A program made the position numbers and the translations under genes. Below the pieces are notes generated by a model that saw only the letters and a program-made list of their open reading frames with translations, searched no databases and had not been told where the DNA came from. This document shows, in pieces, positions 1 through 64,000 of a DNA stretch of 64,000 nucleotides. Each line of letters begins with the position of its first letter. Positions within the stretch are counted from its first letter, which is position 1. Source of the stretch: an uncultured bacterium (GTDB lineage Bacteria; Verrucomicrobiota; Verrucomicrobiia; Limisphaerales; JACDHS01); assembly GCA_966095605.1 (NCBI GenBank), contig CBHTTJ010000002.1, positions 8,702 through 72,701 of the forward strand. The letters run 5' to 3'.

Positions 1-328
1 CGGAAGCAGGCGATTCGTGAACCAAAAGACACCAATCCGAGCAGAAACGAACGATTCGTGAACCAAAAAACACCAATCCGGGCAGAAACGAACGATTCGT
101 GAACCAAAAGACACCAATCCGGGCAGAAACGAACGATTCGTGAACCAAAAGACACCGATCCGGGCAGAAACGAACGATTCGTGAACCAAAAGACACTAAT
201 CCGGGCAGAAACGAACGATTCGTGAACCAAAAGACACCAATCCGAGCAGAAACGGACGATTCGTGAACCAAAAGACATCAATCCGAACAAAAACGAACGA
301 TTCGTGAATGAAAAAACACCGATTTGTT
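1..328. repeat. 41-bp tandem direct repeat, 8 units; array is cut by the window edge
   Basis: Unit is CAGAAACGAACGATTCGTGAACCAAAAGACACCAATCCGGG. CGATTCGTG recurs at 11, 52, 93, 134, 175, 216, 257 and 298, an exact 41-bp period. Inner units differ by 0-2 nt and the last two decay. Each unit contains the inverted repeat ACGAA-CGA-TTCGT. No ORF of 60 aa or more. Confidence 0.9.
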
Positions 329-444
329 CGGGAAGGGATAATTTCGGAAGAAAAATCTCTGAAATGTTCTCAGCGGATGAAAATTTAAGCGAAGAAGCGG
401 CGAGTTGACGTCCGACAGATTTATTTTGGAGCCAATTTACAGAC

Positions 445-864
445 TTGCGCAGAAAAAACTCTTCTTTGAAGATCGAAATCATGTTCGACGGCAAAACTAC
501 GGCGGAAACGACGACCAAAACACAGTCCTGGGATCTCAATCTGATTTTTTCAGTTCTCGCAGACCCTGTTCGACGCGGGATTATCACTTCATTGGCACGC
601 AAAGGACCTCAGACGGCCCTGGACTTCGCACCGGTGGTGACGAATCGTCGGCAGTTAATCGTTCCATTGAATCGAATCGTCAAAAATCTTGGGACGCTTC
701 GCGATGCAGGGTTGGTCATCGTCACTCCTCATCCCACCGATGGACGGAAGCAAGTATATGGTCTGAATCCCAACATTGTTGTGACCAAAACAGAAACGAC
801 TTGCGGTCTGGAGTTCGGTACTTGGTTCGTACGATTTGCCACGAACGAGGTAGTCAAGCGGTGA
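445..864 (+). CDS. ArsR-like winged-helix transcriptional regulator
   Basis: 139-aa ORF with TTG at 445 and an alternative ATG at 481. LADPVRRGIITSL ... LGTLRDAGLV ... GRKQVYGL fits the ArsR/SmtB wHTH pattern. The overlapping 405..923 frame has no recognisable features. Confidence 0.6.
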   Translation: MRRKNSSLKIEIMFDGKTTAETTTKTQSWDLNLIFSVLADPVRRGIITSLARKGPQTALDFAPVVTNRRQLIVPLNRIVKNLGTLRDAGLVIVTPHPTDGRKQVYGLNPNIVVTKTETTCGLEFGTWFVRFATNEVVKR

Positions 865-895
865 TGTTCGCTGGGCGTACCTCATTCTTCCGATC

Positions 896-2167
896 ATGTT
901 TTCCGACCGGCCCCGAATTTTAATTCTCATTACGCGTTGGGTGATCGGCGTTGTTACGCCAATGATTGCGCTCGGCCAGACGAATGTGCCGCTGCCGGCG
1001 TATCACGTTTATATGGGGAATACACATGCACACACGACTTACTCGTGGTCGCATGGAGATCACTTTGAAAAGGAGAAGGGACAAAACGGCGGCGATGCCG
1101 AGGGCAAATCAGAAAAATTAGCCATTTCGACTAACGGCGTTCAATCGGCGCCGAAAGGAAAAATCGTTCGCAAGGATTGGCAGAAACACCAGGGCTCTCC
1201 GGCGAAGCACTACGCTTTAGCGAAAGAAAATGGATACGACTTTTACGTCACAAGTGATCATTCCCAGGAAGTGGCGTTTAGCCCGACGAGTGCAACCAAC
1301 GTCGCCTGGACGGCGACAAAGCAAGAAGCTACCCAGGCGACAGACAAGGATTTCGTTGCCCTGGCGGGATATGAACATTCCGAGAACAACGGACCAGCAG
1401 GCAAGGGGCATTTGAATATTATCAATAGCTCGGAATATCTGAATGCGATGAGTCCGGGCGTTGACATTCCTGCCCTGTATCGATGGCTGAAAACAGTGAA
1501 ACCAAATGGAGTCGGTCCGGTGGTCGCTACGTTTAATCATCCGAGTCCGCGGCAGTACGACGATTGGGGAAATCGCGACGCGGAAATTACCGACATCATC
1601 ACCATGTTCGAAGTGATCAACTCCAACACTAGCCTACATGCAGGAGCATTCGTGACGGCGTTGGACAAAGGATGGAAGGTTTCGCCAGTTTGCGGGAACG
1701 ATAACCATGGATTCTGGGGTATCATCAATCACACTTCGCGCACGGCCGTGTTGGCGACGAATCTGAGCAAGGCGTCAATACTCGACGCCATGAAGCATCG
1801 CCGCACCTACGCCACGTTGGACCGGAACCTCGATTGTCGTTATAGCGTGAACGGGGCGATCATGGGTTCCACGCTAAAACCGACGGATGATTTTCAATTC
1901 GAAATTGTCATCAGTGATCCGGACACCAAAGAGCCCAGGGATAAGATCACAAAGATTGAGATCGTTAAGGACGGTGGAGGTCTCGTGAAGAGGTTTGAAC
2001 CTTTGCCCGCTCACACGATCGTCTGGAAGCCGCTCATTCACGACACGACCAACAAATATTTCTTCGTGAGAGTCTGGAGCGCAGGCGGTGCCGATGCGGC
2101 GAAGGCCAGGCCGAACGATCCCGTCGCATGGCTGGCTCCAGTTTGGACAGGACGCCAGGCTGAGTGA
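896..2167 (+). CDS. secreted PHP-domain metal-dependent phosphoesterase
   Basis: 423 aa with a hydrophobic N-terminus. PHP metal-ligand motifs are present: GNTHAHTTYS (HxH), YVTSDHS, GYEHSEN, FNHP and CGNDNHG. Confidence 0.7.
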   Translation: MFSDRPRILILITRWVIGVVTPMIALGQTNVPLPAYHVYMGNTHAHTTYSWSHGDHFEKEKGQNGGDAEGKSEKLAISTNGVQSAPKGKIVRKDWQKHQGSPAKHYALAKENGYDFYVTSDHSQEVAFSPTSATNVAWTATKQEATQATDKDFVALAGYEHSENNGPAGKGHLNIINSSEYLNAMSPGVDIPALYRWLKTVKPNGVGPVVATFNHPSPRQYDDWGNRDAEITDIITMFEVINSNTSLHAGAFVTALDKGWKVSPVCGNDNHGFWGIINHTSRTAVLATNLSKASILDAMKHRRTYATLDRNLDCRYSVNGAIMGSTLKPTDDFQFEIVISDPDTKEPRDKITKIEIVKDGGGLVKRFEPLPAHTIVWKPLIHDTTNKYFFVRVWSAGGADAAKARPNDPVAWLAPVWTGRQAE

Positions 2168-2183
2168 CGTTGGCGGTCTCGCA

Positions 2184-4484
<2,301 letters not shown>

Positions 4485-4518
4485 CTATGCGCGGCTTTTC
4501 GTTTTACCCTGTGGCCGC

Positions 4519-6324
4519 TTGAAAACGTTACATCGCTTTCCCTCGATTGCTCTCTCGGCGGTTTTATTCCTCGCCTTTGCCGGAACGTTGTCCGCAAAGA
4601 AATTGAATCTACCGCTGCGGTCAGCGGACGCGCTCAGTGGAAGTGCTTTTGCAAAAAGGGTCAGCGCACTGCCCTTGAAAGAACGGGAGGAAGCGGTGTG
4701 GAAGGAAGCGATGGCAGGGAACGTGCCGGAATTTCTGCGTGAGCTCGTTCCCGTTACCGTGAGCGAAACAACGGAAGGACGTGCGAACACCATTGTCTAT
4801 TATGTAACACCCGATTACCTGGCAATTGGCGCAAATGATGATTATTTCCCGATGCCTTTAACCCCCTTCACCGCCCAAAAAATTGCAGATCAACTTGGCT
4901 GTTCGCTGCCGACGCCGAAGATGGTGAATCAGATTTACAGCAATGCCCTCGTGAAACTGACCCCCAGCCCAATGACGCCGGGAGCGGCCATGGTGACGAT
5001 GCCTGCATTTATCGAACATAATGAAACAGTGAGAAAACAACGTGCAGAAACACTGGCAAAGTTTCCGCTCGGTTCGCTGACTGCGGGGCATAAGAAAGAC
5101 GTGGTGATTTCCAATAAACTCCTGGCGGGAGTTGGTAAAGTCGCGATCTATGGCTGGCACAAGCCGGATGGTTTGCCAATCCAGCCTGTCTATACCGGAC
5201 ACACCGCAGCGTGGGCTGATTATAGTCACGGGATTCGATTGGTGGACAGCGAGGTGAAAGTGAATGGAAAGACCAGCACACTGGAAAAGGTCTTGGGCGA
5301 TGCCGCCTTCGCGAGTTTGTTGAGCAACGAAGGACCGATGAAGCAGCCGCGTTACGTGTTGACAGAGTTTCCCGAGGAGAAAGGGAAGATCCCAGTGAAA
5401 GCGGGCACGAACGCCGTTGCGATCGCAAGCAAAGGCAGCTTCCCTAATGAAACGGTGAAGGAAATGAAATTTGAGCCCGAAGTGAGAATTCAGATCAATG
5501 CGCCGGCGACGTTAGATCCAAAGAAGAAGCTCCTGCTGATTTTCTTTACGTTACCAAATGGAAACACCATTGAGCAAAGCGTCGGCAAAGAACTAAAAGC
5601 TGGGGACGATTGGCACTTCAACATTCAACATATTGGTGCTCAGACGCGTTTTCTCCGGGAGAAACTTCCCGACCAGAATATTGTCGTCGCTTATCTCGAA
5701 AGCGGACTGAAGAGTTGGCCAGCGTGGCGCAAGAAACATGGTGATGCGGATTTGCCTAAAGTTATCGAGTTGGTGAAGAGTCAGTTCAAAGGTTTCGAAA
5801 CCAGCATTGTCCTGAGCGGACATAGTGGTGGTGGAAGCTTTATTTTTGGGTATCTCAATACACAGGAGAAAATTCCGGCTGAAATCGAGCGCATTGCTTT
5901 TCTTGATTCCAATTACGCCTACGATAGCGCGCTACATCACGCAAAGTTCACAGCCTGGTTAAAAGCTTCGGATCGACATGCCCTCCAGATTCTTGCTTAT
6001 CATGATGATATTGCGCTGCTCGATGGCAAAACATTTGTCAGCGCTGCCGGCGGAACGTGGGGGAAAAGTCATGCGATGCTTGCGGACTTTGAAAAGGATT
6101 TTTCCCTCGAGAAAAAGGTGGCCGGCAATTTGGAAAAGGACTCAGCACTCAACGGCCGCTTGCAATTCCTCCTGTTGGAAAATCCGGAGAAGAAGATTTT
6201 TCACACGGTGCAGGTGGAAAAGAATGGATTCATTCAGGTCATGCTTGCCGCAACCCCGCTGGAAGAAAAAGATTACCAATATTTTGGGGAGCGAGCGTAC
6301 TGGAAATTCATCGGCAAAGAGTGA
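4519..6324 (+). CDS. secreted two-domain protein: unknown N-terminal domain plus alpha/beta-hydrolase-like C-terminal half
   Basis: 601 aa, TTG start, signal peptide MKTLHRFPSIALSAVLFLAFAGTLSA. The first ~280 aa are paralogous to the N-terminus of the 50208..53294 product. The C-terminal half carries the nucleophile-elbow motif LSGHSGGGSF (GxSxG). Confidence 0.7.
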   Translation: MKTLHRFPSIALSAVLFLAFAGTLSAKKLNLPLRSADALSGSAFAKRVSALPLKEREEAVWKEAMAGNVPEFLRELVPVTVSETTEGRANTIVYYVTPDYLAIGANDDYFPMPLTPFTAQKIADQLGCSLPTPKMVNQIYSNALVKLTPSPMTPGAAMVTMPAFIEHNETVRKQRAETLAKFPLGSLTAGHKKDVVISNKLLAGVGKVAIYGWHKPDGLPIQPVYTGHTAAWADYSHGIRLVDSEVKVNGKTSTLEKVLGDAAFASLLSNEGPMKQPRYVLTEFPEEKGKIPVKAGTNAVAIASKGSFPNETVKEMKFEPEVRIQINAPATLDPKKKLLLIFFTLPNGNTIEQSVGKELKAGDDWHFNIQHIGAQTRFLREKLPDQNIVVAYLESGLKSWPAWRKKHGDADLPKVIELVKSQFKGFETSIVLSGHSGGGSFIFGYLNTQEKIPAEIERIAFLDSNYAYDSALHHAKFTAWLKASDRHALQILAYHDDIALLDGKTFVSAAGGTWGKSHAMLADFEKDFSLEKKVAGNLEKDSALNGRLQFLLLENPEKKIFHTVQVEKNGFIQVMLAATPLEEKDYQYFGERAYWKFIGKE

Positions 6325-6328
6325 ACTC

Positions 6329-7663
6329 TTATCCGAAAACCATTCGGCAGATAATCACGGAGGATATGACACCGATCGAATCGGCGATCAACCCGGCGGC
6401 GATGGCGTGACGAGTGCGCCGAACTGCAACTGAGCCAAAGTAAACGGAGATCACGTAGAATGTCGTCTCCGTGCTTCCGAAGATCGTCGCTGCCATGCGG
6501 GAGATGATATTGTCTGGTCCGTAATTCTTCACGATTTCCGTCAACACACCCATCGAACCGCTACCGCTGAGAGGGCGCATGATCCAAAGAGGGACCAGCT
6601 CCGGCGGGAAATGAACCAGCGTAAGAACTGGGCGAAGGGTTTCCGTAATCAAGCTGATACCGCCCGCGCTTTTGAACATCCCAATGGCGACCAAAATCGT
6701 CACAAGGAATGGAATGATGCGAATAGCTGTATTAAAACCTTCTTTTGCGCCTTCCACAAATTCCTCGTAGACCTTGATTTTACGCAACGCAGAATAAAGC
6801 GGAAAAAACGAGATGAGGAATGGAATGGCGAGCAACGAGATGGCATTGACGAAACGAACCACGCCATTCTGCACATGTTGTTCGTCAGTGACTGGAAGAC
6901 CAAGCATCTCCGGAACAGCCATTTTTACCAAAAAATAGGCGAAGCAGAGTCCAAACAACATCAGGACCGCATAACCAAATGGAGATAACGGCGGCACGAC
7001 AACCTGCTGTGGGAGCGGTGTATCAGAAGCTGCAGAAGAATTTGTGCCGGTGGATGTCGCGTCGCCGGTTGTTTGCTGCAAACGAAACATCGGCAGTCTT
7101 TCCAGAAACTTAACGGCGGTGATTCCAGCGATATTCGAGCAGATCGTTGCCAGAAAGGCCGTGCCGATGATTGCGGTCGGTTGCTTGGAACCAGCCGATG
7201 CGAGAATTGCGACCGCAGTGATCGGAAGCAATTGAACGGAAGCGGTGTTAATTGCCAGGAAGGTGCACATCGCATTCGTGGCAGTGCCCGGATGACGATT
7301 CAAACTTTCGAGATCTTTCATGGCACGAAGGCCAAGAGGAGTCGCGGCATTGCTTAATCCCAGCATGTTCGCGGCTATATTCAAAATCATCGATCCCATG
7401 GCGGGGTGTTCTGCAGGAACATCAGGAAAGAGCCAGCGCATGATCGGACGCAATGCGCGCGCCAACAACTGAACGAGGCCAGATTTTTCGGCCAGCCGCA
7501 TGACCCCGAGCCAAAGCGTCATGATGCCAATGAGGCCGATGGCCAACTCAACCGCGACCTTGGCTCCGCTGACGGCACCGTCCGTCAATTCCTTCATGTG
7601 GCCACCCATGCCGCCGATAATCACGGCAAACAGAATGAGTCCGAGCCAGATATAGTTGAGCAT
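6329..7663 (-). CDS. nucleoside-recognition (SpmA/SpmB-like fused) membrane protein
   Basis: 444-aa polytopic membrane protein. The N-half (MLNYIWLGLILFAVIIGG ... LGLSNAATPLGLRAM) resembles SpmA and the C-half resembles SpmB. Confidence 0.65.
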   Translation of the reverse strand: MLNYIWLGLILFAVIIGGMGGHMKELTDGAVSGAKVAVELAIGLIGIMTLWLGVMRLAEKSGLVQLLARALRPIMRWLFPDVPAEHPAMGSMILNIAANMLGLSNAATPLGLRAMKDLESLNRHPGTATNAMCTFLAINTASVQLLPITAVAILASAGSKQPTAIIGTAFLATICSNIAGITAVKFLERLPMFRLQQTTGDATSTGTNSSAASDTPLPQQVVVPPLSPFGYAVLMLFGLCFAYFLVKMAVPEMLGLPVTDEQHVQNGVVRFVNAISLLAIPFLISFFPLYSALRKIKVYEEFVEGAKEGFNTAIRIIPFLVTILVAIGMFKSAGGISLITETLRPVLTLVHFPPELVPLWIMRPLSGSGSMGVLTEIVKNYGPDNIISRMAATIFGSTETTFYVISVYFGSVAVRRTRHAIAAGLIADSIGVISSVIICRMVFG

Positions 7664-7724
7664 TTGCGCTTGGCTATAAACTATTCAGCCAAAACTCGGC
7701 GAGAAAATTCTGGAAGAAAAAGCG

Positions 7725-8618
7725 TTACGGGACAATCACCCGAAGCTTCTGTTCACGAACAAAAAGTTTCGCGGGAAGATGCCCGACATTTTCTCCCTCC
7801 AAGTGCAATGCGACGGCAGGGGAGGGGCTGTTTAGCGAAATTGTTTTTCCCCGGAGATATTTGGCGCCGCCGAGCCCGTGTAATTTGTTCAACATCAGAC
7901 CAGCGCCGCACTTGGCCAAGGCGATGAGATTCGCGCGAGGGAAAACAGAAACTTCCAACAAACCATCCTGCAAATCAGCCTTGGGGAAAAACTTCAGTTT
8001 CCCGCCATAGAAACGTCCATTGCCAATCAGCACCAGTTGTCCGGCGACGGTTTCCGCTCCGTTGCTGACAGTGATGTCTGGCATCTTTTCGCAGATTGCT
8101 TTGAACCCGGCAAATACGTAGGCAAGTCCGCCAACCTTTTTCTTCAGTTCCCAATTCACCAGTTCGATCGCGCGGGAATCGAGTCCTGCCCCGGCCATCT
8201 GCGCAAAGTAACGGTGCGTGGTTTTGTTTTCGCTGACAAACTCGGCGACGGGGAGGTCAATGGAAAGTTCCGTGCCTTGTTTGATCAAGGCCCAACCCTC
8301 GGCAATGTTTCCTGGAAGAGAAAGTTCCTTGGCGAAAACATTGATTGTCCCGAGAGGCAAGACGGCAAGCGCCGATTTCTTGAAACCATTGGGTTCATCA
8401 CCGATACCATTCAACACTTCATTGACTGTTCCATCTCCCCCCGCTGCAACGACGATCTCAAATCCGTCTCTCACTGCTTCCGCTGCGAGGGGGCGTGCGG
8501 AACCCGGGGCATAGGTAGGTTTCAGTGTGCATTGGCCGGAAATCTTCTCCAGCTGTTGGCGGAAGGCTGTTGCCTTCTCGCCTCGAGCTTTGGGATTGAA
8601 GATAACACAGATCGACAT
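7725..8618 (-). CDS. diacylglycerol-kinase-family lipid kinase (YegS/BmrU-like)
   Basis: 297 aa with the DAGK catalytic-domain signature VVAAGGDGTVNEV near the N-terminus. Confidence 0.8.
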   Translation of the reverse strand: MSICVIFNPKARGEKATAFRQQLEKISGQCTLKPTYAPGSARPLAAEAVRDGFEIVVAAGGDGTVNEVLNGIGDEPNGFKKSALAVLPLGTINVFAKELSLPGNIAEGWALIKQGTELSIDLPVAEFVSENKTTHRYFAQMAGAGLDSRAIELVNWELKKKVGGLAYVFAGFKAICEKMPDITVSNGAETVAGQLVLIGNGRFYGGKLKFFPKADLQDGLLEVSVFPRANLIALAKCGAGLMLNKLHGLGGAKYLRGKTISLNSPSPAVALHLEGENVGHLPAKLFVREQKLRVIVP

Positions 8619-8652
8619 CGATTCGAAGATGCTTCAACCGCGAATGAGTGCA

Positions 8653-8683
8653 ACAAAAAAGCCAGAAGCTGGTGGCTTCTGGC
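8653..8683 (-). terminator. Rho-independent terminator of the FG-GAP gene
   Basis: Stem GCCAGAAGC (8661-8669) pairs with GCTTCTGGC (8675-8683) around a 5-nt loop. An A6 run on the plus strand gives a U-tract on the minus-strand transcript. It lies 20 nt after the CDS end at 8703. Confidence 0.7.
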
Positions 8684-8702
8684 CTGGTGAGATTAAATTA
8701 GA

Positions 8703-10010
8703 TTATTTGGGAGCCACAACGTTCCATTCGAGGTTAGGTCCGAGTAGTGAAACGACGCGGCCGCGAACCAGACCTTTCAAGTACCAGGCCGTAAGAGCAC
8801 CGGTCTTTTTATTGCGGAACAGCAAATCCATCGAGCCGTCATGGTCGAAATCGTTGTTTCCAACCAGAACGAGATTCGCTGAATAGGTGGCGTTGGAGAG
8901 AGATGCGGAGCGCCAATATTGGCCGTTAGCGTGCATCAACCAAATACGCAACGAGCCGTTCGGGTGTTGGAAGATGATATCCGGCCAGCCATCGTGATTG
9001 AGATCAGCGATGGAAGCGACGCGCCAACCTGGAGGAGGAACGTAGCCATCGCGCACTTTATGATCTGTAGTAAAAGATTCAGATGAGTAAACCACAAACA
9101 AGCTGCCGTCGGGTGCTTGATAAAGGAAATCTGGATAACCATCGTTATCAAAATCAGAAAGACCCACCAATTTTGAAGTGTTATCGGGAGGTTGAAATTC
9201 CGCCAGTGACAACTCCTGCACGAAGCTTGTGTCAAAAGCGTCATTGGTGATTGTTTCACTGATGAAATTGGTATTATTAATCAGCCAAACTTTCACATTA
9301 CCGGTTTCAGTATTTTGCCAGAACCAGTCCAGCATGCCATCCTGGTTAAAATCTCGTTCTCCGACGATGCGCCACGTGGGATCGACGGTATTCCCAGTAG
9401 CGCTGTAGAGGGAATCAAGGTATATGCCCTTGACCTGATTGGAGAGTTGGATCAATCCGCGGATGGAATTGGTCATGAACCAGACCCCAAGGCGCCCGTC
9501 ATCATTCTGGTAAAGGATTTCTGCGTCGCCGTCCCGGTTCAGGTCAACCCGATTTTCTGTCCGGAAAAAGGTTCCTTTTTGGCGGCCGATCACCACAGCA
9601 GGGACGTTGGTTGAATCGAACATCACGTTGGTGAAGGTTCCTGCGAGCGGGGCGAGATTCGTAAACACGATATTTCCGACATGCCCTGAATCGTCGAGAT
9701 TCCACCAGGAAACAACGGTTGGGAAAGAGTTCGTCGTGACATCGCGAATGATTTGCATGTTGCCGCGAATTGGCACGAGTAAACCAAAGTTCTGATCCTC
9801 CAGATCTGGTTTCGAAAAAATCGAAAAAGTCCCGCTGTGGGTCAGTTCTCCTGTTCCCTTTTGGATCTTAAACGTGATGACAGTGCCATTAATGAACGGC
9901 ATTGCAGGAGTTAAGTCAGGGCGTTCGGGGACGGTTACGGCTTTCGTCGAAAACGGTTCGGAAATTAAAGCCAGGGATAGACATGCCCATGCCAGTAGGA
10001 TTTTTCTCAT
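8703..10010 (-). CDS. secreted FG-GAP/VCBS-like repeat protein
   Basis: Signal peptide MRKILLAWACLSLALIS. Repeated Ca-binding-type loops: DLNRDGDAEILYQ, DFNQDGMLDWFWQ, DFDNDGYPDFLYQ, DLNHDGWPDIIFQ and DFDHDGSMDLLFR. Confidence 0.75.
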   Translation of the reverse strand: MRKILLAWACLSLALISEPFSTKAVTVPERPDLTPAMPFINGTVITFKIQKGTGELTHSGTFSIFSKPDLEDQNFGLLVPIRGNMQIIRDVTTNSFPTVVSWWNLDDSGHVGNIVFTNLAPLAGTFTNVMFDSTNVPAVVIGRQKGTFFRTENRVDLNRDGDAEILYQNDDGRLGVWFMTNSIRGLIQLSNQVKGIYLDSLYSATGNTVDPTWRIVGERDFNQDGMLDWFWQNTETGNVKVWLINNTNFISETITNDAFDTSFVQELSLAEFQPPDNTSKLVGLSDFDNDGYPDFLYQAPDGSLFVVYSSESFTTDHKVRDGYVPPPGWRVASIADLNHDGWPDIIFQHPNGSLRIWLMHANGQYWRSASLSNATYSANLVLVGNNDFDHDGSMDLLFRNKKTGALTAWYLKGLVRGRVVSLLGPNLEWNVVAPK

Positions 10011-10236
10011 ATCGGGTGAAACATTAGTCGGATCAACACGTTAACCGCAATATATTTCAGGTGGGTAGACGCTTTTTTGCCCCGTGCCGACTAACTGGGG
10101 AAGGGCGTCGCCCGAATGCGAATCGCAAGTTTCTTGCCAAATAGGGTAAAATAAGCGGTTGCAATCTGAACACGTTGTGTTACAAAACACGGCCCCGTTT
10201 TAACGGGATTAACGAAAAGATCGATTTTTCAGGCTT

Positions 10237-10392
10237 ATGTCACAACATCCTAGTCTCCGAGCCGCCAGCACGACAGGCGGTAAACGCAATGTGCTCAAGC
10301 GCTTTGAGCGTGTTGAACTTCTCAAGAAACGCGGCCAATGGAAAGAAGGCGACCGCGTTGTCGGCCTTCGCAAGACGAAGCCCGCGGAATAA
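10237..10392 (+). CDS. small (51 aa) highly basic protein; candidate PVC-type small basic protein
   Basis: My own translation, since the ORF is below the track cutoff: MSQHPSLRAASTTGGKRNVLKRFERVELLKKRGQWKEGDRVVGLRKTKPAE, ATG 10237 to TAA 10390-10392. It resembles, from memory, a small basic protein family restricted to Planctomycetes, Verrucomicrobia and Chlamydiae. It lies just upstream of a pseudouridine synthase gene. Confidence 0.45.
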   Translation: MSQHPSLRAASTTGGKRNVLKRFERVELLKKRGQWKEGDRVVGLRKTKPAE

Positions 10393-10466
10393 TCATTAGT
10401 GCCTTTACGAGTTGATGCGCGGTGGCAAACACCGCGCATTTTCTCTTTTTGGCCAACTACGCACGC

Positions 10467-11177
10467 ATGTTGCGTCTGCAAAAGTTTTTGGCTGATGCCG
10501 GGATAGCTTCGCGCCGCGCCAGTGAACAAATCATCACGGAGGGGCGCGTTTCTGTTAACGGGAAAACCGTTACTACCCTCGGGACGAAGATTGATCCGCT
10601 GCATGACCGCGTCCTCGTCGATGGACGCCCCATCAAGGCAAAGCGCAAATTATATATCGCGCTCAACAAGCCCCCCCGTTTCATCTGCACCAGGGCCGTG
10701 GACGACGATCGCCCGAAAATCGGCGAACTGCTTCCTGCGGAGTGGAGTAATTTATTTTCCGTGGGACGTCTTGATTATGCCAGTGAAGGGTTGATCTTCC
10801 TCACCAATGATGGCGACTTTTCGCTGAAACTCACGCATCCGCGTTATGGAATTTCCAAGACGTATCTGGTGACGGTGGAGGGAAAAGTGGAACCCGAGGT
10901 GCTACAGAAATTTTTAGAAGGTGTCCGTGACGAGGGGGAACTCTTGCGGGCGCAAAAAGCAAAAATCCTTTCGGCGACCAAGGCTCAAAGCGTCGTTGAG
11001 ATGGAGTTGACTGAAGGCAAGAACCGCGAAGTGCGTCGGTTGTTTGAATCGCAGAATTTTACGGTTAAAAAATTGCAACGAACCAGAATAGGTAAAATAA
11101 AGCTCGGGGAGTTGCCGCTTGGAAAATGGCGAGCGTTGACAGAACCCGAGATTAAATCTCTACTTCCCGAAATATGA
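10467..11177 (+). CDS. rluB: pseudouridine synthase, RluB/RsuA family with S4 domain
   Basis: S4 domain (LQKFLADAGIASRRASEQIITEGRVSVNGK) and catalytic motif VGRLDYASEGLIFLTNDG. Start placed at ATG 10467; the ORF extends upstream to 10422. Confidence 0.85.
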   Translation: MLRLQKFLADAGIASRRASEQIITEGRVSVNGKTVTTLGTKIDPLHDRVLVDGRPIKAKRKLYIALNKPPRFICTRAVDDDRPKIGELLPAEWSNLFSVGRLDYASEGLIFLTNDGDFSLKLTHPRYGISKTYLVTVEGKVEPEVLQKFLEGVRDEGELLRAQKAKILSATKAQSVVEMELTEGKNREVRRLFESQNFTVKKLQRTRIGKIKLGELPLGKWRALTEPEIKSLLPEI

Positions 11178-12400
11178 AAAAGACTTTCCGATTTTGCTCC
11201 GCCGCCACGCTCGCGCTTTCCTTGATGGTCGCGGCGCGCGCACAGCAGAATCCTGCCCCGGCTCCTGTTCCGGAGGCACCTGCTCCGGCCGCTCCTGCTA
11301 CCGCTGCTCCAGCACCAGCCGTCGAGCCAGCCGCTGCCACGAATTCTGTTGCAAAACCCGTTTCGAAGAAAAAAACAGGGGCAAAGACCGCGACGAAAAA
11401 GAAGACCGCTACCGCCAAGAAGCCCGCGGCAAAAAAGACGGCAACGTCCGCCACTTCGGGTTCGCAAACAAACAAGGCAATTACCCGCATCGAAATTAAT
11501 CCGCCGGAGACAGCGACCGTGAAGCAGGAAGCTGTCAACGTTCGTGGACGTCCCTCTTTCGTTGGCGAAGTCATTACCAAATTGAAGAAGGGTGAAACGG
11601 TTTCGGTGCTCGAGGAAATTACTCTCAACAAACCGAAGAAAGGTGAGCCGGGCAAATGGTTCAAGATCAGTCTTCCGACCAATACGCCGGTGTGGGTTTT
11701 TGCCGAATTCATTGATGCGAACAAGACGGTGGTGCCGAAAAAATTAAATCTTCGGGCCGGCCCTGGAGAAAACTTCAGCCCGATCGGCATTATGACGAAG
11801 GGTGAAACCATCAAAGATCTCCGAAAGGTAAACGACTGGATTGAGATCGAAGCGCCTTCGACTGCTTTTGCTTTTGTCGCTGCTGAATTCATTGATCGCA
11901 AGGGAGCGGCTTCCGCGCCGGAAGTTGCGGTTGCGCCTGCTCCTGCCGCGGAACCTGCCAAACCGGTTGAGACGACACCCGTTGCCGAACCGGAACCAGT
12001 CAAACCTGCTGCTGAAGAAACCAAACCAGCCGAACCAACTCCTGTTGCCGTTGCACCGGCTCCAGCCCCGGAACCCGCGCCAGCACCTGCCGCTGCTCCG
12101 CAGGAAATCGAAGTCAAACGTGTGGTGAAACGCGAAGGAACGTTGAAGCGCGCTATTAATATTCAGGCGCCAACGGATTATCGACTCGAAGGTTTGGACG
12201 GAAAAGAAACCATCAATTACCTCTTTTCTCCGGAAGAACAGAAGATGGACGAAAAGACAAAGAAGATGGTGACGGTTCCAAAGTTTGATCTTAAGCCCTA
12301 CATCGGCAAACGCGTCATCGTAACCGGTGAAGAAGCCATGGATCGCCGCTGGGCTCTCACTCCGATTTTGACCATCGAAACCATCGAAGTGGAGCAATGA
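11174..12400 (+). CDS. secreted protein with two bacterial SH3 domains and low-complexity P/A- and K/T/A-rich linkers
   Basis: Signal peptide MKKTFRFCSAATLALSLMVAARA. Two SH3b-like units (VNVRGRPSFVGEVITKLKKGETV ... WFKI and LNLRAGPGENFSPIGIMTKGETI ... WIEI). The ATGA start overlaps the rluB-like stop. Confidence 0.7.
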   Translation: MKKTFRFCSAATLALSLMVAARAQQNPAPAPVPEAPAPAAPATAAPAPAVEPAAATNSVAKPVSKKKTGAKTATKKKTATAKKPAAKKTATSATSGSQTNKAITRIEINPPETATVKQEAVNVRGRPSFVGEVITKLKKGETVSVLEEITLNKPKKGEPGKWFKISLPTNTPVWVFAEFIDANKTVVPKKLNLRAGPGENFSPIGIMTKGETIKDLRKVNDWIEIEAPSTAFAFVAAEFIDRKGAASAPEVAVAPAPAAEPAKPVETTPVAEPEPVKPAAEETKPAEPTPVAVAPAPAPEPAPAPAAAPQEIEVKRVVKREGTLKRAINIQAPTDYRLEGLDGKETINYLFSPEEQKMDEKTKKMVTVPKFDLKPYIGKRVIVTGEEAMDRRWALTPILTIETIEVEQ

Positions 12401-13281
12401 CGAATCTTATTGATGGTCGTGCCATTGCCGAACAGATTCACAGCGAAACCGCGCAGCGTGTTGCGGCGCTGAAATCTCGCGGCGTTCAACCCAGTTTAAT
12501 TTTCGTGCGCGTGGGGGAAGACCCGGCGTCGAAAGTTTACGTCGGGATGAAGGAGAAAACGGCCGCACGCCTTGGAATTCTTTCTGAAACCCGCGTTCTG
12601 CCTGAGACCACTTCCGAGGCGGAACTTCTCGAACTCATTCACAAGTTGAACGCTGATTCGCGTGTGCACGGAGTCCTCGTGCAGGCGCCGTTGCCACGTC
12701 ATATCAGTGAAACAAAAATTTATTCCACGGTCCTCCCGCAGAAAGATGTCGATGGTTTTCATCCCGAAAACGTCGGTAAATTGATGCTCGGCGACAAAAC
12801 GGGTTTTCTTCCCTGTACGCCTGCGGGTGTGCATGAGTTGCTGATTCGCAGTGGTACGAGAATGGACGGTGCGGAAGTGGTCGTCCTTGGTCGTGGTAAT
12901 ATTGTCGGCAAACCAATGGCCGCTATCCTGATTCAAAAGGACAAGCACGCGAACGCGACGGTGACGGTTTGTCATTCCAAAACCAAAGACATTGCCGCGC
13001 ATTGTCGTCGTGCCGATATTCTCGTCGCCGCGCTCGGTGCCGCTGAGTTTGTGAAAGCGGACATGGTCAAACCTGGCGCAGTCGTCATCGATGTTGGCGT
13101 GAATCGTATTCCGGACGCCACTGCCAAAGGTGGTTCGCGTCTGGTCGGAGACGTCGATTTTGCCGCGGTGCAAAAGGTCGCTGGAAAAATTACCCCGAAT
13201 CCCGGTGGCGTCGGTCCGATGACCATTGCCATCCTGATGCAGAACACCGTCCGTGCGGCGGAACTGTTGGCAAAGGGTTGA
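12397..13281 (+). CDS. folD: bifunctional methylenetetrahydrofolate dehydrogenase/cyclohydrolase FolD
   Basis: 294 aa with a full-length FolD pattern: VGEDPASKVYVGMKEK, GRGNIVGKPMA, PGGVGPMTIA. The start overlaps the upstream stop (ATGA). Confidence 0.95.
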   Translation: MTNLIDGRAIAEQIHSETAQRVAALKSRGVQPSLIFVRVGEDPASKVYVGMKEKTAARLGILSETRVLPETTSEAELLELIHKLNADSRVHGVLVQAPLPRHISETKIYSTVLPQKDVDGFHPENVGKLMLGDKTGFLPCTPAGVHELLIRSGTRMDGAEVVVLGRGNIVGKPMAAILIQKDKHANATVTVCHSKTKDIAAHCRRADILVAALGAAEFVKADMVKPGAVVIDVGVNRIPDATAKGGSRLVGDVDFAAVQKVAGKITPNPGGVGPMTIAILMQNTVRAAELLAKG

Positions 13282-13336
13282 TTCTTTTGAATTTTTACGC
13301 GGCGTCGCCTGTCCTTCCTGCGCGAACGCTTTATTC

Positions 13337-14149
13337 ATGACTGAGCAGGGCCAAACATCTCAGAAAGCCTGGAATCCGCTGACTTTTCGCGGCCTCGCGC
13401 GGTTTGCCTCTTCCAAGTGGCCGCGTCTGTTACTTATCGAATTCGTTTTCAGTCTCGTCGTGTTTGCTTCGGTGATCTGGTTTGTTGGAAAGAATTACGC
13501 GCCGGTGATTGTGCAAACCATTCATCAATTGCCCGAAACGGGTCGTTTGGAGAAGGAACAATTACAAGGAATCGAATCCCGCCTGGAGACCGATGGAAGA
13601 TTTCTCACGCTGGTTGTGGATACCAACAACGTGACGGACACAGGGACGGGTTATCTGCAAGTGGCCTTTGGGCAAACGAATGTTTTTATTTGTTCGGACA
13701 TCAGTTCGTCCTGGGGATGTCTGGTTTTGGATTATCCGGGCGAGACGATCGATCTCAGCCGTTCCACCGTTCAACCCTGGTGGGGAGCGAGGCAGCCGTT
13801 GATCATCATGGCGGTGGGTGCATTTTTTATTGTAGCGATTTTTGTAACGCTTCCCCTGATTGCATTGTGCCTGCTATGGCTGCCTAAATTCCTCGGCTAT
13901 TTTGCGGATCGGCAATTGAACTTTCAGGAGGCATGGAAACTCGCCATCGCTGGACAATTTCCCGGCTTAATCGTGTTGGCGGCGGCGATTGTTTTGTTTG
14001 GAACGCAGGCGATGGATTTATTGGGACTGGGCGTCTTCTACGTCCTGCATATTGTTGTCGACATTGTCTATCTCGTTGCGGCTGTTCCCTTTTTGCCGCG
14101 AATCGAAGGGGTTATTACGTCCAATCCCTTTACGATATCCAAAAAGTAA
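13337..14149 (+). CDS. hypothetical polytopic membrane protein
   Basis: Start set at ATG 13337 (MTEQGQ...) because the longer ORF from 13253 would overlap the folD end. Several hydrophobic helices and no recognisable motif. Confidence 0.55.
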   Translation: MTEQGQTSQKAWNPLTFRGLARFASSKWPRLLLIEFVFSLVVFASVIWFVGKNYAPVIVQTIHQLPETGRLEKEQLQGIESRLETDGRFLTLVVDTNNVTDTGTGYLQVAFGQTNVFICSDISSSWGCLVLDYPGETIDLSRSTVQPWWGARQPLIIMAVGAFFIVAIFVTLPLIALCLLWLPKFLGYFADRQLNFQEAWKLAIAGQFPGLIVLAAAIVLFGTQAMDLLGLGVFYVLHIVVDIVYLVAAVPFLPRIEGVITSNPFTISKK

Positions 14150-14163
14150 GGGGAAAATAGCGT

Positions 14164-14234
14164 TCCGGACGTATTTCTGGCTCTTGGAAAATTAAAAGGG
14201 GCACACTCCGGACGGATTTCCGACTCTTGGAAAA
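14164..14234. repeat. two copies of an imperfect 28-nt direct repeat
   Basis: TCCGGACGTATTTCTGGCTCTTGGAAAA (14164-14191) and TCCGGACGGATTTCCGACTCTTGGAAAA (14207-14234), with 3 mismatches. They lie in the intergenic region between convergent genes. Confidence 0.6.
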
Positions 14235-14369
14235 GGGATTCTGAGCAAGTTTCTCACTGAAAAACGATCCCAAATCCTCTAAAATTCCAAAACTTTTCCA
14301 ACCAGGTCAGATTTCTTTCTCTGTCTTCCCCTCGCGATAATTTAGCTGCGTTATCGTTAACGCTCTTGG

Positions 14370-15599
14370 CTAAAACCGTAAAAACCACTTACGTCGATAC
14401 AGGAACCAGGCAACCAGATAGAGACCAAACATATAGACGATCAATCCCCACAACATCGAAGCCGTTTCTGGAGCGACTACTTTCTGAGATGCTAAAAGGC
14501 CAAACGTGTGATCATAAAGGAAGGTCTTTAAAGCTACCTTGCCACCCTCCACCTTGATATCCACGCTCAGCCGTCCCAAAACGCCCGCGAGAATGAAGAC
14601 AGTGATAGCGTTCATCCCGTAAATCGCGAACGGCTTCGCCCATTTTTGGTAGCCTTTGACGTCGACTAGCCAGTAGTAAATCGCAAAAACGTTCATCGCG
14701 AGGCCAGCCATGAGAACGGAATAGGAACTCGTCCAGAGGCGTTTGTTGATCGGCATCCAAAAACTCATCAGGCCCGAAGCAAAAATCAGAACGCTGCCGA
14801 CGGTGAAGAGCCACGCGGTTTTTTCCGTAGGATTCGTTTTTTCGCAACGCAGAAATTGTCCCGTCAAAATGCCGAACAAAGTTGTCGCAATCGCCGGGAT
14901 CGTGCTGATCACTCCTTCGGGATCGTAGGTGGTGGAATCTCGAAAGACGTGACCGTTGAAGACCATCATGTCGACGAACTCAGAAAAGTTTCCGTGCAAA
15001 TCCATAACACCCGTTCCGTAACCGGGAACAGGCACGCACTTCATCAGGACCCAATAAAACGCAAGCAACCCGATGGTCCAGAGAATGAGTCCGCGTAGTT
15101 TGGTATTCAGGAAAATTAAACTCGCGAACAGATAACAGACTCCGATCCGTTGCAGCACCCCGGGATAGCGAACGTGTTCGACGAGTTGGTTCATCCAGTA
15201 ACCAAAACCTTCGTGCCTGGGAGAAAGAAATACGCTGAGAAAATACGTGAGCGAATTCAAAGCGATCCCAATCCCGATGAGAATGAGGGAACGCTTCAAA
15301 ATGCGCAGCACGAGCGAAGAACGATCTCCGCCTTCGTCCAATTTGCGTCCCAATGAAAACGGAATCGCAACTCCAACAATCCAAAGAAAGAACGGAAAGA
15401 TCGTGTCCGTAAACGTCCAGCCGTGCCACGGGGCGTGTTCGAGTGGTTCATAGACATGATCCCAGTTGCCGGCGTTGTTCACCAGCATCATCGAGGCAAT
15501 GGTTGCGCCGCGAAAAACATCCAGCGACATCAGGCGTGTGCTGCTTTTCGTTGGAGCAGGGGAGGCAACCGTAGGTGCGCTCGAACTGGACGTACTCAT
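14370..15599 (-). CDS. DUF5009/heparan-alpha-glucosaminide N-acetyltransferase-like membrane acyltransferase
   Basis: 409-aa polytopic protein. The N-terminal motif RLMSLDVFRGATIASMMLVNN ... WHGWTFTDTIFPFFLWIVG is typical of this family. Confidence 0.65.
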   Translation of the reverse strand: MSTSSSSAPTVASPAPTKSSTRLMSLDVFRGATIASMMLVNNAGNWDHVYEPLEHAPWHGWTFTDTIFPFFLWIVGVAIPFSLGRKLDEGGDRSSLVLRILKRSLILIGIGIALNSLTYFLSVFLSPRHEGFGYWMNQLVEHVRYPGVLQRIGVCYLFASLIFLNTKLRGLILWTIGLLAFYWVLMKCVPVPGYGTGVMDLHGNFSEFVDMMVFNGHVFRDSTTYDPEGVISTIPAIATTLFGILTGQFLRCEKTNPTEKTAWLFTVGSVLIFASGLMSFWMPINKRLWTSSYSVLMAGLAMNVFAIYYWLVDVKGYQKWAKPFAIYGMNAITVFILAGVLGRLSVDIKVEGGKVALKTFLYDHTFGLLASQKVVAPETASMLWGLIVYMFGLYLVAWFLYRRKWFLRF

Positions 15600-15732
15600 G
15601 TGTGGAAACTAAAAATGCCAAAGCGCACTGGCATTGGCGAGGAATTCCCGCGCGACAGTGGCTCCCCGATGCTTCACCGCTGCCAAAATAGGGTTGAAAT
15701 CTCCGCGCGAGGCGGCAAATGTCACCGGAAAT

Positions 15733-16410
15733 ATGAAATTACCTTTTCTATGTGCGTTGATAGCTACAGCGCTCTTGCTGTCGACCGGTGCGAAGGCCGA
15801 AGAAGCCAAAAAAGAAGCTCCCAAGACGGAAACGAAATCCGAAACCAAACCTGATGCGGCAAAGGATGAAAAAAAGTCTGACGCAAAAGCCGAAGACAAA
15901 AAGGCCTCCAAAGATGAAGTGGCCGTTATCTCCACCAGCGAAGGCGACATGGTAATTGAATTTTGGCCCGACGTGGCTCCGAATACGGTCGATAATTTCA
16001 AGAAACTCGCGAAACAGGGATTTTATGACGGCACCTGTTTCCATCGCGTGATCAAGGGATTCATGATCCAGGGCGGCGATCCGCTGACGAAAGATGCTTC
16101 CAAAGAAGCCATGTGGGGCACTGGCGATCCAGGCTACAAAATTAAAGCCGAGTTCAATGATCGTTCCCACAAGCGTGGTGTGATCTCGATGGCCCGTTCG
16201 GCGAACCCGGATTCGGCCGGCAGCCAGTTCTTTATTTGCCATGGCAGTCCAACTTTTCTCGATCATCAATACACGACGTTCGGAAAATTGATCAAAGGCG
16301 ACGACGTCCTGGAAAAGATCGCTACCACTGCGACTCATCCGCCGGATCGCCCGGACAAACGCATGGAAATCAAGAGCGTCAAGATTGTTCCAGCGAGTGA
16401 CGTTAAATAA
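15733..16410 (+). CDS. exported cyclophilin-type peptidyl-prolyl isomerase
   Basis: Start at ATG 15733 gives signal peptide MKLPFLCALIATALLLSTGAKA. A K/E-rich linker follows, then the cyclophilin core FHRVIKGFMIQGGDP ... SMARSANPDSAGSQFFI. Confidence 0.9.
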   Translation: MKLPFLCALIATALLLSTGAKAEEAKKEAPKTETKSETKPDAAKDEKKSDAKAEDKKASKDEVAVISTSEGDMVIEFWPDVAPNTVDNFKKLAKQGFYDGTCFHRVIKGFMIQGGDPLTKDASKEAMWGTGDPGYKIKAEFNDRSHKRGVISMARSANPDSAGSQFFICHGSPTFLDHQYTTFGKLIKGDDVLEKIATTATHPPDRPDKRMEIKSVKIVPASDVK

Positions 16411-16437
16411 TTGGCCAGCTTTTAGATTTTAAAAATT

Positions 16438-16956
16438 ATGAGTAACGAAGTTGCAGTCATCAAAACCACGCAGGGCGAAATGGTCCTGGAATTCTGGCCG
16501 GACGTTGCGCCAAAGACGGTGGAGAATTTTAAAACCCTCGCGAAAAAAGGATTTTACGATGGCACCTGTTTTCATCGTATCGTCAAAGGTTTCATGATCC
16601 AGGGCGGCGATCCGTTGACAAAGGATGCCGGTGCCGAAGGACGCTGGGGCACAGGCGATCCGGGTTACAAAATCAAAGCGGAATTCAACGATCGTTCGCA
16701 CCAGCGCGGCGTGATCTCCATGGCGCGTTCGGCTCATCCCGATTCTGCCGGTAGTCAATTCTTCGTTTGCCTTGGCAATGCTTCTTTCCTCGATCGCCAG
16801 TACACGGCTTTTGGTAAATTGATCAAAGGCGACGATGTGCTCGGCAAGATTGGCGATACAGCCGTGACCATGAGCAACAGCGGCGAGCGCAGCAAGCCGA
16901 CTACGCGCGTTGGCGTGGAGAGCGTGAAGATTGTGCCCGCTGACTCCGTGAAGTAA
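16438..16956 (+). CDS. cytoplasmic cyclophilin-type peptidyl-prolyl isomerase
   Basis: 172 aa with no signal peptide. The core is highly similar (~80% by eye) to the upstream paralog: FHRIVKGFMIQGGDP ... SMARSAHPDSAGSQFFV. Confidence 0.9.
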   Translation: MSNEVAVIKTTQGEMVLEFWPDVAPKTVENFKTLAKKGFYDGTCFHRIVKGFMIQGGDPLTKDAGAEGRWGTGDPGYKIKAEFNDRSHQRGVISMARSAHPDSAGSQFFVCLGNASFLDRQYTAFGKLIKGDDVLGKIGDTAVTMSNSGERSKPTTRVGVESVKIVPADSVK

Positions 16957-16975
16957 TTTCTTAATTGAAACGCGA

Positions 16976-17016
16976 AAACGTGAAGCGTGCATAACGTTTC
17001 ACGTTTTTCTTTTTTC
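16976..17016 (+). terminator. Rho-independent terminator after the second cyclophilin gene
   Basis: 9-bp stem AAACGTGAA (16976-16984) / TTCACGTTT (16998-17006), followed by TTCTTTTTT. Confidence 0.65.
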
Positions 17017-17211
17017 ATGACGAACGCTGAACTTGCGCAGGTCCTCACCGCACTTGGTTGTCCGCCGGAGAAGTCACTTGAAATGGCGGGGCAGTTGGAC
17101 AAGCGCGCCCGTCAACTCGCGGAACAAAAAGGCCGTTCCTACGAAGAAGCGCTGACGCATCTGCTTAAATTAATGAAAGAAGGCTGGGCGGCGAAGGAGC
17201 GCGGTTTGTAA
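17017..17211 (+). CDS. hypothetical small helical protein
   Basis: 64 aa from ATG 17017 (MTNAELAQVLTALGCPPEKSLEMAG...). The longer ORF from 16987 would run through the terminator hairpin. No recognisable motif. Confidence 0.4.
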   Translation: MTNAELAQVLTALGCPPEKSLEMAGQLDKRARQLAEQKGRSYEEALTHLLKLMKEGWAAKERGL

Positions 17212-17216
17212 CAGGA

Positions 17217-17723
17217 CTATTGTTTTGCCGCTGGTGTTCCCGCAGCCGCTTTTCGTGCGGCATTCAATTGATCCACCACGCTGTTGTAATTGGTGGCGAG
17301 TTCGTTGAATTTGCGAATGGATTCGTTGGCTTTTTCCGTCACCGATCGCAGCTGCTTCTCCATTTCCCCCAGACGTTCATCACGCAGCGTCACGGCCTGC
17401 TTCCAATTTGTGATGCTGGTTCTCAATTGATCGCGTTCGCTGATAACACGGGTCAAATCCAATTCGCGGTTCTCCGAAGTCTTGCGCGCAGCGAGAAGAT
17501 TGGAATGTGTTTCCGTGAATTGATCCTTGAACAAAGCCAGATCGCGGGTGAGACCTTGCATCGCCTTTTCCTGCTCGGAAATTTTCTCCTCCTGTTCGAT
17601 CCGGATTTTCTCGACGCGGTTCAGGTCAAGGTGCAGGCGTCGGTCCCGCTGCCATTGCACGACACATAAACAGGTCAGCAGGACGACACCAATCAGGTTG
17701 GCATATTGCAGCGTTCGGTTCAT
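17217..17723 (-). CDS. membrane-anchored coiled-coil protein (last gene of the TonB operon)
   Basis: 168 aa with an N-terminal TM segment (LQYANLIGVVLLTCLCVVQW), then heptad-rich E/K/R/L sequence. Its ATGA start overlaps the exbD stop. Confidence 0.6.
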   Translation of the reverse strand: MNRTLQYANLIGVVLLTCLCVVQWQRDRRLHLDLNRVEKIRIEQEEKISEQEKAMQGLTRDLALFKDQFTETHSNLLAARKTSENRELDLTRVISERDQLRTSITNWKQAVTLRDERLGEMEKQLRSVTEKANESIRKFNELATNYNSVVDQLNAARKAAAGTPAAKQ

Positions 17724-18154
17724 TTGCTGGCGGGGTTTGCTCCGCGAATTTCGAAAGCCACTCTTTGAATGCCGGTTGAACGAACGACATCGAGAACTCG
17801 CACGACGGCGCCGTGACGTGCCTCCTGGTCACCGCTGATGAAGACACGGAGTTGATCGTTTGTGCGATGCGCTGCGGTGAGGAATTGTGAAAGCTCGTGC
17901 GGCCCAATGACCTTTTTGTCCAGATAGATCATTCCTTCCTTGTCCACAGCGAGATTTACGAAGTCCTTTTTCGTTTCCATGTTCGCCGTGGTGGCGGTGG
18001 GAAGATCGACCTTGATGGTTTTCATGTTCACCATGCTGAGACTGACGAGCATGAACGCCGCGAGCAGAAAGAACATGATGTCAATCAGCGGCACGATTTC
18101 GATGCGCGCCTCATGACTTTCTGACGGAAGTTTAGAACCTAGTTTTACCGGCAT
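17720..18154 (-). CDS. exbD: biopolymer transport protein ExbD/TolR
   Basis: The motif ARIEIVPLIDIMFFLLAAFMLVS plus a periplasmic domain. Start set at ATG 18154; an upstream alternative at 18196 would overlap exbB. Confidence 0.85.
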   Translation of the reverse strand: MPVKLGSKLPSESHEARIEIVPLIDIMFFLLAAFMLVSLSMVNMKTIKVDLPTATTANMETKKDFVNLAVDKEGMIYLDKKVIGPHELSQFLTAAHRTNDQLRVFISGDQEARHGAVVRVLDVVRSTGIQRVAFEIRGANPASK

Positions 18155-18173
18155 AAGGCCTTGTTGCTGAAAT

Positions 18174-18860
18174 CTAGGAGCTTTTGCGATTACCACTCAC
18201 GGCCTTGCGGCGTGCGAATTCCTCGAGATCGTGCCCATGATGTTTAGCCGATTGCACGAGCAGTTCGACATGATTGATCGTGTGTTCCAGCTTCGAACGG
18301 AAACTCCCGAAGCGACGATTGAAATAGTTGTAGGGAAGCAGGCAGAGAATCGCGATGCCCAAGCCGCAGGCGGTGGCAATCAACGCCTCGGCAATGCCGC
18401 CGCTGACCTTGGTCGGGGCGAGTTGGTCGTCGCCGACAAAATTAAACGAATGCATGATGCCGGTAACGGTTCCGAGAAGACCGAGCAATGGAGCGAGGGT
18501 AATCAAGGTGCTGAGGATCCATTGCAAACGTTCGCCGCGATCAAGTTCTTCCGAGGCGCGGAGCTGCATGGCGCCAAGCATTGAACTGTGCGCGTGTAAT
18601 AAACCGTCGTGGACCGTTCGCAGAAACGGATCATTGGTATTCGTCGTGAGACGAACGGCGTGTTCAAAGTCGCCCGAGGAAATGGCATCGAAGGTTTCGT
18701 GCAACGTTTCCTTTTGCGTATGCCGTTGCAGGTTCCACCACCAGAGAATGCGTTGGGTCACGACGATAACCGCGGCAAGTAGTGCGACAAGGATCGGCCA
18801 CATGATAGGCCCGCCTCGGAGGAAGAAATCGACGACAATGTTCGCTAGGATTGGCTGCAT
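18174..18860 (-). CDS. exbB: MotA/TolQ/ExbB proton-channel protein
   Basis: 228 aa, three TM helices, conserved C-terminal channel region [15 protein letters not shown] ... [18 protein letters not shown]. Confidence 0.85.
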
Positions 18861-18863
18861 AAA

Positions 18864-19631
18864 TCAGTTCTGGAGATTGAAACGAATGTCGACTTCATAA
18901 AGCCGCCGTAGTCCGGCCTTGAAATGCCACTGTTCTCGCACCACGCGCAGGGCGGCTTCGTTGAGGAGTCTCCATGGGGAAGGGGAGGCGACCTTAGCGG
19001 AGATGACATGACCGTGTTCGCCAACGCTGAATCGGATCGTCACGACTCCTTGCTGGCCTTCACGCAGCGATTGCCGGGGATATTCCGGTGCAGGTTGTTT
19101 ACCTTCGCCTTCACCGTAGGTGAGCCGTTGAGTTGTCGATGCAGATCCAACGCCGTTTGCTGCTGCAGCCGAGGCGCTTTCCGTGGCTGGCTTGGCATAG
19201 CTGGCCTGTTGCACCGCGACTACACGCGTCGGACCTTCGATAGGCAAAGCGAAGGAGACTGCCGATGGTTCTGCGACCGCGATCATCGGCGGCATCTCGA
19301 GCGTTACAAATGTGTCGGGCATGGATGGAGGTGTGGCAACGTCCACCGAGGGCTGAGACGAAATTGGCGTGGCCATTGGTTCGGACGTGAGTTCCACATT
19401 CAACATTTCGGCTTGAACCGCCGGCGCTTCCGACACGGCACGGGCCGGAAGCGAGTAGGGGAGATAAATGCCCATGACACCGACAGTTAATACCAATAAC
19501 CACAGGACCAGTGTGCCAACAGAGATTGAGGATGTTTCTGTTTCTTCTTTGACCAGCATGGGACGTTTTGTAACGGGTCTTGGTCGAGACCTCGGCCGCT
19601 GTTGGTCCGCGATTTCTGGCGTGGTAATCAT
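18864..19631 (-). CDS. tonB: energy transducer TonB
   Basis: N-terminal anchor, a P/S/A-rich spacer and a C-terminal TonB domain (YPRQSLREGQQGVVTIRFSVGEHGHVISAKV). Confidence 0.8.
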   Translation of the reverse strand: MITTPEIADQQRPRSRPRPVTKRPMLVKEETETSSISVGTLVLWLLVLTVGVMGIYLPYSLPARAVSEAPAVQAEMLNVELTSEPMATPISSQPSVDVATPPSMPDTFVTLEMPPMIAVAEPSAVSFALPIEGPTRVVAVQQASYAKPATESASAAAANGVGSASTTQRLTYGEGEGKQPAPEYPRQSLREGQQGVVTIRFSVGEHGHVISAKVASPSPWRLLNEAALRVVREQWHFKAGLRRLYEVDIRFNLQN

Positions 19632-20812
19632 TTGGGTAGAGAAATTGTCGTTTCAGTCTGCATCGACAGACTGTCGTCGGAATTACCCGAAGACTTTTTA
19701 TTCGAGAGAAGGCGGTGAACAGCCAGGGAGATTCCTGTCCAGACCAGGATGGCGGCTCCAAGAGAAGCGAGTGCGGCAATGATTTGTCCGATCATCCCAG
19801 CGGCTTCGCCGGTATGCATCCAGCGGGTCCAAAAACGGAGTTTTCGTCCCGCATTGTAGCTGGAGTATGTCTCGTACGAAACAGGTTCGCCTGTCTCGCT
19901 ATTAAAACTCAATTGTGACCGGAGATCCGGTCGCGCGCCATTTCCGCAATCGATCGTGAATGCCATCGGTTCTTTGCTCGACGTTGGTAAACGCAACGTA
20001 ATGGTCTTCCATTCCACAACTTTTTCCGTAGCGATCTGCCACATCGCATTGAAGTGTTTCAGGTTGAGTTCGCCCGCTTCCATATTGCTCCGAGTGCGGC
20101 CACCTTCTCTGCCTTCCGTGCGTTTCGGTGCTTCATTTCCCGTGACGCGATAAAGAAGATTCGTCGCCCAACCATAGGACATAATCACACCGGTTGGGAC
20201 GATGATGAGTAGCGGAATGGCGGACCAGATGCCGATCACGTTGTGCCAATTCCAGTCGCGTGCCTTACCGTTCAAGGAGAAGTTCAAGCGCGTGATGGTT
20301 CTGATGATGGAACGAGTCCATTGGCGTGGCCACCAAAGATAGAGGCCGGACACGACGAGAAAGAAAAAGACCAGATTACACGCGCCGGTAATCGCTTTGC
20401 CAAACGCGCGATGCTCTGTCGAAACAGCCAGCCAACGATGAAGATCGGTGACGAAACTGAAGAAGGCACGTGTTTTTGTTGCGCCAGTTCCCAATCTTTC
20501 GCCGGTGTAAGGATTCAGCAACAGGCTTTTCTCCCGGCTAAAGTTAAAGATCACCGGGGCCGCGGAATCGGCCCGCAAGGTGACCATCGACGGCATCATT
20601 TGATCGTTTGCTTCGCGCGCTTTAGCAAACAACGCTTCCATCGAAAGGCGGTTGCTGCCAGGAGCGGCAACGATTTGAACATTCTCTGCTTTGGCGACAA
20701 CCTGTCGTTCAAATGCCAGCAGGACGCCGGTGACGGACATGATCAGGATCACCACGCCCGCGACGGAGCCGGCGATCAGGTGCAGCCAGAAAATGGTTTT
20801 GCGGAAAGACAT
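19628..20812 (-). CDS. PepSY-associated TM-helix protein (PiuB-like)
   Basis: FRKTIFWLHLIAGSVAGVVILIMSVTGVLLAFERQ at the N-terminus and a second TM pair at the C-terminus. Start set at ATG 20812; the GTG at 20833 would overlap piuC. Confidence 0.75.
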   Translation of the reverse strand: MSFRKTIFWLHLIAGSVAGVVILIMSVTGVLLAFERQVVAKAENVQIVAAPGSNRLSMEALFAKAREANDQMMPSMVTLRADSAAPVIFNFSREKSLLLNPYTGERLGTGATKTRAFFSFVTDLHRWLAVSTEHRAFGKAITGACNLVFFFLVVSGLYLWWPRQWTRSIIRTITRLNFSLNGKARDWNWHNVIGIWSAIPLLIIVPTGVIMSYGWATNLLYRVTGNEAPKRTEGREGGRTRSNMEAGELNLKHFNAMWQIATEKVVEWKTITLRLPTSSKEPMAFTIDCGNGARPDLRSQLSFNSETGEPVSYETYSSYNAGRKLRFWTRWMHTGEAAGMIGQIIAALASLGAAILVWTGISLAVHRLLSNKKSSGNSDDSLSMQTETTISLPK

Positions 20813-20817
20813 TGTTT

Positions 20818-21510
20818 TTATACTTCGGCCCACTGACGTAGCAGGTTGTGATACACGCCCGTCAGTTGCACAGCGGTTTGGGAGGCTACCTGGCTTTCGG
20901 GTAAATCCCGTCCAAGCCGTTGGGTCGCCAAGTCGAGATCAAAGAGCAACGAACGTTGTGCATCATCGCGGATCATGCTTTGAATCCAAAAGAAGGAGCA
21001 AATACGAGCGCCGCGGGTGACGGGACGCACGTGATGTAAACTCGTGGATGGATATAAAACCATGTGACCCGGTGGAAGCTTCACACTTTGCACACCGTAG
21101 GTATCTTCGACGCAAAGTTCGCCCCCATCATATTCCTGTGGTCCGGCGAAAAAAAGAGTTGCCGAAAGGTCCGTGCGAATACGATGTGGGGTTCCGGTAA
21201 CCTGACGAATCGCGTTATCGACGTGTGTGCCGAAAGATTGTCCGCCAGAGTAACGATTAAAGAGCGGAGGGAATACGCGCAATGGCAACGCTGCTGAAAG
21301 AAACAATGGATTCTTTGCAAGGGCGGCCAGAATCATCTCACCCAGTTGACGGGCGGCCGGATGGTTTTCCGGAATCTGCATGTTGTCTTTACTCCGCGCG
21401 GATTGGTGGCCGGCTGTCACTTTGCCGTCAACCCATTCTGCCTGATCGAGAATTTGCCGGGCCTCCGCAACTTGTTGCGGAGTTAAAACGTCGGGAATGC
21501 TTAACAACAT
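20818..21510 (-). CDS. piuC: Fe(II)/2-oxoglutarate-dependent PKHD-type hydroxylase PiuC/YbiX
   Basis: [21 protein letters not shown] ... [19 protein letters not shown] ... [10 protein letters not shown] (HxD...H facial triad). Start at ATG 21510 lies directly after the receptor stop. Confidence 0.8.
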
Positions 21511-21514
21511 AAAA

Positions 21515-23773
21515 TTAAAATTTAATATTGGCCGCGATAACAGCGGAGCGACCAGAACCCGGAACAAAATGTCCGCCACCGACACGGTCGATGTATTGCT
21601 CATCGGTCATGTTGTAAACATTCAGCTGAACCGAGAGGTGTTTGTTGACGTTGTAGGTCGCCATGCCATCGAATAACCAGTAGCTCGGGGCCACGCGGGC
21701 AGGAGTGCTGGTGTTCAATCGTTCGTCAGTAAATTGAGATCCACACCCGAGCGTTAGCTTCCATGGAAACTCATAAGTAGTCCACAGGTTGAGCGTGTGT
21801 TCCGGTGTGTTGGAAAGTTCGCGGCCAACCAGCAGCGGGTTCTTCGACTTGACGATCTCGCTATCCATGTAGGTGTAGCCACCAAACACTTTCCATTCTT
21901 TCGTGACGCTTCCAGCAGCGCCGATTTCGAAGCCATCGACGCGTTCTTCGCCATCGAGGACGACGATGTCGAGCGGGTTTGCCGGGTCTTCCGTGCGCGC
22001 ATTGGATTTCTCGGTGCGGAAAATGGCTGCATTCAGCAACAGCTTTCGATCAAAGAATTCCCATTTTGCTCCCAACTCGTAAGAACGGCTTTCCTCAGGA
22101 TCGACTGAGAAATTTGCGGCGGAGTTCAAATTCGTGCTTAGCGAAAGCCCCTCCGCCGACGGATTAAAAGAAGTGCCATAAGCGGCATAAATGCTTCCCT
22201 TGCTCGTCGGTTTGAAGACGATTCCACCGCGCCAGCTGAGCATGCGATCCGTGCGAGATAAAGGCGCACCATTCGTAAATGCTCCATTCGAGGCAACGGC
22301 ATCGAAGTCGGTCGAGAACTGATCCCAACGGAGTCCGCCATTCAGCTCGAATTTTTCTCCCAGTTTGATCGTGTCAAAGGCGTAGAGACCTACGCTGGTT
22401 GACGTCACATCGTTGCGCGCACCCGTTCGAGCAATGTTCTCAAGATAAGGATCATTCGGGTTGGGATTAAACACCGAAGTGTTGGGGGAATTTGGTCCCT
22501 TTGCGAGACGTGTGTATCCGGTTTCCGTTTCGTGAGCGAAATCAACGCCCGTGACGATGGTCTGGTCCACTTTTTCCGAATCCAGCCGGGTGGTGAGATC
22601 AAATTGGTTCGCTGCCAATTCATTGATTTGGTCGCGTGATTTCCAATCGCTTCGGCGAATCAATGTTGTGGTTGCGTTGAGAAAACGAGGCGAAGTGACG
22701 ATGGAATCGCGGGTGGTGCGGCCAAAGCGCGTGACATCGCGAAGGCTGAACATGTCATTGAAATCATGTTTGATTTCAGCGGTCGCGATGTCGGTGTCGA
22801 TTCGTTCGTAATCGCGTGCTTTCAAGCCATAGAAATTACTGAAATCAACCGGTGGCGCCTGATCCCGATACGCAGCCAATGGGATATTATTGGTCGGCAC
22901 CCAGGGAAGTCCGTAATCTGGAATGTTGTCCTGACTCAGATGAAAATAGCTCAGCGTGATGCGAGTCGGTGTGCCTAACCCAATAGCCAGCGAAGGAGCG
23001 ACACCCCAGCGTTCATTGGAAGCAACGTCGCGGCCGGGTGTTTCGGCGTCGTACTGCATCGCATTCAAACGAAACGCCATTCCATCAATCGTCTCGTTCT
23101 TAATCGGCTGATTCAGATCGAGCGTGAGACGTTGATATTCATCGCTGCCAAAGCCGATGGACCCGTTATAGGAAGGCTGCAAACCTGGTGTTTTGCTCAC
23201 CATGTTTACTGATCCGCCGGTCGAACCACGGCCCGCATAAGTGGACGAAGGACCTTTGGTGACTTCAACCTGTTCGAAATTAAATGGATCGCGCGAATAA
23301 CCGGCAAAATCACGCACGCCGTCGATGAACAAATCGGTGCGCGCATTGAAACCGCGAATCGACAAGTTGTCGCCCGTCGGAACACCGCCTTCGCCAGCCT
23401 GAATGCTGATGCCGGGGACATTTTTCAAAACATCACGCAGGGTCGTGGCTCCCTGTTGTTCCATGACCGCTTGCGGCACGACGGTGATCGTCTGAGGAAC
23501 ATCGACCAATGGTTCGGTATATTTCGGCGACGAAACCGATTCCGGTTTATAAGACCGATCCTGCTGACCTGTCACCAGGACGTCCGGTAATTTGGAAGAA
23601 GCGTTGGTGCCACTGTTTGAGCCGGGTTGAACCGAGACCGGCTTGTTGGTTTCCGCATGTGCAGCGCCCGCCAACATAATGGCGTTGACGAGGGCGAGGG
23701 TCGCTTTATGCGCGCGGGTCCGTTTTTGGAGCCGCAACGATGGCTTTAAGACTTTGTTTGTCGGGACGGTCAT
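21515..23773 (-). CDS. TonB-dependent siderophore/catecholate-type outer-membrane receptor
   Basis: 752 aa with a signal peptide ending AHAETN. It has a plug domain ([20 protein letters not shown] ... LSIRGF), a beta-barrel and a terminal aromatic residue (ANIKF). Confidence 0.9.
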
Positions 23774-23917
23774 TTGGGTCCAGGTTTTTTCTTTAAACGA
23801 TCGCGCACAAAGGCGCGTAACGTCTCAGAGTCTTCCAGAAGATGAAATGACCCGCTTTCGTTGGGTTGCTATTTTCTGGCGGTAAGTTGCACCACCAAAA
23901 ACAAGTTTTGGCCGGGA

Positions 23918-24913
23918 TTAGCGATCCGATTGGTAGTTAAGAGGAAATAACCCCGGGCAGCAGCCGTAAGTTTCGTGAAAAGCTGTGCTGAAATGCCCCG
24001 GACTCGCGTATCCCACTTCCATAGCAACTTCGGTAACATTCAGCTTGCCTTGCCTCAATAACTCGGCGGCCTTATCCATGCGGATCTGGCGGATGTATTG
24101 TGGAATCGTTATCCCCATTTCTTTGGAGAACGTTCGGCTTAGATAAAAATGACTGCAACCGACCTTGCGGCCCAACTCCTCGAGTGACGGCGGTTCGGCC
24201 AGGCTGCTCTTTAAAATTTCCGTAACACGATTGACCCGTTCACGCGCGACACGTTGCTGCCGGCTGCAGAACAGCTCTTCTTCGGGTGGCTGAAAGAAAA
24301 ATTCCACCATCAGGTCGAAGGCCCGGCTCTGATACCAGATGGATTGTGCAGCGAGCATCACGGGAGGAACTCTTAATTGCGAAATTAATTCCTGCTGACG
24401 CTGGTTTAATCGCACTGCCGTGGTCGCTCCAGAATTTGTCGTTCCACCGGTGACGACATCCTTCACCAGTGGATGCAAAAATTTCTCGCGGCCCAGTAGT
24501 TGTTGGCGCAAGAAGCGGGGAGAGAATTCCACCGTAATAAAGCGATGTTCCTCGTGGGGTAGTCGGACAGCTTCGATGTTGCTGTTCCCTTTACAATAGA
24601 ACCCGGAGGTCAACGGTTCATATTGGACCTTTTCCTTGCCACAAAGAACGTGACCGCTTCCAGACAGATTCAGGCAGATTTCGACACTACCGGGATGAAA
24701 ACTTTTAGACCAATCCAGGGGCTTCTCGCTTTTGAAATCGTGCCATTCAAAGCTGAACCCAAGGTCATGAAAGTCGCCGTGCAACTGCGTCCATCCTGCG
24801 CCGATGCTCCGCCACGCCGCCACTTCAGAAAAGGAACCCGCCTTCCGATTATCGGATACAGAGTCTTTTCCAAAATTATTTCCTCCAACACGCATATTGC
24901 GACGCAGTCTCAA
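23918..24913 (-). CDS. AraC-family transcriptional regulator
   Basis: C-terminal double HTH: LEELGRKVGCSHFYLSRTFSKEMGITIPQYIRQIRMDKAAELL ... VTEVAMEVGYASPGHFSTAFHETYG. Start uncertain (24913 or 24895). Confidence 0.85.
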   Translation of the reverse strand: MRLRRNMRVGGNNFGKDSVSDNRKAGSFSEVAAWRSIGAGWTQLHGDFHDLGFSFEWHDFKSEKPLDWSKSFHPGSVEICLNLSGSGHVLCGKEKVQYEPLTSGFYCKGNSNIEAVRLPHEEHRFITVEFSPRFLRQQLLGREKFLHPLVKDVVTGGTTNSGATTAVRLNQRQQELISQLRVPPVMLAAQSIWYQSRAFDLMVEFFFQPPEEELFCSRQQRVARERVNRVTEILKSSLAEPPSLEELGRKVGCSHFYLSRTFSKEMGITIPQYIRQIRMDKAAELLRQGKLNVTEVAMEVGYASPGHFSTAFHETYGCCPGLFPLNYQSDR

Positions 24914-25030
24914 TAACTGCGGGAGGGCTCATTTGCAAGAATCTTTAGCTTTCAGGTGTGTCGGGCTGGCTTGCTGGCAAAGTCCTCGTCTGCTTCCGCG
25001 ATGATCTTTAGATCTAGGATTTTTGAGGTC

Positions 25031-25711
25031 TTATTCGGAGGCCTGTTTGTAAGCGACGCTGACACTCACAATCATTGAGATAATGTTGAAGATGCCGATG
25101 CCGCCAAAAATTAATATTTGAGAAGCGACAAAAGCCAGCAGGGAAATCACCGCTGCGATCACGCCAAGGCTATTATCCGTTCCTCGGAAAAATAACCGCG
25201 CTGACAATCCCGTCAGGAATCCCACAAGGATGCCCGTCAGCGGAAACCGAATGCCGGTCAACATGGCGAAAACAAAGAGCACGATGAAAGCAACGCCAGC
25301 GCCGACTAGAGCTCCGACAATACCGAGCGGCATGCTGAATTCCGGCCATCCTGAACCGCTGCTCTGCCCGGTCGGCATTGGTGCGGCAGGACGATATGCA
25401 GTCGCCGCGGGCTGCGCCGAAACGGCGGGTGGGGCCGCCGGAGCCGCGTGCTGCGCAACCTGCAAGCGAGGTGCTGCTGGCTTAAGCGGAGGCGCCGCAG
25501 GGATAGGTGGCGCGGCAGGAATCGCCTGGGCCGCACCCGAGGTCGTGGCGAGTAGCGCCACTTTTTCCTGGAGAATGGAATGAGCGACCGATGATCCATC
25601 AGCACTGCAAACAGGGCATCGGACGGGGAAGGGGATAGTTCCGTTTACAGGTTCGACATCGAATTTATATTTTTGTCCACACTGGCAAATGACCTTGATT
25701 TCAATTGGCAT
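25031..25711 (-). CDS. zinc-ribbon / Pro-Ala linker / membrane-domain protein
   Basis: N-terminal CxC ... CPVC ribbon (MPIEIKVICQCGQKYKF ... VRCPVCSADG). A P/A-rich linker follows, then 3-4 C-terminal TM helices. Confidence 0.6.
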   Translation of the reverse strand: MPIEIKVICQCGQKYKFDVEPVNGTIPFPVRCPVCSADGSSVAHSILQEKVALLATTSGAAQAIPAAPPIPAAPPLKPAAPRLQVAQHAAPAAPPAVSAQPAATAYRPAAPMPTGQSSGSGWPEFSMPLGIVGALVGAGVAFIVLFVFAMLTGIRFPLTGILVGFLTGLSARLFFRGTDNSLGVIAAVISLLAFVASQILIFGGIGIFNIISMIVSVSVAYKQASE

Positions 25712-25899
25712 AATCTGAGCCCGAGGGTTGTTTGGTTGTTGTTCGGGTAGGCGAAAAGGTAACGACAGCTGGAGCCTTGAGAAAGTCTAAATATTGAAGA
25801 ATTACGTTATCCGTCGCACTTGAATCTGACCGCTGGAGAAGGGGCTTAAAACTTAATCTTCAAAAAACATTTGCGTAGCCAAATGGCTTCATGTAGATA

Positions 25900-25917
25900 T
25901 GTAGCTAAATAGCTACA
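25900..25917. promoter_or_regulatory. perfect 8-2-8 palindrome, candidate ArsR-family operator
   Basis: TGTAGCTA-AA-TAGCTACA ends 1 nt before the ATG (25919) of the ArsR/SmtB-family gene. A partial extra half-site (ATGTAGATA) sits just upstream. Confidence 0.55.
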
Positions 25918-25918
25918 C

Positions 25919-26242
25919 ATGAATTTACGACGAGACGTTTTTCAAGCCATAGCCGATCCGACGAGAAGGGCTATTCTCCTGTTGGTGGCTTCGCAGACAA
26001 TGACCGCGGGAGCCATCGCGGCGAATTTCGATACGGCGAGACCGACAGTTTCCAAACACCTGCAGATACTGACGGAGTGTGAATTGCTGGAACAGGAACA
26101 AAACGGCAGGGAAATTTACTATCACTTGAATCCACAGAAGATCAAAGAGATTGCGGACTTCGTTGAACCATTTCGGAAGTTGTGGGACGACCGTTTTAAT
26201 CAACTGGAGATGATCATGAAGAAACACAAAACAAAAAAATAG
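25919..26242 (+). CDS. ArsR/SmtB-family transcriptional regulator
   Basis: 107 aa: [50 protein letters not shown] ... GREIYYHL. Confidence 0.9.
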
Positions 26243-26249
26243 ATTCACT

Positions 26250-26717
26250 ATGGAACGAAAAACAAAAATCCACGCGGAAGACGGCAAACAGGACCTCGTG
26301 ATTACACGAGAATTTGATCTGCCAGTTGACTTGCTTTTCAAAGCGCATGCAGACCCTGAGATTGTTGAGCAATGGATGGGAACGAAAGTGGTGAAACTGG
26401 AGTGTAAACGGCACGGCGGGTGGCAATTTAAAACATCAGATCCCCAGGGGAACGTAGTGTTTCAAGCCAATGGAGTTATTCACGAATTTGTTCCAGATCG
26501 GAAAATCACCCGCACCTTTGAAATCGAGAACGCGCCGTTTGGGGTTCAGCTCGAGTTCCTGGAATTTGAAAAACTGACGGAAGACACGAGCAAGCTCACG
26601 ATGCAGATCGTCTATCGTTCCGTTGCGCGCAGGGATCAGATGCTGAAGTTGCCCTTCGCGCAGGGCCTGAATATGGCGCACAACCGATTGCAGGACACTC
26701 TCAACAAATTGAAATAG
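26250..26717 (+). CDS. SRPBCC (Aha1/activator-of-Hsp90-ATPase-like) domain protein
   Basis: 155 aa: LVITREFDLPVDLLFKAHADPEIVEQWMG. It has the typical position directly after an ArsR gene. Confidence 0.7.
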   Translation: MERKTKIHAEDGKQDLVITREFDLPVDLLFKAHADPEIVEQWMGTKVVKLECKRHGGWQFKTSDPQGNVVFQANGVIHEFVPDRKITRTFEIENAPFGVQLEFLEFEKLTEDTSKLTMQIVYRSVARRDQMLKLPFAQGLNMAHNRLQDTLNKLK

Positions 26718-26719
26718 AC

Positions 26720-27127
26720 ATGAGTAAAAGAAATAAAATCATCTATTGGATTTCCACTGTCTGGCTGGCTCTGGGGATGTTTTCCAGTGGCATTGTTCAG
26801 TTAATGCGCATGAAAGCGGAAGGAGCCGTGGCGCCGCCCGGTGTGGAAGGAATTACGCATCTTGGCTATCCTGTCTACTTTCTGACGATTCTGGGTTTCT
26901 GGAAACTTTTGGGAATTGTCACGTTGCTCATTCCCAGATTTCCTTTGCTGAAGGAGTGGGCTTATGCGGGCTTTTTCTTTACGATGTCGGGAGCGATCTT
27001 TTCACATGTTGCCGTGAACGATTCCATGAGGGAAATATTTCCTTCGGTTCTATTGCTTTGTTTGACGGTAGTATCGTGGTATTTCAGACCACCGGGCAGG
27101 AAACTGGTTGTGCCGGCTAATAATTGA
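26720..27127 (+). CDS. DoxX-like membrane protein
   Basis: 135 aa, four TM helices, in the context of the ArsR-SRPBCC cluster. Confidence 0.6.
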   Translation: MSKRNKIIYWISTVWLALGMFSSGIVQLMRMKAEGAVAPPGVEGITHLGYPVYFLTILGFWKLLGIVTLLIPRFPLLKEWAYAGFFFTMSGAIFSHVAVNDSMREIFPSVLLLCLTVVSWYFRPPGRKLVVPANN

Positions 27128-27131
27128 AAGA

Positions 27132-27710
27132 ATGAACCCGAAGGTTGATGAATTTATCAAGACGTCGAAAAAGTGGCGGGAGGAATTTTCGCAACTGAGG
27201 AGAGACCTTCTTGAGTGTGGACTCACCGAGGAATTAAAGTGGGGCAAACCTTGTTACACGTTTCAGGAAAGCAACGTCGTCATCATGCAGGGATTTAAGG
27301 AATATTGTGCGCTTTTGTTTTGCAAAGGCGCGCTGTTGAAAGATCCAAAGAAAATCCTCGTTCAACAAACAGAGAATGTGCAGGCCGCTCGCCAAATAAG
27401 ATTCACCGGCTTACGAGAAATTGTTGAGCTGGAGGCTGCCGTGAAGGCTTATATCAATGAAGCCGTGGCAGTGGAGAAAGCTGGTTTACGGGTGAGTTAT
27501 AAAAAGACTTCTGAATTCAAGGTCCCGTCCGAATTTCAAAATAAATTGGATCGGATGCCCGCGTTGAAAAAGGCGTTTGCGGCATTAACACCCGGGCGTC
27601 AGCGAGGTTACCTTTTGTATTTTTCGGGTGCGAAACAATCCCAGACCCGCGAGTCGAGGATTGAGAAATACACTCCGCAGATTCTGAAAGGAAAAGGCCT
27701 GGATGATTAA
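27132..27710 (+). CDS. YdeI/DUF1801-family protein
   Basis: Start at ATG 27132 (MNPKVDEFIKTSKKWREEF ...). The C-terminal PGRQRGYLLYFSGAKQSQTRESRIEK is typical of YdeI/OmpD-associated proteins. Confidence 0.65.
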   Translation: MNPKVDEFIKTSKKWREEFSQLRRDLLECGLTEELKWGKPCYTFQESNVVIMQGFKEYCALLFCKGALLKDPKKILVQQTENVQAARQIRFTGLREIVELEAAVKAYINEAVAVEKAGLRVSYKKTSEFKVPSEFQNKLDRMPALKKAFAALTPGRQRGYLLYFSGAKQSQTRESRIEKYTPQILKGKGLDD

Positions 27711-27787
27711 GCCGCGGAAAGAGACCATGTTGAATACAAGTTCCGACGGAAAAAGATAAACCATTCGTTTATTCCCATTGTTTAAAT

Positions 27788-28363
27788 ATGAAAAGTAACA
27801 GCAGCAACAAAAAGGTTTTGTCGGCAGAACAGCGTGAAGAGCTCCTCAAAGTGCTGAAAACACGTTTTGAGAAAAACATGAATCGCCATAAAGGACTTGA
27901 GTGGCCCAAAGTGCAGGCGAAGTTGGAAACAGCTCCTGAAAAATTGTGGTCACTCAGCGAGATGGAACGAACGGGTGGTGAACCGGATGTTGTCGGTTAT
28001 GACAAGAAGAGTGGGGAATACTTTTTCTTCGATTGTTCCGCGGAAAGTCCTTCCGACCGGAGAAGTATATGCTACGACCGCGAAGCTTTGGACTCGCGGA
28101 AGGAACATAAACCGGCGGGCAACGCGGTAGATATGGCAACCGCGATGGGCATCGAGTTGTTGACCGAAGAACAATATCGAGAGTTGCAGAAGCTTGGGAA
28201 TTTCGACACGAAAACGTCGAGTTGGGTGAAGACTCCCGCTGACATTAGAGAACTCGACGGCGCGTTGTTTTGTGACCGCCGCTACAATACGGTTTTCGTG
28301 TATCACAACGGTGCTCAATCTTATTACAGCGCGAGAGGATTTCGTGGTTCGTTGAGGGTTTAA
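27788..28363 (+). CDS. DUF4256-family protein
   Basis: 191 aa: EMERTGGEPDVVGYD ... YFFFDCSAESP ... TSSWVKTP. Family assignment is from memory. Confidence 0.55.
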   Translation: MKSNSSNKKVLSAEQREELLKVLKTRFEKNMNRHKGLEWPKVQAKLETAPEKLWSLSEMERTGGEPDVVGYDKKSGEYFFFDCSAESPSDRRSICYDREALDSRKEHKPAGNAVDMATAMGIELLTEEQYRELQKLGNFDTKTSSWVKTPADIRELDGALFCDRRYNTVFVYHNGAQSYYSARGFRGSLRV

Positions 28364-28552
28364 TGGACTTGGCTTTTGGGAATGCCTGAATAGATCGGTT
28401 CCCTCAACCGAGCGGTGGAGGGCCACCGCCGTCCGGAACGTTATCGCGTAATGGGTCGCCTCCAAGCCGCGCGAACGCTGCACTTTGATGCTGAAACCGC
28501 CGTCGAGGCATCAACGAACGGCTATCGACGACCGCGTCATCGCCAATGGTAT

Positions 28553-28999
28553 CTACTGCATGAAGCGGCTGACATTTTTCAGCCAATAATTTTCCCAGGT
28601 CTCCAGTAATTCAGCGAGGCTTTCAGTGTTGATGGGCTTAACGAGAAAGGATTGCGCGCCGAGTTGGTAGGCTTTTTGCGCGTCCTTGAGATCTTCGGAC
28701 ACGGTCATGACGACTACAGGCATCCAGGGAACTTTTGATTTGGTTCGAATGAATTGGAGGAGCTCGAAGCCGTTGACTCGCGGCATTTTTAAATCAACCA
28801 GCATTAGTCCGGGCAGGGGAGACGTCTCGGGATCCGTGAACTTGCCCTTCCGACTGAGGTAGGCAATCGCTTCCTCCCCGTGCGAGAGATGAATCAATCG
28901 GTTAGGGACTTTTTGACGTCGAAAAAGATACGCGAGATGCTCCGCGTAGGAGATTTCGTCTTCGACATATAAGATTGGAAACGGGGTGTTGATGCGCAT
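28553..28999 (-). CDS. stand-alone response-regulator receiver (CheY-like)
   Basis: ILYVEDE acidic pocket, phospho-acceptor region LMLVDLKMPRVNGFELL, VVVMTVS and conserved Lys (FLVKP). There is no output domain. Start at ATG 28999. Confidence 0.85.
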   Translation of the reverse strand: MRINTPFPILYVEDEISYAEHLAYLFRRQKVPNRLIHLSHGEEAIAYLSRKGKFTDPETSPLPGLMLVDLKMPRVNGFELLQFIRTKSKVPWMPVVVMTVSEDLKDAQKAYQLGAQSFLVKPINTESLAELLETWENYWLKNVSRFMQ

Positions 29000-29317
29000 C
29001 TTCAACAAAGAGATAGCACGTCTTCCTGACAAGATATTTTATCTGTTTCCCGATGATTTCAGTGCTTCCCTGATCCCCTTAAACGGAGGAACTACCAAAG
29101 GGTGTTTATTGTGTCTCCGGTTCCGAAAACACCACAACCACATTATCGGGAATACCTTCATGCGCACCCTGGCGTAGGTGGAGCAAAAATTTACCAGGAT
29201 GTTATGTTTTTTCCGCGATTGCTTGTGAGGACAATCGTGGTTTTTTCATTGGAGGCAGTATGTCCTCAGACTTTTTATCTCGAAAAAGCCGGTGAGCTTG
29301 CGTATTTCTTAAGGTGC

Positions 29318-30775
29318 ATGGGCAACTTCCAAAAGTCCTTCGTTGTGCTGAGTCTAACTGCATTTTTGAACATCGGTTTCGCGGCGGACGCCACCCTCGC
29401 CAAAGCCAAAGCTTTGGAAGCGAAGGGGGAATTCAAGAACGCGACGGAATTACTCACCGAAAAATTAAAAGACAAAGACCTCAGCGAGACAGCGCGCCAC
29501 GATTATGAATGGGAAATCGATTGGATGGGGCGTGTGCAACAGGATTATGGCTGGACGGAAGAGACATTGCGCAAACGACTGAACAGTTCCGTGAAAGGAG
29601 TCACGTCTGACGAAATCGATGCCTGGATGAAAGAGGGTCGATTCGACGGAAGGAAAATCGACGGCGAAATGCGTTATACCGTCACGAGCGTTAACAACCT
29701 TTTCTGGCGTCGTCCGGATCTCGAACCACGGCGTCAACCGGCCAAGGACAATGCTTCCTATCACCGTGCTCTCCTCGACACGGCGCGCCGAGTCAAGAAA
29801 GCAGCCCTGGAACAAAAGAAGCCGTATGTTTATCCAACCCATTTTCAATGCACGATGACCGTGACCGCGGAAAAAAACGCGACTGAAAACGGCGAAATGA
29901 TTCGTGCGTGGCTGCCTGTGCCGAGGAGTTATCCGTTCCAGACCGACTTTAACTTAACCGGAAGTTCCTCTCCGGTCCGGTATCTTGCCCATGAAGAAAG
30001 TCCGATTCGCTCGGTTTATATGGAACAGACGGCCGTCGACGAAAGGCCAACGGAATTCAGGATCAATTATGATTACGTCCGCAATGCGGTGTACTTCGAC
30101 CTGAAGCCGGAAGAGGTTCGCACCGGAAAATTGAGCGCGGACGTGCTGCCATTTACCAAGGAAGCGCCGCACGTGGTTTTTACGCCGGCGATTCGTGAAC
30201 TCGCCAACGAAATTGTCGGGAAGGAAAAAAATCCTCTCGTGCAGGCGCGCGGCTTTTACAACTGGATTGCGGAAAACATTAAGTACAGTTACGCCCGCGA
30301 ATATTCCACGCTCACCAACATCAGTGATTATTGCCTGAGCAACGGTTATGGTGACTGCGGCCAGGAAGGCTTGCTCTTCATTACCCTTTGCCGCTCGAAA
30401 GGAATTCCTGCTCGTTGGCAAACAGGTTGGAATCTTTTCCCGACACACAAGGGGATTCATGATTGGACCGAAATTTATCTGGCTCCTTACGGATGGGTCC
30501 CGGTTGACCCGTGGGCGGGTATTTATGCTTCACGCTATTGCACGAATTTGTCGGCGGATGAACGCAAGGAGTTGCGCGATTTCTATTTCGGTGGGCTCGA
30601 TCAGTATCGCATGTCGGCCAATAGCGATCACAACCAGGAATTGCAGCCGCCAAAACATACCTTCCGTTCCGACGACGTCGATTTCCAACGCGGTGAACTG
30701 GAGGGATCAAAGAACATTTATTTCGACCGCTACGATTATAAGCTGGAAGTCGAAGAAGTTCCGGCCAGGAAATAA
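29318..30775 (+). CDS. secreted transglutaminase-like cysteine protease-fold protein
   Basis: Start at ATG 29318 gives signal peptide MGNFQKSFVVLSLTAFLNIGFA. The Cys-His-Asp core is GYGDCGQEGLLF ... IHDWTEIY ... GWVPVDP. Confidence 0.8.
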   Translation: MGNFQKSFVVLSLTAFLNIGFAADATLAKAKALEAKGEFKNATELLTEKLKDKDLSETARHDYEWEIDWMGRVQQDYGWTEETLRKRLNSSVKGVTSDEIDAWMKEGRFDGRKIDGEMRYTVTSVNNLFWRRPDLEPRRQPAKDNASYHRALLDTARRVKKAALEQKKPYVYPTHFQCTMTVTAEKNATENGEMIRAWLPVPRSYPFQTDFNLTGSSSPVRYLAHEESPIRSVYMEQTAVDERPTEFRINYDYVRNAVYFDLKPEEVRTGKLSADVLPFTKEAPHVVFTPAIRELANEIVGKEKNPLVQARGFYNWIAENIKYSYAREYSTLTNISDYCLSNGYGDCGQEGLLFITLCRSKGIPARWQTGWNLFPTHKGIHDWTEIYLAPYGWVPVDPWAGIYASRYCTNLSADERKELRDFYFGGLDQYRMSANSDHNQELQPPKHTFRSDDVDFQRGELEGSKNIYFDRYDYKLEVEEVPARK

Positions 30776-30891
30776 TTCCTTCGGGGTGTTCGAATAGGCA
30801 TTTTAATTTCAAAAACATTCAAGAAACGTTCACGTTCGCGCGTCGAAAAAAGTTATTGGCGGGCAGATCGCCTCGCCCTTACGAATTCGCC

Positions 30892-32880
30892 ATGAACAAA
30901 AATTTGCGCCGGGTCCGAACTGTTCTTCTGTCGCTTGCGGCTGTCTGCGTGGCGACCTCTCTTGGAGCGGCGGATGCGAAAAAGGGACCGTCTGGGCTGG
31001 TGGCGACGTTTACCAGCGCCGACGGAAAAACCACCGATCTCTGCGTGGTACCGAATCTCGCGCTGTATGTTCAACAAGGAAAAACGCCAAGCCCATTTGT
31101 CCCGGAAGGAAAGTTTACGGCCACCTGGGATGGTTTTATTTCTGTCGATCTTCGAGGCGATTACACATTTCAGGCGGAATTGAACGGGCAGTTGAAGATT
31201 GAAATCGGCACCAACGTTGTCCTGGAAGCCACCGGGAATGACTCTCTTTCGGCGCCAGGCAAATCAATTCGTTTGAGCAAGGGGACGAATGCTTTCAAGG
31301 CAACGTTTACTCCACCGGAAAAGGGGGATGCTTATGTCCGCTTGCGTTGGACTCCGAAAGGAAGCTTTTTGCAACCCGTTCCGCAGGCGGCATTGTCCCA
31401 TGCGGAAACTCCGGAACTGCAGAATGCTTTGAAGCGACATCTCGGACGCGAATTGTTCGTGGAACATCGCTGTGCCAAATGCCACGTGGGTCCGGACGTC
31501 AACGGATCGATTCCCGAACTCGCCATGGACGCGCCCGATCTTGAAAACATTGGTGCGCGCAGAAACTTTGAGTGGTTCATCGGCTGGATTGCGAGTCCAA
31601 AAGGCGTTCGTCCGCAAGCTCGGATGCCGCGGCTTTATCATGGTTGGGACAACACCGGGCAAAATGCCCTCGCCATTTCTGCTTATCTTTCGGGTCTCTC
31701 CATCGTCGATAAATTCGTTCCAAAGAATTTGGAACCTGCCGACGCGCCAGCCGGGAAAAAACTATTTCAAACCCTGAACTGCAAAGCCTGCCATAACGAC
31801 CCGGCGGCCAACGAAAACGATCTCGCCAAAATTTCGCTGAAAACAGTCGCGGTAAAGTTTACGCCAAATTCTTTGGTCGATTTTCTAAAGAAACCAGACG
31901 GCCATTACGCATGGATCCGTATGCCGACCTACAAATTGAGCGATAAGCAGCGCGATCAGCTGGCGGCGTTTCTCTTCGCGAACTCTGAAAAATTGAAAGG
32001 GATTCCGATTCCAACAGACAAAGGCACTCTGGAAAAAGGAAAGGGGCTTGTTCAGACATCAGGCTGTTTGAATTGCCACGCCTTGAATCTTGAAAACAAA
32101 TTTTCCACCAAGGCACTGGCAGACTTGAAAGATTTCAAGACCGGTTGCCTCGCGGAAAATCCGGATCAGACCAAGGCGCCAATTTTCCAATTTGTCGCTG
32201 CGGAACGTGAGGCGTTGCAGGCATTTTTGGAGAGCGATCATTCGTCGTTGGGCCGCCATGTGCCTGCGGAATTCGCCGAACGCCAGACCCGCTTGCTGAA
32301 TTGTCGTAATTGCCATGAAGGACAGATCGAAGGCATTCCGCACTTTGATTTGTTGGGTGGCAAGTTGAAGCCGGAATGGTCTGCGAAATTTATCAGCGGT
32401 GATTTTCCGGAAAAAATGAGGCCATGGCTCGACGCTCAGATGCCGGCGTTTAACAAACGAGCCGAACTTTTGGCCCAGGGACTTTCTGCCCAGAATGGTT
32501 TGCCTCCGCAAACGCCGGTCGAAGCTGCGATTGATGAGGAAGCCGCCAAGGTAGGCAACCGCTTAATTTCCGCACCTCCATTTGGTCTATCCTGTATCCA
32601 ATGTCATTCCGTTGGAACGTTTGCGGCGACACAGGTTTTCGAAGCGCCCGGGGTGAACCTCGCTTTTGCCGGTGAACGGTTGCAGCCGTCTTTCTTCAGA
32701 CGTTGGTTGCGAAATCCGCCACTGGTTGATCCTTCCACCAAGATGCCGGTTTATTTCGACGAAGAAGGGAAGAGTCCTTTGACGGAGATTTACGACGGCG
32801 ACGGCCCAAAGCAGATCAACGCGATCTGGCAGTATTTGCGTCTGGGATCGAAAATGCCTGGGCCGGTGCAGGAGAAATAG
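30892..32880 (+). CDS. exported PA14-domain pentahaem c-type cytochrome
   Basis: Start at ATG 30892 with a signal peptide. PA14-like N-terminus (GKFTATWDGFISVDLRGDYTFQAELNGQLKIEIG). Five CxxCH motifs: CAKCH, CKACH, CLNCH, CRNCH and CIQCH. Confidence 0.8.
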   Translation: MNKNLRRVRTVLLSLAAVCVATSLGAADAKKGPSGLVATFTSADGKTTDLCVVPNLALYVQQGKTPSPFVPEGKFTATWDGFISVDLRGDYTFQAELNGQLKIEIGTNVVLEATGNDSLSAPGKSIRLSKGTNAFKATFTPPEKGDAYVRLRWTPKGSFLQPVPQAALSHAETPELQNALKRHLGRELFVEHRCAKCHVGPDVNGSIPELAMDAPDLENIGARRNFEWFIGWIASPKGVRPQARMPRLYHGWDNTGQNALAISAYLSGLSIVDKFVPKNLEPADAPAGKKLFQTLNCKACHNDPAANENDLAKISLKTVAVKFTPNSLVDFLKKPDGHYAWIRMPTYKLSDKQRDQLAAFLFANSEKLKGIPIPTDKGTLEKGKGLVQTSGCLNCHALNLENKFSTKALADLKDFKTGCLAENPDQTKAPIFQFVAAEREALQAFLESDHSSLGRHVPAEFAERQTRLLNCRNCHEGQIEGIPHFDLLGGKLKPEWSAKFISGDFPEKMRPWLDAQMPAFNKRAELLAQGLSAQNGLPPQTPVEAAIDEEAAKVGNRLISAPPFGLSCIQCHSVGTFAATQVFEAPGVNLAFAGERLQPSFFRRWLRNPPLVDPSTKMPVYFDEEGKSPLTEIYDGDGPKQINAIWQYLRLGSKMPGPVQEK

Positions 32881-32938
32881 CCAAGGACTAAAGGGGCGCG
32901 AACCGTACTGAATTGTTCTGGCTAAACGGCTCCTGTTG

Positions 32939-32963
32939 GAAGTTGAGCCTTGGACTCAACTTC
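32939..32963. terminator. 9-bp stem-loop between convergent genes (possible terminator hairpin, no U-tract)
   Basis: GAAGTTGAG (32939-32947) / CTCAACTTC (32955-32963) with a 7-nt loop. Confidence 0.35.
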
Positions 32964-32998
32964 TCAATCCTGGGTTTGATTTCTCTCCGGGGATGCGC

Positions 32999-33376
32999 TC
33001 AGGCCACGTCGGCGTCAAATTCGTATTGATCGCCCTCCGCCGCGGTCGCGTCATTTTCTTTGGGGGCACCAGCATGAAAGCGCCAGTTGCGGAGCTTGTG
33101 CGTATGAGAGGAGAACTTGTTTTTCTCGTCCTTTTCAGCCACTTCCACCGATACTTCTGGAAAGGATCCCATATTTAGTAATCTGCCGATCGGCAAAAAA
33201 GCCCCCCGGCCGTGATCTTTACCCAGGCGGAGGAAACCGCACGCAATCACTTTACCTTCTGTCGTTTTAACAATGGCAGGCGTATCACTGCCACTGGCAC
33301 AGCAATTACATTTCATACACCTGCATTTTAGCAACGGGTATACCAGTTCAAATCTGCTTCGGATTTCACAACTCAC
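32999..33376 (-). CDS. hypothetical Cys-rich small protein with acidic tail
   Basis: 125-aa ORF with an alternative start at ATG 33316 (MKCNCCASGSD...). No recognisable family. It is the only ORF pointing away from the 41-bp palindrome array, and its coding status is uncertain. Confidence 0.35.
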   Translation of the reverse strand: MSCEIRSRFELVYPLLKCRCMKCNCCASGSDTPAIVKTTEGKVIACGFLRLGKDHGRGAFLPIGRLLNMGSFPEVSVEVAEKDEKNKFSSHTHKLRNWRFHAGAPKENDATAAEGDQYEFDADVA

Positions 33377-33540
33377 TGGTAATCAATTTGTTTTGCAATT
33401 GCGCGAACGTTATTTTCCTTCCTGGCAACAGGAATTCTGTTTGGGGAGGCTTCTCTTTCGCGGAATCGAATTAATAGCCCCGAGAGCGCCTTCTGGAAGA
33501 GGATTTGCCGTCGATTCTGAGATCCCGGAGGGCCCAAAAT

Positions 33541-33868
33541 CGTTTTTTCATCTGAAAACTCGTTTTCGAACGTTCCTTTTTTGATTTTTCATCGAAAAAC
33601 TTATGCAACTACGCTCCTGGATTAGTTTTTCGTTTGAAAAACCGTTTGGAGAGGCCCGCCAAATCATTTTTCATTTGAAAACTTCTGCAGTCGGGCCCCG
33701 AAATCAGTTTTTCATCTGAAAAATCATTTTGGGACCGTCCTTTTTCCGTTTTTCATTTGAAAACTTATCCAGCCATCGTTCTGAATAAGTTTTTCATTTG
33801 AAAAAGCGTTTCAGGACGCTGCTTGGAGAGCTTTTCATTAAAACATACAGTCTTGGGAACTGGAAGGT
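33541..33868. repeat. array of 8 exactly 41-bp-phased units conserving only a TTTTCAYYTGAAAA palindrome
   Basis: The TTTTC of the core starts at 33545, 33586, 33627, 33668, 33709, 33750, 33791 and 33832, with the last copy degenerate. The core is about GTTTTTCATYTGAAAA. The intervening ~24 nt are diverged with only residual similarity (GGGCCC..AAAT / CCTTTTT tails). Confidence 0.9.
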
Positions 33869-34261
33869 CGCTGGTTTTCAAAAGATTGCTTTTTCAACAA
33901 TGTTTTTGGATATCTTTATCTTTTATAGAGAGTTCTAACCGGATTTTTTTCGCTTTCTTCGTTTTTGAGAAATTCCCCGACGGAAAATAGGGGCGATTTT
34001 ACCAATATCTGGGCACTCGCCCACCGGCGAGACAGTGACTGTCTCAGTCGGTGACACTTCCTTAGAGGTGTATCGGGAAAACGCCTACAAATCCGAGAAA
34101 AAGATCCCGGCATAGTCCCTGCTTAAAAGACTCGTCCGCCATGCCTTTCCAAAATGGGAAACGGAAAGGTTTTGTCCTTCGGACATGTTGGTCAGCAGTT
34201 TTGGAAAATAGTCGGGGTTTGTTTCAGGAGAAAAGAAACAAACAGAACTGAGTAAAAACCT

Positions 34262-37200
34262 ATGAAAATCGCTGCAAAAACGACCGCCCTCCTCGCGCTC
34301 GCTACCTCGTTGTTTCTTGGATCCAAAATGACCGCCTCTGCGGATGAATTCCGTGGATTGTGGGTCGACGCTTTTGGATCTGGATTCCTGAACTCAAATG
34401 AAGTCGCCAATCTCGTGGCGGATTGTAAAAACTATAACTTCAATGCCGTAGTCGTGGAAATGCGGCGTCGTGGTGATGCTTTTTACATTCCCCATGCGCC
34501 AAACCAGGATCCGAAGACGACGGCCATCGCCGCTAACTTTGACTCCCTCGGCGAACTCATTCGCCAATGTCACCAGAGTAATCCTCGCATTGAAGTGCAT
34601 TGCTGGGCTGTCGCGAATCTGATCTGGAGCGGCACGTCGGCTCCGACGCAAGCGGGTCACGTTTACAATACTCACCCGGAATATTTAACGAAGACATCGG
34701 GTGGCAATACTTTATTCTCAGAAGGTTACTTCCTGGATCCCGGTCATCCGGACGCCATGCAATGGAACTATAATATGGCGAAAGACATCGTGAGCAATTA
34801 CGACGTCGACGGTTTTCATTGGGATTATATTCGTTATCCGCAACAAGACGCTGGTTACAACGCCACGGCGATTGCGCGTTATAATGCTGAATTTGGAACC
34901 ACCGGTATCCCATCCATCAGCAGCTCCCAATTCTCGACCTGGCGCCGCCGCCAAGTCACTGATTTCATTCGTTGGGCAAATGCCGATCTTTTGGAGATTA
35001 AACCATCTCTCGTTATCTCCGCAGCCGTTTTTGCGAATCGCACGGACGCTTTCAGTTTCCGCTTCCAGGATTGGTCTGCGTGGAACACGGAAGGTTTGCT
35101 GGATGTGTTCATGCCGATGAACTACAGCGCGGATAACGCAACGTTTAATTCACGTGTCGACGACGCCTTTACTCACCAGGGTATCCGTCGTTGTTACATG
35201 GGGCAGGGCGCTTACCTGAACACGAAAGAAAACACGCTGACCCAGATGCAATATGTTCGCAATAAGCCGATGTCCGGCAGTTTGGTTTACAGCTATCGCA
35301 CTTCGAACAGTGGAACCGTTAATCAGGACGCTACGTTCCAATATATTAAGGACAATTTCCAGCCGACATGGCAGCCAACGCCAGCGCTCCCATGGGTCGC
35401 AAATCCAACGACGGCGATCATCAAAGGTACTGTGGTCAATCAAAACACCGGTGCTGCACTTTACAATGCAACGGTGAAAATTACCGGCCGCACGCAGCTC
35501 ACAGAGCCACACGGCAAATATGCTTTTTATGAAGTTCCGGTCGGTTCTTATTCTGTCACGGCGGTTTATGCCGGCGTGACCAGCGCTCCTGTGAGCATCA
35601 CTGCGACGGCTGGCGCAATTCTTAATGCCAACCTTTCGATCAATCTTCCGCTTGCTCCTGACACTACGGCCCCTGTCATCTCAGCGGTAACGGTCAGCGG
35701 TTTGTCTTCCAACTCTGTCACAATCAATTGGACCACGGACGAAGCTTCCGATGGTCGTGTTGAATATGGTTTGACGGCAAACTACGGCAGCACTGCCTTG
35801 AATGGTTCAGCCGTCACCAGCCACACGGTCACACTGACTGGATTGGCTCCGATGACTTCTTATAATTATCGCGTGATTTCTCAGGATCCCTCGGGCAATA
35901 CAGCGACTTCCGGCAACTTCCAGTTCACCACGATGCCTGCGAACTCGGATATCATTATTGATAACCCAGCGGCAACCACGGTCGGCAGCTGGACCACCGC
36001 TTCGAGCTCTACAGATCGTTTTGGTGCGGATTACAAATTCAAGAGCAAAGGCACAGGCACGGCGTTCTTGCAATTCACGCCGAACATCCCGGTCAACGGT
36101 AACTACCAGGTTTTTGAATGGCACGCCCAAGGCAGCAATCGTCCGACGAACGCTCCGGTCGTTGTGACCTCTGTTGGTGGGACCCAGACGGTGAGCGTGA
36201 ATCAACAAATTAACGGGGGTAAGTGGGTTTATGTTGGCACCTTCAACTTCCTCGCCGGAACGTCCGGTAATGTAAAAGTCACCGATGGATTTACCGGCCC
36301 GACCAACGGTGTGGTGATGGCGGATGCGATTCGTTTCATCTATGTCCCGGACGGCACATCTTCGGAAATCATCGTCGATAATCCGGCGGCTGTGCTCACT
36401 GGAACATGGACTTTGGCCAGTTCTTCTACCGATCGTTTCGGTGCGGATTACCGCTTCAAGAGCCGTGCGACGACCACCACCAATTCGGCGACCTTTACAC
36501 CAGCTTTGAAGGTTCCTGGAACTTATCAGGTTTATGAAATGCATCCAGCTGGCAGCAACCGCGCTCTGAATGCTCCGCATCTCGTGACCTTTGGTGATGG
36601 AACGCAAACGCAAACCATCTTTGTTAATCAACAAGTCAGCGGTGGAAAATGGAATCTCCTCGGCACGTTCAACTTCGGCACGAATACGGCCGCGAGCGTG
36701 AAGATTAGTGATAACTTTGCGACACCAACGAACGGCGTCGTTATGGCCGATGCGATTCGCTTCGTCTTTGTTGCTCCGACACCGGCTCCATCGGAACCGA
36801 TCGATGTTTTGGCAACGGCTCTCTCCACCAGCTCGGTTCGTCTCGACTGGACGGACACGTCGGCGAACGAAAGCAGCTTTGTTGTTGCCCGCAGCACAAC
36901 CGCTGGCGGACCCTACACCGATGTGGCGACGCTCTCCTCGAATGTCGTTTCTTATGTCAATGCAGGTTTAAACGAACAAACCACGTATTATTATGTTGTC
37001 CGCGCCACTGGATCGACTGGCACTTCGGAAAACTCTGCTGAAGCCAGTGCTACCACCTTGCAAGCGCCTCCTGCTGCTCCGACCATTCTCTCGGCGTTGC
37101 CAACCAGCGCTTCCCAGATCAACCTGAGCTGGGTTGACAATGATGGCAGCTCTGACTTGACGTTTATCGTCGGTCGCAGCTCGAGCCAGAGTGGGCCATT

Positions 37201-39418
37201 CACTGATATCGCTTTTGTTCCTCCGCAAGTCGTGAACTTCAGTGATACTGGTTTGGAAGCTTCTACCACTTATTACTATCGCGTCCGCGCTCAAAACTCC
37301 GGTGGTGATTCTGCGAATTCCAATGTCGCGGGCGCTACCACGTTCCCAGCGGCTCCTGCGGCTCCGATCAATGCGACGGCCGTCGCGATCAGCTCTTCAG
37401 CGATCGACTTCAGCTGGGTCTCGACAGCGAGCGATGTGGATTCTTTCATCGTCTCTCGCAGCACCGGACTCGGAACGCTGGTCGATGTCGCAACGCTTCC
37501 TGGGAGTGCGTCGGTTTATCACGACACTGGGCTCCTCGCTCATACGATGTATTTCTATGCCGTGCGCGCGGCTAACAGCGGCGGTGCTTCGTCTTCGACC
37601 ATTGCGAACGCCACCACGCACAACAACGCTCCCACAGCAGGTGCTTCTGCTCCGCAAAATGTTTCTGCCAATAATAATTGCGAAGGTTCGGTCACGTTGG
37701 ATGGATCCAGCTCAACTGATCCGGATGGTGACAGCCTGAGCTACCTCTGGAGTGGTTCCTTCGGCAATGCGACGGGTGTTTCTCCAACGGTGGTCCTGCC
37801 GGTCGGCCAAAACCCGGTCACGCTCACCGTCAATGACGGTCATGGTGGCAGTTCCTCAGTTTCCATTACGATCGTTGTCTCGGATACGACCGCTCCGACG
37901 ATCACGTTGCTCGGTGCGAATCCATTGCTGGTGCAATGTGCTTCGTTCTTTGCTGATCCAGGTGCCACGGCGATTGATTCCTGCAGCGGCGATCTGACAG
38001 CTTCGATCAACGTCTCTTCGGACGTGAATCCGTATGTCGTTGGTGATTACACCGCCACTTACAATGTGGCTGATCAAAGCGGCAATCAGACAACGGTCAC
38101 CCGTGTCATCCGCGTCATCGACACTCTGCCGCCGGTAGTCAGTCTGGTCGGCGCGAATCCGTTGGTGATTCAGGCGAAGGATCTCTTTGTTGATCCGGGC
38201 GTGACTGCTTGCGATATTTGCGATCCAAATCTCACAACGGTTGTTTCCGGCACGGTGGATACGAGTGTTCTGGGTGATTACACCTTGACCTACACCTCCA
38301 CCGACCCAAGCGGCAACAGCGCCAGCATCAGCCGCACGGTCACGGTGGTTGATACGATTGCTCCAGTTCTCACCCTGAATGGTCATAGCTCAATGACGAT
38401 CGAATGCCATAGCGCCTACACCGAAGAAGGTGCAACGGCGATCGACGCGTTCGCGGGTGATCTCGGCGCTTCAATCGAAGTTTACGGTTCTGTTGATCCG
38501 AATACCCCTGGCATCTACACCGTGACTTATGCTGTGACTGATCCGAGCGGCAACACGGCTGGTGCTGAACGCACGATTTATGTTGTCGACACGACCGCGC
38601 CGGCCTTGACCTTGAATGGTGCGAGTTCCATGACGGTTGAAGCGAACAGCAGCTTCGCTGACCCAGGCGCGAGTGCGACCGATGTCTGCGCTGGTGATCT
38701 TACCTCTGCGATTGCCGTAACGGGTACGGTCGATACAACTGTGGTTGGCAGCTACACCCTCACATATCAAGTGACGGATGTGAGCGGCAATCAAGCTACC
38801 GCTATCCGCACAGTCAACGTGGTTGATACCACTGCTCCGAGCATCACTCTTGATGGTCCAAACTTCATGACGGTGGAATGCCACAGCGCTTTCCGCGCTC
38901 CTGGTGCTAAAGCTACAGATAAAGTCTCGGGTGACATCAGTGCTTCGATCGTTGTCACGGGCACGGTGGACGCAAATGTCCCTGGCACTTACACGTTGAC
39001 CTACACGGCCACAGACGCGAGCGGCAACAGCTCCTCAGCCAGTCGCACGGTTCAAGTTACCGATACCACGGCTCCGGAAATCACCGCGGCCTCTGCTTCG
39101 CCAAACGTCCTGACCGCTCCGAACCACACTATGGTTTCAGTGACCCTCTCTGTTTCTGCTACGGATGGTTGCGACTCGGCGATCACGAGCCAGATCCTTT
39201 CCGTGAAGTGCAATCAGCCAATCAATGGTCTCGGCGATGGCAACACCTCGCCTGATTGGCAGGTGACTGGTCCGCTTACTTTGGACCTTCGCGCTGAACG
39301 CGCCGGAAATCTCGGCGATCGCATCTACACCGTAACCGTTCAAACCGTGGATGCCTCCGGCAACGTCTCCACTAAGAACGTCGCTGTGACAGTGCCGCAC
39401 GATCAGGCCAAGAAGTAG
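34262..39418 (+). CDS. 1718-aa secreted multidomain surface protein with glycoside-hydrolase-like family 10 (GHL10) N-terminus
   Basis: Signal peptide, then a GHL10-like TIM barrel (FRGLWVDAF ... DGFHWDYIRYP). A CarboxypepD_reg-like domain and an FN3/PAP-N-like domain follow. Next come two tandem ~135-aa CBM-like ('golvesin C-terminal-like') domains, three FN3, a PKD domain (DGSSSTDPDGDSLSYLW), five DUF5011/HYR-like Ig repeats and a C-terminal domain. Confidence 0.85.
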   Translation: MKIAAKTTALLALATSLFLGSKMTASADEFRGLWVDAFGSGFLNSNEVANLVADCKNYNFNAVVVEMRRRGDAFYIPHAPNQDPKTTAIAANFDSLGELIRQCHQSNPRIEVHCWAVANLIWSGTSAPTQAGHVYNTHPEYLTKTSGGNTLFSEGYFLDPGHPDAMQWNYNMAKDIVSNYDVDGFHWDYIRYPQQDAGYNATAIARYNAEFGTTGIPSISSSQFSTWRRRQVTDFIRWANADLLEIKPSLVISAAVFANRTDAFSFRFQDWSAWNTEGLLDVFMPMNYSADNATFNSRVDDAFTHQGIRRCYMGQGAYLNTKENTLTQMQYVRNKPMSGSLVYSYRTSNSGTVNQDATFQYIKDNFQPTWQPTPALPWVANPTTAIIKGTVVNQNTGAALYNATVKITGRTQLTEPHGKYAFYEVPVGSYSVTAVYAGVTSAPVSITATAGAILNANLSINLPLAPDTTAPVISAVTVSGLSSNSVTINWTTDEASDGRVEYGLTANYGSTALNGSAVTSHTVTLTGLAPMTSYNYRVISQDPSGNTATSGNFQFTTMPANSDIIIDNPAATTVGSWTTASSSTDRFGADYKFKSKGTGTAFLQFTPNIPVNGNYQVFEWHAQGSNRPTNAPVVVTSVGGTQTVSVNQQINGGKWVYVGTFNFLAGTSGNVKVTDGFTGPTNGVVMADAIRFIYVPDGTSSEIIVDNPAAVLTGTWTLASSSTDRFGADYRFKSRATTTTNSATFTPALKVPGTYQVYEMHPAGSNRALNAPHLVTFGDGTQTQTIFVNQQVSGGKWNLLGTFNFGTNTAASVKISDNFATPTNGVVMADAIRFVFVAPTPAPSEPIDVLATALSTSSVRLDWTDTSANESSFVVARSTTAGGPYTDVATLSSNVVSYVNAGLNEQTTYYYVVRATGSTGTSENSAEASATTLQAPPAAPTILSALPTSASQINLSWVDNDGSSDLTFIVGRSSSQSGPFTDIAFVPPQVVNFSDTGLEASTTYYYRVRAQNSGGDSANSNVAGATTFPAAPAAPINATAVAISSSAIDFSWVSTASDVDSFIVSRSTGLGTLVDVATLPGSASVYHDTGLLAHTMYFYAVRAANSGGASSSTIANATTHNNAPTAGASAPQNVSANNNCEGSVTLDGSSSTDPDGDSLSYLWSGSFGNATGVSPTVVLPVGQNPVTLTVNDGHGGSSSVSITIVVSDTTAPTITLLGANPLLVQCASFFADPGATAIDSCSGDLTASINVSSDVNPYVVGDYTATYNVADQSGNQTTVTRVIRVIDTLPPVVSLVGANPLVIQAKDLFVDPGVTACDICDPNLTTVVSGTVDTSVLGDYTLTYTSTDPSGNSASISRTVTVVDTIAPVLTLNGHSSMTIECHSAYTEEGATAIDAFAGDLGASIEVYGSVDPNTPGIYTVTYAVTDPSGNTAGAERTIYVVDTTAPALTLNGASSMTVEANSSFADPGASATDVCAGDLTSAIAVTGTVDTTVVGSYTLTYQVTDVSGNQATAIRTVNVVDTTAPSITLDGPNFMTVECHSAFRAPGAKATDKVSGDISASIVVTGTVDANVPGTYTLTYTATDASGNSSSASRTVQVTDTTAPEITAASASPNVLTAPNHTMVSVTLSVSATDGCDSAITSQILSVKCNQPINGLGDGNTSPDWQVTGPLTLDLRAERAGNLGDRIYTVTVQTVDASGNVSTKNVAVTVPHDQAKK
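35951..36775 (+). repeat. tandem duplication of a ~135-aa CBM-like domain inside the 1718-aa gene
   Basis: IIIDNPAATTVGSWTTASSSTDRFGADYKFKS ... VVMADAIRFIYV (35951-36350) and IIVDNPAAVLTGTWTLASSSTDRFGADYRFKS ... VVMADAIRFVFV (36368-36775). A third copy occurs in the 2956-aa gene. Confidence 0.8.
37883..39060 (+). repeat. five tandem ~78-aa DUF5011/HYR-like Ig-fold repeats (coding)
   Basis: Each unit starts D(T)TAP.(I/L)TL.G and ends R(T)V.VVDT. Units contain ADPGA(T/S)A.D..(S/A)GDL and (G)(D/S)YT(L/A)TY...D.SGN. Confidence 0.8.
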
Positions 39419-39442
39419 TTTTTGCAGCCCATGGGAATCAAG

Positions 39443-39478
39443 AAGGCAGGATGAGTAATCGTCCTGCCTTTTTTCTTT
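39443..39478 (+). terminator. Rho-independent terminator of the 1718-aa gene
   Basis: Stem AAGGCAGGA / TCCTGCCTT (39443-39451 / 39462-39470), followed by TTTTTTCTTT. Confidence 0.75.
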
Positions 39479-39596
39479 ACTAAAACCTGGCCTGGCCCGC
39501 GGTGGACAATTGCGGAAGTGACGTGGAACTGTAGCTGCTGTTCTCATTTTATCCTCACTGGGCAACATCACTCGGTAAATCCTTGGAATCAAAAAT

Positions 39597-40856
39597 ATGG
39601 AAAAAACAAAAATCGGAAATTCAGTTATCTCAACATCCACTCGACTGGCGCTGGCTTTGTCGCTCTCCGTGTTCGCATGGAACGCAAGCGCTGCGATCAT
39701 CGAAGTTCCTGACGATTATTCGACAATTCAGGGCGCGATCGACGCGGCGAGCAATGGGGATCAGATTCTGGTGGGAGAGGGGATCTATGAGGAAAATGTC
39801 AACGTAGACAAATCGATTTCGCTCATCAGCGATCGTGCGCGCATTGATGTGGACAACGCCTACTCCGCGATCACGATTGCTGCGGATGATGTCCTGGTCA
39901 GCGGATTCGATATTCGCACCACGGGTTCCTATGCCGTCGAATCCACGGGACAAGGCGGTCTCACCATCGACGCTTGCCAAATTCACGGCGGTGACGTGGT
40001 CCTAACATTCTCAAAAGGAACCACGATTACCAATTGCACTTCCGGTGGCGCTTACTTCGGCATTCATACGATGGGCAATGGGTATCTCGGCGGCGATCCT
40101 GATGTCATTACACATTGCGTGATCGAAGCAGCCTACGTCGGCATTGATGTCACGGACGCCTCAGTGCCGGTCGTGGTTCGTTCGAACAATGTTATGAATG
40201 CCTCCATCGGGATCGACGTAGGCGATAGTTCCGACGTTTCTTTGATCGGTAATTATGTTCGGAATGAAACCTCCGATACCCAGCCATTGCGGTTCTACTC
40301 GGAATTTAGCAATTGCGATGTGGCTCTGTCCGGCAACAACGTCTTTGCCGTCGCTGATCCGGCGATTTCTGTCACCGCGATCACCTTAATCAATGAAGGT
40401 GAAAGCACTTTGACCGTCGGTGGTCATTTTAATCGCTTCGGCGCTTCCACAGCTGTCACGCTTACTGGTGGTGGCACCTGCTTGACTGATCTCACCAACA
40501 ACTGGTGGGGCAAAAATAGCGCGCCAACCAGCGACGTCTCTGTCTCGCCCTGGTTGATTATGAGTGTCTCGCCGACATCCGCGACCCAAAGCAGTGGTTC
40601 TTTGGCCATAACCTGCAATTGGTTTACCAATTCTGCATCGCAAAATGTTTCTGGGCTCGGTTTGCTGCCGGATTCTCGCGACGGTCTTTATACAGCGGAT
40701 TCGGCGGGCTATCTCGTTGATCCTCTTTTGGACAACCGCGTTCCAATGGAGATCATCAACGGTAGTTCAACGGTCCTTTACCACCCATCTTCCGGCGCGG
40801 GAACAGTCCAGTGTACCCTGGACAATGAATCCATCCCGGTTCTTATCAACCACTAA
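39597..40856 (+). CDS. secreted right-handed parallel beta-helix (pectate-lyase-fold/NosD-like) protein
   Basis: Signal peptide ending AWNASA. IIEVPDDYSTIQGAIDAASNGDQILVGEGIYEENVNV is the usual beta-helix cap motif. Repeated short G/N/I-rich coils follow. Confidence 0.7.
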   Translation: MEKTKIGNSVISTSTRLALALSLSVFAWNASAAIIEVPDDYSTIQGAIDAASNGDQILVGEGIYEENVNVDKSISLISDRARIDVDNAYSAITIAADDVLVSGFDIRTTGSYAVESTGQGGLTIDACQIHGGDVVLTFSKGTTITNCTSGGAYFGIHTMGNGYLGGDPDVITHCVIEAAYVGIDVTDASVPVVVRSNNVMNASIGIDVGDSSDVSLIGNYVRNETSDTQPLRFYSEFSNCDVALSGNNVFAVADPAISVTAITLINEGESTLTVGGHFNRFGASTAVTLTGGGTCLTDLTNNWWGKNSAPTSDVSVSPWLIMSVSPTSATQSSGSLAITCNWFTNSASQNVSGLGLLPDSRDGLYTADSAGYLVDPLLDNRVPMEIINGSSTVLYHPSSGAGTVQCTLDNESIPVLINH

Positions 40857-40878
40857 TTGTAAAAGGTGTCGTGTTACA

Positions 40879-40912
40879 GGAACCCATTTCTCCGAAGTGG
40901 GTTCCTTTTTTT
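40879..40912 (+). terminator. Rho-independent terminator of the beta-helix gene
   Basis: Stem GGAACCCA (40879-40886) / TGGGTTCC (40898-40905), followed by T7. Confidence 0.8.
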
Positions 40913-41130
40913 GTGAGAAGGGCAGGAGTTCCGGAATTGAAGATGCAGTTGTCGTCGGTATTCGCCGTTCGTTTTCAAGAAGTGCGAGAGGCTCAGGCAT
41001 ACATTCCCTTAATTTTCAAGCCGCGAACATACCCGGCGGCATTTGATACAGACATCCGATGAATAGAATTACCGCAAGAAATCGCCCCGGCCTAAGCGGA
41101 TCATTGTTACTCTGTCCTTTGCTATTTTGT

Positions 41131-41158
41131 ACAAGAAAAAGCCGGAGCTAACTCCGGC
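41131..41158 (-). terminator. Rho-independent terminator of the 2956-aa gene
   Basis: Stem GCCGGAG (41141-41147) / CTCCGGC (41152-41158) with a 4-nt loop. On the minus strand it is followed by TTTTTCTTGT. It lies 30 nt after the CDS end at 41188. Confidence 0.8.
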
Positions 41159-41187
41159 TTTGCAAACATTAACAGTTTCTTATCGCA

Positions 41188-44100
41188 TCAATCGTTCGGC
41201 TGGATCAGGAACGATCCGCTAACGTGATTCGGTGCGCTGAGGAAATAACCGCGAGCGCTATTTTGTTTCTGCAACAAAACGCCTTTGACAGGAACCTTGG
41301 TGCCGGTTGTTCGGTCAATGAAGCTGCCGGTGATGATTCCGGTGTTCGGATCGATGCTGAGCAAGACATTATCGGATTGACCGGGATCAATGGCGATTGC
41401 GTTGTTCACGGTCAGAGTGAAGGTGTTTGTCACAGACCGCGTTAGGTCACCTCCGCTGAAGATCGCGAGACCATTCGTGAGCGAGAGGCCGCGAGTTCCA
41501 GGCGTCAATGAGATAGACGAACCCATTGCGACAACGTCGTTGGTAAAGCCTCCTGCATAATACGTAATAGTCGTAGTGCCAGCTTTCTTAATCCAGCTGA
41601 CATCACCCTCGACGCTGCTCGTTGGTTTGTTGGTCACCGTCAACCAGCCAATCAATGAACCTTTGGTGGCGTAGAGCGGGACGTACAAGGGAATTTGTCC
41701 ATACTTCGAAATGAATGTATTCTGAGCGATGGCGATTCCATCGGATAAACTGCCTGCAATGGTTACTGCACCATTGGTGTTAACGGAGACAGAGGCATAA
41801 CCATCGCCGCCTGGACTGGCGCTGCCATCACTATTGCCGGCAAGAGAAACGAGGTATTTACCCGCGCGAGGAGTAACATTCGTCGCACTGTAAATGGCGC
41901 GTTCGGCGCCCAGTTCCGCAATCCAATTTGCATTCGACACCGTGCCGAGCAGGTGATCTGTGATGCCATTGGTGGTATCCAAATCGAGGTCGAAGGTTAC
42001 TGCCGGAGAACCCGTATAAACGAATGTTGATTTGCCAGAAAGGTCGAATTGGCCTTTCAGCGCACGGCTGGTTCCGAGAAGGAAGAATTGCCCGGAGTAC
42101 GCTCCCGCGGAAGTCAGAACAAGCTTGAAGGATCCTGAGCTTTCGTGATTGACCGCATTGGTTTCAAAAAACAGACCGTTGTAAGTGCCGGCTCGTGGAA
42201 TAAAAAGATTGGTTACGAAGTTCGCCTGGACGATGACATTCGACAGCATTCGGAACGTCATGATCTTGTTGTTCGTTGTATAAGTTCCAGTCCAGTTGGA
42301 GAACAATTGCCCGGTTCCCGCTACGGCAGATATGGAGTAATTGCGGCCAACGTAGAGGGTTTGACCGGCAAGATTTGGCGTCATACTTCCGATCCCATTC
42401 GTAATGAGCGTCAACGAGCCAATGACCGGATAGAAGAAGTTGCGAGTCACGGGTTTCGATTCACGACCGATCGAGTTTACGCTCTTGACGATGATCGTGT
42501 TCGTGCCAGCGCTGAAGTTAAGCAACGGAGTTACCCAGTTGGTCGTTCCAGACGCCGCAACGAACGCACTGCCATTCCACGAGTAGAAAACCTGCGTGAC
42601 ACTGGTGTGGTCGGAAGCAGTGCCGGTAACATTGGTCAGCCCTGAAATGATCGTAGCCCCGGCGACTGGTTTTAAAATAGTGACATTAGGCACAATGGCG
42701 AGCGCCGCGGATGAGCTATCCAATTGAGAAACGGAATTGGAAACGCTCACAGAATAGTTGGCTTCATCCGCATTAACGGCTCCAATCACCGTGAGAGAAC
42801 TGGATGTCGCACCTGCGATATGTCCGTTATCAATCAACGCCGTTCCATTCTTCTTCCATTGGAAGGCGAGGGGAGCCGTGCCAGCGACGTTTACCGAGAA
42901 GACAGCGTTAGAGCCATAGACAACCAGCTGATCTTGGGGTTGTGAGTTAAAGATTGGTCCACTAAGGACGGTGAGAGCTGCCCCGGTGCTGATTTGTTTT
43001 CCGGCAAAGTTGCTGACCGTAACCGAGTAGATGCCCGCGTTGGTCAATTTCACATTGTTAATCTGGAGCGTATCCGTGGTGGCACCGCTGATATCGCCAC
43101 CATCGACAAGAATCGTTGTCCCCTTCTTCCATTGATAACCCGGAGTCGAGCCTGTTACCGCGACACTAAACGTCGCGGTCGTGCCGGCGACGTTGGTCGT
43201 GTCTTGTGGCTGTGAAGTGATTGTAATGGCGTCGACAACAGTTAACGTGGCGGCACTGCTCGTCGCTGTGCCTGCGTAGTTTGTCACGACCACGTGGTAA
43301 TTGCCGATACTGCCTTGAGAGACGCCGGGAATGGAAAGCGTGCCTGCATTTGCGCCTAACACACCGAAGCCATTCGTAAGCGCGATTCCATTTTTAAACC
43401 ATTGATACGCGAGAGGAGTGGTGCCGCTGCACAGAACCGTAAACGAAGCGGTGGTGCCGCTGACATTGGTTCGGCTCAATGGGTGAGCGGTGACGACGGG
43501 TGGAGCGAAAACCTTCAGAGTGGCTGGTTTACTAACGACGCTGCCAACCGCATTGGTGATGAGAACAGTGTAAGCGGCGGAGTCACCCGGCAAAACGCTG
43601 CTGAATGAGAGCGTCGCACTGTTCGCGCCCGAGACGTAATAATTGTTCGTAATCGGGATACCGGCTTTCTTCCATTGGTAACCCAGGCCAATTCCGGAAG
43701 CAGCAACGGTGAAGCTCGCCGGGGTCCCCGCGATATTGGTGGAATTTGCCGGTTGTCCAGTGATCGCTGGCAGAGCAAGAACCGTCAAGTGAGCGTTGGA
43801 ACTGCTTACTGCGCCGAGCCCGTTACTGACGACAACGGAGTAATCGCCGTTATTCAAGGAGGTCAGGCTCTTCACGCTCAGTGTTGCCGTGGTGGCTCCA
43901 ACAATTTGAGTGGAATTCACGAGAGGAGTTCCATCCTTCTTCCATTGATACACCAAAGAAGAGCCGGAAGCTGTTACGGTGAATGTAGCAACCGTATTTG
44001 CGCCATTCGTCCGACTCAGCGGTTGAGTAAGAATCGAAACGGGCTGCAAAATAATGAGATTAACTGCGGCGCTCGTCACTTGACCTGCTTCATTCGCAAC

Positions 44101-47100
44101 AATCACCCGATACAATCCTGAATCGGATGGGGTGGAAGATTCGATCGTCAAAATGGAGGTGTTCGCACCGAAGAGGCGTCCGCTGTCGGTGGCGTCGTCG
44201 ATAAGATCGATGTTACTCTTTTGCCATTGATAGGTGAGATTTGAGCCCGATGCGGTGACTTCGACATAAGACGTAACACCGCTCGCATTTGTCTGTGCTA
44301 TAGGTGGAATCGTGATAACGGGAGGTGTAATAATATCGACGATTGCATCATCGCTCAACGTCATTCCGGCTCCGTTGGTGACAAGAACAGAATATGCGCC
44401 CCCATCAGCCAGGGTTGCTGAAGTGACTGTCAGATTGGTGGAGGTTGCGCCGGTGATGCGCCCGCCGTTCACCAGGTTCGTTCCATCCTTTCTCCATTGA
44501 TAGGAGAGGGGAGCAGTTCCGGTCGCACTCACAGTCAACACGACATTTGAACCGATTCCCTTGATTTGCCCCAGCGGTTGGATTACGACAGACGGAACGG
44601 CCGTGACATGCAAGTGTGCATTGGAGCTGTTCGTCGATCCTGCGCTGTTACTCACAAGCACCGAGTAATCGTCTTCTTCACTCGCGGAAACAGACGCAAC
44701 GGTCAACGTTGCATTCGTTGTTCCGGAATAAGTCCCGTTGTCGGTCAAAGCGGAGTTGTTCTTTTTCCATTGATACGTCGCGGGCACCTGGCTCGATGCC
44801 GCTACAGTGAAAAGAGCTGTGGATCCCGGGTTGTTCGTCACGCTCAGCGGTTGCGATGTGATAACAGGAACAGTTACAACCGTTAAATGGGCGTCACTGC
44901 TCGTTTGATTTCCAGCAATATTGGTAAGGACCACAGAGTAATCACCCACATCGAGCAAGCTGACACCGGCAATCGTTAACGTGGTCGTCGTGGCGCCAGA
45001 AATTGACCCACCGTTGCTGAGAACGCTTCCATTTTTTCTCCAGCGATAAGTCAAATTTTGTCCGGTTGCTGTTACCGAGAACGTTGCCGTTGTGCCTGCG
45101 TTATTAGTCCTTGATCCAGGCTGGCTTGTAATTACCGGTGCGTCGACAACAGTCAGATGAGCCGACAAACTTGTGGCATTACCCGCGGAATTTGTCACGT
45201 AAAGCGAATAATCGGCGACATCCGCCTGAGAAACACCGCTCAACGTCAGCGTGGGAGTCAAGGCCCCGGAAACGTTGCCGCCGTTTGAAACACCAACACC
45301 ATTTTTCTTCCATTGATATCCAATATTGAGGCCAGAAGCCGAACCACTCAAGGTGACCGTGGTGCCTGCAACGACAGTCTGCGCTGTTGGGTTTGTCGTA
45401 ATCGTCGGTGGATCGATTACAGTTAGATGGGCCGTCGCACTGGTTGCTTGACCGGCGGCATTCGTAACTATGACAGAATAATCGCCGATACTCGATGAGG
45501 TAACGTTCGCCAGCACGAGATTAGCCGTCGTGGCGCCAATAACGTTCGCGCTATTCGTCAAAGCAACGCCACCTTTTTTCCATTGGTAATACAGTGGCTC
45601 GGTTCCGCTCGCTGTCACCGTGAAGTTGGCGGTATCCCCAGAATTTATTGTTTGTGGACTTGGATCAGTCACGATAGAAGGCGGTATCATTACCGTCAAA
45701 GAAGCGGGGCTGCTGTCGACGGATCCGATCGGGTTGCTGACGGTGACTGTATAATCTGCTTCGTCCGAGGACGTGATAGATCCAACCGTCAGATTGGTTG
45801 TAGTTGAGCCGGAAATGTTGCCGGCGTCAGAAAGTGTCGCGCCGTTCTTTTTCCATTGATAACTGAGGGGCGCGGTTCCCGAGGCAGACACAGTAAATAT
45901 GGCATTTTGTCCCTGTGCAACAACCTGGTCCAATGGATGAGAGCTGATCTGTGGAGACGTCTGGACAACGATCGCGGAAGCAACCACGCCGTTTTGTGTG
46001 TCTATGGAGACGAATTTGTTTCCATCCGTGTCGACGTGCGCGGCGAAGTTTACATTGCCACTGTTGGTGCCTGAACCAAAGCTTGGGAAATTATAAGTTC
46101 CAAGAAGCGTTGGGCTGGCAGGGACGGAAATGTCATACATCTTTAAAATGTGTCCGGAGGTGTTTGTTGTGTTATCGTCGAGCACGCCGGCCATCAGCTG
46201 ATGGTTTGTATCCACGCCGATCGCCAGAAGGTTGGAATCGAATCCAGCAATCGTCGCATTGACAGTCGCGACACCCGTCCCAGGATTGAACGAATAGTTT
46301 GTTGCTGTGGTGGCAGATCGATTCTTGCTGTAAAAGGAATTCCCGGAACCAAAGGCCACCCCTTTGCTCCACGCTCCACCAACAATGGCCGAGGACGGGT
46401 TAACTAGAGTTGGCGTGAAATTCGTGCCATTCGTTGTAGTAAAGAGTACAGCATTCGTCGCTGCAGAACCCGAAACAAGAATTTGCGTTCCAGTGCCGCT
46501 GCCACGAATCGCAAACGAATCGCCCCAGCGAGCGGTAACACCAGAGTCAGGTGCGCCCGAATAAGCAAGAACGGGTGTGTCGCTATAATTGGCCCATCGA
46601 TAGATTCGCAAGGGACTGCTGCCGCTGGATGTCGTTAAATTTGCCGCGTAAACGACACCGTTGGACGTAACTCCGACTTTGTTGAGGAAAAATTGGCCAC
46701 CGGTCACAATATTTGTTGGGGCGTTCAGAACGAGATTAAGATCAGCTCCCGTATCGGCATTGACTGCAACAATGGAGCCGGAGTTTGTTGCGCGGCTAAC
46801 AATCAAAACGTGATTGCTCACCGTGTTAATGGCGATACCGCGTTCGGTTGTGCCGATGCTCACATAACCACGTGAACCGGCCGTGATACTCCAGAGATTG
46901 GAAACGCTAATTATTTGTGTCAGGCCAACGCTTACCGTCAAGGAAGCGTTGCTGCTCGTTACCGAGCCCGCAACGTTCGTAATCACCACTGAATAGTTGC
47001 CGGCATCGTTCGTCTCCACCCCATTCTTTGTGTAGAAGCTGTTTGTCGCTCCGGCGATCGTGGTTCCATTTAATCTCCAACGATAACTCAACGGAACGGT

Positions 47101-50058
47101 TCCAGAAGCGGTCACGTTGAAAGTAACGTTTGCCCCGACAGAAACTGTCTGGTTTTGTGGCTGGCCGGAAATCGATGGGGGAGTGAGAACGGTCAAATTG
47201 ACTATGTCGCTGGTCACGTTTCCAGCAGTATTGCTGATGATTACAGAATAATTCGCGGCATCCGATGCGCTGACAGAGGCGAGATTGAGCGTTGCGCTGG
47301 TGGCACCTGAAACATTTCCGCCGTTGGACAAAACCACCCCGTTTTTCATCCACTTGTATGCTGGGCTCGTACCGGAAGCAACGACGCTGAACGTGGCCAA
47401 AGTCCCCGCGGTATTGGTCCGACTGGTGGGCTGTGTTGTTATTACCGGCGGATCAATTACGATCAACGCAGCAGCAGAACTGGAAGCAGTCCCAAAGTTG
47501 TTTGTGACCACGACTGAATAATTTGCGGCATCCGCCTGAGAGATAGAACTGATGGTCAAAGAGGCTGTTGTCGCGCCGGAGATATTTCCTCCATTGACCA
47601 GGTTTGTTCCGGTTTTCTTCCATTGATAGGAGAGCGGAAGACTGCCTGAGGCCGTCACCGTGAACACAGCATTGCTACCGGCATTGTTGGTCTGGCTGGT
47701 TGGGTTTGATGTAATGGATGGAACAGAATTTACAACGAGTGTTGCAGCCGAGCTATTGGTAATGCCAGCGGAGTTTGTAACAGTGACAGAATAGTCTGCG
47801 CCATCATTTGAAGTTACCGAGGTCAGGGTGAGAGCGGAAGATGTCGCTCCAGCAATATTTCCTCCGTTGCTCAAAGCAGAACCATTCTTTTTCCATTGAT
47901 AGCTTAGTGGTGCTGTGCCCGTTGCGGTCACAGAAAAGTTGGCTGTGGTTCCAGCATTGTTGGTTGAGTTTTGCGGCTGCGTGGTGATGGTTGGAGGAAG
48001 AATGGTCACAGTCAAAGCTGCGTTTGAACTGGTGATTGTTCCGTAGGCATTGGTGATGACCACAGAGTAATTGCCAGCGTCAGCTGTCTGGACGTTCGTT
48101 CGGGTGTAACTGCTGGTGGTTGCTCCCGCGATGTTCGTCGTGTTAAATCTCCATTGGTATCCCAGTGAAGCCGTTCCCGTTGCAGTCACCGAGAAAAGTG
48201 CGTTGGTTCCGGCGACGACCGACTGGCTTTGTGGCTGCTGGCTGATTCCTGGAACTGTCCCCCCAATGGCAAACGTTTTCGCGCTGGCCTGGGCGCTGTT
48301 CGCAGAAGCCCCAACATAGTTTGTTGAGCGAACCACAAAATAATAAGTCGTATCCGGCGACAGGCCAGTGACGCTGTAGCTGGACGTGTTTGGCGCAACG
48401 TCCGCCACATCGGTATAAGGTCCTCCAGAAGTTGTGCTTTGACGGACGGCAAAGCTGCTCTCGTTGCTCGAATTATCCGTCCACGTCAGGTTGATCTGAG
48501 ATCCGGTGACCGGTGAGGCGGTTAAGCCGCTGGGGGCCGTTGGGGTGGAAGTTGGCTTAACAAAAACCATTTTCAAACCGTCGACCATCGCAATCCCCCC
48601 TGGTTCTGGAAAATTATCATAGATCTTGATGTTGCCGTTGGTTCCGGCGGCAAAAGGATATTGGCCCACGAAGCTCCAGTTCCCAGCGTTTGTGGTTTGA
48701 TTCACATTCACTGAAGCACTTCCGCCGTTGTACGAAATCGTGAAAGGCACCGCCGCCGACGCTTCAGCACGATTCGGATGCCATTGGTAAACTTTATAAT
48801 CACCGGGAACTTTTACGTTTGGAGTGAATTGAATATAAGACGTACCCGCGCCTTGGCTCTTTGTGAAATAATTTGTTCCGAAGGAGTTAGTGTCGGTTCC
48901 GCTGCCATTCCCTGTAAAGGTTGGGGTGGTCGTCGTTGCGGAGAAAGTCTTGACCATGGTCCAAGTTCCGACCCGGGTCGCGTTGGCGTCGTCAATAACG
49001 ATGTTGTTGACGATATCCGTAAAGGTACCACTTGTGCCAAGGGTAATGTTGGTGAATTGAACAGAACCATGCAAATCGGCGCGCCAGAAATTCACGCCGT
49101 TGTAACCACCAGCGGTCACGCAATTCGGATCAGCTTGCGCATAATCAATGAATTCTGTGACGTCCTTGTCCGGATAAGCGATCGTTGTTCCATTGCAGCG
49201 ACTGCCAACGATCATGTTCCCCGCCGGACCGTAAACATCCTGCACGGGGACGATGGGTTTGATGGCGTCCGACCAGAAGATGGTCTGGCCATTAACATTG
49301 CTGCTCGTGCCTGAAATGGAATTTTGCCATGTGCGCCAGTTTACATCCGACCAGTTCATCGCCGCACTCGCAGAACCCTGGATTCCGGACGCTGAGAAGT
49401 GATAGACCTGAGGCATGACCGCATCGCACCAATAACCGAACTCCTTATAAGGAAAAGTCGAATGCGATGCGATAATCGGGAAAGGGGCATGGGCAAGGAA
49501 TTTGGTGGGCCAGTTCGAGCGGACTGTTGACATTAAGGTCCATGCCTGGGCGGCACCGTTCGTAATCCACGTATTGGCAGCTCTCGTTTCCCATTCTGCT
49601 TCAGCGTCGTAAACAAACCCGTCAGCACCATTGTTAAAGCAGCTTGTCGCGAGCGCGACTTCGCCAGGAATGTCACTCCCATAAGACCGAGTGTAGCCAA
49701 AGACCCATACACCGTTTGCGTGGGCCGTTGTACAAAGGCTCGCCGTGACCTGATGTGGGCTGCCGAAGCTGCAACCCGTATAGTTTGTTGAGCCTGTTCC
49801 CACTTTGATCAAAACGTATTTCACCCCGATATTTTTATAATATTGAAAAAGCGTGGCGGTGCTGGTCACGGAGCTGACTGTGCCACCCAGCTTGTTGGTC
49901 GCGTCCTTCATGGAATAAATCCACTCGCCCTTACCAAGGTTGGACGGGTCAATTCCTCCGTCCCGGATGACCGCTTTCGCAGGCGTGCCGATTAAAAGAG
50001 TGGCGAGGATGCCAAAATAAGAAAGGATACGTGGGCAGGGGAGTTTAGATGGAAACAT
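41188..50058 (-). CDS. 2956-aa secreted giant Ig-repeat surface protein with glycoside-hydrolase-like N-terminal domain
   Basis: Start set at ATG 50058 (MFPSKLPCPRILSYFGILATLLIGTPAKA); the ORF extends to 50142. The N-terminus is a TIM-barrel-like domain, then one CBM-like domain shared with the 1718-aa protein, then FN3. There are 17 I-set-type Ig repeats (Y(Q/R/K)W(K/R).NG ... (A/G)NYSVV(I/V)TN) in blocks of 5 and 12, split by a ~320-aa non-Ig insert. A ~600-aa C-terminal module follows. Confidence 0.85.
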   Translation of the reverse strand: MFPSKLPCPRILSYFGILATLLIGTPAKAVIRDGGIDPSNLGKGEWIYSMKDATNKLGGTVSSVTSTATLFQYYKNIGVKYVLIKVGTGSTNYTGCSFGSPHQVTASLCTTAHANGVWVFGYTRSYGSDIPGEVALATSCFNNGADGFVYDAEAEWETRAANTWITNGAAQAWTLMSTVRSNWPTKFLAHAPFPIIASHSTFPYKEFGYWCDAVMPQVYHFSASGIQGSASAAMNWSDVNWRTWQNSISGTSSNVNGQTIFWSDAIKPIVPVQDVYGPAGNMIVGSRCNGTTIAYPDKDVTEFIDYAQADPNCVTAGGYNGVNFWRADLHGSVQFTNITLGTSGTFTDIVNNIVIDDANATRVGTWTMVKTFSATTTTPTFTGNGSGTDTNSFGTNYFTKSQGAGTSYIQFTPNVKVPGDYKVYQWHPNRAEASAAVPFTISYNGGSASVNVNQTTNAGNWSFVGQYPFAAGTNGNIKIYDNFPEPGGIAMVDGLKMVFVKPTSTPTAPSGLTASPVTGSQINLTWTDNSSNESSFAVRQSTTSGGPYTDVADVAPNTSSYSVTGLSPDTTYYFVVRSTNYVGASANSAQASAKTFAIGGTVPGISQQPQSQSVVAGTNALFSVTATGTASLGYQWRFNTTNIAGATTSSYTRTNVQTADAGNYSVVITNAYGTITSSNAALTVTILPPTITTQPQNSTNNAGTTANFSVTATGTAPLSYQWKKNGSALSNGGNIAGATSSALTLTSVTSNDGADYSVTVTNSAGITNSSAATLVVNSVPSITSNPTSQTNNAGSNAVFTVTASGSLPLSYQWKKTGTNLVNGGNISGATTASLTISSISQADAANYSVVVTNNFGTASSSAAALIVIDPPVITTQPTSRTNTAGTLATFSVVASGTSPAYKWMKNGVVLSNGGNVSGATSATLNLASVSASDAANYSVIISNTAGNVTSDIVNLTVLTPPSISGQPQNQTVSVGANVTFNVTASGTVPLSYRWRLNGTTIAGATNSFYTKNGVETNDAGNYSVVITNVAGSVTSSNASLTVSVGLTQIISVSNLWSITAGSRGYVSIGTTERGIAINTVSNHVLIVSRATNSGSIVAVNADTGADLNLVLNAPTNIVTGGQFFLNKVGVTSNGVVYAANLTTSSGSSPLRIYRWANYSDTPVLAYSGAPDSGVTARWGDSFAIRGSGTGTQILVSGSAATNAVLFTTTNGTNFTPTLVNPSSAIVGGAWSKGVAFGSGNSFYSKNRSATTATNYSFNPGTGVATVNATIAGFDSNLLAIGVDTNHQLMAGVLDDNTTNTSGHILKMYDISVPASPTLLGTYNFPSFGSGTNSGNVNFAAHVDTDGNKFVSIDTQNGVVASAIVVQTSPQISSHPLDQVVAQGQNAIFTVSASGTAPLSYQWKKNGATLSDAGNISGSTTTNLTVGSITSSDEADYTVTVSNPIGSVDSSPASLTVMIPPSIVTDPSPQTINSGDTANFTVTASGTEPLYYQWKKGGVALTNSANVIGATTANLVLANVTSSSIGDYSVIVTNAAGQATSATAHLTVIDPPTITTNPTAQTVVAGTTVTLSGSASGLNIGYQWKKNGVGVSNGGNVSGALTPTLTLSGVSQADVADYSLYVTNSAGNATSLSAHLTVVDAPVITSQPGSRTNNAGTTATFSVTATGQNLTYRWRKNGSVLSNGGSISGATTTTLTIAGVSLLDVGDYSVVLTNIAGNQTSSDAHLTVVTVPVITSQPLSVTNNPGSTALFTVAASSQVPATYQWKKNNSALTDNGTYSGTTNATLTVASVSASEEDDYSVLVSNSAGSTNSSNAHLHVTAVPSVVIQPLGQIKGIGSNVVLTVSATGTAPLSYQWRKDGTNLVNGGRITGATSTNLTVTSATLADGGAYSVLVTNGAGMTLSDDAIVDIITPPVITIPPIAQTNASGVTSYVEVTASGSNLTYQWQKSNIDLIDDATDSGRLFGANTSILTIESSTPSDSGLYRVIVANEAGQVTSAAVNLIILQPVSILTQPLSRTNGANTVATFTVTASGSSLVYQWKKDGTPLVNSTQIVGATTATLSVKSLTSLNNGDYSVVVSNGLGAVSSSNAHLTVLALPAITGQPANSTNIAGTPASFTVAASGIGLGYQWKKAGIPITNNYYVSGANSATLSFSSVLPGDSAAYTVLITNAVGSVVSKPATLKVFAPPVVTAHPLSRTNVSGTTASFTVLCSGTTPLAYQWFKNGIALTNGFGVLGANAGTLSIPGVSQGSIGNYHVVVTNYAGTATSSAATLTVVDAITITSQPQDTTNVAGTTATFSVAVTGSTPGYQWKKGTTILVDGGDISGATTDTLQINNVKLTNAGIYSVTVSNFAGKQISTGAALTVLSGPIFNSQPQDQLVVYGSNAVFSVNVAGTAPLAFQWKKNGTALIDNGHIAGATSSSLTVIGAVNADEANYSVSVSNSVSQLDSSSAALAIVPNVTILKPVAGATIISGLTNVTGTASDHTSVTQVFYSWNGSAFVAASGTTNWVTPLLNFSAGTNTIIVKSVNSIGRESKPVTRNFFYPVIGSLTLITNGIGSMTPNLAGQTLYVGRNYSISAVAGTGQLFSNWTGTYTTNNKIMTFRMLSNVIVQANFVTNLFIPRAGTYNGLFFETNAVNHESSGSFKLVLTSAGAYSGQFFLLGTSRALKGQFDLSGKSTFVYTGSPAVTFDLDLDTTNGITDHLLGTVSNANWIAELGAERAIYSATNVTPRAGKYLVSLAGNSDGSASPGGDGYASVSVNTNGAVTIAGSLSDGIAIAQNTFISKYGQIPLYVPLYATKGSLIGWLTVTNKPTSSVEGDVSWIKKAGTTTITYYAGGFTNDVVAMGSSISLTPGTRGLSLTNGLAIFSGGDLTRSVTNTFTLTVNNAIAIDPGQSDNVLLSIDPNTGIITGSFIDRTTGTKVPVKGVLLQKQNSARGYFLSAPNHVSGSFLIQPND
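42690..45960 (-). repeat. 12 tandem ~89-aa Ig-like (I-set) coding repeats
   Basis: Recurrent LSYQWKKNG...GG.(I/V)(S/A)GAT...L.(I/V)..V...D.(A/G).YSV.V(T/S)N..G...S..A.LTV, counted by the YQWKK-type motif. Boundaries are approximate. Confidence 0.75.
46930..48250 (-). repeat. 5 tandem Ig-like (I-set) coding repeats
   Basis: Motifs LGYQWRFN, LSYQWKKNG, LSYQWKKTG, PAYKWMKNG and LSYRWRLNG, each ~88 aa apart. Boundaries are approximate. Confidence 0.75.
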
Positions 50059-50207
50059 AGGTTTTAATGGACATTGCGCACACTGCAGACGGAATCGACG
50101 TTCTCGGACAAGAGAACATTGGGTCATCGTAACGTGAATCAAATCAATGGAAGTTTTTCAAGTCAAGGCAACGTTTTGTGGGATTTTTCCCGACAATTGT
50201 CAGATGT

Positions 50208-53200
50208 TTATGGGGCGAGGTTTACGAAGCGAAAATCGTCGAGATAAATGACGTGGGGACCGGTGGCAACTGGCACCAAGGCCAAGTGTTCGAGGACGAA
50301 TTTTCCGGTTGTCGTTTCCAGAGCGCCGTTTCCCGTAAAAGAGCGCACGGGTTCATATGGCAACAGGAACGTCAGGGTTGTCCATTGGCCTGCTCGGACC
50401 AATCGACCTTGTGGAGGCGATGTATTTGCGGTGCTCCCGCCAACCCATTCGATTTGGGCGCTTCCGGTTCCTCCATCGCTCCCCACTGGTCCATTCGGGC
50501 TGGTTTCGCGAAGCCCAAGGGTCACGTAAAGATTCTGACTGCTATACATCTCAAATTGGACGGCTTGGTTTGATTGAACGATCGGATTGGGAATGAGAGG
50601 GGCGTTAAAGGTCGTGAAACGCACCCAGGGATTTGTCGTTCCGATCTTGAATGACCAGCCCGCAACTAGAACCTTCGCACTGTCGTGCCCCGCTGGAAAT
50701 ACGTTTGTGACGTAAGCAAAGTTGGTCGTGGTTAAATCCACGAAGTTCACGGTCGAACCGGAACTGCCTGGACTTAAAAATAAAACCGAAGTGCCGTTTC
50801 CGTAGGCTTCAAAATCGGTCAAAAGGAAGTTGGAACTGCTTTGGCTTCGATAATAGCGCCGGGGAAACAGGCCAGCTTCAACGTCCAGGAATGGAAACGG
50901 CCCACTCAGCACATTGAGGACAGAAATAGGTTTCCACGTCACAAGATTCGTGGAGGCTTCCAAAAGATAAGAGACATTTGCATCACCGCTGAAAGTCAGG
51001 ACTGTTTCTCCATTCCCGTTGCGCGAGATGCCAGAAAATTTCGGTGGTTGGGAAATGACCGTCAACGTCGCAGTGGCCGATGCAACGCCCGCAGGGTTGC
51101 TGACGTTAATGGTATAGCTTCCGGTATTCGTCGTCTGCACGTTGGTCAGTTGCAGGGAAGAATTCGTTTCGCCGACTAACGCCACATTATTAAATAACCA
51201 TTGGTAAGAGAGGGGCGCTGAACCGTCAGCGACGACCGCGAAAATTGCATTGGTTCCAGCGTTGAGTTGCAGGTTTTGCGGTGGGGTGGTGATAGACGGG
51301 GGTTGCAAACTTTCTCCCAGGTCTTCCACCCGCACGTTATCAAAGACCACGAATGCCTGATTGGATGGACTCGCGACTGAAGCAAAGACATCCATGAAGC
51401 CGATCATTATCTTCCCCGACGTGAACGCGGAATTATTTGTGCGTTGAGCGACAATGGTTCCGTCCATCAGCCACGTGATCGTTCCGTTGCTTTGCCGTAA
51501 CTCCACTTCAACCCAATTTTTACCAGGAGCGCCCGCTGTTTCATGGCGTGCTGCCGGAAACAATGTCTGATAAATTGCCGCAGTGCTGTTCGATTGGCTC
51601 AACCCGCTGGCAGCACCCAGCAATTCCGTTTGAGTTCCACCAGGGTTGCCAACAAAACTTCGGTAATCCGTTGAAACACCACCTTCACCGTCGACCGCAA
51701 ACCACAGACCATCCGTGGAACTTGCACTCGTTGCCGCCCAGTTGACTTGTGTGCCGAGGTGGTTCATCCCGCAGAGAGCATATTCGGTGCTCCCAGTCGA
51801 TCCGTTGCCCGCTGCATTCCCCGGATAGTTAATCCACATATCAAACTTGAGGGCAAAGTCATTGGAGAAGGTTTTGTCTTTCGGATAAAGATTCATCCCG
51901 GCAATCACGCCATTCGTGTCGTTGTTATTGACGGTCAGTCGTACTCCGCGGGTCGTGGTGCTCGTGGAATTCGGCGCGGGGGGAATAAAGTATCCGGCCC
52001 CATTGATCATGGTGGCTTCATGGGAATAATCGAAAGCCCAGTCGACCGTATAATCTGACACGCCATTTCCAGCTCCCCAGAACAAGTCCCAACGACTCGA
52101 ACTGTTCGTTTCGAAGTCGTCCGAAAATAAAATCGGATGAACAGAATCCTTGATCTTCAAAAGCGCCGGAATGCTCGTCGTAGAACCAGCGGTGTTGGAA
52201 ACCGTTACGGTATAGCTTCCCGCATTCCCGCTTTGGAAGTTGGTGATGGTCAACGTTGAGCCGACCTGTCCGACAAGATTTGTTCCATTGAGTTTCCATT
52301 GGTAAGTCATCGGATTTTCACCAACCGCAAAAGCACTGAAAGCGACTTTCGAATTCGTCACAACCGTCTGGCTTGCGGGTTGCGTTGTGATCGAAGGGGG
52401 CATCGCCGTTAGCGTATAACGAGGTTTATTAATCACGTTGCCTGCGAACGTCGCATCGTCGCTCAGAAGGCCCGCCAGATTCGTGTCTTTTAGAACATTG
52501 GTGATACGCATCGCCTGTCCATCAACCGTGGCGTCCATCTGGACGAGCCGAATGCCATGGCTGTAATCGGCGTATGTTTCTTCGTGTCCGTTATAGACCG
52601 GTTGAATGTTCACGCCGTTTAGTTGATGCCAGCCGTAAATCACCACCACATTCGTAATGCTGGTGGAGAAATTCATATATATCTTATTCGCGATGATGAC
52701 GTCTTTTTTGTCGCCGCCCGTCAGCACTCCCAAGGGATAAGTATTGGTGACCGCAAAGCGTTGTCCCCGCACGGTGGTATTGTGTTCATCGTAATAGGGG
52801 ATATCGATCATCTCGGGAACAGGCGTTTTCGTGGAGGGTGCCAAATGCACGAGCGCTTGTTTCCAGATGTCATTTACCATTTTTGCAGTTGTTAAACTGC
52901 AATCAGCTGAATCCGCTACCCTTTGCGCAAGAAGCGGAGTCATCGGCATTAGGAAATAGTCCTGGTCGCTTCCAATCGCCACGTAGTCGGGGATGACGTA
53001 ATAGCTCACGGTATGATTCGTTCCGTTAATCGTCGCATTGGTGGAAACTAGCGTCATCGAACGCATCCAACTGGGAATATTTCCTTGCAGGATCTGTCCA
53101 AGAATGGCCACCTCACGTGGGCTCAATTGTCGGCTGGAACTCCCAAATGACAGGGGGAGGATCATCTCCTTGAAATCAGCGCCGCCCGGAGCATTGGCGG

Positions 53201-53294
53201 GGCGTGTTGGAAGGTTCAACGTTTGCGAAAATGCAGTAGCACTGGCAAAAATCGTCAGGACGATCAGCCAAACGGATGGAGTTTGACGAAACAC
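50208..53294 (-). CDS. 1028-aa secreted protein: unknown N-terminal domain, Ig-like, LamG/ConA-like lectin fold, Ig-like, C-terminal beta-rich region
   Basis: GTG start, signal peptide MFRQTPSVWLIVLTIFASATAFS. The N-terminal ~280 aa are paralogous to the 4519..6324 product. Two I-set repeats (MTYQWKLNG, LSYQWLFNN) flank a ConA-like domain (FSDDFE ... WINYPG ... VVFDNVRVEDL). Confidence 0.8.
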   Translation of the reverse strand: MFRQTPSVWLIVLTIFASATAFSQTLNLPTRPANAPGGADFKEMILPLSFGSSSRQLSPREVAILGQILQGNIPSWMRSMTLVSTNATINGTNHTVSYYVIPDYVAIGSDQDYFLMPMTPLLAQRVADSADCSLTTAKMVNDIWKQALVHLAPSTKTPVPEMIDIPYYDEHNTTVRGQRFAVTNTYPLGVLTGGDKKDVIIANKIYMNFSTSITNVVVIYGWHQLNGVNIQPVYNGHEETYADYSHGIRLVQMDATVDGQAMRITNVLKDTNLAGLLSDDATFAGNVINKPRYTLTAMPPSITTQPASQTVVTNSKVAFSAFAVGENPMTYQWKLNGTNLVGQVGSTLTITNFQSGNAGSYTVTVSNTAGSTTSIPALLKIKDSVHPILFSDDFETNSSSRWDLFWGAGNGVSDYTVDWAFDYSHEATMINGAGYFIPPAPNSTSTTTRGVRLTVNNNDTNGVIAGMNLYPKDKTFSNDFALKFDMWINYPGNAAGNGSTGSTEYALCGMNHLGTQVNWAATSASSTDGLWFAVDGEGGVSTDYRSFVGNPGGTQTELLGAASGLSQSNSTAAIYQTLFPAARHETAGAPGKNWVEVELRQSNGTITWLMDGTIVAQRTNNSAFTSGKIMIGFMDVFASVASPSNQAFVVFDNVRVEDLGESLQPPSITTPPQNLQLNAGTNAIFAVVADGSAPLSYQWLFNNVALVGETNSSLQLTNVQTTNTGSYTINVSNPAGVASATATLTVISQPPKFSGISRNGNGETVLTFSGDANVSYLLEASTNLVTWKPISVLNVLSGPFPFLDVEAGLFPRRYYRSQSSSNFLLTDFEAYGNGTSVLFLSPGSSGSTVNFVDLTTTNFAYVTNVFPAGHDSAKVLVAGWSFKIGTTNPWVRFTTFNAPLIPNPIVQSNQAVQFEMYSSQNLYVTLGLRETSPNGPVGSDGGTGSAQIEWVGGSTANTSPPQGRLVRAGQWTTLTFLLPYEPVRSFTGNGALETTTGKFVLEHLALVPVATGPHVIYLDDFRFVNLAP

Positions 53295-53336
53295 TACATT
53301 CTTATACCAAATAGCTATCCATTTCGCTCGTCTAAA

Positions 53337-54869
53337 ATGCGCATGAATCCGAACGATGATTCCAGGTTTTCCCGCCGCAGCCTGCTTAAAGGCATGGCTG
53401 GTTTTGGCGCTGCCGCCGCTCTTTCTGGCTGTGCTGTTCCTGTAGCAAAAACGCCCTGGTGCAATCTGATTCTTAAAGAAAACGAGAAAACCGGCACCCG
53501 CGATTGGATACTCAGCAACACGCGCACCGAACGGAAATCCAAATATCGTTGTCCCTGGATCGAAGGCTTCTGTTCACACACCAGTATTCGAGCTGGAGAA
53601 ACGTTGAATATTTTTGTCAGCACGAATCCAAAATCTCCGTTTCGCCTCGATATTTATCGACTCGGTTATTACGTGGGAGCTGGCGGTCGTTTGCTGAAGA
53701 GCCTGGGTTCGTTGAAGGGCAAGGTGCAGCCGGATCCAGAAATTGGCCCGAACCGTTTGCGCGAATGTCGCTGGGATCCAAGTGCGTCGATCAAGATTCC
53801 CAGGGATTGGTTGAGCGGCGTCTACGTGGGCAAGCTCACAGCGGAACGGGAAAAACTTCAGAGCTACGTGATCTTTATTGTCCGCGACAATCGAAAAGCC
53901 GATTTCATTTTCCAATGCAGCGATAACACCTGGCAGGCTTACAATCGCTGGCCCAGTCAGTTTTCGCTCTACGATGATGGGAAGTCGGAATGGTATTGGG
54001 GGCCCGGAAGCGACATTTCATTCGATCGTCCTTACGGCAAATATTGTCAGATTCTCGACCAACCTCTTTCCATCGGCTCGGGTGAATTCTTTCTTTGGGA
54101 ATTCCCTTTTGTTTACTGGCTTGAATCGCACGGTTACGACGCGACCTACATTTCCAATATGGATACGCATTCCGATGGACGAGGATTGCTCCGTGCCAAA
54201 GGCTTTATCTCGATCGGACACGACGAATATTGGTCTATCGAAATGTTTAACAACATGAAGGCTGCCATTGTACGAGGGTTAAACGTCGGCTTTTTTTCCG
54301 GTAACGCCGTTTGTGGAAGAATCGATCCTCGCCCAAGCTCCCGGAATGTTCCCAACCGCATCTTCTCGCGTATCGACTTCTTTGGACCTGCCGATGAGCG
54401 AGAATTCAAGCGGTTCCCGGCCATGGCATCGCTGCCACACAAAAGCCCCAATGCGAATGAGTTGATAGGCGCTCGCAGCATCGCCCCGATTACGGGTGGG
54501 GCGGATTGGGTTTGCTCAAAGCCGGATCATTGGATATTCGCGAACACCGGCATGAAGCACGGCGACAGTATTCCCGGTCTCGTCGGCTGGGAATGGCATG
54601 GTGATCCTGCGCCTATCCCGGGACTTGAAGTTGTTTCCACATCGAGAACCCAGGACAAACCTGGTCACGCAAATGACGGTGTTTACACGGCAACAGTATA
54701 TCCCGGTCCGAGGAAAAACTTCGTCTTCAACGCCGCGACCTGTTGGTGGAGCGACTCTTTGAGCGAGCCGCCGGGTTACATGCGGCCCAAAGTTTACACC
54801 GAGCCAAAAGGCCCGGACCCTCGCGCTCAGCAAATTACCGCCAATATCCTGCAACGAATGATCGGGTAG
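53337..54869 (+). CDS. Tat-exported N,N-dimethylformamidase-beta-subunit-like family protein
   Basis: Start at ATG 53337 gives the twin-arginine signal MRMNPNDDSRFSRRSLLKGMAGFGAAAALSGCA. Family motifs: IEGFCSHTSIRAGETLNIFVS, LDIYRLGYYVGAGGR and NTWQAYNRWPSQFSLY. Confidence 0.65.
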   Translation: MRMNPNDDSRFSRRSLLKGMAGFGAAAALSGCAVPVAKTPWCNLILKENEKTGTRDWILSNTRTERKSKYRCPWIEGFCSHTSIRAGETLNIFVSTNPKSPFRLDIYRLGYYVGAGGRLLKSLGSLKGKVQPDPEIGPNRLRECRWDPSASIKIPRDWLSGVYVGKLTAEREKLQSYVIFIVRDNRKADFIFQCSDNTWQAYNRWPSQFSLYDDGKSEWYWGPGSDISFDRPYGKYCQILDQPLSIGSGEFFLWEFPFVYWLESHGYDATYISNMDTHSDGRGLLRAKGFISIGHDEYWSIEMFNNMKAAIVRGLNVGFFSGNAVCGRIDPRPSSRNVPNRIFSRIDFFGPADEREFKRFPAMASLPHKSPNANELIGARSIAPITGGADWVCSKPDHWIFANTGMKHGDSIPGLVGWEWHGDPAPIPGLEVVSTSRTQDKPGHANDGVYTATVYPGPRKNFVFNAATCWWSDSLSEPPGYMRPKVYTEPKGPDPRAQQITANILQRMIG

Positions 54870-54881
54870 TCACACGGCGCC

Positions 54882-56123
54882 TCACGAAACCCGTCGTCGA
54901 TAAACCTTTACCGACATCGCCCCCTGCAACGCCGTGTACAGGTCAATCACTTCCGTGACTCTCATAAAACACCACGGCTGCGATGGACCTTCTCCATTCT
55001 TGGTGAACACCACGTTGTCCGCGACGAACGCAGCCGAGTGTACAATCTCATGCGCCTTGTTTCTGAACAACACTACGTCTCCCAATTGTGGTGGAGAATT
55101 AATTTTGGCGTAGTTGGATTGAAGCTCTTTCTCCACTTCTTCGATGAAAAGATAATTGTCGTTTGGCGGACTATTAAAAAAGTTCAACGACGTCCAATGA
55201 CAATTCCGCACTGTATCGGTTTTGTTTTTTGAATTTGGAAAGGTATTCAATCGCTGCCGCACCAGCGATGGAAGCAATTCGGCAATGTCTATAATGCCAG
55301 ACGTGCCGGAAGGGACAAAACGTTGGATCGCCATGCGTACTTCCTTGGCTCGTTCGTGCACGCTCCAGTAATCGAGCCAGCCATTGGAGCGCGGTGTGGC
55401 GTCGAGTTTCAGGTGAATGCTCAAGGCGGGACGCCTCACGAGCATTTTCAAAAAAGCAGTTTTCGACGCGAGATCGGGCAGCGTTTTCAAAACGACAGGC
55501 GCATCGGAGAAGGCAAGCAGGTTTCCGCGCTTGTAGAGCAGGGACCGAAACAATTGAACGGTGGTCGTCGACAGTTTGGTCTGTGCCAGGGTCAGATCAA
55601 GATAGTCCGGCCCGAACAAGAACAGGTTCGTGCGACGTCGATATTCCGCATCGTCCAGCAGCGTGTTGTAAATTTTTTCGCGAGCTGCCAGAGACAGCTT
55701 CGTCACGATTTCCGCGTTGGGAGTGAAAAGCGTTCCTTCCGGTCTTGCTTCGATCTGTGTGGCACTGATGGACGCCAGTCCTGTCTCGGCCACGCCGAAC
55801 GATTGCAAAAGCGTCGTCAGTTGCGCAGGTGACTGGTCTTTGAAAAACCACGGCGTCTGCCGTTCCAGACTCGCGACATCCAAAATATTTTCGTCGGGCT
55901 CCAATACGAGACGTTCGTATTTGAGCGTTCCCCATTCTCCGGAAGCATGGGAAAACAAATTCGCGTGCAATGCCCGATCTTTCGCCGGCTGTTCATTCGC
56001 CCAAAGCCTGGAAGAACCGAGAAAAGGCCCGGAAACTCCCGCGAGCAAGATCGTTTTCAACCACTCGCGTCGATTTGATAGGGGATCATTTTTGGGTCGC
56101 TGCGAAAAAGGGGAGGTGTTCAT
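54882..56123 (-). CDS. hypothetical exported protein, possible C-terminal NlpC/P60-like Cys-His hydrolase domain
   Basis: Tat-like N-terminus (SNRREWLKTILLAGVSGPFLGSS). The C-terminus has ...NCHWTSLNFF ... GDVVLFRNKAHEIVHSAAFVADNVVFTKNG, a Cys ... GD..F ... H spacing reminiscent of NlpC/P60. This is inference only. Confidence 0.5.
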   Translation of the reverse strand: MNTSPFSQRPKNDPLSNRREWLKTILLAGVSGPFLGSSRLWANEQPAKDRALHANLFSHASGEWGTLKYERLVLEPDENILDVASLERQTPWFFKDQSPAQLTTLLQSFGVAETGLASISATQIEARPEGTLFTPNAEIVTKLSLAAREKIYNTLLDDAEYRRRTNLFLFGPDYLDLTLAQTKLSTTTVQLFRSLLYKRGNLLAFSDAPVVLKTLPDLASKTAFLKMLVRRPALSIHLKLDATPRSNGWLDYWSVHERAKEVRMAIQRFVPSGTSGIIDIAELLPSLVRQRLNTFPNSKNKTDTVRNCHWTSLNFFNSPPNDNYLFIEEVEKELQSNYAKINSPPQLGDVVLFRNKAHEIVHSAAFVADNVVFTKNGEGPSQPWCFMRVTEVIDLYTALQGAMSVKVYRRRVS

Positions 56124-56915
56124 GACTGATTGTCAAAATAACGTGCGCCACCCGTGGCGGAGATACGTCACTTGAGCAGTGATCGGTTTGGTCCTTAGAC
56201 TAACTCAGTCGTTGTGATGTTCCCGAGATGGTTTGGTTGCATTGATCCGGAGGCGATGAGGCCATCGGGAGGGAGGAGGTTGTTTTCATTTGGAGTTGGT
56301 GAAACGGTAGAAGGAAAAGAGCCGTTTGTCAGCTGTTGTTTGCAAAGAAGATACCTGAATTTGGATGCAGACAAGGTTCAGCGATACATAGTCACGTCTA
56401 ATTCAGGAGTTTCAGAGGTTGCGACGGAACGATAACCGGGGTTGCCGGGCAGCAAAAGTGCCGCAAACCAGAATTTCCCAATTTTTTAGGACAAAATATG
56501 TAAATGGCTGATTTACAGGGTAATGCTACAGGCGCAGTTAGCGGCGACTGCCAAAAGTACTTTAAAAATTCGCCCGCAGCCAGCTGCGCGTCCTTCTGTA
56601 CTTTAGAAAAACACGCGCGGGGAGCTGCGGAGAATTTCTGAAGGTACTTTTGAAGAAGTTTTTCCGAGTAACGTTGACCTGAAGGTAGTTGTGAACCAGA
56701 AGCGATTGGCAGAAGGGGCGAGTTTGTGGCTGGAACGATTAAAAAGGAGAAACGGGAATTCCTTTCCGGAGAAATTGCTCGGGCGTTTTAAATCAGTGCC
56801 TTGTGACATTTCCGTCGAAAGCCTTGATTTTAAGCGGCATCGGTTCAGCTCAAAATACGTTCCAACAAATTTCGCGTGATCTTTTCCGCAGGGTTCTGTC
56901 AAACCGTTTACTGAG

Positions 56916-57905
56916 ATGAATTACGACGAACTTGCCTTCACCAATCAACAGCTTGCTGGAATGCTGCGGTCGGGGATACCTTTGGAAGGGGCGCTGAAAC
57001 AGTTATCCAGCACGATGGAAAAAGGGTTGCTCCGAACGGAACTGGAACAACTGCACGTGCAATTGGGCAAAGGAACTCCGTTGCGAGAGGCATTAAACAA
57101 AACGGATCTGCCCGATTTTTACATTCGCATGGTCCAGATGGGGGCGCAGAGTAACGATCTTCCTGGCATCCTGACTTTGCTCGCCGATTATTATCAGCGC
57201 AAAAACCTGCTTTGGACTCGACTCAAAGGTCTTCTGGTTTATCCCGCCATTGTGCTCGCGGTCAGCCTCGGGTTGTCGCTTTTTCTTAGTCTTTCGATTC
57301 GCAATCTCGCGCACGCGATTTATCAGGTGATATTTATTTCATGGGATGAGATCGCTCGCATCGATGCCGTCATTTACGCGCCGCTGGTCTTGTTGATCCT
57401 GTTGGCAATTCTGTTTGGATTGCTGGTGGGCGTTCCGAAATTTCGAAACACTTTGCGTTGGCGGATAATTGGATTTCGCGAGGCGAATGTGTCCCACTTC
57501 GCTTCCTCCCTGCAATTGCTGCTCAAACAGGGTGCTACTTTGGACGAATCGCTTGCCTTGATTGCGCAAATGGAACCAGAAACACCCTTACGGACGGAGG
57601 TCGTGCGGTGGCGAAAGGTGCTGTCGACTGGACGCGTTAAATCCACTGACTTCGCTGAAGGTAGTAGAATTTTTCCGCCACTTTTCTTCTGGTTGATTTC
57701 CGGCGACGAAGAAAATTGGGTCACCGGACTCGGCCGCGCTGCGGAATTGTACTACCGTCGAGCGACTCACAAAATCGAGACGCTGTTGTATGCGGCGTTG
57801 CCGGTGTCGATCCTTCTTCTGGGGCTTGTCATCGTCACTCAGGTGCTGCCGCTGGTCCGGGCGCTAATCCGAATGATGGATGCGGGTTTTGATGGAGGTC
57901 AATAA
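56916..57905 (+). CDS. type II secretion/type IV pilus platform protein, GspF/PilC family (paralog 1)
   Basis: 329 aa with two T2SSF-like halves: FTNQQLAGMLRSGIPLEGALKQL ... FYIRMVQMGAQSNDLPGILTLLADYY and FASSLQLLLKQGATLDESLALIA ... FFWLISGDEENWVTGLGRAAELYY. Each half is followed by TM helices. Confidence 0.8.
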   Translation: MNYDELAFTNQQLAGMLRSGIPLEGALKQLSSTMEKGLLRTELEQLHVQLGKGTPLREALNKTDLPDFYIRMVQMGAQSNDLPGILTLLADYYQRKNLLWTRLKGLLVYPAIVLAVSLGLSLFLSLSIRNLAHAIYQVIFISWDEIARIDAVIYAPLVLLILLAILFGLLVGVPKFRNTLRWRIIGFREANVSHFASSLQLLLKQGATLDESLALIAQMEPETPLRTEVVRWRKVLSTGRVKSTDFAEGSRIFPPLFFWLISGDEENWVTGLGRAAELYYRRATHKIETLLYAALPVSILLLGLVIVTQVLPLVRALIRMMDAGFDGGQ

Positions 57906-59053
57906 TGGGTATTCCTTTTGCATTTTATTTACTGGCGATCGCGCTGTCGTTTTTGCCGCTGCTTGGCGTGGTCTGGTTCATTTATTTCCTGCTGTCGCTA
58001 CCGCTGCGTCGACAAGAGCGGGCGGCCTTTCTTTTGGATCTCATTGAAAGTGGTTCGCAAGCGGGACGCAGTCCGGAGACGAGTATTATTACGTTCGCCC
58101 AAAGTCGTGACCGCACGATGGGGTGGCGCTTTTATCTGCTCGCCGCTTACCTCGAAACGGGGCTGCGCTTAGGCCAGGCCCTCGACAAAGTGCCTTATTT
58201 GCTCCCGCCTCGCATTGGCGGAATGTTGAAGACGGGGCAGGAAATCGGAGACGTCAAAAAAGTGCTGCCGCTGTGTCGTCGGTTCCTGAACGATGGTGTG
58301 TCGAAAACGCAGGGCGCGATCAACTACCTTGTTTTGCTGGCATTTGTATTCACGCCGGTTTTTCCCGCGCCGATGACGGTGATGAGAATTTATATCCTGC
58401 CGAAGTGGAAAGATATTTTTCACTCGATGTCGGATGGTCCTCTGCCGGCTCTTACGCAAATTGTTTTCGATGACAACGGCTGGTTCGTCATCATTCAATA
58501 TACGATGATGCTGCTCCTCTATGTGGCGGCGGCCTTTTATATCGCCGGACCTCGCACGTCGGTTTGGTTGAAACGAAATCTTTCGATTGCCATTTTGGAT
58601 CGGCTGGCTTTTCGCATTCCATGGAAACGTAAGCGGATGCAACGGGACTTTTCAGCCATGCTGGCGATGTTGCTCGATGCGGAGGTGCCAGAAGCGCGAG
58701 CGATTCAACTTGCGGCGGAAAGTACGGCAAACGAGGTGTTCGTCGAACGGGCGCGAAAGGTTGTCGCGGAGTTGTCGCAGGGCAAAACGCTGAATGAAGC
58801 GTTGCAGCGATTCGACGGCACCGGCGAGTTCAAATGGCGTTTGGATAACGGGGCAAAGGGAGCGAATGGATTTTCAGCCGCATTAAACGGTTGGCTGGAG
58901 GCGCTGGATGCGAAAGCGTTTCAATTGGAGCAGTCGACGGCGCAGTTGTTGACTACCGGCCTGGTTTTGCTCAACGGATTGATGGTCGGTGTAATTGTGA
59001 TCGGGCTTTTTGGAGCATTGGTGGTGCTCGTAGACAAGGCGGTCTTATGGTGA
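57905..59053 (+). CDS. type II secretion/type IV pilus platform protein, GspF/PilC family (paralog 2)
   Basis: 382 aa with two T2SSF-like halves (LLDLIESGSQAGRSPETSI ... IGGMLKTGQEIGDVKKVL and FSAMLAMLLDAEVPEARAIQLAAEST ... NGWLEALD). The TAATG start overlaps the upstream stop. Confidence 0.75.
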   Translation: MGIPFAFYLLAIALSFLPLLGVVWFIYFLLSLPLRRQERAAFLLDLIESGSQAGRSPETSIITFAQSRDRTMGWRFYLLAAYLETGLRLGQALDKVPYLLPPRIGGMLKTGQEIGDVKKVLPLCRRFLNDGVSKTQGAINYLVLLAFVFTPVFPAPMTVMRIYILPKWKDIFHSMSDGPLPALTQIVFDDNGWFVIIQYTMMLLLYVAAAFYIAGPRTSVWLKRNLSIAILDRLAFRIPWKRKRMQRDFSAMLAMLLDAEVPEARAIQLAAESTANEVFVERARKVVAELSQGKTLNEALQRFDGTGEFKWRLDNGAKGANGFSAALNGWLEALDAKAFQLEQSTAQLLTTGLVLLNGLMVGVIVIGLFGALVVLVDKAVLW

Positions 59054-59424
59054 TGAAAACGCGAACCAGAACTCGCCGCGATCGCGGAATGTTGACCACC
59101 GACCTCGTGGTGGCGATGGGATTGCTTATCCTGACTGTAATTCCCTTCAGCCTTTCGTTTCTCAGGGAAGCAACACTCTGTCGCGCTTACTACTACCGGT
59201 CTGTCGCAATGGAAATTGTCGACGGCGAAATGGAGAAGCTCGCGGCGGGCGAATGGAAACACTTTAAAGAAGGGCAACAAAGCTACGCGGTGAAATCGGA
59301 TGCCGCGAAGAACCTTCACGGTGAGTTCACCTTGGAGATCACGGGAAAAAGCGTTCGCCTCGAATTTGTTCCTGCTGGAAACGACAAAGGCGGAAAAATT
59401 TCGAGGGAGGTGAACATTCCATGA
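59047..59424 (+). CDS. small pilin-like membrane-anchored protein (non-canonical, Asp at +5)
   Basis: 125 aa: MVMKTRTRTRRDRG/MLTTDLVVAMGLLILTVIPF..., then a short beta-rich domain. It overlaps the upstream gene by 7 nt. Confidence 0.6.
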   Translation: MVMKTRTRTRRDRGMLTTDLVVAMGLLILTVIPFSLSFLREATLCRAYYYRSVAMEIVDGEMEKLAAGEWKHFKEGQQSYAVKSDAAKNLHGEFTLEITGKSVRLEFVPAGNDKGGKISREVNIP

Positions 59425-59939
59425 GAATTTTAACGCAACCAAACCATGGATTGTTCCCAAATGGTCTGAACCAGAATCGTGCTGGTATGGCTTTGACTGA
59501 GTGTCTTGTTTACATCGCCTTATTTTTCATGGTGGTCGGTCTGGCCTTTGTCGCCTACGAACGCACGCAAGACACTTCCAAAAAGTTACGCAAGAGTGCC
59601 GAAGATATCGCGTCGAGTCTGCACGCAGGTGAACGTTGGAGGGAGGATATTCGTCAGGCGAAGAAAGAGCCGGTGATCGTCGGAGACTCCATGCAGATTA
59701 CTCAAAGCGACGGGGAAGTGCGTTATCTTTTCCGGGAGGGGAAGATTTTTCGCCAGGGTCCCCAGATGCAACAGCCGGCCCCCGTGTTATCCGGGGTTAA
59801 AAACTCACGGATGGTCAAGGATGCCGGTCAGTCCGTGACTTCCTGGCGGTGGGAAGTTGAATTGGCTACCAAAGAAAAATCACCGCGCCTTCAACCACTT
59901 TTTACCTTCCAGGCCGTGGCGCCGGTGACAACGAAATGA
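59421..59939 (+). CDS. pseudopilin-like protein with prepilin-type N-terminal motif
   Basis: 172 aa: ...NQNRAG/MALTECLVYIALFFMVVGLAF, with Gly-1, Glu+5 and a hydrophobic helix. ATGA overlap with the upstream gene. Confidence 0.7.
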   Translation: MRILTQPNHGLFPNGLNQNRAGMALTECLVYIALFFMVVGLAFVAYERTQDTSKKLRKSAEDIASSLHAGERWREDIRQAKKEPVIVGDSMQITQSDGEVRYLFREGKIFRQGPQMQQPAPVLSGVKNSRMVKDAGQSVTSWRWEVELATKEKSPRLQPLFTFQAVAPVTTK

Positions 59940-60142
59940 AAACAAATCGATTTCACAGTCAAAGAAGAAAAGGCTCGGCGTCAGCGATCGTGTTGATCCT
60001 CCTTTTTCTTATGGTGACCTATGCCATGACGACCAGTGTGGCATTGAGTAACCTCCAGAAAGAAATGCACGGTGTGGAGGCGCAGCAGATGAAAAAATAC
60101 GCGAAACCTTCCGCGGCGAACGCAGGAAAACCAAACCTATGA
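59936..60142 (+). CDS. tiny GspK-like N-terminal-helix protein
   Basis: 68 aa: ...QRRKGSASAIVLILLFLMVTYAMT, a GspK-style G-S-A-hydrophobic segment with no acidic +5. ATGA overlaps at both ends. Confidence 0.5.
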   Translation: MKTNRFHSQRRKGSASAIVLILLFLMVTYAMTTSVALSNLQKEMHGVEAQQMKKYAKPSAANAGKPNL

Positions 60143-60423
60143 AAACTCCTGAGGAACGGATCGAAATTATTGAGACGTCGCTGCGCTGTTTTCGACGCAG
60201 TTTATGGAGTATCATCCCGATCATCGGAATTGTACCCGCCGTTTCCGCGTTGTTCTGCCATCGACGAGTCCGTCGACTGGCAGGGAAGGAATGGAATCCT
60301 GCTAAAGCGCACTTGATCTGGGGAGCAGTGATCAGTTGGCTGACCCTGGGGAAGAACGCGCTGACAATGGTTTGGGTGTTTATGGTGGTTTACGGTGAAT
60401 GTGGAAGAATATTGTCGCAATAA
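60139..60423 (+). CDS. small two-TM membrane protein of the secretion-like operon
   Basis: 94 aa with hydrophobic segments SLWSIIPIIGIVPAVSALF and LIWGAVISWLTL ... MVWVFMVVY. It is translationally coupled on both sides. Confidence 0.5.
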   Translation: MKTPEERIEIIETSLRCFRRSLWSIIPIIGIVPAVSALFCHRRVRRLAGKEWNPAKAHLIWGAVISWLTLGKNALTMVWVFMVVYGECGRILSQ

Positions 60424-61484
60424 TGGAAAGCTCCGCGCCCAAAATTCTGGAGGATTTAATCGCGAACGCTGAAAAAGCAGGCGCGAGTGATGTGCACTTG
60501 CAAATGGTCGGCGGCACCGCGGAGATTTTGTTTCGTCTGGATGGTGTGATGACGCCTGTAACGACTCTGCCGGAAGGAACCGCCGAGCGCGTGTTCGGGC
60601 GCATCAAATTTTTGGGTCGACTTAAGACATATCAGGAGTCAATGCCGCAGGACGGGCGGATCGCAAAAGCAGAAATTCATTCGCGAAACGATATTCGCGT
60701 GGCGACGTATCCGACGGTTACGGGCGAAAAAATCGTCCTTCGGTTATTCCTCAGCGACGAGGCGAAATCCCTGGATGAACTCGCCTTTTCTGAGGAAATT
60801 ATTTCTGAATTGAAAAAAACCTTGCAGCAAACCTCTGGGCTCTTGTTGCTCACGGGACCGGCCGGCAGCGGGAAGACGACGACGATTTACGGCTGTTTGC
60901 GTCATCTGTTGCAAAAGGGTGGACGCCATATCATCACGGTGGAAGATCCGGTCGAGCAGGTGATGCCCGGGATCATGCAGACCGAAATCAATGAAGCGCG
61001 TGGACTGAATTTCGCCACGGCTTCACGTCATCTGTTGCGACAGGACCCGGAAGTCATGGTGATTGGAGAAATTCGTGACAACGACACGGCGAATCTGGCG
61101 GTGCGCGCGGCTTTGACGGGACACCTGGTAATTTCCACGTTGCACGCCGGTTCCTGCAAAGGAGTTTTCGAGCGGCTGCTCTCGATGTGCGAAGACCGTT
61201 ACGCCGTCATTGCCGCGGTGGAAATGGTGCTGAACCAGCGGTTGCTCCGAAAAATTTGCACCAAATGCGGAGGGGCAGGGTGCATTGATTGTTTGAAGAC
61301 AGGATTTCAGGGGCGGATCGGCATCGCAGAATTTGTCCGCATCAATGATTCGCTTCGCTCCGCACTAAAACGCGAAGGTGCAGAGGCGATTAATGTGGAA
61401 AGTTCGCTGGAGAACGAGGCGGCGAAGCTGTTGGCGAGGGGAATTACCCGGCAAAGCGAGTTGGACCGTATCTTCGGGCGCTAA
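60423..61484 (+). CDS. short GspE/PilB-family secretion ATPase (ComGA-sized)
   Basis: 353 aa from ATG 60423, with a TAATG overlap. It has GASDVHLQ, Walker A LLLTGPAGSGKTTT, Asp box IITVEDPVEQ, Walker B VMVIGEIRD, His box TGHLVISTLHAG and a compact Cys4 (CTKCGGAGCIDC). There is no N1 domain. Confidence 0.85.
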   Translation: MESSAPKILEDLIANAEKAGASDVHLQMVGGTAEILFRLDGVMTPVTTLPEGTAERVFGRIKFLGRLKTYQESMPQDGRIAKAEIHSRNDIRVATYPTVTGEKIVLRLFLSDEAKSLDELAFSEEIISELKKTLQQTSGLLLLTGPAGSGKTTTIYGCLRHLLQKGGRHIITVEDPVEQVMPGIMQTEINEARGLNFATASRHLLRQDPEVMVIGEIRDNDTANLAVRAALTGHLVISTLHAGSCKGVFERLLSMCEDRYAVIAAVEMVLNQRLLRKICTKCGGAGCIDCLKTGFQGRIGIAEFVRINDSLRSALKREGAEAINVESSLENEAAKLLARGITRQSELDRIFGR

Positions 61485-61547
61485 AAATTTTCTCAACGAT
61501 TTCAAAAATCATTTGCGTTTGGGAACATTTTCGCAACACTCGCGCGC

Positions 61548-62735
61548 ATGAAGAAAACATCTTCGCCTTCGAAAAAATTTGCAGCTTATCCACGCCTGAA
61601 TCCGCTCGGCATCGGCAAAAATGTTTCCGCCGCCGACCTGATTGATGAAACTTTCCTCGCCTACAACGGCGGACGCCTCCGTGAGGCGGCGCAATTGCTC
61701 GCGCAGAAGATGTTGCCGGATGATGGTTTCATTGGCATGTCCCTCACGGGCGCCCTGACACCGGCTGGTCTTGGGAAAAGCTGCCTGATTCCCATGATGA
61801 AGGCGGGATTCGTGGACTGGATTGTTTCCACCGGCGCGAATCTTTATCACGATTTGCACTACGGTCTCGACATGCAGCTGTACGCAGGATCGCCATTCCT
61901 GGACGACCGCGCGCTGCACAAGGATGGTGTCATTCGCATCTACGACATTCTTTTTGATTACAACGTGTTGCTCGACACGGATGCTTTCGTGCGCGAAGTC
62001 ATACAGGGACCGGAATTCCAAAAGTCCATGGGGACAGATGAATTTCATTACCTGCTTGGCAAATATGTTTCCCAACGCGGTAAGAAACTGGGTTTGAAGG
62101 ATTCTTCCGTTCTCGCGACGGCCTACGAATGCGGGATTCCTGTGTTCACCAGCAGCCCTGGCGATAGTTCCATCGGGATGAACGTCGCGGCCATGGCGTT
62201 GCGCGACTCGGCGCTAATGATCGATGTGAATCGCGACGTGAATCAAACGGCCTCCATTGTTTACGAGGCGAAGTCGAGCAAACACAAATCAAGTGTGTTC
62301 ATTCTTGGCGGTGGTTCTCCAAAAAACTTCATGCTCCAAACGGAGCCGCAGATTCAGGAAGTGATGGGTATCCAGGAGCGTGGTCACGATTATTTCCTGC
62401 AATGCACGGATGCGCGTCCTGATACCGGTGGCTTAAGCGGCGCGACGCCAGCAGAAGCGGTGAGCTGGGGCAAAGTTGATCCGGATACTTTGCCTGATTG
62501 CGTAGTTTGCTATACTGATTCGACCATCGCGTTGCCATTGCTTACCGCCTACTGCCTCAGTCGCGTGAAGCCACGCAAATTGAAGCGGCTCTATAACCGT
62601 CGTGACGAATTGCTCACGAAAATTAAAAACCAATATTTGAAGACGGGTACGGTAACCAAAGTCACGACCAGCCGCAAAGTCGCCAAGCGAGCGAGCAGCA
62701 TTGGTCTCCCCAAGACGGTCGATCGCGATCGTTAA
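61548..62735 (+). CDS. deoxyhypusine synthase-family (DHS-like) protein
   Basis: 395 aa: [44 protein letters not shown] and [14 protein letters not shown] are DHS-like NAD/spermidine-binding motifs. Confidence 0.75.
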
Positions 62736-62787
62736 CATCAGGGATAACCAGCATTTCACCCCGCTTCTCCGTGTTATAACATTTGGC

Positions 62788-63453
62788 ATGGAGAAGCGGC
62801 ATTCTGTCAAACCCACCGCAGTCTCTGGCAACGGCACCCGCACAAATGCGGCGGAGTTTTTGCCGACGCGTCTCACGCTTTCCACCTTGAAGAAAGCCGC
62901 GTCGGCCTGTACGGCGTGTCCATTGTGGAGAACGGGAACGCAAACGGTTTTTGGTGAAGGAAAGCCGACAGCAAAAGTCATTTTTGTAGGCGAACAACCC
63001 GGTAACGACGAAGACATTTCCGGAAAACCTTTCGTGGGGCCGGCCGGAAAGTTTCTCGACCAATGCCTTGAAGAAGCGGGCATTAACCGAGACGACGTGT
63101 ACGTCACCAACGCCGTAAAACATTTCAAATGGGAACCAAAAGGAAAGCGTCGAATTCATAAAAAACCAAACGCCCGCGAAATCGCCGCGTGTCGTCCCTG
63201 GCTCGACGCCGAACTGGATTTGCTAAAACCGAAGGTGCTGGTATCCCTTGGCGCGACCGCTGCGCAGGCCTTGCTTGGAAAAGACTTTCGCGTGACACAA
63301 CAAAGGGGGGAGCTCATCGAATCAAGCCTGGCGGAGAAGGTTATTGCGACTGTTCATCCCTCTTCAATTTTGCGGGCGCCGGATGAGGACACACGCCGTC
63401 TTGAGCGAAAGCGATTCGTGGAGGATTTAAAGAAGGTGGCGCAACTATTGTAA
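62788..63453 (+). CDS. udgX: family-4-related uracil-DNA glycosylase of the UdgX type
   Basis: Start at ATG 62788. It has an Fe-S Cys pattern (CTACPLW ... C ... AACRPW), motif A GEQPG (62989-63003), the R-loop KRRIH (63145-63159) and motif B HPSSILR. Confidence 0.75.
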   Translation: MEKRHSVKPTAVSGNGTRTNAAEFLPTRLTLSTLKKAASACTACPLWRTGTQTVFGEGKPTAKVIFVGEQPGNDEDISGKPFVGPAGKFLDQCLEEAGINRDDVYVTNAVKHFKWEPKGKRRIHKKPNAREIAACRPWLDAELDLLKPKVLVSLGATAAQALLGKDFRVTQQRGELIESSLAEKVIATVHPSSILRAPDEDTRRLERKRFVEDLKKVAQLL

Positions 63454-63500
63454 TGGTCGGCGCACTTGATGCCTTGCCGGGGAATGCTATTGTCCGAGCA

Positions 63501-64000
63501 ATGCAACGTTTTCTCCTGATTTTGCTGGCGATCATTGGCGTCGGTGTGAACGCAGCCGAAACACCTGCGACACTTACCCTCGGTTCTCCCGCTCCCGATT
63601 TCAAACTGCATGGTGTTGATGGGAAAACGTATAAGCTTAAGTCTTTTTCCAGCGCAAAAGTCCTCGTTGTTATTTTTACCTGCAATCATTGCCCCACCGC
63701 GCAGGCCTACGAGGAACGCATCAAAAAAATGGTCGATGAGTACAAGGACAAAGGCGTCGCTTTCGTTGCCATCAATCCGAACGATCCCAAATCGATTCGC
63801 TTAAACGAACTCGGCTACACCGATCTCAGCGATTCCTTTGAAGAGATGAAAATACGAGCGGAATATAAAAAGTTTAATTTTCCTTACCTCGATGATGGCG
63901 AAAGCCAAAGTGTTGCGCGGGCTTATGGCCCGGCGGCCACCCCGCACTCGTTTGTTTTTGATGCCGGTCGCAAGCTGCGTTACGTCGGTCGCATCGATGA
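63501..64000 (+). CDS. exported thioredoxin-fold (TlpA/redoxin-like) protein, 3' partial
   Basis: My own translation, because the ORF is open at the window edge: MQRFLLILLAIIGVGVNAAETPATLTLGSPAPDFKLHGVDGKTYKLKSFSSAKVLVVIFTCNHCPTAQAY... It has a signal peptide and a CxxC motif (CNHC). Confidence 0.75.
   Translation, partial: MQRFLLILLAIIGVGVNAAETPATLTLGSPAPDFKLHGVDGKTYKLKSFSSAKVLVVIFTCNHCPTAQAYEERIKKMVDEYKDKGVAFVAINPNDPKSIRLNELGYTDLSDSFEEMKIRAEYKKFNFPYLDDGESQSVARAYGPAATPHSFVFDAGRKLRYVGRID

Follow-up and report, generated by a model that had tools for sequence, protein, structure and literature searches.

Plasmid centromeres provide well-understood examples of palindromic binding sites arrayed in phase, and the OB sites of RK2 are sites of KorB, a ParB-like, CTP-dependent clamp used as a transcription regulator. 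The sopC locus is composed of twelve 43-bp units, each with a 16-bp inverted repeat in a 7+2+7 layout, and its relatives contain 3–17 repeats of 43–45 bp; the authors of that work take the spacing to equal four turns of the helix, so that the dimers share one face of the DNA (PMC3177203). The Shigella protein VirB, also ParB-like, acts on transcription from parS-like virS sites that are located upstream of promoters, sometimes far from them (PMC10770331), and the ParB protein of P. aeruginosa binds many parS-related sites and acts as a nucleoid-associated protein (PMC5961200).

Here we describe an intergenic array of palindromes upstream of a gene encoding a 1718-aa secreted surface protein in a 64-kb stretch of verrucomicrobial DNA (hereafter the window). 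We hold with moderate confidence that it belongs to a dispersed, selected class of DNA-level arrays for protein docking or wrapping, most likely by a member of the ParB family, that probably modulate transcription or local chromosome structure.

The array and its chromosomal setting

The array consists of eight palindromic cores at exact 41-bp steps (Table 1), each a 16-bp palindrome with the consensus (G/T)TTTTCA-YY-TGAAAA(C/A) and a 7+2+7 layout. Across the span 33545–33845, five of the eight cores match TTTTCAYYTGAAAA perfectly, two are near-perfect, and one is degenerate; five perfect matches compare with 0.01 expected, and none of 100 dinucleotide-preserving shuffles reaches five, bearing out the original prediction of eight cores held at exact 41-bp phase without drift. 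The autocorrelation of the array is 0.58–0.62 at lag 82 and 0.54–0.57 at lag 41. Tandem Repeats Finder did not report the array because its units are too diverged, and autocorrelation brings out just one periodic region in the window besides this one. A second 41-bp array lies at 11–320; its unit has no convincing sequence relationship to the unit of 33541–33868, and further copies of it were not found.

Table 1. Coordinates of the array, its units, and the flanking features in the window
Feature	Position	Strand	Basis or remark
Lineage-specific segment with the small gene and the array	32873..34176		No counterpart in closest orthologous locus L139
Small Cys-rich protein gene, conserved, 105 aa from Met21 (MKCNCC...), no Pfam family	32999..33316	-	
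Putative promoter-like block (TTGCAAAA ... TGGTATA(C/G)C ... ATG) belonging to the small gene, with conservation in homologous loci L143–L145	33330..33405	-	By-eye comparison
Array: eight 41-bp units forming four 82-bp super-units with alternating A-type and B-type linkers	33541..33868		Super-unit starts 33541, 33623, 33705, 33787; repeat family with 82-bp spacing plus autocorrelation
Core 1, TTTTCATCTGAAAA	33545..33558		Perfect
Core 2, TTTTCATCGAAAAA	33586..33599		2 mismatches
Core 3, TTTTCGTTTGAAAA	33627..33640		1 mismatch
Core 4, TTTTCATTTGAAAA	33668..33681		Perfect
Core 5, TTTTCATCTGAAAA	33709..33722		Perfect
Core 6, TTTTCATTTGAAAA	33750..33763		Perfect
Core 7, TTTTCATTTGAAAA	33791..33804		Perfect
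Core 8, TTTTCATTAAAACA	33832..33845		Degenerate, 3 mismatches, phase kept
Vestigial ninth unit, GGTTTTCAAAAGAT, half core only (at 33875)	33873..33886		2 nt off phase; direct sequence reading
1718-aa secreted surface protein gene (GHL10, Golvesin_C, fn3, and Bact_surface_Ig-like domains)	34262..39418	+	

The genes of the window (LigA, FolD, TonB, and T2SS) indicate a chromosomal context. Pfam scans of about 45 ORFs identified no parAB, rep, cas, transposase, RAYT, or integrase genes in the 64 kb, and the regulators encoded there (AraC, a response regulator, and ArsR) are ordinary ones, with no obvious partner of the array besides these. As first stated, the array is explained by no ORF, cas gene, or mobile-element gene of the window, with the qualification that the array is itself a dispersed element. 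A plasmid or phage origin was rejected for lack of any BLAST match in plasmid and phage collections, and a viral scan gave a coding repeat only. The cumulative GC skew rises nearly throughout the window, with a shallow dip at ~33–41 kb and neither a sustained sign change nor any origin-like change. The Cys-rich ORF on the upstream side, originally placed with a start at 33376, is a real and conserved gene whose transcription runs away from the array; gene callers place its start at Met21 (33316), however, and the divergent intergenic region is therefore 945 bp rather than the 885 bp first given. The promoter-like block of this gene would place the array upstream of the small-gene promoter and outside the small-gene transcript. 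On the downstream side, 394 bp separate the end of the array from the start codon of the 1718-aa gene.

Several classes of element were considered and rejected. A coding repeat does not fit a period of 41, which is not a multiple of 3, or an array crossed by short ORFs only. A PEP-CTERM regulatory site was set aside because the downstream proteins have no PEP-CTERM tail, and inspection by eye showed no -10 or -12 element recurring at a distance suited to arrays of ECF-sigma or sigma-54 promoters. A CRISPR array, in which repeats of 23–55 nt are identical, spacers are unique and foreign, and cas genes or a leader are present, is incompatible with a conserved part of only 16 nt, with "spacers" that are interrelated (the 82-bp alternation) and akin to the linkers of other arrays, and with the absence of cas genes. 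Plasmid replication iterons, one of the roles first proposed, are direct repeats of 17–22 bp accompanied by a rep gene, DnaA boxes, and an AT-rich unwinding element, a description that does not apply to palindromes at a 41-bp period in a window lacking a rep gene.

Core, linkers, and helical phasing

Selection acts on the palindrome and its spacing and not on the unit as a whole, in agreement with the original prediction. In the window array, the 16 core columns have a mean pairwise identity of 0.82 and the 25 linker columns one of 0.37 (column-permutation p ≤ 5e-5), and two further arrays introduced below give the same contrast (L024, 0.86 versus 0.36, p ≤ 5e-5; L078, 0.76 versus 0.38, p ≤ 1.5e-4), so that the question raised at the outset, whether an alignment would find the core no better conserved than its flanks, is decided for the core. 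Across the 22 consecutive exact 41-bp intervals of these three arrays there are no indels, compared with at least 85–101 linker substitutions per array (at least 85 in the window array). The arms are close to invariant: among the 12 specified positions, as compared in 24 units, T/A identity is 88% at the two outermost, one per arm, and 96–100% at the other 10, which argues for sequence-specific recognition over mere pairing.

These values weigh on the possibility that the array is an ordinary decaying minisatellite without function, with core conservation a by-product of its origin or of mutation bias. The 82-bp super-unit does show a tandem-duplication origin, the terminal units are degenerate, and the array is not kept at orthologous loci (see below); however, decay is not uniform, given the contiguous block of 16 conserved columns that is significant in all three arrays, and indels have not accumulated at about 40% linker divergence. 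Furthermore, core and phase are kept in 81%-identical paralogous arrays and in a different genome. We consider the minisatellite reading, already disfavored, hardly credible.

The linkers were originally described as retaining residual similarity only. They are indeed diverged, but they fall into the two alternating types that form the 82-bp super-unit, with identities of 0.48 and 0.39 within types and 0.33 between types versus a random expectation of 0.26, and some match array linkers of another genome at 0.78–0.81. Linkers are found in both orientations, and many are palindromic about their own center, for example that at 33764–33790 (CTTATCCAG...CTGAATAAG). AA/TT dinucleotides are phased at 10.25 bp in the window array, and the AA/TT power peaks at 10.2–10.25 bp in all arrays (4.1–9.1 versus a control 95th percentile of 1.1); this phasing lends support to the early idea that the sites lie on the same face and promote wrapping.

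The array could instead act at the RNA level, transcribed as a long 5' leader or noncoding RNA whose hairpins would serve as tandem terminators or attenuators, as stabilizers, or as a sponge for an RNA-binding protein. Both strands fold far better than shuffles (z = -4.9) and the unit has the layout A-tract, hairpin, T-tract, but strong folding is automatic for palindromic repeats and equal on both strands, the arms show no compensatory G–C changes, the core hairpin would have either an impossible 2-nt loop or a weak A–U stem, and RNA hairpins need no exact unit length. Intrinsic terminators have a U-tract immediately after a GC-rich stem; a terminator scan was passed by few linkers, one or two per array in L024 and L078 and none in 33541–33868, and tandem bidirectional terminators were accordingly rejected as a general feature; the window also has no Rfam match. 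A TAnnTTTG promoter-like element, identified by eye, precedes a similar array in the Bacteroidota contig L126, whereas in L024 and L078 promoter-like sites are located downstream of the arrays and the conserved putative promoter of the small gene faces away from the window array. An RNA-level element is, in our judgment, very unlikely.

Recurrence at unrelated loci and absence from orthologous ones

The same core at 41-bp phase is found in arrays of 8–12 units at unrelated loci of a Verrucomicrobiales MAG; arrays with this core and phase lie in L024 (8–9 units), L078 (12 units), and L125. The arrays at L024 1941–2345 and L078 824–422 align in inverted orientation over 408 nt with 80.6% identity and have unrelated flanks; judged by this similarity (81%), they are paralogs. 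The original prediction asked whether such arrays recur before giant surface-protein genes. Core and phase do recur at other loci, and a gene for a large secreted multidomain protein is encoded downstream of each of the three arrays compared (1718 aa in the window, 1374 aa in L078, and at least 679 aa in L024), an association that is limited to these three arrays and in which the L078 array is inverted relative to its gene. Between array and gene, L078 has a promoter-like TTGACA-16-AATACT and L024 an extended -10 element (TGTATAAT) that we read by eye and for which an automated promoter scan gave no counterpart; in L024, a strong terminator of the upstream gene precedes the array. Because the asymmetric 2-bp center flips between TC and GA in L024 and L078, serine-recombinase or shufflon-like crossover sites were also considered and were rejected, the 27-bp segments being too short and no recombinase gene being nearby.

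Beyond Verrucomicrobia, arrays with near-canonical centers are present in other phyla, with four copies of TTTTCACGTGAAAA in L015, TTTTTACGTGAAAA/TTTTCACATGAAAA at 41 bp in L019, and GTTATCACGTGAAAAC at 40 bp in L017, and the same core and period also occur in Fibrobacter, Hymenobacter, Niastella, other Bacteroidota, and a Methylococcales contig; Fibrobacter intestinalis ATCC 43854 and Hymenobacter gummosus are cultivable carriers of such analogous arrays. No neighboring gene is recurrent across the 24 array loci as a whole; the neighbors found at several of them are DUF6261 (three loci, Bacteroidota, directly downstream of the array), a phage integrase (three), a Por_Secre_tail T9SS tail (three), and a sigma-54 activator (two). 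Our literature search found nothing relevant on the motif itself.

The array is missing at all three orthologous loci of the downstream gene and at all three loci of the upstream gene, and it is therefore dispensable for expression of both flanking genes in these relatives. It is located at a synteny break: L139, the closest orthologous locus, has the same flanking genes but another set of genes, 5 kb in length, between them. Loss of the palindrome from orthologous loci had been named in advance as the mark of an ordinary decaying minisatellite; the array is indeed absent from all six loci examined, but the recurrence of its core and spacing elsewhere, in other genomes as well as at other loci, shows that it is no private decaying minisatellite. 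A unit HMM detected no copy outside arrays in the window or in L139–L141 (about 100 kb of the lineage), and this absence of isolated cores is unlike an ordinary regulon.

This distribution invites comparison with selfish or neutral dispersed repeats. REPs are mostly solitary or paired and high-copy, BIME-2 clusters contain REPs in alternating orientation, and BIMEs serve as binding sites for IHF, gyrase, and other architectural proteins; like the array, BIME-2/REP clusters, BOX, STAR, and MIRU elements are intergenic and dispersed, have palindromic units of ~40 bp, and are present or absent among orthologous loci. By analogy, a 41-nt hairpin unit (TGAAAA, a self-complementary linker, and TTTTCA) may have been multiplied in tandem and copied by recombination or transposition without a dedicated host function, the core being a recognition or junction sequence. 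Such an origin would fit the presence/absence pattern and the synteny break, the occurrence of whole paralogous arrays in both orientations between unrelated flanks, the contigs (L125, L078, and L013) that end inside or near arrays as expected of multicopy repeats, the two orientations and frequent self-complementarity of the linkers, and the alternating A and B units, which recall the alternating REPs of BIME-2. However, the 64 kb contain no RAYT, Y1 or other transposase, or integrase, solitary units are absent from the about 100 kb of the lineage, and no GTAG/CGTC head, terminal inverted repeats, or target duplications are evident at the array ends; the hairpin model also does not require an exact 41-bp phase, zero indels, or 10.25-bp A/T phasing. 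In REPs the whole palindrome is conserved, whereas the array shows the reverse, a strict unit length and a short AT-rich conserved core with variable linkers. We regard a selfish or neutral repeat as unlikely.

Likeness to ParB-type sites

We favor a protein-docking array, in which each 16-bp palindrome is a candidate site for a dimeric helix–turn–helix protein. Given that the sites are exactly four helical turns apart on DNA with A/T tracts phased at 10.25 bp, bound dimers would share a single face, and the bending or wrapping of the DNA into a higher-order complex could follow. Whole modules of ~330–480 bp appear to have been copied into intergenic regions of a Verrucomicrobiales lineage, at positions that precede the promoters of genes for large secreted or surface proteins, where they most likely modulate transcription or local chromosome structure. 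Based on half-sites equal to those of a parS variant and on a sopC-like layout, we posit that the binder most probably belongs to the ParB family and is the host ParB itself or a VirB/KorB-like paralog loading at such sites; no VirB/KorB-like gene was found here.

The parS variant in question, GTTTTCACGTGAAAAC, is located directly upstream of parA-parB operons in five loci from other phyla (L005, L009, L011, L044, and L063), of Elusimicrobia type and Omnitrophota/Planctomycetia type. Both of its 6-bp half-sites are identical to those of the array core, and the central 2 bp alone differ. Compared with the TTTTCACGTGAAAA variant, the core is equal at 12 of 14 positions and its center is never CG. 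The central CG, invariant in the parS sites, gives way to TC, TT, GA, or AA in every one of the 24 Verrucomicrobial cores, a change that might abolish binding by canonical ParB. The canonical TGTTTCACGTGAAACA has no match in the window at up to 3 mismatches, and a search with ParB homologs for the Verrucomicrobial parS locus returned Omnitrophota-type proteins only.

The half-site identity and the sopC-like tandem geometry strengthen the "centromere-like" role among those originally proposed, but neither parA nor parB is encoded in the 64-kb chromosomal window. The array might be an accessory chromosomal centromere or organizing site: the host ParB, whose parS perhaps has TTTTCA half-sites, would bind arrays as extra ParB/SMC loading or nucleoid-anchoring sites, and effects on neighboring genes would be incidental. 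The arrays with near-canonical centers in other phyla (L015, L019, and L017) and the many parS-related sites bound by P. aeruginosa ParB (PMC5961200) are compatible with such a role. It sits poorly with the lack of parAB or an origin-like skew change nearby and with the central CG found in none of the 24 Verrucomicrobial cores, and absence from the closest relative (L139) would be odd for a segregation element. We consider an accessory centromere quite improbable.

If a ParB-family or other dimeric protein does assemble on these docking arrays, they would show how the poorly studied Verrucomicrobia control or organize their largest secreted proteins, and the repertoire of ParB-like CTP switches would extend beyond segregation. 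To our knowledge, phased palindrome arrays have not been described as multicopy chromosomal modules before giant surface-protein genes. The same core at a period of ~41 bp in several phyla hints at a general structural solution, four helical turns combined with 10.25-bp A/T phasing. We are cautious about a bolder version, which we offer as speculation and think rather improbable: that Verrucomicrobia, and perhaps other FCB/PVC phyla, carry portable parS-derived arrays with 40–43-bp spacing as chromosomal platforms where a ParB/VirB-like CTP-switch protein loads or wraps the DNA and switches giant surface or secreted-protein genes on or off. Were this the case, a centromere design would have been co-opted as a mobile upstream regulatory cassette, and the recurrence across phyla would be the sign of a class of cis-element that is widespread but undescribed. 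The array itself is a short and well-defined element, open to direct experiment.

Among known systems, the array shares with sopC of the F plasmid, which is bound by the ParB-family protein SopB, an organization of tandem direct repeats about four helical turns apart, each with a 7+2+7 inverted repeat and a nonpalindromic central dinucleotide, the arrays described here having 8–12 units of 41 bp. Unlike sopC, which is found next to sopAB on Enterobacteriaceae plasmids and has units that are nearly identical throughout, the array is chromosomal, has no adjacent parA-parB on a plasmid or prophage and no parAB within 64 kb, has diverged linkers, and occurs at several loci per genome; the sites also differ in sequence (TTTTCA-YY-TGAAAA versus TGGGACC-RY-GGTCCCA). 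Chromosomal parS (TGTTNCACGTGAAACA, the ParB/Spo0J site) is a 16-bp palindrome, as in the array, but parS sites are low in number and irregular in spacing and lie close to parAB or oriC, a location without counterpart in the window, whereas the array is phased and lies before surface-protein genes. In its position, the array resembles virS, whose parS-like palindromes are loading sites upstream of the promoters of virulence and surface genes; virS and OB are single plasmid sites, whereas the array is phased and chromosomal.

Anatomy of the array and constraint on its units

When nucleotides 33200-34400 of the window were set out as 41-nt rows, the eight units fell in perfect register, and this layout together with autocorrelation confirms the eight cores at exact 41-bp steps of the original prediction. 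Five of the 16-bp palindromic cores match TTTTCAYYTGAAAA exactly, a match for which the shuffled whole window yields 0.01 occurrences; two further cores carry one or two mismatches, and the eighth is degenerate, with three mismatches, and still in phase. Scanned by autocorrelation, the whole window shows two periodic regions only, each of period 41 and one of them the array, which Tandem Repeats Finder did not report in the window because its units are too diverged. Autocorrelation of the array is stronger at lag 82 than at lag 41, and two types of linker (the 25 columns between cores) take turns along the units; therefore, the unit of duplication in the growth of the array was an 82-bp dimer.

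Our alignment bears out the claim that selection acts on the palindrome and its spacing, given that cores are clearly better conserved than linkers (mean pairwise identity 0.82 for the 16 core columns vs. 0.37 for the 25 linker columns) and that all seven intervals are free of indel change despite at least 85 linker substitutions. Fewer than 5 in 100,000 permutations of the columns gave a contiguous conserved block of this strength. The same contrast and spacing are found in two related arrays of another genome, for 22 consecutive 41-bp intervals in total. Among 24 units pooled from these Verrucomicrobial arrays, T/A identity is 96-100% at ten of the twelve specified arm positions and drops to 88% where each arm has its outermost base; compensatory G-C pairs are absent from the arms. 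Near-invariant T/A arms lacking such pairs argue for constraint on the sequence and spacing of duplex DNA, beyond pairing ability alone. We consider a function at the RNA level very unlikely: folding is symmetric, the A/T arms are invariant, the array has no terminator-like hairpins, and promoters sit downstream of the arrays. The AA/TT dinucleotide signal inside the arrays peaks at 10.2-10.25 bp, one quarter of the unit, with a power of 4-9 (the 95th percentile of the control is 1.1), and this phasing is the signature of intrinsically bent or easily wrapped DNA.

The window also holds a second, unrelated tandem array of the same 41-bp period, composed of at least 7.6 copies (93% identity) of the unit CGATTCGTGAACCAAAAGACACCAATCCGGGCAGAAACGAA with the palindrome ACGAA-CGA-TTCGT. 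An ArsR/HTH_20-type gene lies ~125 bp downstream of this second array, whose AA/TT signal likewise peaks at 10.25 bp; no other copies were found in the fetched loci or viral contigs.

Genomic context, orthologous loci, and dispersed copies

The window is a piece of ordinary chromosome, which the taxon names of homologues assign to a member of the Verrucomicrobiota, and it encodes LigA, FolD, an RluA-like pseudouridine synthase, an iron-uptake cluster with TonB/ExbBD, AraC, ArsR, and response-regulator proteins, type II secretion/type IV pilus components, deoxyhypusine synthase, UDG, and three giant Ig/fn3 surface proteins. No ParA/ParB, Rep, Cas, transposase, integrase, tRNA, or Rfam family was found in it, in agreement with the statement that no cas or mobile-element gene explains the array. 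The secreted protein encoded downstream contains GHL10, Golvesin_C, fn3, and Bact_surface_Ig-like domains, and its start codon is 394 bp from the array. Upstream, on the opposite strand, lies a conserved Cys-rich gene (105 aa from Met21 at 33316) with three homologues of 69-78% identity. Across the four loci the protein is 105-108 aa long, begins MKCNCC..., and matches no Pfam family; a promoter-like block (TTGGAATTGCAAAA ... GCTGGTATAGCG) precedes the gene in all four, and its neighbors are different at each. Given that this gene is genuine, starts at 33316, and has a conserved promoter-like block in front, the intergenic region is truly divergent, as predicted, with its length corrected from 885 to 945 bp.

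Neither the core nor a 41-bp periodicity occurs upstream in L139, the locus whose protein is the closest orthologue (86% identity) of the 1718-aa one. Nucleotide homology between these close relatives ends with the cytochrome c gene (32872) and restarts at 34177, 85 bp before the ATG; the cytochrome c and GHL10 surface-protein genes enclose the small gene and the array in the window, and four other genes in L139 (encoding a GH25/Golvesin_C protein, a ceramidase-like protein, and two small ORFs). Arrays are likewise missing from L140 and L141, two orthologous loci that are more distant, and from three loci with the small gene (L143-L145), which by the original prediction's own reasoning would leave the array as no more than a minisatellite.

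This verdict is altered by a dispersed family in which core and phase are kept. When 185,579 species genomes were scanned for pairs of cores at distances of 31-61 bp, two loci with the same core and 41-bp phase emerged in RYN_621, a Verrucomicrobiales MAG (L024 and L078); a metagenome scan yielded a further, partial copy whose flank is different (L125). The L024 and L078 arrays are 80.6% identical over 408 nt, inverted and matching unit for unit, their flanks are unrelated, and some linkers of the window's array are 0.78-0.81 identical to theirs; this pattern shows that whole arrays were copied into new intergenic sites and then retained with core and phase intact. A plain neutral minisatellite is contradicted by the core-linker contrast, the zero indels in 22 intervals, the invariant arms, and the 10.25-bp phasing, and we regard it as extremely improbable. 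A selfish element of the BIME/REP-like or BOX/STAR/MIRU-like kind would account for dispersal, for the alternating, partly palindromic linkers, and for contig breaks at arrays; however, we consider it unlikely, as it leaves unexplained the absence of a transposase, the strict unit length with 10.25-bp phasing, and the missing solitary copies (a unit HMM found no solitary cores elsewhere in the window or in ~40 kb from relatives).

Two further observations concern these copies. About 150 bp past the main L078 array, the module's first two to three units recur as a degenerate partial copy, 78% identical to L024 1982-2076. The left flank of L125 differs from that of L078, and L125 may be an assembly chimera because its overall GC is 0.41.

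All Verrucomicrobial arrays with a known gene-proximal side lie upstream of genes for large secreted multidomain proteins. An exception is the known side of L125, on which the partial array is turned towards a housekeeping gene for an RlmL-like rRNA methyltransferase; the contig end cuts off its other side. At L078, the stretch from array to gene contains promoter-like elements. At L024, the array follows the strong terminator of the upstream gene; an automated promoter scan between array and gene reported none, and an extended -10 (TGTATAAT, ~2398) was read by eye.

Coordinates of the arrays and associated features
Feature	Locus	Coordinates	Description
Array	window	33541-33868	eight units; downstream gene 1718 aa
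Core TTTTC starts	window	33545, 33586, 33627, 33668, 33709, 33750, 33791, 33832	41-nt row layout
Second tandem array	window	11-320	cut by window start
ArsR/HTH_20-type gene	window	445-864	
Small-protein gene	window	32999-33316 (-)	
Small-protein gene	L143	6001-6327	conserved homologue
Small-protein gene	L144	3658-3980	conserved homologue
Small-protein gene	L145	1503-1826	conserved homologue
Synteny break	window vs. L139	32873-34176 vs. 972-5942	same flanking genes
Array	L024 (RYN_621)	1941-2345	coordinates of the segment aligned with L078; 8-9 units; downstream gene at least 679 aa, PKD/M66-like
Array	L078 (RYN_621)	824-422	coordinates of the segment aligned with L024; 12 units; downstream gene 1374 aa, RCC1/Ig-like/fn3
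Partial copy	L078 (RYN_621)	130-300	degenerate
Contig with partial array	L125	1-1891	units 7-12 of L078 array, 88% identical; contig ends inside array
DUF6261-linked array	L097 (Labilibaculum sp. K2S)	3370-3620	
DUF6261-linked array	L126 (Bacteroidales metagenome contig)	3553-3800	
DUF6261-linked array	L131 (Bacteroidales metagenome contig)	2080-2290	
Array	L110 (Hymenobacter gummosus)	1040-1260	
Array	L119 (Hymenobacter gummosus)	5290-5540	

Similar arrays in other lineages

Beyond Verrucomicrobia, the genome scan, which was unbiased as to spacing within 31-61 bp, recovered arrays that share the core consensus, with a period of 40-43 bp or of 21 bp (42 halved). The period is 41 bp in Fibrobacter intestinalis, Hymenobacter gummosus (two loci), and Labilibaculum, 42-43 bp in other Bacteroidia, 40 bp in a Methylococcales contig, and 21/42 bp in Niastella, at five loci or more. 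Periods of 32-36 bp were seen in a few arrays. Further arrays came from the metagenome scan, in which spacing was fixed. Two separate lineages of Bacteroidota (L097, L126, L131) have a DUF6261 gene with a 41-bp array of TTTTCANNTGAAAA-type cores immediately before it; at L097, a secreted fn3 protein of >1000 aa follows.

The 41-bp units of H. gummosus consist of TTTTCAATTGAAAA and a GGTAGGnnnCCTACC hairpin; later units at L119 read AAAAYCAATTGATTYY, with the T and A arms swapped and the palindrome retained, and the L110 array lies upstream of a gene for an 887-aa T9SS-secreted glucuronyl esterase. In Niastella populi and a Niastella MAG (L012, L117, L028, L010, L002, L073), ATTTTCATATGAAAAC alternates with ATTTTCATATGACAG in 21-bp steps, giving a 42-bp super-unit, and the arrays, at five or six loci at least, form a multi-copy family inside one genus. 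Marine metagenome loci (Ga0115006, JGI24539; L121 with two arrays, L128, L129, L137) carry 41-bp arrays of a longer, 24-bp palindrome, TCAAATTTTCASSTGAAAATTTGA, and the ORFs beside them have no Pfam match.

A putative protein scaffold and its likeness to ParB-family sites

Our preferred reading, to which we give about an even chance, is that of a scaffold for docking and wrapping that works at the level of DNA: a dimeric helix-turn-helix protein would dock on the cores and the DNA would wrap, the array would be a portable module set upstream of promoters, and the complex assembled on it would change transcription or local DNA structure. The best candidate binder would be a ParB-family protein, an assignment we hold with less confidence than the scaffold itself. 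Counting against the scaffold are the lack of a partner gene in cis, the relatives that manage without the array, and a gene-class association of three cases, in one of which the array is inverted.

At 49 of the 120 genome-scan loci, the only sites present are centred on CG, GTTTTCACGTGAAAAC, and form loose clusters. In all five loci tested (L005, L009, L011, L044, L063), clusters of 2-5 such sites lie directly upstream of parA-parB operons (AAA_31/CbiA followed by ParB_N, HTH_ParB, and ParB_C), and from this placement GTTTTCACGTGAAAAC is evidently the variant form of parS in genomes of the Elusimicrobia type and the Omnitrophota/Planctomycetia type. It differs from canonical TGTTTCACGTGAAACA at the two outer positions of each arm. 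Both half-sites of the array core are identical to this variant and the central dinucleotide is the sole difference; CG is absent from every array core, and this failure to retain the centre of parS also counts against the scaffold. We consider it decidedly unlikely that the host's own ParB uses the array as an accessory centromere or organising site. The ParA proteins of L009 (an Eggerthellaceae bin), L044 (a Duodenibacillus bin), and L005 (Elusimicrobiales) have identical Pfam scores and coordinates (217.5 bits), and the L009 and L044 contigs are therefore probably mis-binned Elusimicrobia DNA.

Phased arrays of palindromic binding sites are already known as a kind; in the library searched, no paper mentions the motif, and a chromosomal, multi-copy, parS-like version before giant surface-protein genes is not known. 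The array shares the design of sopC, the F-plasmid centromere: a 16-bp 7+2+7 inverted repeat in 8-12 tandem units at about four helical turns. In sopC, the site TGGGACC-RY-GGTCCCA is repeated in 12 units of 43 bp, a spacing by which, in its authors' interpretation, the SopB dimers come to lie on the same face of the bent DNA (PMC3177203). ParB-family proteins are also active outside segregation, as exemplified by VirB, a CTP-dependent clamp whose loading sites, the parS-like virS, are found upstream of virulence promoters (PMC10770331), and by Pseudomonas aeruginosa ParB, a nucleoid-associated protein at many parS-related sites (PMC5961200).
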